Shown: piece after piece, positions 1 to 7,115 of the stretch
How positions within the stretch are numbered: the stretch's first letter is position 1
Layout: the number at the start of each line of letters is the position of its first letter
Virus record (IMG/VR): IMGVR_UViG_2728369593_000018
Direction: 5' to 3' (one strand)
Length of the DNA stretch: 7,115 bases
Source of the DNA: a virus
Taxonomy: Duplodnaviria > Heunggongvirae > Uroviricota > Caudoviricetes
Notes under the pieces: generated by a model
What the model saw: only the letters and a program-made list of their open reading frames with translations
What the model was told of the DNA's origin: nothing
Database searches by the model: none
Program-made: the position numbers and the translations under genes

Positions 1-2
1 TG

Positions 3-311
3 AATGAAATTAAAGAAATACCAGTAGTACGTGATGAATATGGCTGCTGGACGCATCCTGAATATGAAAAATTCTGTGACGGTCGGGAATATATTTCAAC
101 GGAAGAGTTTAACGCCTGGATGGAGGAAAATAATCTTCAATACGTCCTCTGCTTCAGAGATGAAGGATGTGCTGACCTTGATGCGTGTGATGCTGATATT
201 TCTGCATGGGAACCGGAACGACCAGAGGGCAATGGATGGTTTATTGGTTCAATACATGACACCGAAGATGGCCCGGTTTGTGTATGGCTGAGAAATAAGG
301 TCGAAGCATAA
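3..311 (+). CDS. C-terminal portion of a phage hypothetical protein (5' partial; frame is open to the window start)
   Basis: Frame 3 translates without a stop from position 3 to the TAA at 309-311 (...WTHPEYEKFCDGREYISTEEFNAWMEENN...ISAWEPERPEGNGWFIGSIHD...). The acidic, W-rich, protein-like composition favours this frame over the overlapping 31..291 ORF. Loose resemblance to small DUF551-type phage proteins is from memory only. Confidence 0.45.
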   Translation, partial: NEIKEIPVVRDEYGCWTHPEYEKFCDGREYISTEEFNAWMEENNLQYVLCFRDEGCADLDACDADISAWEPERPEGNGWFIGSIHDTEDGPVCVWLRNKVEA

Positions 312-443
312 AGGCTATAAACCGACTAACAACTAAATACTGAAGATTTAAATCAGAAACGATTTTTATTAAATCCTTAACCGGAGGGATTCCTGCACCC
401 TCAAATCATCAGGAGGCCGCCCGAAAGGGCGGTGGAGATAATA

Positions 444-644
444 ATGGGAATAACTAAAGAACGATTGTTGGAAATAGCAAACCTTAGTGATTGGGCATTA
501 AGTGATGAGAGAATTGTTTCTCCTCATGCTTATGAGTCAGTTACAAGTATAGAAATAACAACAATGGCTAGAATGCTGCTTGGTTATTTCAAAATAGAAA
601 ATAAAAACAGATGGATAGTAATGTTGATATATGTGAGATTTTAG
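444..644 (+). CDS. small hypothetical protein (66 aa)
   Basis: ATG at 444 preceded by GGAG at 435-438; the ORF overlaps the start of the downstream Q-like gene by 34 nt. AT-rich, no recognisable motif, and analogous in position to small ORFs upstream of Q in DLP12-type phages. Confidence 0.3.
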   Translation: MGITKERLLEIANLSDWALSDERIVSPHAYESVTSIEITTMARMLLGYFKIENKNRWIVMLIYVRF

Positions 645-964
645 ACGATTGGGGGGCTTGGGTTGTGGCTGGTAATAGTTCTATTGATTGGCAGGAAATA
701 GCTGATAAATATAAAAATGTTGTTCCTCATGGTAAAAAATCACGTCGTCAGTGCAGCAATGATGAAGGGCGAATTATTGACATTAGTATCCTTAGGTTAG
801 AAAGATATAAGCAACAAGAATATGAGTTAATTGTTGCTCATTTCGTGATTGGTTTATCTCTTCGTGCTATTGCAAAGCAACAAGGATGTTCAGATGGAAC
901 AATTCGTAAAAGATTGCAAAAAGCCTTAGGTTTTTTGACTGGATATATAGCAATTACCAGTTAA
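611..964 (+). CDS. Q-family late-gene antiterminator homologue (QuuD / DLP12-type small Q), 117 aa
   Basis: The translation shares the motifs I recall from E. coli QuuD (127 aa): WGAW near the N-terminus, SRRQCSNDE against SRPQCCDDD, and LIVAHFVIGLSLRAIAKQQGCSDGTIRKRLQKALG against [35 protein letters not shown]. The gene is AT-rich like the surrounding cassette. Confidence 0.6.
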   Translation: MDSNVDICEILDDWGAWVVAGNSSIDWQEIADKYKNVVPHGKKSRRQCSNDEGRIIDISILRLERYKQQEYELIVAHFVIGLSLRAIAKQQGCSDGTIRKRLQKALGFLTGYIAITS

Positions 965-1602
965 GAGTCAGCGGTTTTTTTACCAGTGTAATGGTATAAG
1001 GATACTCCCATGTGTCTTACATGATATGGAAGCGCTGTTGCTGGATGCTTTGTGATACTCTTAAAGCGGAGGGGAGAGCCTTCCGCTTCAATTTCTGCGT
1101 CCGAAACGGTCGTAGAGAAAAATTCTTTCCATTCATTGAATTTTACTGCTGATTTGTCAGACTTTATATAAATTAGAATTCCTCCATGATCGTCACGTGA
1201 CGTACCCGTGCCGTAACGTTCGGTTAGCTGAATCCAGCCATTATGAATAGATTTGGGGCCTCTCCATAATTTTGCTTCACCGATCCATTCGAATTTTCCG
1301 AATTGATGTTTAACTAATAAATCAACGTGACCGCCATGTTGAGTATCATGTTCAACATCATAAAACCTACCTTTCAGGAAATTTTTGATCGACGCTGTTA
1401 GCTCGTCCTCTCCCCACTTAGCATCTTGATAGAAGTGTTTGTCATTTTCTAAATTCTGAATAGCGTCGTCTAAATCTTCATAGAGTTGCTTTACAAAAAT
1501 ATTTTTGTCTGCAGCTAATTTTCTTTGAACCATTCCCCTAAATTCAGGATCCATTCTAATTAATGATTGAAGGTCTGCAGTACAGATGTTTACATCACTC
1601 AT
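961..1602 (-). CDS. hypothetical protein, 213 aa; candidate PD-(D/E)xK-fold nuclease
   Basis: Long ORF in AT-rich DNA. Start chosen at the internal ATG (complement of 1600-1602), which follows GGAGAG on the minus strand. Protein segment ...YDVEHDTQHGGHVDLLVKHQFGKFEWIGEAKLW... has a hydrophobic strand ending in D followed about 15 residues later by E-x-K, the classic restriction-endonuclease-fold arrangement. Its stop overlaps the stop of the convergent Q-like gene (TTAA at 961-964). Confidence 0.6.
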   Translation of the reverse strand: MSDVNICTADLQSLIRMDPEFRGMVQRKLAADKNIFVKQLYEDLDDAIQNLENDKHFYQDAKWGEDELTASIKNFLKGRFYDVEHDTQHGGHVDLLVKHQFGKFEWIGEAKLWRGPKSIHNGWIQLTERYGTGTSRDDHGGILIYIKSDKSAVKFNEWKEFFSTTVSDAEIEAEGSPLRFKSITKHPATALPYHVRHMGVSLYHYTGKKTADS

Positions 1603-1815
1603 GCAGACTCTCCAAAAGACTCGAAGGAGTAAAGTATGGATAAAGATACTGGCTAAAATTATCAACCAATTCGCCAGTTTCTGGATGGTAAAAACTTCCT
1701 AGTGTCTAAAGCATAGGAAATAAGATCATCTTCAACTGGTATTGGTTCTTCCGTTAAATTATCAATGTATTGAAAATGCATATCCAATAGATGTGCTTTA
1801 TAGCTAGATAAATAA

Positions 1816-2025
1816 TCAAGTTGCTTTTATTAGCAGGATATAGTCATCTTTCGTATCAGTTAGATAGGTTAAACCATTGATAAGGGTTTTGTATGTAAAG
1901 TGATTGATATTTTTAGCATCTTTACTAACCAGAAAAAGAAAAAGATCACGACACACACTGCGAACAGGATCATTAAAATCCTGCTCTATTTGCGTGATAA
2001 TGTCGTGATATATACTCTTTTTCAT
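1816..2025 (-). CDS. hypothetical small protein (69 aa), possibly a remnant of a decayed gene
   Basis: ORF on the same strand as the flanking cassette genes. Its ATG overlaps the TGA of an upstream 40-codon ORF in ATGA fashion, and the RBS is weak (AGG). No recognisable motif. Confidence 0.3.
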   Translation of the reverse strand: MKKSIYHDIITQIEQDFNDPVRSVCRDLFLFLVSKDAKNINHFTYKTLINGLTYLTDTKDDYILLIKAT

Positions 2026-2334
2026 TTATGGCCTGATGATCTCGCTCTTCTTTTCTCTTCACAGGACTTAACAGAATCCAATATTTTTTCAACAATAAAT
2101 ATAATCGAATCAATGTTGTTACAGTTCTTCGCTAATTGCTTCATGCAACCTAATTCTAGGATTATCAAGCATTGTCCTTTTTCCTGGTATATTAACTCTA
2201 CTGATAAAATATGTGAAGAACTTTGTGGTAAATCCCAAATTTTTCCAACTTAAACTTTGTCAATATTGGGCTTGCGGACTCTCCACTATGATGGTAAACA
2301 TCTTGACGCAAACACTTTTGACTTGGTTTGAGTT

Positions 2335-3111
2335 TTAAAGAACTTGTATTGCCATCTGAGGTGATAAAAGATACATGAGAAATTCTGCCATCACTTTTTC
2401 GTAAAGATCTTGTATTGAACCAAATAATTCAAGAGGATTGTTTAAAATAACGCCAGCTTCTTTTTTTATAAATTTAGCCACAAGGTATTGTTGAGGCTGT
2501 GATTCACTTCTTGGAAGGATAGATAAATCAATCGTAAGAATTAATATTTTTTCTGCAGGCATTAGCATGATGGTATTAAAGCATTGCGTGACTTGGCGTG
2601 TTTTGCATTTTATTTCTCCACCATTAGCACGTAATTCCATACCCACATCGCTAAGATGTGTTGGGTCAAGCTCTATCACTTCAGTGTAATACGCTTTGGA
2701 TAAAAAAACAGCAGTGTCAATTTGTTTATCACGAATGATATCTTGACATAGTTCAGCAAAATGCAGCTCAGTATCAGCAACTAACAGCTCCTCTCTGGAT
2801 AAAGGAATTGGGTATTTTTCTGAGAAGGGGCTATTGTCCTTTTTCTGATTTGTGAAAATTGTTTGTAATTTTGCTACGTCTTCATCGGTGATTCTATAAA
2901 TAGAAAGTAATCGATTCCCGCTAAAAATTAAACCTTTCCAGAAATCGTCGATTCTGTCTTTTAGGTCGGGATTATGCTGAACTACACTATTTACACGTTC
3001 AATAAAAAGGGGTAATCCTTGGGCCGTTACACCCAGTGATGAACCAAGAAGCTTACGGGTGTTGCGCCAGCCAAAGCGTGAATTGATGTTTTTTACTGTT
3101 TGCTCAAGCAT
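2335..3111 (-). CDS. hypothetical protein, 258 aa, no family recognised
   Basis: Long ORF in AT-rich DNA. ATG at complement of 3109-3111 is preceded by AAGGA with 7-nt spacing on the minus strand; the track's 3117 start is an in-frame GTG two codons upstream. Leading gene of the minus-strand cassette. Confidence 0.7.
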   Translation of the reverse strand: MLEQTVKNINSRFGWRNTRKLLGSSLGVTAQGLPLFIERVNSVVQHNPDLKDRIDDFWKGLIFSGNRLLSIYRITDEDVAKLQTIFTNQKKDNSPFSEKYPIPLSREELLVADTELHFAELCQDIIRDKQIDTAVFLSKAYYTEVIELDPTHLSDVGMELRANGGEIKCKTRQVTQCFNTIMLMPAEKILILTIDLSILPRSESQPQQYLVAKFIKKEAGVILNNPLELFGSIQDLYEKVMAEFLMYLLSPQMAIQVL

Positions 3112-3164
3112 TAACACTTCCTTAATTTTCCCTTAACAATTTAGGGTGCTAAACTTTTTTGCGC

Positions 3165-3193
3165 AGTTTACATAAAAAAATGTGCGTACGCAA
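3165..3193 (-). promoter_or_regulatory. candidate sigma70 promoter for the 258-aa gene, overlapped by a perfect 10-bp palindrome TGCGTACGCA (putative operator)
   Basis: On the minus strand: TTGCGT, 17-nt spacer, TAAACT, about 45 nt upstream of the ATG. The palindrome at 3183-3192 overlaps the -35 element and extends as an imperfect inverted repeat. Confidence 0.3.
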
Positions 3194-3252
3194 AAACTAT
3201 CTAACATGAATGAGCTTTAACCGGGAAATTTGTATATGTTGTGAGCATAAAG

Positions 3253-3282
3253 TTGGCTGAGAAATCTAAAAACGGGTAGAAT
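3253..3282 (+). promoter_or_regulatory. candidate sigma70 promoter for the hok transcript
   Basis: TTGGCT (3253-3258), 18-nt spacer, TAGAAT (3277-3282). This would give a leader of roughly 170 nt before the hok ATG, consistent with the long structured leaders of hok mRNAs. Confidence 0.3.
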
Positions 3283-3459
3283 GACTGCGGGTGCTTGAGG
3301 TCTATCTGTCTCAGGCATGAACACCAAAAGGCAGATAGAGAAAAGCCCCAGTTAACATTACGCGTCGGCAAGACGACTTAACATTAATCTGAGGCCATAT
3401 CTATGCTCTACACACGTAGGTTAGCCTCTTACGTGCCGAAAGGCAAGGAGAAGCAGGCT

Positions 3460-3615
3460 ATGAAGCAGCAAAAGGCGATGTTAATCGCCCTGATCGTCAT
3501 CTGTTTAACCGTCATAATGACGGCACTGGTAACGAGGAAAGACCTCTGCGAGGTACGAATCCGAACCGGCCAGACGGAGGTCGCTGTCTTCACAGCTTAC
3601 GAACCTGAGGAGTAA
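3460..3615 (+). CDS. hokD: Hok/Gef-family type I toxin (HokD/RelF-like), 51 aa
   Basis: Translation MKQQKAMLIALIVICLTVIMTALVTRKDLCEVRIRTGQTEVAVFTAYEPEE is essentially the K-12 HokD sequence as I recall it (one conservative difference). AGGAG lies 9 nt upstream of the ATG and a rho-independent terminator follows. Confidence 0.9.
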   Translation: MKQQKAMLIALIVICLTVIMTALVTRKDLCEVRIRTGQTEVAVFTAYEPEE

Positions 3616-3682
3616 GAGACCAGGCGGGGGAGAATCCCTCGCCACCTCTGATGTGTCAGGCATCCTCAACGCACCCGCACTT

Positions 3683-3709
3683 AACCCGCTTCGGCGGGTT
3701 TTGTTTTTT
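3683..3709 (+). terminator. rho-independent terminator downstream of hok
   Basis: Stem AACCCGC / GCGGGTT with TTCG loop, followed by TTTTGTTTTTT. Confidence 0.6.
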
Positions 3710-3781
3710 CCTGGCATTCTGGTTTACAATTCGCACGCCAGCCTGAACAACTGGCACCTGCTGTGCCAGCAGAGACAACCG

Positions 3782-4060
3782 ATGGCGCACGATACCAAAT
3801 TACACAATTCTGATGATTCTGCCGTCTTTGCCAGCAGGCACGGGCGGCGTTCCCGCACTTTCAAATCTGACTGGTTCCAGCATCCCCCATGCACTGAAGA
3901 ACAGGCCGAGTGGCTAATTCAGTGCTACCGCAGACACGGATACGAGATTAAGAAAGCCCTCAGCCTCGATTATCGTCACTGGATAATCTCCGTCAGGCTT
4001 CCTTACTCCGAACGACCACCGCGTCCGTCCCGCACATTCCAGCAACGCATCTGGAGGTAA
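3782..4060 (+). CDS. small hypothetical protein (92 aa) in the position of rem between hokD and ydfU in Qin
   Basis: ORF MAHDTKLHNSDDSAVFASRHGRRSRTF...; the upstream part of the track ORF (from 3653) overlaps the hok terminator, so the internal ATG at 3782 is preferred. Its stop overlaps the RBS and GTG start of the next gene. Assignment rests on synteny; the sequence itself is not recognised. Confidence 0.45.
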   Translation: MAHDTKLHNSDDSAVFASRHGRRSRTFKSDWFQHPPCTEEQAEWLIQCYRRHGYEIKKALSLDYRHWIISVRLPYSERPPRPSRTFQQRIWR

Positions 4061-4061
4061 C

Positions 4062-5111
4062 GTGCGGGTATTACTTCGACCTGTTCTGGTACCGGAACTC
4101 GGGCTGGTGATCGTTAAGCCGGGCCGTGAATCCATGCCGGTATTCCACAATACCCGGGTACTGGTGGAGCCGGAACCGAAAAGCATGCGTAATCTGCCGT
4201 CCGGGGTCGTTCCTGCCGTTCGCCAGCCGCTGGCGGAGGATAAATCATTACTGCCATTTTTCAGCGACGAACGAGTGATTCGTGCTGCTGGTGGCGCTGG
4301 CGCATTGTCTGACTGGTTACTGCGCCATGTTAAATCCTGCCAGTGGCCACACGGTGATTATCACCACAGTGAAACCGTCATTCACCGTTATGGTACCGGC
4401 GCAATGGTGTTGTGCTGGCACTGCGACAACCAGCTGCGCGACCAGACCTCCGAATCACTCGGGCAACTTGCTCACCAAAACCTGTCTGCATGGATGATTG
4501 ACGTCATACGCCATGCAATGAATGGCTCGCAGGAACGGGAATTATCGCTGGCTGAATTATCCTGGTGGGCGGTCCGCAATCAGGTGGCGGACGCGCTACC
4601 GGAAGCGGTATTACGTCGTTCGCTGGGGTTGCGTGCGGAAAAAATCCGCTCAATGTACCGTGAAAGCGACATCGTACCGGGAGAGCAGACCGCCACCAGC
4701 ATACTGAAACAGCGCACAAAAAATCTTGCGCCGCTGCCTCACGCCTACCAGCAACAGAACCCACCACAGGAAAAGACGGTGGTCAGCATTGCCGTTGATC
4801 CTGAGTCTCCGGAATCTTTCATGAAACGACCTAAACGTCGCCGCTGGGTTAACGAGAAATACACACGCTGGGTGAAGACACAGCCGTGTGCGTGTTGTGG
4901 TAAGCCAGCCGACGATCCCCATCACCTGATTGGTCATGGTCAGGGCGGAATGGGGACAAAATCTCACGATATTTTCACGCTACCGCTGTGTCGGGAGCAT
5001 CACAACGAGCTTCATGCGGATCCGCTGGCGTTCGAAGAAAAGCATGGTTCTCAGGTTGATTTAATTTTTCGTTTTCTTGATCACGCCTTTGCAACTGGCG
5101 TGCTTGGGTAA
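4062..5111 (+). CDS. ydfU: DUF968-type phage protein with C-terminal HNH-like Cys/His motif (YdfU-like, NinG position)
   Basis: 349-aa ORF; GTG start at 4062 with GGAGG 4 nt upstream. C-terminal CACCGKPADDPHHLIGHGQGGMGTKSHDIFTLPLCREHHNELH resembles the Cys/His nuclease motif of NinG/DUF968 proteins. Lies between the Rem-position ORF and rusA, as in lambdoid nin regions. Confidence 0.75.
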   Translation: MRVLLRPVLVPELGLVIVKPGRESMPVFHNTRVLVEPEPKSMRNLPSGVVPAVRQPLAEDKSLLPFFSDERVIRAAGGAGALSDWLLRHVKSCQWPHGDYHHSETVIHRYGTGAMVLCWHCDNQLRDQTSESLGQLAHQNLSAWMIDVIRHAMNGSQERELSLAELSWWAVRNQVADALPEAVLRRSLGLRAEKIRSMYRESDIVPGEQTATSILKQRTKNLAPLPHAYQQQNPPQEKTVVSIAVDPESPESFMKRPKRRRWVNEKYTRWVKTQPCACCGKPADDPHHLIGHGQGGMGTKSHDIFTLPLCREHHNELHADPLAFEEKHGSQVDLIFRFLDHAFATGVLG

Positions 5112-5123
5112 AAGAGGTGACTG

Positions 5124-5483
5124 ATGCTCATAGATTTGGTTTTACCTTACCCGCCGACGGTGAACACTTACTGGCGACGCCGTGGCAGCACATATTTTGT
5201 ATCAAAAGTCGGTGAGCGTTATCGCCGTGATGTGGCGCTTATTGTTCGCCAGCAGCAACTGAAATTAAACCTGTCCGGAAGGCCGGCAATAGAAATTATT
5301 GCAGAGCCACCGGATAAGCGCCGTCGTGACCTGGACAATATCCTGAAGGCACCACTGGATGTACTGACGCATGCGGGGCTGCTCATAGACGACGAGCAGT
5401 TTGATGAAATTAATATTGTGCGCGGTCAGCTTGTTCCTGGTGGGCGGTTGGGGATAAAAATCACAGAACTGGAGTATGCATGA
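5124..5483 (+). CDS. rusA: RusA-family Holliday junction resolvase
   Basis: 119-aa ORF with AGAGG RBS; LPYPPTVNTYWRRRG and PDKRRRDLDNILKAPLDVL match the RusA signature as recalled (PDRRRRDLDNLQKA in E. coli RusA). Its stop overlaps the next ATG (ATGA). Confidence 0.9.
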   Translation: MLIDLVLPYPPTVNTYWRRRGSTYFVSKVGERYRRDVALIVRQQQLKLNLSGRPAIEIIAEPPDKRRRDLDNILKAPLDVLTHAGLLIDDEQFDEINIVRGQLVPGGRLGIKITELEYA

Positions 5484-6169
5484 ATAACCAGTATTTACAG
5501 TTTGTTCGTGAGCAACTCATGATTGCCACCGCCGATTTGAGTGGATCAACAAAAGGGCAGCTTGAGGCCTGGCAGGAGAATGCCATGTTTGATACAGGGC
5601 GTTACAGGCGTAAAAAAATCCGGTACCGCGATGAAGTGACTGGAAAAATGATAACGCGGGATAATCCACCAATCCCGGGAAAGCAATCGCTGGCGAAGGG
5701 GGCGTCAATTCCTCTCGTCAGTCCGGTTGAGTTTTTGACATCATCGTGGCGGCGGGCTGTTCTGTCTCTTGAAGAACATCATAAAGCCTGGTTGTTGTGG
5801 TGTTACAGCGGGAGTATTTGTTGGGAATATCAGATCGCGATAACACAGTGGGCGTGGAATGAATTTAATACTCAATCCGGTACCAGAAAAATTGCTGGGA
5901 AAACGCAGGAACGCCTGAAAAAATTAATCTGGCTGGCGGCGCAGGCAGTAAAAGCAGAACTTTTTGGTGGGGAAGGTTATGAATATCAGGAGCTGGCATT
6001 ACTGGCGGGAGTGACAACTAAAAACTGGTCCAAAACATTTACTCGTCACTGGGTTGCAATGAAACACATTTTTCACCGACTGGATAGTGAGGCTTTATTA
6101 TTTGTAATGAGAACACGTTCAAAACAAAAGGCGGCATTTTCAAAGCAAAGTGTTGCAAAAGTAGATTGA
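5480..6169 (+). CDS. putative late-gene antiterminator Q (large, phage-82 / QuuQ-like type), 229 aa
   Basis: Position immediately after rusA and immediately before a promoter, short leader, terminator and tRNA cluster, as for Q in Stx phages and in Qin (ydfU then quuQ). GGAG lies 5 nt upstream of the ATG. The call rests on synteny and size; the sequence is not recognised from memory. Confidence 0.5.
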   Translation: MNNQYLQFVREQLMIATADLSGSTKGQLEAWQENAMFDTGRYRRKKIRYRDEVTGKMITRDNPPIPGKQSLAKGASIPLVSPVEFLTSSWRRAVLSLEEHHKAWLLWCYSGSICWEYQIAITQWAWNEFNTQSGTRKIAGKTQERLKKLIWLAAQAVKAELFGGEGYEYQELALLAGVTTKNWSKTFTRHWVAMKHIFHRLDSEALLFVMRTRSKQKAAFSKQSVAKVD

Positions 6170-6181
6170 AAGGCATATATT
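6153..6181 (+). promoter_or_regulatory. pR'-like late promoter
   Basis: TTGCAA (6153-6158), 17-nt spacer, TATATT (6176-6181), overlapping the 3' end of the Q-position gene and about 55 nt upstream of a strong intrinsic terminator, like the lambdoid pR'/tR' arrangement. Confidence 0.4.
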
Positions 6182-6234
6182 TCATGCAAATCTGATATTT
6201 TGCCGATTTTGTACGTGATGGCAAAATCAAACAA

Positions 6235-6260
6235 AACCCGCCCACAAGCGGGTTTTTTTG
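6235..6260 (+). terminator. tR'-like rho-independent terminator
   Basis: Stem AACCCGC / GCGGGTT with CCACAA loop followed by seven T residues. Confidence 0.6.
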
Positions 6261-6326
6261 TGCCACTTATCTCGGATAGACATGGTGAATGCGCTGGTGG
6301 AGGAGATAAGGGTGATTTTTGTATGC

Positions 6327-6356
6327 TTGCAACATTGATTTTCGTAACGTTATTAT
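6327..6356 (+). promoter_or_regulatory. candidate promoter for the tRNA cluster
   Basis: TTGCAA (6327-6332), 18-nt spacer, TATTAT (6351-6356), about 10 nt upstream of the first tRNA. Confidence 0.3.
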
Positions 6357-6366
6357 CCTGCGCCCG

Positions 6367-6441
6367 GCCCTTTAGCTCAGTGGTGAGAGCGAGCGACTCA
6401 TAATCGCCAGGTCGCTGGTTCAAATCCAGCAAGGGCCACCA
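6367..6441 (+). tRNA. ileZ: tRNA-Ile2-like (anticodon CAU; ileZ/ileX-type), with a 6-nt T-loop
   Basis: Perfect acceptor stem GGCCCTT / AAGGGCC, D-arm GCTC-AGTGGTGA-GAGC, anticodon loop CTCATAA, encoded CCA. Closely resembles E. coli ileX as recalled, except the T-loop reads TCAAAT (6 nt) where ileX has TTCAAGT. Confidence 0.8.
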
Positions 6442-6442
6442 A

Positions 6443-6518
6443 CCGCCACTAGCCATCAGGAAAGAGCGTCAACCCTTTAAGTTGAGTGTGCGAGGTTCGA
6501 GTCCCCGGTGGTGGTCCA
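6443..6518 (+). tRNA. tRNA-like sequence in the argN position; degenerate D-stem and unusual anticodon loop CCTTTAA (possible pseudo-tRNA)
   Basis: Acceptor stem CCGCCAC / GTGGTGG (one G-U), T-arm CGAGG-TTCGAGT-CCCCG (one mismatch), anticodon stem TCAAC / GTTGA, encoded CCA. The D-stem pairs only 2 of 4 positions and position 33 is C rather than the near-universal U; anticodon would read UUU. Confidence 0.45.
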
Positions 6519-6533
6519 TTATCGGTATTTCTG

Positions 6534-6607
6534 CGTTGTTAGCTCAGCAGGACAGAGCAATTGCCTTCTAAGCAATCGGTCACTGGTTCGACTCCAGTAC
6601 AACGCGC
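6534..6607 (+). tRNA. argO: tRNA-Arg (anticodon UCU; argO/argU-type)
   Basis: Perfect acceptor stem GCGTTGT / ACAACGC, D-arm GCTC-AGCAGGACA-GAGC, anticodon loop CTTCTAA, T-arm ACTGG-TTCGACT-CCAGT. The 3' CCA is not encoded. Confidence 0.85.
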
Positions 6608-6622
6608 TACACTTATTTTCCC

Positions 6623-6648
6623 GGCTCGCTTTTGCGGGCCTTTTTTTT
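6623..6648 (+). terminator. rho-independent terminator after the tRNA cluster
   Basis: Stem GGCTCGC / GCGGGCC (one G-U) with TTTT loop followed by eight T residues. Confidence 0.6.
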
Positions 6649-6736
6649 AAATGTCTCACAATTCAGACGGTTGACAGTTGTCTGTTTTGCGGGGAGTTTG
6701 TTAAAAGAAACTGGCATGGTGAATCCCCCTGTGCGG

Positions 6737-6755
6737 CTGTCTCTTATACACAAAT
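6737..6755 (+). repeat. IS50-like terminal inverted repeat (left end)
   Basis: CTGTCTCTTATACACAAAT compared with the 19-bp Tn5 end sequences; immediately followed by a 9-bp stem hairpin CAAATCCCC-ACCC-GGGGATTTG. Confidence 0.7.
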
Positions 6756-6901
6756 CCCCACCCGGGGATTTGTGATGTCTGTCAGTCTGCTTTAGGGGGA
6801 CTCTTTCCATCCGGTAGTTTCCTTCCTCCCCGGCAGCGATTTTTTGAACTTTTTCCTCACCCGTTGATCTTCTCTTATATTTCATTTTCTTCGGGTCTGT
6901 T

Positions 6902-7115
6902 ATGGTACTTTCTGATTGTTATTCATGGGCTAACGAGCAGTTTGGACATGCCCGTCTCGGTGATCCGCGTCGTACACGACGCCTTGTGTCACTGGCCTCT
7001 TCTCTCGCTCAGCATGCAGGTCTTTCTATTGTGAAATCATCCCAGTCCCTGCTCAGGTTGAAGGTGCGTACCGCCTGATACGTAACCCGTCTGTGTCCCC
7101 GCAAGCCATTGCCGA
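6902..7115 (+). pseudogene. IS50-like transposase N-terminal region with an apparent single-base frameshift (3' partial)
   Basis: Frame A gives MVLSDCYSWANEQFGHARLGDPRRTRRLVSLASSLAQHAGLSIVKSSQS, matching Tn5 Tnp ...DWAKSVFSSAALGDPRRTARLVNVAAQLAKYSGKSITISS..., then hits TGA at 7076-7078. The homology continues in another frame as PAQVEGAYRLIRNPSVSPQAIA, matching Tn5 ...EAMQEGAYRFIRNPNVSAEAI. The shift maps to the C-run near 7046-7050. Confidence 0.6.

Follow-up and report, generated by a model that had tools for sequence, protein, structure and literature searches.

The window analysed here, by which we mean the whole stretch of 7,115 nt, is a segment of a lambdoid prophage, and its nearest complete genome is EPEC E2348/69 (99.5% identity over positions 300–3400). 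On the plus strand, an ORF beginning with ATG at 611–964 encodes 117 aa according to the ORF listing, and the preliminary description had taken this ORF to be the gene. The ORF is real; however, it is the C-terminal two-thirds of a longer gene, here called Q-ext, which occupies 444–964 on the plus strand. In E2348/69 this gene encodes 173 aa and is annotated as 'antiterminator Q family protein' (WP_000513135.1); its length is 170–175 aa in E2348/69 and 67 other complete E. coli genomes. Alignment against E2348/69 revealed that a single A is absent near position 602 of the window, which splits Q-ext into two ORFs (432–644 and 611–964). The gene comprises an N-terminal extension of about 60 aa (444–623) and a Q domain that corresponds to the 117-aa ORF (611–964).

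When comparing the window to E2348/69, we find 15 unique 1-nt indels and 5 substitutions. Thirteen of the 15 indels lie within 600–3376, where they also break two of the three genes of the cassette described below. The full set is common to no related locus that was compared. Because the set is unique to the window, and because 15 indels against 5 substitutions are typical of errors, these indels are probably sequence errors, real decay being the possible alternative. Three further copies of the Q-ext gene in IMG/VR are likewise split. We also considered a programmed frameshift at 602, which was ruled out since relatives with an intact gene read through and 14 further indels are unique to the window, and an internal start at M57 that would yield the 117-aa ORF, which was rejected since this Met is not conserved in the other long forms of the protein. 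Upstream of the gene lies a leader (384–437, plus strand) with two hairpins (384–402 and 416–433, the latter with a GAAA loop) beside the Shine–Dalgarno sequence GGAG at 434–437. The leader is conserved across Q-ext loci whose upstream genes differ. It has no match in Rfam, and we rejected the hairpins as a nut- or put-like antitermination RNA, as they also have neither a boxA nor clean covariation.

The product of ORF 611–964 matches the Pfam family PF06530 (Phage_antitermQ) with E=3e-32 and 111.5 bits (cut-off 26) over model positions 3–112 of 118, which correspond to residues 62–171 of Q-ext, and the Q-ext protein matches phrog_79 ('Q-like') with E=1.7e-34. QuuD (YbcQ) of prophage DLP12 in E. 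coli K-12 belongs to the same Pfam family and is 36% identical to the Q domain of Q-ext, which confirms the earlier view of the protein as a QuuD-type Q homologue. Furthermore, a helix–turn–helix (HTH) resembling region 4 of sigma-70 is predicted in Q-ext and would serve DNA binding: PF08281 scores 25.9 bits against a cut-off of 25.7, and TIGR02937 gives E=3e-8, which is below its cut-off (33.5 vs 42.9 bits). Q21, the structural prototype of PF06530 (PDB 6JNX, 6P18), likewise has a sigma-R4-like HTH and shows distant homology over the N-terminal half (E=6e-4). In an alignment of 44 long and short Q proteins, Q-ext retains all 15 invariant columns, which include W70, G71, W73, D107, G109, H133, F134, R155 and K156. 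An AlphaFold2 model of Q-ext based on this alignment has a pLDDT of 51 and is too poor to judge the parts that would contact the polymerase or form a nozzle.

A search of 5.8 billion proteins revealed two sharply separate classes of relatives. The long form (170–185 aa, at least 64% identity, full coverage) occurs in E. coli and Salmonella, where it is a distinct clade. The short form (113–120 aa) is about 60% identical over the Q domain only and occurs in many enterobacterial genera. Both share the HTH segment SLRxIAKxxxCSDGTIRK. Judged by sequence, Q-ext is an N-terminally extended paralogue within a small, QuuD-like branch of the Q21/Q933W antiterminator family. The extension itself is an orphan that is specific to the long form: its sole family match is phrog_3323, and when 1.84 billion representatives were searched with the extension by HMMER, five proteins matched, four with identities of 77% or more over the query stretch and one, of 193 aa, with 59%. 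In pairwise comparisons of six long-form genes, dN/dS is 0.2–0.4 in the extension (about 0.3) and in the Q domain alike; Q-ext is under purifying selection in both parts. The long form is present in 68 of 5,426 complete E. coli genomes, and intact Q-ext ORFs are also found in Salmonella, with protein identities of 64–100% across the set. Among 50,697 phage records, none contains Q-ext. As no sequenced phage isolate carries the gene, the prophages that contain it may be defective.

Q-ext is followed by a cassette of three genes on the minus strand, and the region 961–3111 is entirely minus-strand coding. Gene 1 (2022–3111; phrog_12777) encodes 363 aa in E2348/69 and contains indels at 2133, 2188, 2244 and 2392 in the window; gene 2 (1595–2025; phrog_11490) encodes 142 aa in E2348/69 and is broken by indels at 1701 and 1818. 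Gene 3 (961–1602) encodes a protein of 213 aa with a BamHI/OkrAI-like PD-(D/E)xK nuclease fold. The convergent minus-strand ORF (961–1665) ends at 961, and its stop codon overlaps that of Q-ext at TTAA (961–964); the same overlap of 4 nt is annotated in E2348/69. No terminator-like site was predicted near 964 on either strand. Both the ORF ends and the terminator prediction agree with what had been noted about this junction, namely overlapping stops with no terminator between them.

Beyond the cassette, at 3183–3195 on the plus strand, we detected the 13-mer TGCGTACGCAAAA with the palindromic core GCGTACGC. In a DNA alignment across locus types with different cargo, this motif is the lone island of identity between the cargo and hok, and its flanks cannot be aligned. 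The 12-mer GCGTACGCAAAA (3184–3195) has a single copy in the window. Likewise, one copy is found on the Q strand beyond the cargo in every long-form locus that reaches that far, including those of Salmonella. Of the 34 short-Q loci, which come from more than 20 genera, 30 contain the exact 12-mer and three a variant with one or two mismatches at the same place; in the last one the contig ends too early. The distance from the short Q to the 12-mer is 0.6–2.7 kb, and it reaches up to 2.9 kb in a separately found Enterobacter locus. We also scanned viral contigs for TGCGTACGCAAAAA. Among the matches listed, 23 of 116 loci have a Q gene, and most of the others are chance matches in unrelated contigs; all 23 Q-bearing loci have the expected order and orientation. 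The scan therefore speaks for consistency, not for specificity.

In the short-Q loci, the motif heads a block of the form CTAAC-GCGTACGCAAAA-nn-TATcgT-n4-TGtTAAGAGTGGT...CTTAA...terminator (33 loci). We read this block as a putative Q-binding element followed by a -10, a sigma-dependent pause element, a leader and the terminator tR'. This layout matches descriptions of Q proteins (bioRxiv 10.1101/651190; PMC6266700). The papers on Stx late promoters (PMC6266700, PMC7547250) deal with other Q types, and the site TGCGTACGCAAAA is not described there. Q21 binds a DNA element beside a sigma-dependent pause element and forms a nozzle at the RNA exit channel (Yin et al. 2019, bioRxiv 10.1101/651190). 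It differs from Q-ext in its length of 162 aa and in binding two direct 8-bp repeats, whereas the candidate site of Q-ext has a palindromic core with no adjacent pause element.

A comparable arrangement is found in DLP12, where quuD is followed by the convergent nmpC and then by a palindromic site, a TGTTAAGAGTGGTTAC leader, a terminator and the lysis genes (essD). QuuD is reported, in a statement of PMC7918800 that cites Rueggeberg 2013, to control the DLP12 lysis operon beyond nmpC. The site in DLP12 is ACGTACGTAAAA with the same leader, and the helix of QuuD contains YIGK where the other proteins have TIRK; the two changes together are one instance of covariation between protein and site. 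In contrast to Q-ext, QuuD has 127 aa and no N-terminal extension, it is located after rusA in the canonical Q position, and it is the sole Q of DLP12; furthermore, the DLP12 site ACGTACGTAAAA keeps its pause element and terminator. Position, conservation and the covariation in DLP12 point to 3183–3195 as a candidate Q-binding element of this Q subfamily.

Q-ext also resembles the short Qs (113–120 aa) of mEp460, the Stx1a phage Stx1_499, SfII and many enterobacterial prophages, which are about 60% identical in the Q domain. As in the Q-ext loci, convergent cargo separates the gene from an identical 12-mer; the cargo belongs to the same families, and among it is a remote homologue of the cassette. 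The short-Q loci differ in that the short Q lacks the extension and is located in the canonical Q position upstream of lysis genes, and in that the site is followed by the -10, pause element, leader and terminator. The two short-Q loci inspected for gene content (L006 and L035) showed no second Q, and in mEp460 a second gene annotated as Q adjoins.

The Q-ext loci lack most of this block. The 33 short-Q loci show almost no variation in the -10 and the pause element TGnTAAGAGTGG, but each of the five Q-ext types either lacks these elements or has them in mutated form; the -10-like hexamer of the Q-ext types has lost its key A. At the fixed spacing from the motif, the consensus of -10 and pause element (TATcgT-n4-TGtTAAGAGTGGT) was not found in the Q-ext loci. 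A profile HMM built from the 33 short-Q promoter units gives the same picture: DLP12 aligns through the pause element, whereas the Q-ext loci align over the motif only and never over the pause element, with the E2348-type locus reaching into a damaged -10 region. Likewise, neither a promoter-proximal terminator nor lysis or late genes were found after the motif in the window, where hok/sok, nin-type genes and another Q are present instead. The Q-ext loci appear to have kept the core of the putative binding site exactly and to have lost the -10, pause element, leader and terminator. The features of a working Q loading site are thus not found in these loci, although the protein and the core of the site are conserved. 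The preliminary description had stated that no promoter or leader follows the small Q. This is correct for the DNA immediately downstream, but a site specific for the subfamily lies beyond the cassette; the search it had proposed for a cognate promoter and pause site further downstream yielded the exact 12-mer, though no pause element.

The place of the pause element, leader and tR' that trail the motif in short-Q phages is taken by hok/sok (3253–3707, plus strand), which is supported by Rfam RF01794 (108.9 bits), the annotation of E2348/69 and alignment. Across the window, Rfam matched sok and tRNAs and nothing else. In the Q-ext loci, the motif is followed by 55–180 nt of type-specific sequence and then by the hok promoter, sok and hok. 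A strong terminator at 3683–3700, about 490 nt from the motif, follows hok and separates it from the nin-type genes and the second Q. This second Q (5480–6169, plus strand) matches PF06323, the Q82 family, with 305 bits and E=3.5e-91, a family that is unrelated to PF06530; the earlier claim that two different Q types occur in the window holds. It has a promoter-like site (6153–6181) and a terminator (6233–6262), so that the unit as predicted spans 5480–6262, which agrees with the pR'/tR'-like arrangement that had been described. In E2348/69, holin and lysozyme genes are located downstream. The late regulator of this prophage is the second, Q82-family Q, and Q-ext is probably not the late-gene switch.

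We observed the same gene order in every Q-ext locus examined: replication genes ending with DUF977, Q-ext, convergent cargo, the 13-mer, hok/sok, nin-type genes (DUF968/RusA or DUF1367/YbcO), a second Q and lysis genes. This order is constant over five cargo-locus types, which represent four cargo families, and over at least three kinds of second Q (PF06323, DUF1133 or another 'antitermination protein'). Because the order recurs over cargo types and second Qs, the Q-ext locus is not an accidental junction. Two functional phages with the same backbone, Tritos and vB_EcoS-640R1, are without Q-ext and contain other genes between DUF977 and hok, which argues that Q-ext and its cargo are an optional occupant of a slot in the early region. 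The motif was not found in either of the two, even with two mismatches allowed. We conclude that Q-ext, a swappable cassette of likely defence genes and a 13-base putative binding site are a conserved accessory module of E. coli and Salmonella prophages, and that this module is evolutionarily derived from a late-control unit.

The cargo of the slot varies. The three cassette genes of the window are collinear with a cassette beside the short Q of the Stx1a phage (23–35% identity). Collinear copies that lack any Q also occur in a Yersinia prophage and, next to a resolvase, in Shewanella, which suggests that the cassette is autonomous. Whether the small Q travels with the cassette had been raised as a question in the preliminary description; these copies answer it in the negative, and Q-ext goes with the slot instead. 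In the other Q-ext loci, the cargo consists of DUF6731 with a RexB-like membrane protein, or of one of two versions of an NA37 nucleoid-associated-like protein with a protein of about 400–490 aa. Sister slots include PD-Lambda-5, PDC-M53A, an OLD/Gabija-like ATPase with a methylase, and a RelA/SpoT-like protein with NA37. Cargo families are common to the short-Q and Q-ext slots, and known defence genes are present in the short-Q slots; we regard the slot as a hotspot for defence or accessory genes. For the cassette itself (961–3111), PADLOC gave only a marginal match of the nuclease to PDC-S54 (E=0.0014) and no match for the other two proteins, Pfam and NCBIfam scans of the cassette proteins gave no match, and a PDB sequence search with the 197-aa and 363-aa proteins gave none either. 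The nuclease fold, the mobile contexts and the genes in the sister slots make a defence role of the three-gene cassette likely.

The convergent arrangement is a feature of the whole subfamily. The gap between Q and the motif is covered by minus-strand ORFs in 33/33 short-Q loci and in 5/5 Q-ext types, and the 3′ ends of Q and cargo range from an overlap of 4 nt to a gap of 30 nt in all loci examined. Since the motif sits beyond the convergent cargo of every short Q, tail-to-tail cargo is normal for this Q subfamily. The preliminary description had named related genomes with a small Q directly before a late promoter and no cassette as evidence against a functional link; the short-Q loci show the opposite, with convergent cargo lying in between. 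As the 3′ ends abut with no terminator, transcription of the cargo would run antisense into the Q gene, and transcriptional interference from this convergence is plausible as a feature of the family.

On the minus strand, the motif reads TTTTGCGTACGC, and the sequence contains a predicted leftward promoter of the cassette (3165–3193, minus strand) with the -35 TTGCGT (complement of 3188–3193) and the -10 TAAACT (complement of 3165–3170). The spacer is 17 nt in the window and 18 nt in E2348/69. The pattern TTGCGT-N17-TAnnnT is found in about 25 of 33 short-Q loci and in three of the five Q-ext cargo types (the window type, DUF6731 and S42). In the NA37-type Q-ext loci (L004 and L031) the -10 at N17 is poor (TGTCGT/TCTCGT), so that a motif that doubles as the -35 of the cargo promoter is not a universal geometry. 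It is plausible to predict a leftward cargo promoter with its -35 within the candidate Q site, and a role as this -35 could by itself explain the conservation of the motif.

Based on these observations, we propose the following scenario. A late-control unit consisting of Q, cargo slot and Q site would have moved into a Qin/Rac-type prophage that already had a Q82-family late Q, and would have settled in the early-region slot that separates the replication genes from hok/sok. There, the Q copy would have gained its orphan extension of about 60 aa, and the site would have kept its core and lost the -10, pause element, leader and terminator, with hok/sok in their stead. Q-ext would no longer be loaded onto RNA polymerase as a late antiterminator; it would act as a sequence-specific DNA-binding regulator at 3183–3195, overlapping the -35 of the cassette promoter. 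Q-ext would be expressed from the early rightward operon once the prophage is induced, and would then most likely shut off transcription of the cassette, which would otherwise run head-on and with no terminator into the Q-ext gene. We infer the role of the motif as a binding site, the binding of Q-ext to it, the direction of regulation and any role of the extension. We favour Q-ext as a DNA-binding regulator because the sole conserved function left for the pair of protein and site would be at the site itself, which overlaps the predicted cargo promoter. That Q-ext regulates the cargo slot at 3183–3195, and is neither a relic of a junction nor a late switch, is our tentative main reading, to which we assign a probability of roughly 0.45; the mechanism would be as outlined. 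A co-option of the small Q as a regulator of the cassette had been suggested earlier, and it is favoured here as plausible in a modified form, in which the link would be the candidate site overlapping the cassette promoter and not co-transcription.

A broader version of this reading, which we regard as a possible but rather doubtful generalization, is that the whole subfamily operates a bidirectional switch. One palindromic site would be both the Q-loading site of the late promoter and the -35 or operator of the cargo promoter, so that with one step Q would turn late genes on and turn defence genes and antisense transcription into Q off. Q-ext would then be a Q that has lost antitermination and is kept only as the off-switch of a defence hotspot in the early region, and it would be the first member of the Q family to act as a plain repressor.

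Alternatively, Q-ext could still be an antiterminator within a cascade of two steps, in which it acts at 3183–3195 from an adjacent rightward promoter and allows transcription to read through hok/sok and the terminator at 3683–3700 into DUF968, RusA and the second Q, which would then turn on the lysis and morphogenesis genes. Several observations fit such a cascade: the motif has the same orientation as in true late promoters and lies at the very point at which transcription to the right has to resume beyond a head-on cassette of 2.2 kb, and the strong terminator lies between hok and the nin-type genes with the second Q. Purifying selection also acts on the whole Q fold and not only on the HTH, the E2348-type sequence contains vestiges of the -10 region, and each Q-ext type has some -10-like hexamer 2–13 nt rightward of the motif. 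However, neither a -35 nor a -10 rightward of the motif is conserved across the Q-ext types, the nearly invariant -10 and pause element of the short-Q loci are missing or mutated in the five types, and in the functional phages that share the backbone, the way to Q leads through the same hok terminator with no help from Q-ext. We thus consider the cascade unlikely.

The view that recombination between two prophage late regions left the gene and the motif behind, and that both are now decaying and functionless, fares worse. It would account for the origin from a late-control unit that lost its pause element and tR', for the absence from phage isolates, and for the frameshift in the window together with the three split copies in IMG/VR. 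However, 68 complete E. coli genomes have the ORF intact, as does Salmonella, the low dN/dS includes the extension, and the 13-mer is invariant although the DNA on both sides cannot be aligned between cargo types. The constant order with several cargo types and second Qs, and the uniqueness of the window's indels (15 vs 5 substitutions), also argue against decay, so that we find a functionless remnant improbable. An accidental mosaic junction of two late regions, one of the two options in the preliminary description, is not supported in view of the same order in the 68 E. coli genomes and Salmonella and by a dN/dS of 0.2–0.4. Similarly improbable is that Q-ext is itself defence cargo that binds the site of incoming or co-resident short-Q phages and blocks their late genes through an extension that prevents polymerase loading: the close HTH, the identical site, the lineage-specific extension and a slot otherwise filled by defence genes would suit such a decoy, but Q-ext is at the end of an early rightward operon with no recognizable promoter of its own, so that it is probably silent in the lysogen, and the copy of the site in cis would be left with no reason.

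Q proteins are textbook antiterminators that are assumed to be adjacent to their own promoter. Here we find, for the QuuD-like branch including QuuD of K-12, a slot for defence or accessory cargo between the gene and the site, and a candidate binding site of 12–13 bp for this branch is now defined. As systems such as PD-Lambda-5 and OLD-like ones are found in the slot, one can predict where to mine for new defence genes. In the E. coli and Salmonella lineage, a Q paralogue and its site were kept and the signals for polymerase loading were lost, which suggests a repurposing as a regulator of prophage cargo. If true, this would tie the lysis–lysogeny programme to the control of prophage-encoded immunity. 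The chief value of the locus lies in the candidate Q site and the defence slot between Q and promoter, with the repurposing of a Q as a possibility.

In phage lambda, transcription from paQ, antisense to the Q gene, acts as a brake on the late genes. The situation here is different, as a whole convergent cassette would be the source of the antisense transcript, the predicted promoter of the cassette overlaps the candidate Q site, and the Q concerned is not the late regulator. The region after Q is known to contain accessory genes, such as the stx genes and the toxin cassettes of APSE. An APSE annotation was met among the phage records, which supports the presence of accessory genes after Q.

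When comparing the genes for the N-terminally extended Q21/QuuD-family protein (Q-ext, window 444-964, plus strand) of loci L001-L005 and L031, we observed that the extension has several-fold less synonymous divergence than the Q domain. Between L001 and L031, for example, it amounts to 0.12 in the extension versus 1.25 in the Q domain. Furthermore, the type of cargo, that is, the convergent genes downstream of Q-ext, co-varies with the 3' third of the Q-ext gene across these loci. It follows from the low divergence of the extension and the co-variation of the 3' third with the cargo that there are recombination breakpoints within the Q-ext gene and that the Q domain moves together with the cargo.

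Q-ext is preceded by a conserved leader, about 75 nt long (window 384-437), which is kept in loci whose upstream genes differ. It contains two hairpins (384-402 and 416-433), the second with a GNRA-type GAAA loop, and the Shine-Dalgarno sequence immediately adjoins them. The leader has no match in Rfam, nor does it display clear covariation.

In the relatives that lack the extension (short Q), the convergent slot that separates the Q gene from its promoter is occupied by defence genes, known or candidate. In the slots inspected (L041 8357-9745; L051 8359-9918; L039 986-2011; L035 7363-10197; L054 3639-5734), these comprise PD-Lambda-5_A (E=4.5e-75) and PDC-M53A; they also include an OLD/Gabija/PARIS-like ATPase accompanied by a DNA methylase, and a RelA/SpoT-like protein alongside an NA37 protein. 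The most frequent cargo layout, found in L002 (8607-10016) and many short-Q loci, is a protein of 160-190 aa together with one of 270-350 aa. In L002, the match of the small protein (159 aa) to RexB is weak (E=0.0015), and its larger partner is a DUF6731 protein; the two may form a RexAB-like pair.

The hok terminator (window 3679-3707), CTTAACCCGCTTCGGCGGGTTTT, is similar to tR', the terminator in the E. coli short-Q/QuuD leaders, CTTAAACCCGCC..GCGGGTTTTT. This likeness may be a coincidence or a trace of an insertion of hok/sok into such a leader.

Among 15 window-specific 1-nt indels, 13 fall within 600-3376, the AT-rich region of Q-ext, cassette and hok, and none within 3377-6338. Not every indel sits in a homopolymer. 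The cluster could stem from assembly errors in AT-rich or modified DNA, or from real decay.

Towards the right end, tRNAs with anticodons cat (6366-6441) and tct (6533-6607) flank a third ARAGORN call, 'Lys' with anticodon ttt (6443-6518). The latter does not match the Rfam tRNA model, the RefSeq annotation of E. coli E2348/69 lists two tRNAs only, and the call may represent a degenerate tRNA. An ISEc13-like element of the IS4 family (6736-7115) adjoins the prophage; its junction, at about 6745, is common to the window and E2348/69, and the element's orientation is opposite in the two. By sequence comparison, 6736-7115 corresponds to L001 16985-16605 in reverse.

Follow-up and report, generated by a model that had tools for sequence, protein, structure and literature searches.

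A probable hok/mok/sok type I toxin-antitoxin module of the hokD/hokW subfamily in a lambdoid prophage

Toxin-antitoxin modules of the hok/mok/sok kind are common in the lambdoid prophages of Escherichia coli, and the enrichment of hok in prophages has already been reported by recent surveys (bioRxiv 10.1101/2025.08.07.668861). The paradigm for their control is the plasmid-borne hok/sok (parB) locus of R1, in which a translational activator (tac) element, a leader hairpin, a GCCCC box, the mok Shine-Dalgarno (SD) sequence, mok, the hok SD sequence AAGGAG and a 3′ fold-back inhibition (fbi) element follow one another, and the Sok promoter (TTGCGC-17-TATCCT) lies within the 5′ region of mok. Activation of R1 hok through trimming of the 3′ end of its mRNA is a published pathway (PMC9841398).

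Two E. coli K-12 loci and one phage locus provide the remaining points of reference. K-12 hokC (gef)/mokC/sokC is chromosomal, lies outside prophages and is flanked by IS186; mokC is in frame with hokC at an offset of 57 nt, sokC starts 9 nt inside mokC, and its -10 hexamer is rather degenerate (CACTCT). K-12 hokD (relF) belongs to the relBEF operon of the Qin prophage and is co-transcribed with relBE (PMC3598666). The hokW-mokW-sokW module of the Stx2 phage 933W and the Sakai prophage Sp5 (AF125520) is an experimentally demonstrated type I system, dependent on RNase III and Hfq, in which HokW is toxic, sokW expressed from its own promoter neutralises it, and both the hokW and sokW RNAs are detected on northern blots (PMC8621323).

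Here we describe a locus at about 3253-3709 of the window, that is, of the whole 7,115-nt stretch of viral DNA that was analysed (IMG/VR record IMGVR_UViG_2728369593_000018). Its sequence features indicate that it is very probably a complete hok/mok/sok type I module of the hokD/hokW subfamily. As an object it is already known: both the module and its prophage setting are typical of the family, and hokW-sokW, which is near-identical to it, was characterised earlier. Presence, position and predicted pairing of all of its elements were established by sequence analysis and the homologue has been validated experimentally, while transcript ends, processing, toxicity and biological role would be those of the family.

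Architecture and predicted folding of the hok mRNA

A first-pass annotation of this DNA had taken the locus for a self-contained type I module of the hok/sok type, in which hok has a promoter, a leader, a ribosome site and a terminator of its own and a possible antisense promoter lies inside the leader. That description holds, and every motif on which it drew can be read in the sequence at the position given for it (Table 1). The order of elements is that of R1, with which the DNA is alignable only in short stretches. Over the module the window and 933W share 92.8% DNA identity, and mokW, hokW and sokW are annotated at homologous positions in 933W, which also has the in-frame 70-aa mok, the Sok promoter hexamers and spacer, the tac and fbi sequences and the lambdoid prophage setting. 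The two differ at several bases of the Sok 5′ tail and at a few residues of Hok, and also in placement, the 933W module being near attR whereas that of the window lies in the nin/Q region before rem-DUF968-rusA-Q. Homology between them ends just past fbi, and 933W does not have the terminator seen in the window. An unrelated Rfam match to sRNA-Xcc1 (69.1 bits), with no relation to the hok locus, is present in phage 933W (L001, 447-535).

Table 1. Features of the hok locus and of its surroundings in the window (promoter, RNA and folding elements of the locus are predictions)
Feature	Coordinates	Strand	Details
Candidate hok promoter	3253-3282	+	-35 TTGGCT 3253-3258, -10 TAGAAT 3277-3282; consensus scan
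Predicted full-length hok mRNA	3289-3708	+	about 420 nt; both ends inferred
tac (translational activator) element	3289-3300	+	GGGUGCUUGAGG; pairs with 3664-3676 in the full-length fold
First leader hairpin	3301-3339	+	11-bp stem; arms 3301-3311 and 3329-3339
ucb / anti-SD box	3343-3349	+	AAGCCCC; pairs with the mok SD region (full-length mRNA) or with tac (3′-shortened mRNA)
mok Shine-Dalgarno	3389-3392	+	GAGG; 10 nt before the mok ATG
mok reading frame	3403-3615	+	70 aa, in frame with hok (N-terminally extended Hok); ORF and geometry of homologues
hok Shine-Dalgarno	3445-3450	+	AAGGAG, read from the sequence; 9 nt before the hok ATG at 3460
hok toxin gene	3460-3615	+	51 aa; Pfam PF01848 HOK_GEF, PHROG 251
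fbi (fold-back inhibition) element	3664-3676	+	CCUCAACGCACCC; twelve pairs with tac, one bulged C
Intrinsic terminator of hok mRNA	3683-3709	+	terminator scan
Sok promoter	3418-3446	-	-35 TTGCCT 3446-3441, 17-nt spacer, -10 TAACCT 3423-3418
Predicted Sok antisense RNA	3341-3411	-	about 71 nt; transferred from the sokW annotation in AF125520
Q-type antiterminator gene	611-964		PF06530
Low-GC (33-38%) cargo block, three genes	961-3117	-	intact copies: L002, 2261-4411 (-)
rem-like ORF	3782-4060		right of hok
DUF968/YdfU gene	4062-5111		right of hok
rusA	5124-5483		right of hok
Second Q gene	5480-6169		PF06323

The toxin is assigned with little ambiguity to the small Hok/Gef membrane proteins. It scores 82.3 bits against PF01848 (cut-off 22), falls in PHROG 251 ('MokW-like host killing') and is identical to K-12 HokD at 50 of 51 positions (98%; V20M), and its identity to R1 Hok is about 44% (PMC8621323). 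The strong ribosome-binding site claimed for hok is there, as AAGGAG. The upstream overlapping mok frame, which the first-pass annotation had not listed, has a ribosome site of its own and is arranged like the annotated mokW (933W) and mokC (K-12), including the 57-nt offset to hok found in K-12; in R1 the two genes are read in different frames. Translational coupling of hok to mok is putative. The Tyr47 codon of hok (TAC) is part of TACGAA at 3598-3603, a TadA A-to-I editing motif that is conserved here.

The proposed hok promoter, TTGGCT-18-TAGAAT, was also reported by the consensus scan, as one of three matches in 3100-3800 against 0.8 expected. Across six related loci its -10 hexamer is invariant and its -35 region is semi-conserved as GTTGGC or GTTTGC. 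The spacer is 18 nt in the window and 17 nt in the closest relative, E. coli E2348/69. We infer that the mRNA starts at 3289, a site 7 nt past the -10 hexamer that is also position 1 of the Rfam model RF01794 ('sok'). The leader (3289-3465) matches this model on the plus strand with 108.9 bits (threshold 59), as compared with 117.1 bits in E2348/69 and 113.5 bits in 933W; since RF01794 covers the hok mRNA from its 5′ end through the hok AUG and is matched here on the plus strand, the match marks the hok leader/sok locus as a whole and not antisense transcription. At the 3′ end, the claim that hok has its own terminator is borne out by a scan that finds a 7-bp GC-rich stem (3683-3700) followed by a T run.

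An 8-bp inverted repeat had been noted in the leader, with TCTATCTG at 3301-3308 and CAGATAGA at 3332-3339. Both arms are in place, but the 8 bp are only the core of what is really an 11-bp stem, which corresponds to the first hairpin of RF01794. One compensatory change supports it in a six-locus alignment, pair 3304:3336 being A-U in the window and U-A in R1, hokB and hokE; covariation was used for this hairpin only because MAFFT mis-registers the region of the second leader stem.

The first-pass annotation had suggested folding the leader in search of fold-back inhibition elements. An fbi element does exist, but in the 3′ untranslated region and not in the leader. The full-length fold (3289-3705) has a minimum free energy of -167.7 kcal/mol (z = -7.6 against 100 shuffles), and the long-range 5′-3′ pairing between tac and fbi is predicted in both the minimum-free-energy and the centroid fold. 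The fbi sequence is conserved in K-12 hokD, 933W and E2348/69, the bases paired between tac and fbi show compensatory differences between R1 and the window, and R1-type hok, folded in the same way, gives its established tac/fbi pairing, as 933W likewise gives a tac/fbi pairing. The GCCCC box (3345-3349), invariant in the six hok loci, masks the mok SD in the full-length fold; the SD is unpaired once the mRNA ends at 3640. In silico shortening of the mRNA to an end at or before 3655 shifts tac onto the ucb box (3343-3349) and frees the mok SD, so that both the anti-SD masking and the tac/ucb refolding appear in the shortening series, the 3′ processing itself being putative. Because the shortened R1 and 933W mRNAs adopt as their minimum-free-energy fold a short 5′ metastable hairpin and not the tac/ucb pairing, the switch in the window is suggestive and falls short of proof; minimum-free-energy folds of 400-nt RNAs are in any case indicative only.

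By analogy with R1, the module would work as follows. From a constitutive promoter (-10 TAGAAT) a stable mRNA would be transcribed that begins near 3289 and measures about 420 nt. In the full-length molecule tac would pair with fbi and the GCCCC box would mask the mok ribosome site, locking the mRNA against both translation and Sok binding. Slow trimming from the 3′ end would remove fbi, whereupon tac would move to the GCCCC box and expose the mok site, and translation of mok (from 3403) would then drive that of the 51-aa membrane toxin. A short and unstable Sok RNA, made from TTGCCT-17-TAACCT with its start near 3411, would pair with the trimmed mRNA around the start of mok, leading to a block of translation and to RNase III cleavage. 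Were Sok synthesis to stop, through loss of the element or upon prophage induction, Hok would be produced.

Single-base indels in the locus and in the rest of the window

The closest complete genome is that of E. coli O127:H6 E2348/69, which is 99.0% identical to the window over 3200-3720 and whose toxin is named "type I toxin-antitoxin system toxin HokD" in RefSeq. The differences between the two are mostly isolated 1-nt insertions or deletions, with few substitutions (432-3300, also at 3270, 3301 and 3367-3378). Four private 1-nt indels fall in the 521-nt hok locus, affecting the spacer of the hok promoter, the position that follows tac and the top of the predicted Sok hairpin, and about ten more in the 2.3-kb cargo block split three genes that are intact in E2348/69 (197, 142 and 363 aa). 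Frameshifts result in each of the three cargo genes and in the Q-like gene upstream; the hok and mok frames contain no indel.

Megablast comparison with the complete genomes of E. coli found the additional T of position 3301 in 0 of 1398 matching records, and the 3350-3399 variant matched none of 5426 genomes; the leader variant with the extra T also had no exact match in a collection with only one genome for each species, which is uninformative. Relative to E2348/69 the indels lower the Rfam score by about 8 bits, and those at the top of the Sok hairpin change its predicted stability from -29.9 to -23.9 kcal/mol (about 6 kcal/mol).

These observations bear on whether the locus could have hok/sok architecture and yet be a decayed, non-functional relic, in the manner of several chromosomal hok loci of K-12, with spacing and structure damaged by the indels. 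The four private changes, the absence of the two leader variants from the genomes searched, the lower Rfam score and the frameshifted neighbours all point that way, as does earlier work in which chromosomal hokA, hokB and hokC did not give post-segregational killing, as cited in a recent preprint (bioRxiv 10.1101/2025.08.07.668861). We nevertheless consider decay unlikely: the hok and mok frames are intact and their coding region is free of indels, the tac/fbi and ucb/SD pairings, both promoters and the Sok hairpin are all kept, and an 18-nt spacer remains in the functional range. Moreover, indels occur at similar density across the whole window and substitutions are rare, which looks more like sequencing error than selective decay. 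Sequencing error is the simplest reading, the pattern suggesting either an error-prone source or a decaying prophage, and the 18-nt promoter spacer and the first T of the inverted repeat (3301) are probably artefacts of private 1-nt insertions. With so many private indels, exact spacings and reading frames in other parts of the window should also be interpreted with caution.

The proposed antisense promoter and the predicted Sok RNA

The first-pass annotation had placed a promoter, TTGCCT-17-TAACCT, on the opposite strand inside the leader. Its hexamers agree with the consensus at 7 of 12 positions, the consensus promoter scan did not report the site, and sites at least as good number 418 in the window and 22 within the 457 nt of the locus. 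With 418 equal sites the promoter is not above chance on sequence alone, and its support therefore comes from homology. It coincides exactly with the sokW promoter of 933W/Sp5, positions 3416-3450 of the window being the same as in 933W base for base, both hexamers and the spacer included. The TTG of its -35 hexamer is invariant when the window is aligned with hokW, hokC, hokB, hokE and R1-type hok.

The homologous promoter has been dissected by mutation. Takada et al. made a "promoter-less" sokW with primer YO-421 (CCGGCTCGCCTCTTACG...), which changes TAGGTTA to CCGGCTC (PMC8621323); the replaced TAGGTTA is the complement of TAACCTA and is exactly the -10 element proposed for the window. The sokW -10 mutant lost protection against HokW, and sokW provided in trans restored it (PMC8621323). 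The northern probe used for sokW in the same study ends at the equivalent of window position 3411.

An antisense RNA starting at about 3410 had been anticipated, and the predicted start, close to 3411, agrees with the annotated 5′ end of sokW. It lies 7 nt past the -10 hexamer and overlaps mok by 9 nt, just as K-12 sokC overlaps mokC. The predicted RNA spans the mok SD and the mok AUG and is expected to fold into a 15-nt free 5′ tail, a long terminator-type hairpin and a UUUU end, like sokW and K-12 sokC. Sequence and homology together thus point to a cis-encoded antisense Sok.

Were hok a stand-alone toxin without antisense control, restrained by mRNA folding or subject to read-through from a phage promoter, TTGCCT-17-TAACCT would be a chance match, as its weak hexamers, its 22 equals within the locus and the silence of the scan allow, but this is extremely improbable because the hexamers, spacer and downstream geometry are those of sokW – whose RNA is detected and whose -10 mutation abolished protection – the geometry also equals that of annotated K-12 sokC, the -35 TTG is kept in six diverged loci, and the antisense sequence downstream forms a terminator-type hairpin followed by a U run. 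With hok under the control of Sok, toxicity of Hok and its neutralisation by Sok would be expected from the 93%-identical hokW-sokW.

Distribution, relBE and the prophage setting

The first-pass annotation had described hok as uncoupled from relBE. The absence of relBE is confirmed, since tblastn with K-12 RelB and RelE finds no similarity anywhere in the window (best E 0.48), and the sequence upstream of hok is the hok leader and not relE, so this is not a relBEF arrangement. The possibility that relBE is present elsewhere in the window was rejected on the same search. The framing as an uncoupling is nonetheless the wrong way round, the stand-alone form being the commoner and the K-12 form truncated. 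A search for the full-leader form, in which at least 80% of a 521-nt query (3200-3720) was to be covered so that the leader is necessarily included, finds it in 3802 of 5426 complete E. coli genomes, many of them with several copies; the K-12 relE-hokD junction (201-nt query across the junction, covered to at least 80%) is found in 1167.

K-12 hokD shares with the window the fbi element, the terminator and the downstream rem-ydfU-Q context. In our alignment homology starts only at about 3445, at the hok ribosome site, and is near-identical through fbi and the terminator; relE and relB take the place of the hok promoter, tac, the leader hairpins, the mok start, the Sok gene and most of the Sok promoter, and the K-12 Qin region has no Rfam sok match. 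Because the autonomous form is commoner and homology begins only at the ribosome site, K-12 relBE-hokD reads as a derived, truncated exception and the autonomous form as ancestral-looking.

The window is a piece of a lambdoid prophage with a close relative in E2348/69, and the hok locus lies in its nin/Q region. Two different Q-type genes, matching PF06530 and PF06323, flank the block formed by the cargo genes, hok, rem, DUF968 and rusA; in the window a frameshift divides the first of them into two parts, 432-644 and 611-964. The three cargo proteins have no Pfam, NCBIfam or significant PADLOC match and correspond only to PHROGs 9664, 11490 and 12777, to which no function is assigned. Their three-gene cassette sits between the Q-like gene and hok, and 6 of the 25 top-listed genome matches extend into this flank. 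High-identity homology to most other hok-bearing prophages begins at 3276, between the -35 and -10 hexamers of the hok promoter, and the genes to the left of that position vary between elements, which may have an IS3 element there, a small ORF on the minus strand or genes for other hypothetical proteins. The sequence immediately upstream of hok looks like a variable cargo slot.

The right-hand part of the window holds two further features. ARAGORN calls three tRNAs (CAT, TTT, TCT) in a cluster at 6366-6607, of which Rfam, at the gathering threshold, and the RefSeq annotation of E2348/69 give only the first (annotated as tRNA-Ile) and the third (tRNA-Arg); the tRNA between them (6443-6518) is possibly degenerate. 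The window ends in an IS4-family element (6737-7115) with a Tn5-like end (CTGTCTCTTATACACAAATC) and the N-terminus of an IS4-family transposase from 6902 on the plus strand, with an apparent frameshift near 7060. In E2348/69 an ISEc13-family element occupies exactly this junction, but it presents its other (IE-like) end and its transposase is encoded on the opposite strand, which means either an inverted orientation at one and the same site or a different copy.

A broader reading, in which lambdoid prophages would have a hypervariable cargo slot whose right-hand border is fixed and marked by hok/sok, is quite improbable. If it were true, the addiction module could help to keep the adjoining cargo, and the cargo flank could set the strength of the hok promoter through the -35 hexamer that it supplies. 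A published survey found that hok is not enriched near known defence systems.

The discovery value of the locus is small and its practical value lies in annotation, RefSeq naming only the hokD coding sequence at such loci and leaving out mok and Sok. The name "hokD" itself, taken from K-12, wrongly suggests that linkage to relBE is the norm, whereas the counts (3802 versus 1167) say the opposite. As for the prophages that carry it, the module may possibly serve in prophage retention, in helping lysis at induction, as reported for hokW-sokW, or in phage exclusion.

Follow-up and report, generated by a model that had tools for sequence, protein, structure and literature searches.

ISEc13 interrupts an STnc100-family sRNA gene in the late-regulatory region of an stx-negative, PP6-like lambdoid prophage

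The 7,115-bp stretch of viral DNA analysed here (the window) is probably the late-regulatory region of an stx-negative lambdoid prophage, either PP6 of the EPEC O127:H6 strain E2348/69 or a very close relative, into which ISEc13 has inserted simply, at a site set by the target preference of the element together with the tolerance of the region. The element has entered a conserved C5-N7-G4 hairpin on its loop side, 52 nt into a gene of the STnc100 sRNA family. Bases 1-6745 of the window are 99.7% identical to PP6, and the assignment of the locus to this prophage follows Table S6 in Pearl Mizrahi et al. 2021 (PMC8550237). The locus itself is already known as a published, annotated prophage of an stx-negative EPEC strain. 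The window makes up the entire draft contig AKYH01000108.1, which stops inside the insertion sequence (IS), and it departs from E2348/69 by 15 private single-base indels and five substitutions, a pattern typical of draft-read error. Because only the left junction of the IS is present, E2348/69 rather than the contig is the source of the target duplication and of the downstream genes described below. Relative to PP6 of E2348/69, ISEc13 sits at the identical base but in reversed orientation. Three AT-rich genes on the minus strand of the window returned nothing convincing from PADLOC or Pfam.

Table 1 Features of the late-regulatory region in window coordinates, unless another sequence is named (L008, a relative with an empty insertion site; L004, Stx2a phage F349).
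Feature	Position	Strand	Evidence or remark
rusA (Holliday-junction resolvase)	5124-5483	+	PF05866; annotated RusA in E2348/69; overlaps Q start
Late antiterminator Q, phage-82 type, 229 aa	5480-6169	+	PF06323, 305 bits
Candidate late promoter pR'	6153-6181	+	-35 TTGCAA 6153-6158, 17-nt spacer, -10 TATATT 6176-6181; consensus scan
tR' intrinsic terminator	6233-6260	+	Stem ACCCGC/GCGGGT followed by T7; closes ~73-nt leader
Promoter-like site before tRNA genes	6327-6356	+	Conserved in Stx2 phage; private 1-nt spacer insertion in window
tRNA with CAU anticodon, ileZ	6366-6441	+	ARAGORN; Rfam 72.5 bits; tRNA-Ile in E2348/69 annotation
Degenerate tRNA-like gene, argN position	6443-6518	+	ARAGORN only (Lys-UUU); without PGAP annotation
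tRNA-Arg (UCU), argO homologue	6533-6607	+	ARAGORN; Rfam 68.1 bits
Intrinsic terminator after tRNA cluster	6623-6648	+	End of Stx-phage homology upstream of stx
Equivalent of stxAB cassette junctions in Stx2 phage	6649-6651		L008 9168 = L004 5324; L008 9171 = L004 6658
STnc100-family sRNA gene, 5' 52 nt	6685-6736	+	Cut by IS in conserved hairpin CCCCC-UGUGCGG-AGGGG
Left copy of target-site duplication	6729-6736		CTGTGCGG; only copy visible in window
OE-like terminal repeat	6737-6755		CTGTCTCTTATACACAAAT; begins 88 nt after T-run of tRNA terminator
ISEc13, first 379 bp (IS4 family, IS50-like)	6737-7115	+	99.5% identical to E2348/69 copy, inverted
Uninterrupted target hairpin, wild type			CCCCCTGTGCGGAGGGG
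PP6 counterpart of window	NC_011601 ~1,436,367-1,443,108		Genes, tRNAs and ISEc13 insertion base all match window

The gene that overlaps the end of rusA encodes the late antiterminator. From end to end, its product is 75.5% identical to Q of phage 82, and it has no match in PDB or NCBIfam. Judged by this full-length family match and by the promoter and terminator that follow, it is a predicted lambdoid antiterminator of the phage-82 type. The original prediction of a Q-position gene followed by a promoter, a short leader and a terminator is thereby confirmed (Table 1), while the likening of this gene to the Q of Stx phages is not: the type is 82, which is not a Stx-phage Q type. Across the phage collection, 82-type Q occurs in no Stx phage, and the five matching records labelled ‘Stx2a-converting’ are composites in which the matching Q gene is that of the PPompW prophage. 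The Q82-like module of phage 434 has conserved counterparts of both promoter and terminator, its annotated terminator aligning with tR', and the tR' hairpin folds with -23.3 kcal/mol (z = -2.85). Transcription from pR' would start near position 6188. By analogy with the known Q82 mechanism, a sigma-dependent pause element may lie at 6194-6201, where the sequence is the -10-like TGaTATTTT.

Further downstream, window 6326-6646 shares 94% identity with the ileZ-argN-argO module of Stx2 phages, so the features listed there are not a chance pattern. The proposed kinship to the tRNA set of Stx phages is one of true homology, and the three tRNA-type genes expected with CAU and UCU anticodons are all in place, the middle one in degenerate form. 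The ileZ gene aligns without differences to that of Stx2a phage F349, both scoring 72.5 bits in Rfam. The gene at the argN position has UUU in its anticodon loop, paired changes in its anticodon stem and a D-stem damaged by a 1-nt deletion; it scores below 16 bits in Rfam, versus 43 bits for argN of Stx2 phage.

With its part beyond the IS read from E2348/69, the region keeps the order of the Stx2 phages (Stx2a_F349 and 933W/Sp5-type), namely Q, pR', tR', tRNAs, sRNAs, a nanS-p-like esterase and lysis genes, and its STnc100-family sRNA gene and esterase are homologous to theirs. It differs from them in that stxAB is absent, Q is of the 82 type rather than the 933W/21 type, the argN position is degenerate and the sRNA gene is split by the IS. 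Stx2a phage F349 carries stxAB as a cassette (L004 5325-6657) flanked by the tRNA terminator on one side and the homologue of window 6650 onward on the other, and the IS insertion falls ~87 bp downstream of the equivalent junction. Neither stxA nor stxB is found in the window, the E2348/69 locus or the empty-site relatives. Three relatives with an identical Q (L008, L011 and L012) have the site uninterrupted and contiguous and are without stx; at these empty sites the sRNA gene adjoins the tRNA terminator and no remnant of stx lies between them. Beyond ISEc13 in E2348/69 lie genes for a DUF1737-SASA-DUF6645 esterase, a holin, a DUF1327 protein, a lysozyme and Rz. The late-operon setting that had been anticipated is supported, the IS of E2348/69 lying between pR' and the esterase and lysis genes. 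Extension past position 7115, made through the 99.7% identical E2348/69, supplies the lysis genes that had been looked for beyond the IS, together with the esterase, but no stx.

It had further been proposed that the IS occupies the late-transcript slot that carries stx in toxigenic phages. This reading is only loosely right. The IS does lie in the same late-leader region, a known moron region, but it is located beyond the stx junction and inside the sRNA gene, and its placement ~87 bases past the toxin point marks it as an ordinary insertion, not a replaced toxin cassette. The position of ISEc13 is unrelated to any loss or replacement of toxin genes, and nothing was displaced. Since the IS is neither in the toxin position nor a replacement of the toxin, the window says nothing about gain or loss of stx.

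The interrupted gene belongs to the STnc100 family (Rfam RF02076; gathering threshold, 47 bits). Its empty-site homologue in L008 (9204-9394) matches the family over its full length with 139 bits, and the intact genes of M1/5 and of the Stx2a phage, where the gene directly follows stxB, score 140 and 158 bits, respectively. In E2348/69 the part of the gene 3' of the IS still reaches 75.5 bits, and the 52 nt in the window, a fragment too short to score alone, agree with L008 base for base in a side-by-side reading. The hairpin struck by the IS is part of the family consensus. According to Tree et al. 2014 (PMC4104026), convergent sRNAs lie 3' of stx2B at a position that is a moron site, and a convergent Hfq-bound sRNA is reported at NC_011601 1,444,797-1,444,978, just past the IS. 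Compared with that moron site and with the PasD/STnc100 prophage sRNAs (Pearl Mizrahi 2021, PMC8550237; Zhu et al. 2026, bioRxiv), the plus-strand STnc100-family gene examined here has the same position but is cut 52 nt into its sequence. The parts consulted of Tree 2014, Pearl Mizrahi 2021 and Zhu 2026 do not mention ISEc13 within a gene of the STnc100 family.

The IS50-like terminal repeat predicted about 90 bp past the tRNA terminator is present and marks the start of ISEc13 (Table 1). In the window, the N-terminal part of a Tn5-type transposase (PF14706) is encoded from 6902 onward until the frame is broken near 7049 by loss of a single base, probably through read error; no record was found for the 58-aa frameshifted transposase fragment of the window. 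The reference ISEc13 transposase (457 aa) contains PF14706 and PF01609 and matches the full-length Tn5 transposase with E = 7e-83. At the other end, the reference copy carries CTGTCTCTTGATCAGATCT, which equals the inside end of IS50, the opposite end resembling the outside end. Comparison of the target-site duplication, as proposed in the original prediction, reveals both copies in E2348/69, where the 8-bp sequence CTGTGCGG borders the 1,550-bp ISEc13 on either side; outside the window, an 8-bp duplication of this kind is seen at three sites. If the window arose by simple insertion into the same target, its right junction would read CTGTGCGG and then AGGGGCAATC. ISEc13 shares with IS50/Tn5 a transposase homologous over its full length and IS50-like terminal repeats, but its duplication measures 8 bp instead of the 9 bp of Tn5, and it appears to have a marked preference for targets flanked by C- and G-runs.

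This preference derives from ~14 independent sites in metagenome contigs rather than from a transposition assay: of 26 distinct ISEc13-end flanks, 21-23 have C at positions -13 to -10. The pattern CCCC-N8-GGGG occurs twice in the 11.9-kb empty-site locus, against an expectation of 0.12, and one occurrence is the insertion site. The hairpin at the insertion fits this preference, in which almost every ISEc13 end examined has a C-run 10-13 bp outside it. No such preference was found described in the papers located that mention the element, which do so only in passing. Near-identical prophages carry an IS66-family element at window 6704, 6687 or 6332, and PPompW phages carry ISEc20 after ~6646. 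Given the three nearby IS66-family insertions, the preference of ISEc13 alone does not explain the accumulation of IS elements in the region; such accumulation, along with that of morons, is already known downstream of pR'. The site is better explained by the ISEc13 preference combined with the known insertion tolerance of the moron region.

Other accounts of the site were weighed against this one. That the prophage was formerly that of an Stx phage whose stxAB was replaced or deleted by the IS might be argued from the 94% identity of the tRNA module to Stx2 phages and from the location of the IS in the same intergenic region. We consider this exceedingly improbable, and reject it because the target duplication around the IS in E2348/69 is intact and the empty sites join the tRNA terminator to the sRNA gene without any stx remnant; the stx junction also lies 87 bp upstream of the IS, and the 82-type Q is one found in no Stx phage of the collection. 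A random, neutral insertion into a non-essential intergenic region, by an element without meaningful target specificity, would agree with the presence in sister prophages of four or more further IS insertions, from unrelated families, within ~400 bp and with the tolerance of the region for morons (PMC4104026), yet it is distinctly unlikely in view of the strong C-run signature outside the ISEc13 ends at ~14 independent sites, the rarity of the target motif in the locus and the finding of an ISEc13-type element joined to a diverged copy of the hairpin at exactly this position in UTI89-type genomes (junction 92.9% identical). Nor does selection appear to be needed. An insertion favored because it silences the STnc100-family sRNA, or because it uncouples the lysis genes from pR' and so domesticates the prophage, is very unlikely: near-identical prophages do carry three independent IS insertions (6687, 6704 and 6736) within the opening 52 nt of the sRNA gene, and in PPompW ISEc20 is followed directly by terminase genes with no lysis genes between, but a Q-modified polymerase is expected to read through the IS, sister strains still have empty sites, and target preference plus regional tolerance account for the pattern without selection.

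The orientation of the IS calls for a separate explanation, as it is reversed relative to every other genome examined. The opposite-orientation flank-to-IS junction occurs in 833 of 5,426 complete E. coli genomes, among them UTI89-type strains with a relic of it in their iro island, and the junction of the window occurs in none, no record in this set covering a 130-bp query that spans it. The exact flank-to-IS junction of the window has no match in GTDB representative genomes, IMG/VR or metagenome contigs, and its IS end alone has none in GTDB representatives. With the IS reversed relative to all other genomes, the insertion here may not be the same event as that in E2348/69. Homologous recombination between IS copies was rejected as the cause of the flip because the flank stays on the same IS end. 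It is possible, though doubtful, that the last 379 bp, and with them the IS orientation, are an artefact of draft assembly and that the true arrangement is that of E2348/69. The absence of the junction from all of these collections points in this direction, as do the 15 private indels and the fact that a complete draft contig ends inside an IS present in ~30 copies; against it, the two ends of the IS have just 9-10 bp in common, which is not enough to mislead an assembler into joining them wrongly, the 379 bp correspond to roughly the length of one read with its anchor in unique flank, and the symmetric target would permit either orientation. We regard as unlikely the bolder proposal that ISEc13 is target-specific for CCCC-N8-GGGG hairpins and repeatedly strikes STnc100-family stem-loops beside the stx moron site, with the reversed copy reflecting a genuine second event within the lineage of E2348/69 through re-insertion, a head-to-head second copy or in-situ inversion.

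The preferred reading, a simple insertion into a PP6-type prophage, suggests how the late region would operate. Phage-82-type Q would load onto RNA polymerase at pR', and polymerase so modified would read through tR', the tRNA module and its terminator, the sRNA gene, the esterase gene and the lysis cassette. ISEc13, a Tn5-like cut-and-paste element, has in this reading inserted simply into the hairpin of the sRNA gene with an 8-bp duplication, the site being decided by its preference for CCCC-N8-GGGG-like targets and by the insertion tolerance of the moron region. We infer that Q-dependent read-through continues across the IS, which would then have little effect on lysis-gene expression, and that the full-length sRNA is lost through the insertion.

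Were the reversed copy a real second event, it would switch the Q-driven late transcription of the transposase gene between sense and antisense. The interruption of an STnc100/PasD-type gene at its conserved hairpin matters for mapping prophage sRNA repertoires, because truncated STnc100 copies will still score as matches.

The window spans the whole of contig AKYH01000108.1 (7,115 bp; draft assembly GCA_001605745.1) in reversed orientation, and its own record therefore offers no extension. Positions 1-6745 align at 99.7% identity (6731/6751) with E. coli O127:H6 E2348/69 (NC_011601), in the region that Table S6 of Pearl Mizrahi et al. 2021 (PMC8550237) names PP6. The two sequences differ by 15 single-base indels and five substitutions, and comparison with ten related loci revealed that all 20 are private to the window, where they break several ORFs that are intact elsewhere. 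This profile looks like draft-read error rather than natural divergence. The indels cluster between 600 and 3400, in the AT-rich part, with none between 3378 and 6338, a distribution consistent with a read-error bias of the assembly. ORF-level conclusions from this contig consequently need comparison against E2348/69.

The upstream part of the window carries several additional genes. Another antiterminator gene, a lambda-type Q (444-965; PF06530, encoding 173 aa in E2348/69), is located 4.5 kb upstream of the 82-type Q; no late genes follow it, and a private 1-nt deletion at ~602 splits it into two ORFs. Between it and a hok/sok type I toxin-antitoxin module (3289-3615) lies an AT-rich cassette (33-38% GC) of three minus-strand genes, at 962-3112 in the window and 2484-4634 in the E2348/69 locus, where the proteins are 197, 142, and 363 aa long. 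Private indels break these genes in the window. For the cassette proteins, Pfam gave no match and PADLOC no more than a marginal one; the genes may represent a moron or defence cassette. Within the toxin-antitoxin module, sok (3289-3465) scores 108.9 bits in Rfam compared to 117.1 in E2348/69, a drop due to four private indels, and the hok/gef ORF spans 3403-3615.

Every feature in the original prediction, from the Q gene through the promoter, leader, terminator, and three tRNA-type genes (ARAGORN) to the IS end, is present. The Q protein shares 75.5% identity with phage 82 Q over its full length, whereas Stx phages usually encode a 933W- or 21-type Q. The only "Stx2a" records with a window-type Q in the phage collection are composites, in which Q derives from a neighboring PPompW prophage. 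Conservation with the Q82-like module of phage 434, which has an annotated terminator, extends over the promoter, the early transcribed sequence, and the terminator. Near +7 to +14 of the late transcript, a -10-like TGaTATTTT fits a candidate sigma-dependent pause as used by 82-type Q.

Features of the late-gene control region in the window
Feature	Position	Details
Q antiterminator, 82-type	5480-6169	PF06323, 305 bits
Promoter-like site	6153-6181	TTGCAA, 17 nt, TATATT
Leader, ~73 nt	hairpin 6233-6260	ends in hairpin + T7
Promoter-like site of tRNA module	6327-6356	
tRNA-like gene, argN position	6443-6518	ARAGORN; <16 bits in Rfam, below threshold
Terminator of tRNA module	6623-6648	

From its promoter-like site through its terminator, the tRNA module shares 94% identity with its ileZ-argN-argO counterpart in Stx2 phages, with no differences in ileZ, which bears out the predicted relationship. 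The Rfam scores of the CAU and UCU tRNAs are 72.5 and 68.1 bits. The degenerate gene at the argN position, common to the window, PPompW phages, and E2348/69 (where PGAP leaves it unannotated), falls below 16 bits, whereas Stx2-phage argN reaches 43 bits. It carries the anticodon UUU in place of UCG and a D-stem damaged by a 1-nt deletion, while paired changes (TCAGC/GCTGG to TCAAC/GTTGA) preserve the anticodon stem. This gene is a tRNA that either is decaying or has switched its anticodon.

To map the position of stx, we aligned an empty-site relative (L008) with the Stx2a phage F349 (L004). Homology across the tRNA module reaches the terminator, where L008 9168 pairs with L004 5324; immediately afterward, L008 9171-9390 aligns with L004 6658-6899, the segment just past stxB, and the esterase genes match farther downstream. 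The stxAB cassette is thus inserted at a point that corresponds to window 6649-6651. The IS starts at 6737, 88 nt past the T-run of the tRNA terminator and 87 bp downstream of the stxAB-equivalent junction. The original prediction that the IS occupies or interrupts the stx slot is therefore only loosely right: the element sits close to, but outside, the stx position.

What the IS interrupts is an STnc100-family sRNA gene (RF02076), detected by Rfam at full length past the stx equivalent in L008 (139 bits), M1/5 (140 bits), and a Stx2a phage (158 bits), where it lies directly 3′ of stxB. Its first 52 nt correspond to window 6685-6736, where L008 and the window match, and the IS splits a hairpin of the family consensus, CCCCC-UGUGCGG-AGGGG. 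Just past the IS, a published Hfq-bound sRNA candidate, E2348C_1409.E2348C_1408.IGR (9953-10134 of the E2348/69 locus; NC_011601 1,444,797-1,444,978, minus strand), converges on the truncated gene. Tree et al. 2014 (PMC4104026) describe the same convergent-sRNA layout 3′ of stx2B, in a region that is a moron insertion site, and Zhu et al. 2026 link the PasD sRNAs of E2348/69 to STnc100.

The element is ISEc13, of the IS4 family. Its terminus in the window is CTGTCTCTTATACACAAAT, which resembles the IS50 outside end; the opposite terminus in the E2348/69 reference, CTGTCTCTTGATCAGATCT, is identical to the IS50 inside end. The 457-aa transposase of the reference is homologous to Tn5 transposase over its full length (E = 7e-83). 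In the window copy, a one-base deletion near 7049 cuts the ORF to 58 aa, but this deletion is probably not real because of the contig's error profile. In E2348/69 the element spans 1,550 bp and is flanked on both sides by a perfect 8-bp target-site duplication, CTGTGCGG. Beyond it lie the 3′ part of the sRNA gene, the convergent Hfq-bound sRNA, a nanS-p-like esterase (DUF1737-SASA-DUF6645), holin, DUF1327, lysozyme, and Rz, so the locus is a late-operon context without stx. Three relatives with an identical Q protein (L008, L011, and L012) have an uninterrupted site, ...GAATCCCCCTGTGCGGAGGGGCAATC...; the insertion was therefore simple and removed nothing. The window thus shows a routine IS insertion in a prophage that is already known and annotated and carries no toxin genes.

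One minor lead concerns the orientation of the element. In the window, the flank is joined to the outside-end-like terminus, which places the transposase gene in the direction of the late transcript, whereas in all E2348/69-type assemblies the same flank base joins the inside-end-like terminus. None of 5,426 complete E. coli genomes contains the junction of the window, nor do three other collections; the flank-to-inside-end junction occurs in 833 of those genomes. Recombination between IS copies was rejected as the cause, since it is unable to flip a junction. An independent insertion into a symmetric target, a second, head-to-head ISEc13 copy, and an in-situ inversion are possibilities, as is a chimeric contig end.

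We also compared ISEc13 end flanks from 53 metagenome contigs and from the E. coli loci, obtaining 26 distinct flanks from approximately 14 independent sites. Positions -13 to -10 outside the ends are C in 21-23 of the 26. At each of the three sites visible in full, the sequence is CCCC-[8-bp duplication]-GGGG, with one additional base ahead of the G-run at the PP6 site. The motif CCCC-N8-GGGG occurs twice in the 11.9-kb empty-site locus (0.12 expected), at the insertion site and at the sRNA terminator hairpin. ISEc13 targets (metagenome loci L016-L068; L015 2500-2520 and 4055-4085) are often terminator-like hairpins, as between mog and satP in E2348/69. In UTI89 (NC_007946 1,120,468-1,122,350), the flank-to-inside-end junction is a relic adjoining the iro (salmochelin) island. 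Its flank is a diverged copy, in which a diverged tRNA-Arg and the 5′ fragment of the sRNA gene meet an ISEc13-like element at the identical hairpin position; its right side has no target-site duplication or sRNA remainder.

Other elements have also entered this region. Independent IS66-family insertions in sister prophages (L007, L009, L010, and L013) lie in or near the same STnc100-family gene, at the equivalents of window 6704 (duplication TTTGTTAA), 6687, and 6332. In PPompW phages, ISEc20 lies just past the tRNA terminator (L003 7210-8668), and terminase genes come immediately after it, without intervening lysis genes. A literature search on ISEc13 found no description of a C-run target preference, which we regard as a second minor lead. 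The IS placement is best read as the combination of a specific ISEc13 target and a moron region that tolerates IS elements.

Follow-up and report, generated by a model that had tools for sequence, protein, structure and literature searches.

In many lambdoid (Stx-type) prophages of Escherichia coli, a cluster of tRNA genes lies downstream of the gene for the Q antiterminator and ahead of the lysis genes. Two arrangements are closest to the locus described here. The first, ileZ-argN-argO, is found in Stx2a_F349, 2851, Nil2/Nil3 and 933W, at the same site downstream of Q as in our sequence. The second, ileZ-Lys(UUU, C33)-Thr(UGU)-Gly(UCC), is found in other lambdoid prophages of E. coli and Shigella and in the phages vB_EcoM-606R7, vB_EcoS-689R5 and PhiR47_1. 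tRNA-Ile2, the type encoded by ileZ, reads AUA once TilS has installed lysidine at C34. A search of the literature available to us for ileZ/argN/argO and for the tRNA genes of 933W returned nothing. We analyzed a 7,115-nucleotide stretch of Caudoviricetes DNA (IMG/VR record IMGVR_UViG_2728369593_000018; hereafter the window) that contains a cluster of this kind. A first-pass annotation had proposed that two of its three tRNA genes are structurally anomalous.

Results

A three-tRNA cluster behind Q

ARAGORN called three tRNA-like genes on the plus strand of the window, at 6366-6441 (anticodon CAT), 6443-6518 (TTT) and 6533-6607 (TCT). Their arrangement is a familiar one: in lambda-like E. coli prophages, a trio of tRNA genes follows the gene of the late-gene activator Q (features in Table 1). 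The Q gene lies directly upstream, with a gap of about 200 nt to the cluster, and its counterpart in E. coli O127:H6 E2348/69 carries the PGAP label "bacteriophage antitermination protein Q". The same post-Q layout is present in Stx2a_F349, Nil3 and strain M1/5. Positions 5400-6745 of the window matched the E2348/69 prophage at 99.9%. The three tRNA bodies showed no differences from this reference, and the differences found were two one-base changes in the length of T-runs outside the tRNA genes. In the PGAP annotation of E2348/69, the cluster consists of tRNA-Ile and tRNA-Arg only; the middle gene is skipped.

Table 1. Features of the tRNA cluster and its surroundings (window coordinates)
Feature	Position	Strand	Evidence
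Late-gene antiterminator Q	5480..6169	+	Pfam PF06323 Phage_antiter_Q, E 3.5e-91
GC-rich hairpin CCCGCCCACAAGCGGG followed by T7, candidate tR'-type terminator in the Q/tRNA interval	6233..6262	+	Sequence reading
Sigma-70-like promoter, TTGCAA-18-TATTAT, then GC-rich stretch CCTGCGCCC	6327..6356	+	Consensus scan, 9/12 matches
ileZ, tRNA-Ile2 type, anticodon CAT at 6399-6401, canonical cloverleaf, CCA encoded	6366..6441	+	RF00005 72.5 bits, E 7e-15; ARAGORN; PGAP "tRNA-Ile"
ileZ T-loop TTCAAAT, 7 nt	6419..6425	+	Sequence, Rfam alignment, ARAGORN drawing
Middle tRNA-like gene (argN slot), T12-deleted allele of the UUU/C33 lineage, probable pseudogene	6443..6518	+	ARAGORN tRNA-Lys(ttt), 2-bp D-stem
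Deletion site of one nucleotide, T12 in the 5' strand of the D-stem, GCTCA to GCCA	6453..6454	+	Alignments
Anticodon loop CCTTTAA of the middle gene: C32, C33, U34 U35 U36, A37, A38	6474..6480	+	Sequence, ARAGORN
argO, tRNA-Arg, anticodon TCT at 6567-6569, perfect cloverleaf, G6606 then CTA	6533..6609	+	RF00005 68.1 bits; ARAGORN
Intrinsic terminator-like hairpin and T8, closing the tRNA cluster	6623..6648	+	Motif scan
End of IS4-family insertion sequence (IR CTGTCTCTTATACACAA)	~6737..7115		ISEc13 transposase annotated at the same junction in E2348/69

The sequences that flank the cluster include several putative control elements. A motif scan places the hairpin between Q and ileZ on the minus strand; a tR' is annotated in the corresponding interval of Nil3, and the hairpin could act as a terminator of this type. 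The promoter-like site ends 10 nt 5' of ileZ, and its match to the consensus suggests promoter function. Its -10 hexamer and the stretch from there to ileZ were near-invariant in an alignment of five phages and prophages, with the -35 hexamer falling beyond the aligned range in four of the five loci. The 5' arm and loop of the hairpin that follows argO were conserved in all five aligned loci, and the full hairpin was present in the three that reach that far. Beyond it, an IS4-family element separates the tRNA cluster from the lysis genes; at this junction, the alignment to E2348/69 shows the other inverted repeat in the reference.

The outer genes ileZ and argO

The first-pass annotation had given ileZ a T-loop of only 6 nt and suggested loss of one base from the canonical 7-nt loop or a sequencing error. 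However, the T arm consists of GCTGG (6414-6418), TTCAAAT (6419-6425) and CCAGC (6426-6430), that is, a 5-bp stem and a 7-nt loop with the canonical T54-T55-C56-R57-A58; t6419 had been missed. This base closes a block of ten in the printed sequence and evidently went uncounted. The Rfam tRNA model spans the gene end to end. The D-stem is GCTC/GAGC, the anticodon loop CTCATAA has U33, and the acceptor stem contains C4:G69 and C5:G68. In alignments, ileZ was identical base for base to the copies in Stx2a_F349, Nil3, Evi and PPompW, an identity that extends over Stx and non-Stx phages. Among 113 independent IMG/VR loci, the first 48 nt of the gene occurred as 10 alleles, and 99 of the 113 had the sequence of the window. 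Since ileZ is fully canonical, neither a base loss nor a sequencing error is left to explain, and the count of two anomalous genes out of three does not hold.

argO has a T arm of ACTGG/TTCGACT/CCAGT, a D-stem of GCTC/GAGC and the anticodon loop CTTCTAA with U33. Its 3' end reads G-CTA (6606-6609) rather than G-CCA, with G6606 as the discriminator. Thus, the earlier view that the Arg-UCU tRNA alone is fully canonical is correct as to its perfect cloverleaf (68.1 bits) but overlooks the CTA in place of CCA. Copies of argO that lack CCA are a minority form (7 of 93 in IMG/VR). A 45-mer specific for the CTA allele was found without mismatch in 241 of 5426 complete E. coli genomes, and PGAP still labels this allele tRNA-Arg. 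To our knowledge, all chromosomal tRNA genes of E. coli encode the 3' CCA. Phage tRNAs that lack CCA can still be matured in E. coli, by RNase BN together with the CCA-adding enzyme, and the missing CCA of argO is therefore an oddity and not a defect.

The middle gene has a broken D-stem and an unusual anticodon loop

Three observations previously made on the middle gene were borne out. First, the D-stem pairs at two of four positions, as both our reading (GCCA/GAGC) and the ARAGORN drawing indicate. Second, the anticodon loop CCTTTAA (6474-6480) has a C at position 33. Third, a UUU anticodon stands where an Arg anticodon is expected, the canonical argN at this slot having the loop CTTCGAA (UCG). 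Two further departures had gone unmentioned: the T arm, with a 7-nt loop (TTCGAGT), has an A51xC63 mismatch in its stem, and the acceptor stem contains a G3-U70 wobble. CCA is encoded, and the discriminator is a U (T6515). Two of the checks that had been proposed for the cluster were run. ARAGORN called all three genes tRNAs, with a normal T arm in ileZ but a D-stem of only 2 bp in the middle gene. Alignment to ileZ, argN and argO of Stx phages showed an identical ileZ but a middle gene that differs from argN.

Covariance-model searches separated the middle gene from its neighbors. At the Rfam gathering threshold for tRNA (29 bits), ileZ and argO lie above and the middle gene below. The middle gene had no match to RF00005 even at E<=10, and its best score within the clan was 15.7 bits, to tRNA-Sec, with RF00005 scoring below this value. 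Other occupants of the slot matched RF00005 at 53.2 bits (L012, a locus with U33), 50.4 bits (Nil3 argN), 44.4 bits (L138, the major C33 allele with an intact D-stem), 43.0 bits (F349 argN) and 37.0 bits (Evi). Accordingly, the UUU/C33 form with an intact D-stem scores like canonical argN. By contrast, none of the three T12-deleted copies scored (the window, L019 and L115) matched the model. The predicted folding energy of the cloverleaf was -15.1 kcal/mol compared to -23.3 kcal/mol for the minimum free energy (MFE) structure, a gap of about 8 kcal/mol. With T12 restored in silico the two values were -20.4 and -23.1 kcal/mol, although predicted folds of unmodified tRNAs offer weak guidance and the cloverleaf of ileZ is not its MFE structure either.

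The anticodon arm and the T12 deletion have separate origins

Comparison with canonical argN shows that the anomalies of the middle gene have two separate origins, an anticodon arm that is lineage-wide and an added loss of T12. The anticodon arm reads UCAAC-CCUUUAA-GUUGA, compared to (C/U)CAGC-CUUCGAA-GCUGG in argN. Seven of its 17 positions differ from the commonest argN alleles (6 from F349), three of them as compensated pair changes. Between the UUU and UCG lineages, compensated pair changes are found at 7:66, 27:43 and 30:40, indicating that the UUU lineage diverged with its stems kept. A 46-mer across the UUU/C33 arm was present in 796 of 5426 complete E. coli genomes. Four phages that were isolated or induced (Evi, vB_EcoM-606R7, vB_EcoS-689R5 and PhiR47_1) have the same arm, and all four retain T12. 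The undeleted form is present in approximately 10% of complete E. coli genomes (796 minus at least 224). Judged from these alignments, C33 and the UUU anticodon are fixed traits of a widespread allele lineage and not signs of local decay of argN.

Among the matches listed, PGAP labels intact UUU/C33 copies tRNA-Lys and one tRNA-Thr. In one copy of the lineage (L140), the anticodon has mutated to UGU and the gene is called tRNA-Thr, with C33 kept. In the variant alleles of the UUU lineage all changes are uncompensated. A pattern search of IMG/VR recovered a single U33-bearing relative, L012, with the loop CUUUUAU and perfect stems (53.2 bits as given above); the other 11 matches to the pattern were not tRNAs. 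A scan of species-representative genomes gave E. coli and Shigella flexneri only, both with C33, and no U33 relative. A UUA (ochre-reading) register of CCUUUAA was also considered and dropped, as nothing beyond the letters supports it.

The T12 deletion has a narrower distribution. A 39-mer spanning the deletion junction was found without mismatch in 224 of the 5426 complete genomes, with serotypes O26, O111, O145, O55:H7 and O127:H6 represented, and its recurrence in so many genomes excludes a sequencing error. It is present on two backgrounds, that of the window and that of L115. PGAP left the deleted copy unannotated in E2348/69, as it did in each of the 30 genomes listed with this allele. 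The deletion does look like a pseudogenising lesion. Naming of the gene is inconsistent across resources: ARAGORN-based pipelines call the broken copy "tRNA-Lys", PGAP calls intact copies only, and some phage annotations omit even an intact UUU/C33 copy.

The middle slot is variable and its neighbors are constant

With ileZ as the anchor, we surveyed the middle slot in 119 IMG/VR loci. These contained 56 alleles, compared to 28 alleles of argO (93 loci) and the 10 alleles of the 5' part of ileZ given above. Sixty-five loci had the UCG type, 27 an 80-nt scrambled remnant that PGAP labels tRNA-OTHER, 18 the UUU type, and 9 had fusions, internal deletions or other arrangements; the fusions join argN to argO. 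Many alleles of the UCG type have mismatches in the T-stem or acceptor stem, or a T-loop with G58. ARAGORN found no tRNA at the middle slot in 29 of 127 loci. In the Yersinia phage YeP1, the homologous gene has the loop CAUUGCC (A33) and was flagged as pseudo by its annotators. Collectively, these data mark the middle slot in lambdoid ileZ-argN-argO clusters as a hot spot where alleles are replaced, recombine within the gene and decay, between neighbors that remain constant.

This contrast between slot and neighbors matches the codon demand of the prophage. In 14 prophage coding sequences (2799 codons), AUA was used at 14.3 per 1000, AGA at 11.1, AGG at 6.1, CGA at 5.0 and CGG at 5.4. In K-12, AUA, AGA and AGG are used at approximately 4, 2 and 1 per 1000. 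Accordingly, AUA, AGA and AGG are 3-5 times (several-fold) above their K-12 values, whereas CGA and CGG, the argN codons, are host-like. Enrichment of the first group and not of the second fits a scenario in which ileZ and argO are under selection and the middle gene alone is under relaxed constraint.

Discussion

Our data favor a model, to which we assign a probability of roughly 75%, in which the outer tRNAs work and the middle slot is dispensable, its T12-deleted occupant being most likely non-functional. tRNA-Ile2(CAU) from ileZ would read AUA after conversion of the wobble base of CAU to lysidine, and tRNA-Arg(UCU) from argO would read AGA and AGG. Together they would serve codons that the host uses rarely and that are 3-5 times commoner in prophage genes. 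The middle slot, normally occupied by argN, a tRNA-Arg(UCG), would be under relaxed constraint and subject to frequent recombination between prophages; the absence of CGA and CGG enrichment argues that it is dispensable. In the window, the slot is occupied by a member of a distinct UUU/C33 allele lineage, in a copy that has also lost T12. Because this loss collapses the D-stem, the middle gene is most likely a non-functional tRNA remnant. The promoter-like site 5' of ileZ and the terminator 3' of argO suggest that the cluster can be transcribed independently, in addition to read-through by Q-modified polymerase from the late promoter. Expression and charging of ileZ and argO are predicted from their sequences, and inactivity of the T12-deleted allele is likewise a prediction, against which stands the acceptance of this gene as a tRNA by ARAGORN. 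The persistence of the deleted allele in 224 genomes may reflect clonal spread and is no proof of a loss of function. As originally stated, the finding is an ordinary one: one counting slip, and one common and probably inactive allele in a well-known cluster.

A broader reading concerns the undeleted UUU/C33 lineage, which may be a functional phage tRNA-Lys selected to escape tRNA nucleases of the host or of competitors. We consider this unlikely. The C33 of the lineage sits at the PrrC cut site (33/34), which fits this reading. The Thr and Gly tRNAs of the four-tRNA cluster, which we take to be near-identical to host thrU and glyT, were set aside as anti-defence variants, since they would share the host nuclease motifs. 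In PARIS, AriB cleaves host tRNA-Lys(UUU) at U36AAUC|A41, a U39A change abolishes cleavage, and the tRNA-Lys of phage T5 bypasses AriB (PMC12409363). A second study describes P2-OLD, the classic lambda excluder, as cutting tRNAs that have paired CNG motifs in the anticodon stem, and a phage tRNA-Thr as resistant to it (PMC12445682). At the AriB site, the middle gene of the window has U36AAGUU, with G39-U40-U41 for UCA. At positions 28-30 and 40-42, canonical argN has CAG and CUG whereas the UUU lineage has CAA and UUG and thus no CNG; the compensated change of G30:C40 to A30:U40 removes both motifs described for P2-OLD. These differences are compatible with a nuclease-evading tRNA-Lys, but any unrelated stem would differ from the AriB and P2-OLD motifs in the same way.

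The likeness to a nuclease-resistant phage tRNA-Lys(UUU), deduced from comparison with the published motifs, consists of a phage-borne gene and a UUU anticodon, with the non-host anticodon stem as a possible third feature. The differences are that C33 is not known to be a feature of the T5 tRNA-Lys or the P2-OLD-resistant tRNA-Thr, and that the D-stem of the window's gene is broken. In addition, the window comes from a temperate lambdoid prophage and not from a large virulent phage. If the reading were true, the window's copy would be an inactivated allele of an anti-defence tRNA that is so far undescribed. Nuclease resistance of the intact C33 lineage, if real, would carry the idea of counter-defence by phage tRNAs beyond large virulent phages, to lambdoid prophages of temperate phages.

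It is quite unlikely, in our assessment, that the T12-deleted gene itself still works, as a decoder of AAA/AAG or a spare tRNA-Lys whose 2-3 bp D-stem is held by tertiary contacts and modifications. The gene is called tRNA-Lys by ARAGORN, keeps G18, G19, the T-loop, the acceptor stem and the anticodon stem, and belongs to a common allele. The loop of host tRNA-Lys is CUUUUAA, from which that of the middle gene departs at position 33 only. However, the deletion costs the gene its match to RF00005, placing it at least 29 bits below the intact allele, PGAP does not annotate it, and all four isolated phages have the undeleted form. Moreover, C33, the A51xC63 mismatch and U73 come on top of the deletion; the discriminator of E. 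coli tRNA-Lys is A73, which the identity rules of LysRS favor. The loop CCUUUAA does hold the 36-UAA-38 motif that is required for t6A37 (PMC13276492). The bacterial t6A synthase, however, touches the D-stem pairs G10:C25, C11:G24 and U12:A23, the last of which is missing from the window's gene (PMC13276492). Bacterial tRNAs conserve U33 for the U-turn (PMC13276492), and C33 therefore points, if anything, to a lowered decoding ability.

Retention of the middle element for a role other than decoding, as punctuation for processing by RNase P and RNase E or as a decoy for tRNA-targeting nucleases, would leave its anticodon arm free to vary. The acceptor, D and T arms are indeed conserved, and the anticodon arm varies (UCG, UUU/C33, UGU/C33 in L140 and CAUUGCC/A33 in YeP1); the spacing to ileZ is always 1-9 nt. 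We nevertheless regard such a role as very unlikely. Many alleles are damaged in the T-loop, T-stem or acceptor stem, others have lost whole arms or are argN/argO fusions, and the failure of ARAGORN to see a tRNA in 29 of 127 loci counts against it as well. This pattern of damage is that of a dispensable gene and not of a conserved structural signal.

The first-pass annotation had offered a joint explanation for the Ile-CAU and middle tRNAs: the prophage is defective and its set of rare-codon tRNAs could be decaying. For the T-loop, it had named a sequencing error as the alternative. The middle gene is truly damaged, and an IS element interrupts the prophage right after the cluster. General decay is nonetheless highly improbable: ileZ has a 7-nt T-loop, scores 72.5 bits and is the same as in records of Stx-converting phages and in the isolated phage Evi, argO has a perfect cloverleaf, and C33 and UUU are lineage-wide. 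What survives of the proposal is decay confined to T12 and the D-stem of the middle gene, the tRNAs for AUA and AGA/AGG being intact. Finally, the two single-T length differences from E2348/69 in T-runs reveal homopolymer variation or error in the window's record, but an assembly or sequencing artefact as the source of the D-stem deletion has a negligible probability, as the deletion lies outside a homopolymer (GCTCA to GCCA) and recurs in NC_011601.1 (E2348/69), in 11 PPompW prophage records and in the 224 complete genomes of several serotypes.

Comparison with known tRNA clusters

The cluster in the window fits the ileZ-argN-argO family of Stx and lambdoid phages by its position and by its first and third genes, but its middle gene is not of the UCG type that belongs to this family. 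ileZ is 100% identical to that of the family, and argO is the same gene, differing at one T-loop base and in the CCA end. Spacers agree as well, and so does the hairpin of the terminator downstream. The middle gene has the acceptor stem, D-loop and T arm in common with argN; canonical argN, however, has a GCTC/GAGC D-stem and the UCG loop, whereas in the window T12 is deleted and the anticodon arm is replaced. Unlike in Stx phages, no stx genes follow, and a terminator and the IS4-family element are found instead.

The four-tRNA cluster has the same ileZ at the same position after Q, and its middle gene differs from that of the window only at T12 and by C70 versus T70. Unlike the window, it has an intact D-stem, a tRNA-Lys annotation by PGAP, and Thr and Gly tRNAs in place of argO. 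The UUU type is found mostly in this ileZ-Lys-Thr-Gly context (15 IMG/VR loci), and the order ileZ-UUU-argO is rarer (six of the sequences fetched, including the window). The window looks like a recombinant that joins a UUU/C33 middle gene, as in the four-tRNA cluster, to a 3' half of the argO type, as in the Stx phages.

Organization of the tRNA cluster and adjoining prophage genes

A promoter-like site precedes the cluster of three tRNA genes (ileZ, the middle gene in the argN slot, and argO) and a candidate intrinsic terminator follows it, so the cluster may constitute a separate transcription unit within the late-operon leader. If it does, the tRNAs might be expressed in the prophage state. 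Farther upstream, sok and hokD form a type I toxin-antitoxin module within the prophage. The window also contains a second Q-family antiterminator ORF. It is unrelated to the PF06323 Q gene, which lies ~4.5 kb farther downstream, and its presence suggests that the prophage remnant is mosaic or tandem.

Features of the prophage outside the tRNA genes (window coordinates)
Feature	Position	Strand	Description
Second Q-family antiterminator ORF	611-964	+	PF06530, E 3e-32
sok antisense RNA	3289-3465	+	Rfam RF01794, 108.9 bits
hokD toxin gene	about 3460-3615		with sok
Promoter-like site	6327-6356		TTGCAA-18-TATTAT then GC-rich stretch; 10 nt 5' of ileZ
Candidate intrinsic terminator	6623-6648		3' of argO

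Comparison with the E2348/69 prophage, and the 3' end of argO

Relative to the prophage of E. coli O127:H6 strain E2348/69, the T-runs at 6339-6342 and 6528-6530 each carry one single-T length change. An IS4-family element adjoins the tRNA cluster, and its insertion junction is the same in both sequences. At this junction (6737-6760) the window has the inverted repeat CTGTCTCTTATACACAA and E2348/69 has the opposite one, CTGTCTCTTGATCAGATCT. Thus, either the element is inverted relative to E2348/69 or the window derives from another, closely related strain.

The argO gene lacks an encoded CCA, its 3' end (6606-6609) reading G-CTA rather than G-CCA. Among 5426 complete E. coli genomes, this CTA allele has an exact match in 241 and the middle gene with the T12 deletion is found in 224; the two alleles appear to be linked.

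Evidence of recombination and deletion in related tRNA clusters

Three related loci (L025, L052 and L098) harbor hybrid tRNAs in which the 5' half of argN is joined to the 3' half of argO. An 80-nt "scrambled" argN remnant is present in 27 of the 119 IMG/VR loci anchored on ileZ (L017 and 26 others), and the copies in L018, L071 and L079 have lost the anticodon arm by internal deletion. Collectively, these fusions, remnants and truncated copies provide evidence of frequent recombination and deletion inside the tRNA cluster.

Single-base change is also seen: in E. coli CE0026a (L140, 407-483), a copy of the UUU/C33 gene differs only by U35-to-G, giving the loop CCUGUAA. PGAP calls this copy tRNA-Thr, and a normal tRNA-Thr(UGU) directly adjoins it.

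A homologue of the middle gene lies downstream of Q in Yersinia phage YeP1 (L143, 601-675), where its annotators marked it as pseudo. Its acceptor and T arms are the same as those of the middle gene, whereas its anticodon loop is CAUUGCC (A33, UUG). In sequence, the anticodon arm is similar to that of the "scrambled" class from E. coli. Finally, argN of phage Stx2a_F349 (L001, 1617-1693) shares its entire 3' part with the window's UUU gene, including the T arm with an A51xC63 mismatch and the acceptor strand GTGGTGG. By contrast, the 5' part and the anticodon arm resemble argN, and the gene looks like an intragenic recombinant of the argN and UUU lineages.

Follow-up and report, generated by a model that had tools for sequence, protein, structure and literature searches.

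A one-base deletion in an ISEc13 transposase at the end of a draft prophage contig is most probably a consensus error

Results

A Lambdoid Prophage Region Ending in a Partial ISEc13 Element

The window, by which we mean the whole stretch of 7,115 nucleotides analyzed, is 100% identical over positions 1–7115 to contig AKYH01000108.1 of the draft assembly GCA_001605745.1 and, at 7115 bp, takes up that contig in full. The contig ends in an insertion sequence, and the rest represents the late-regulation region of a lambdoid prophage, 99.7% identical to that of Escherichia coli O127:H6 E2348/69. The prophage content comprises a Q-family gene, three minus-strand hypothetical genes, hok/sok, DUF968, RusA, Q, and three tRNAs (Table 1). 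Because the window is the whole contig, position 7115 is a contig end lying in a multicopy repeat, 67 nt away from the deletion described below.

Two of the prophage features deserve a comment of their own. The hok/sok locus is a type I toxin–antitoxin system, recognized by its Rfam sok match and a Hok ORF. The tRNA-Lys found by ARAGORN between the tRNA with a CAU anticodon and tRNA-Arg scores below the Rfam gathering score and is missing from the RefSeq annotation of E2348/69; some phage records annotate such a gene.

Table 1. Positions of the features, private changes, and broken genes in the window
Feature	Position	Strand	Remarks
173-aa Q-family gene	444..964		broken by indels
142-aa gene	1595..2025		broken by indels
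363-aa gene	2022..3111		broken by indels
hok/sok locus	3289..3465 and 3403..3615		Rfam sok match, 108.9 bits; Hok ORF
tRNA-Lys (UUU anticodon)	6443..6518		ARAGORN
Target octamer CTGTGCGG beside the IS end	6729..6736	+	loop of GC-rich hairpin downstream of tRNA-Arg
Left 379 nt of ISEc13 copy, cut by the contig end	6737..7115	+	99.2–99.7% identity to annotated ISEc13 copies
Outside-end-type terminal inverted repeat CTGTCTCTTATACACAAAT	6737..6755	+	read from the sequence; present in every full ISEc13 copy examined
Truncated transposase ORF	6902..7078	+	58 aa: 49 native residues followed by 9 read out of frame, up to TGA
Missing A, first base of Thr50 codon ACT	7048..7049	+	alignment with two intact ISEc13 copies
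Rest of transposase frame, A51 onward, AQVEGAYRLIRNPSVSPQAIA	7051..7115	+	one base back from frame 1, reached by a −1 shift
Other one-base indels	at or after 602, 1701, 1818, 2133, 2188, 2244, 2392, 3181, 3209, 3268, 3301, 3365, 3376, 6339, 6528		multiple alignment
Private substitutions	2645, 2748, 3764, 4746		all GC to AT

On sequence identity, the element is assigned to ISEc13, an already known E. coli insertion sequence of the IS4 family and of the Tn5/IS50-like type. It shares with annotated ISEc13 copies the outside-end repeat, a 165-nt leader, and the start of the transposase, and in comparison with the copy at one related locus (L004) the segment shows zero mismatches and a single gap. 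The copy identical to it except for the missing A encodes an intact transposase of 457 aa, and full-size ISEc13 elements in the relatives measure 1550 bp. The reference annotation was the RefSeq name "IS4-like element ISEc13 family transposase" (e.g., WP_000244363.1). ISEc13 is common: there are about 30 places in E2348/69, and, according to the query coverage demanded, about a fifth to a half of the complete E. coli genomes contain matches. Full copies in the relatives show both ends of the element, whereas the window holds the left, outside-type end only, the right end lying beyond the contig end. The window copy thus differs from ISEc13 in three respects: it lacks one A, in codon 50, it has the left end only, and its orientation is opposite to that in E2348/69.

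The preliminary description, made from the sequence alone, had called the element IS50-like, which was right in kind, and the homology to the Tn5 transposase on which it drew is real. The intact 457-aa relative aligns over residues 6–453 with PDB chains of the Tn5 transposase (1MUH, 1MUS, and 4DM0) with an E value of 7e-83, and the two proteins have in common the N-terminal DNA-binding domain, the DDE catalytic domain, and the Tn5 dimerization domain. In the intact relative, Tnp_DNA_bind and DDE_Tnp_1 pass their thresholds, while Dimer_Tnp_Tn5 scores 24.1 bits, just under the curated cut-off of 26.7. Around the lesion, ISEc13 reads vkssq.staqvegayrlirnp and Tn5 tissegskaaqegayrfirnp. The likeness extends to the DNA termini. 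The terminal repeats of both elements begin with CTGTCTCTT; the CTGTCTCTTATACACAAAT end of ISEc13 resembles the outside end of Tn5, CTGACTCTTATACACAAGT, and its inside end, CTGTCTCTTGATCAGATCT, is identical to the inside end of Tn5. Even so, ISEc13 is a separate element from IS50/Tn5, and the identity between their proteins is much lower.

The Transposase Frame Is Broken by Loss of an Isolated A

The ATG at 6902 opens the transposase reading in frame 1, which gives MVLSDCYSWANEQFGHARLGDPRRTRRLVSLASSLAQHAGLSIVKSSQS followed by LLRLKVRTA and terminates at TGA 7076–7078. The window codons in this frame are GTG AAA TCA TCC CAG TCC CTG CTC AGG TTG AAG GTG CGT ACC GCC TGA. Frame 3 carries the transposase homology onward to the end of the window, so that the first 71 transposase codons are covered, with an interruption at codon 50. 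The effect on the protein is visible in the match to the Pfam family Tnp_DNA_bind (PF14706): the truncated product covers profile positions 1–42 of 58 (E = 1.8e-13), and the repaired 71-aa reading covers positions 1–58 of 58 (E = 4.4e-21).

The preliminary description had already noted the broken frame, where it stops, and that it takes one base to mend it, all of which the sequence confirms; the nature of the correction, however, had to be revised. The earlier proposal was to add one base to the C run, giving KSSQSPAQVEG with a proline. In the alignment with two intact ISEc13 copies, the intact sequence reads TCC ACT GCT (S49 T50 A51), i.e., CAGTCC-A-CTGCTC, against TCC CTG CT in the window, and the base to be restored between 7048 and 7049 is an A. 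With it, the peptide becomes KSSQSTAQVEG, with threonine rather than proline. As the ancestral context is CCAC, the CCC run at 7047–7049 was itself produced by the deletion, and there was no preexisting homopolymer.

The Deleted Allele Is Unique to This Record

A 61-nt query centered on the deletion was run against complete E. coli genomes and plasmids. Matches were found at 1143 places across 901 complete genomes and at 109 across 91 plasmids, all of them with 98.4% identity, corresponding to one gap, the extra A; the deleted allele was thus found at 100% identity in none of the about 1,250 places. Comparison with other copies had been suggested earlier as a means of recognizing an error, and the other copies searched do have an extra base, which is A and not C, while those examined more closely have an intact ORF. 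An exact 38-mer carrying the deletion was found in no viral, metagenome, or GTDB genome contig, the 58-aa truncated product has no record among 153 billion gene positions, and the window-specific products occur in no Logan contig.

A naturally decayed relative offers a comparison. Strain CFT073, of phylogroup B2, likewise holds an IS4/Tn5-type transposase gene that gives no full protein (C_RS05930 / C_RS05915). Unlike the window copy, this relic is about 97% identical, is split by an IS3 element as well as frameshifted, and is common to many genomes, where its equal degree of identity suggests that the ISEc13-like sequence is inherited. The lesion in the window consists of a single base, is unique, and lies within an error-rich contig.

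One-Base Indels Exceed Substitutions across the Contig

To call changes private to the window, we used a multiple alignment with nine near-identical prophage loci that are mutually consistent at the positions concerned. Against these nine, 15 one-base indels are seen in the window, but private substitutions number only 4 (Table 1). The indel at 602 also occurs in a sister contig from this assembly and in a few further drafts, while the remaining 14 are unique to AKYH01000108.1. The inserted bases are A or T in every case, and 6 of the 16 indels, the one in the IS included, lie in a nonhomopolymer context as the IS deletion does. Within the first 6300 nt, the ratio of indels to substitutions is 13:4 for the private changes of the window, in comparison with 6:26 when all variation among these relatives is counted (Fisher P = 1.4e-4). 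In E. coli mutation-accumulation experiments, substitutions exceed indels several-fold, mismatch-repair mutants included, and the ratio in the window is therefore unlike that of real divergence.

The density of indels is about 2 per kb; with 15 in 6736 nt, 0.84 would be expected in the 379-nt IS segment, and one is seen. Their distribution is uneven and clustered toward the contig ends, 13 falling in 602–3376, three in 6339–7048, and none in 3377–6338. The indel-free 3 kb correspond to the GC-richer DUF968–RusA–Q block, and under a uniform rate the Poisson probability of such a gap is about 0.002. Three genes are broken by the indels (Table 1). As a separate observation, the indels at 3301, 3365, and 3376 are inside the Rfam sok match, and those at 3181, 3209, and 3268 are just upstream of it.

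The same assembly contains a second version of part of the window. Positions 4500–8174 of contig AKYH01000138.1 (8174 bp; locus L016 in our set) overlap window positions 1–3677 with 12 gaps and 2 mismatches. This sister contig is without 12 of the indels of the window, and the 213-, 142-, and 363-aa products are intact there. In closed O127:H6 genomes, window positions 1000–3400 have a single full-length occurrence. On this basis, contigs 108 and 138 would most simply be two renderings of one locus, the assembly apparently being redundant there. The sister contig has private indels and substitutions of its own further upstream, which indicates that the consensus quality is poor across the assembly. 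The other contigs with the allele at 602 (L015 and L018–L020, from Logan or draft genomes) were considered as representatives of the strain of the window and rejected, as each is several substitutions away from the sister contig.

The Element Sits at the E2348/69 Target in Reversed Orientation

In E2348/69, ISEc13 is found at the identical 8-bp target with reversed orientation, the target-site duplication reading CCGCACAG on the other strand. The window has one junction only, and its flank ends in the octamer that is duplicated in E2348/69. All relatives with ISEc13 at this site (e.g., L002, positions 9233–10790) have the element in the orientation opposite to that in the window. The combination of flank and outside end was searched for as an exact 40-mer across the junction and was found in no viral, metagenome, or GTDB genome contig. 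In the INPHARED phages the tRNA region is present and the IS junction was not found, and a 90-aa ORF spanning the junction between flank and IS was found nowhere else among the sequences searched.

A palindromic target permits either orientation at one place, which could account for the configuration in the window. The junction could represent a separate insertion event at a palindromic hot spot or, alternatively, a chimeric contig end. Inversion by recombination between IS copies was also considered and rejected by reasoning, as each flank keeps its IS end.

Discussion

We infer that the frameshift is most probably a consensus error, introduced by sequencing or assembly near the end of a low-quality draft contig. 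The IS segment itself is the left part of an ordinary ISEc13, an element moved by Tn5-like cut-and-paste with a 457-aa transposase translated from a single uninterrupted ORF, and the copy sits in the hairpin downstream of tRNA-Arg in the lambdoid prophage of an E2348/69-like E. coli. The A of codon 50 would have been lost in the record and not in the cell, so that the predicted product stops after 58 aa on paper. This reading is favored by the contig end only 67 nt off, the excess of private indels and their clustering toward the contig ends, the agreement of the single IS indel with the 0.84 expected, the cleaner sister contig, the uniqueness of the allele, and the otherwise complete identity of the IS segment to a copy with an intact transposase. 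The preliminary description had left the choice between a mutation and a homopolymer sequencing error; an error is the better supported of the two, but a homopolymer error in the C run is ruled out by the alignment, the lost base being an isolated A. The deletion of an isolated base differs, in turn, from the classic homopolymer error and is a counterpoint to this explanation.

A real private loss of 1 bp in codon 50, inactivating this copy of ISEc13, is an unlikely alternative. The deletion is present in the deposited sequence, and decayed ISEc13-like copies such as the IS3-interrupted and frameshifted one of CFT073 are natural. The private indels avoid the DUF968–RusA–Q block, a pattern that selection on real mutations could yield, although a bias in coverage or composition would account for the indel-free block as well. 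Against a real mutation stands the 15:4 ratio of indels to substitutions, which reverses the 6:26 of the relatives and is also the reverse of the known mutation spectra of E. coli. The same assembly moreover provides a cleaner duplicate of window positions 1–3677, the allele is unique in comparison with about 1,250 copies, and the contig end is close by. If the deletion were nevertheless real, the 58-aa fragment would comprise roughly three quarters of the N-terminal DNA-binding domain and would be without the DDE and dimerization domains. As one among the numerous ISEc13 copies of an EPEC-like strain, this copy would be an ordinary IS pseudogene incapable of self-mobilization. It would retain at least the left end and would move only with transposase supplied in trans; Tn5-type transposases are cis-acting, and supply in trans is inefficient.

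Somewhat less probable still, and rather doubtful, is a chimeric join between the prophage flank and the left end of another ISEc13 copy, with the orientation and the deletion both deriving from a single bad read. The opposite orientation in every relative with ISEc13 at this site would fit such a join, as would the absence of the junction and of the spanning 90-aa ORF from the other sequences searched; the first 9 bases only are common to both IS ends, and the IS portion at the contig end, 379 nt, is about the length of one 454 or Ion Torrent read. However, the IS end abuts precisely the 8-bp target occupied in the relatives, which is what a true insertion in reverse orientation into a palindromic hairpin would give, and 9–13 nt of shared sequence would not suffice to mislead an assembler.

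It is highly improbable that the deletion is real and that the 58-aa fragment, or an N-terminally truncated, Inh-like product arising by re-initiation at GTG 7093, damps transposition of the other ISEc13 copies of E2348/69-like EPEC in trans. This GTG is the nearest in-frame start past the premature stop, 15 nt on, and no ribosome-binding site is obvious for it. Where Tn5 has Met56, from which its inhibitor protein begins, ISEc13 reads Q52–V53 and lacks a methionine, so that an Inh-type protein made in the manner of Tn5 is not evident for ISEc13. A trans-inhibitory role of truncated ISEc13 products is speculative.

Programmed −1 ribosomal frameshifting or transcriptional slippage joining the two frames can be dismissed as having next to no probability: the window resembles the IS1 and IS3 families in having two overlapping frames that a −1 shift anywhere in 6964–7075 would in principle join into the transposase frame, but, unlike in them, the overlap (6964–7078) is free of X XXY YYZ heptamers and of homopolymer runs reaching 4 nt, all other copies searched (1143 and 109 places) have the extra A, the copies examined form a single 457-aa ORF, and the two-frame layout is conserved in not one other sequence. 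The earlier dismissal of programmed frameshifting is thus upheld.

Whichever explanation holds, the frameshift has little biological weight, ISEc13 being already known and broken IS copies commonplace. The finding does call for caution with the contig as a whole: the apparent pseudogenes in AKYH01000108.1, i.e., those of the Q-family antiterminator, the 142-aa and 363-aa products, and the ISEc13 transposase, are unverified.

The comparison of insertion sites yielded observations on ISEc13 that are independent of the frameshift. We rebuilt the empty sites for eight copies; the observation concerns the ISEc13 flanks of L001, L002, L021, L023, L024, L025, and L026 and window positions 6722–6736. 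Seven of the eight copies are placed in the loop of a GC-rich hairpin of the form CCCYC...GRGGG, with predicted energies of −9 to −21 kcal/mol, and the target duplications are 8 bp in five cases, 9 bp in one, and 11 bp in one. The pattern suggests that ISEc13 has a strong structural or sequence target preference. In the papers searched, we found no description of a hairpin target preference of ISEc13, which appears there only in passing mentions in lists. The stretch downstream of the prophage tRNA-Arg (window positions about 6690–6740) is a repeated landing site of insertion sequences: the E2348/69 group has ISEc13 there, L006 and L009 have the site empty, and among L005, L007, L008, and L010, compared near locus positions 11200–13900, the first three, all of them draft genomes, carry IS66-family elements. 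The ISEc13 copies are mostly located just downstream of genes, namely mog, ppiC, ygdQ, ybaY, and the prophage tRNA-Arg.
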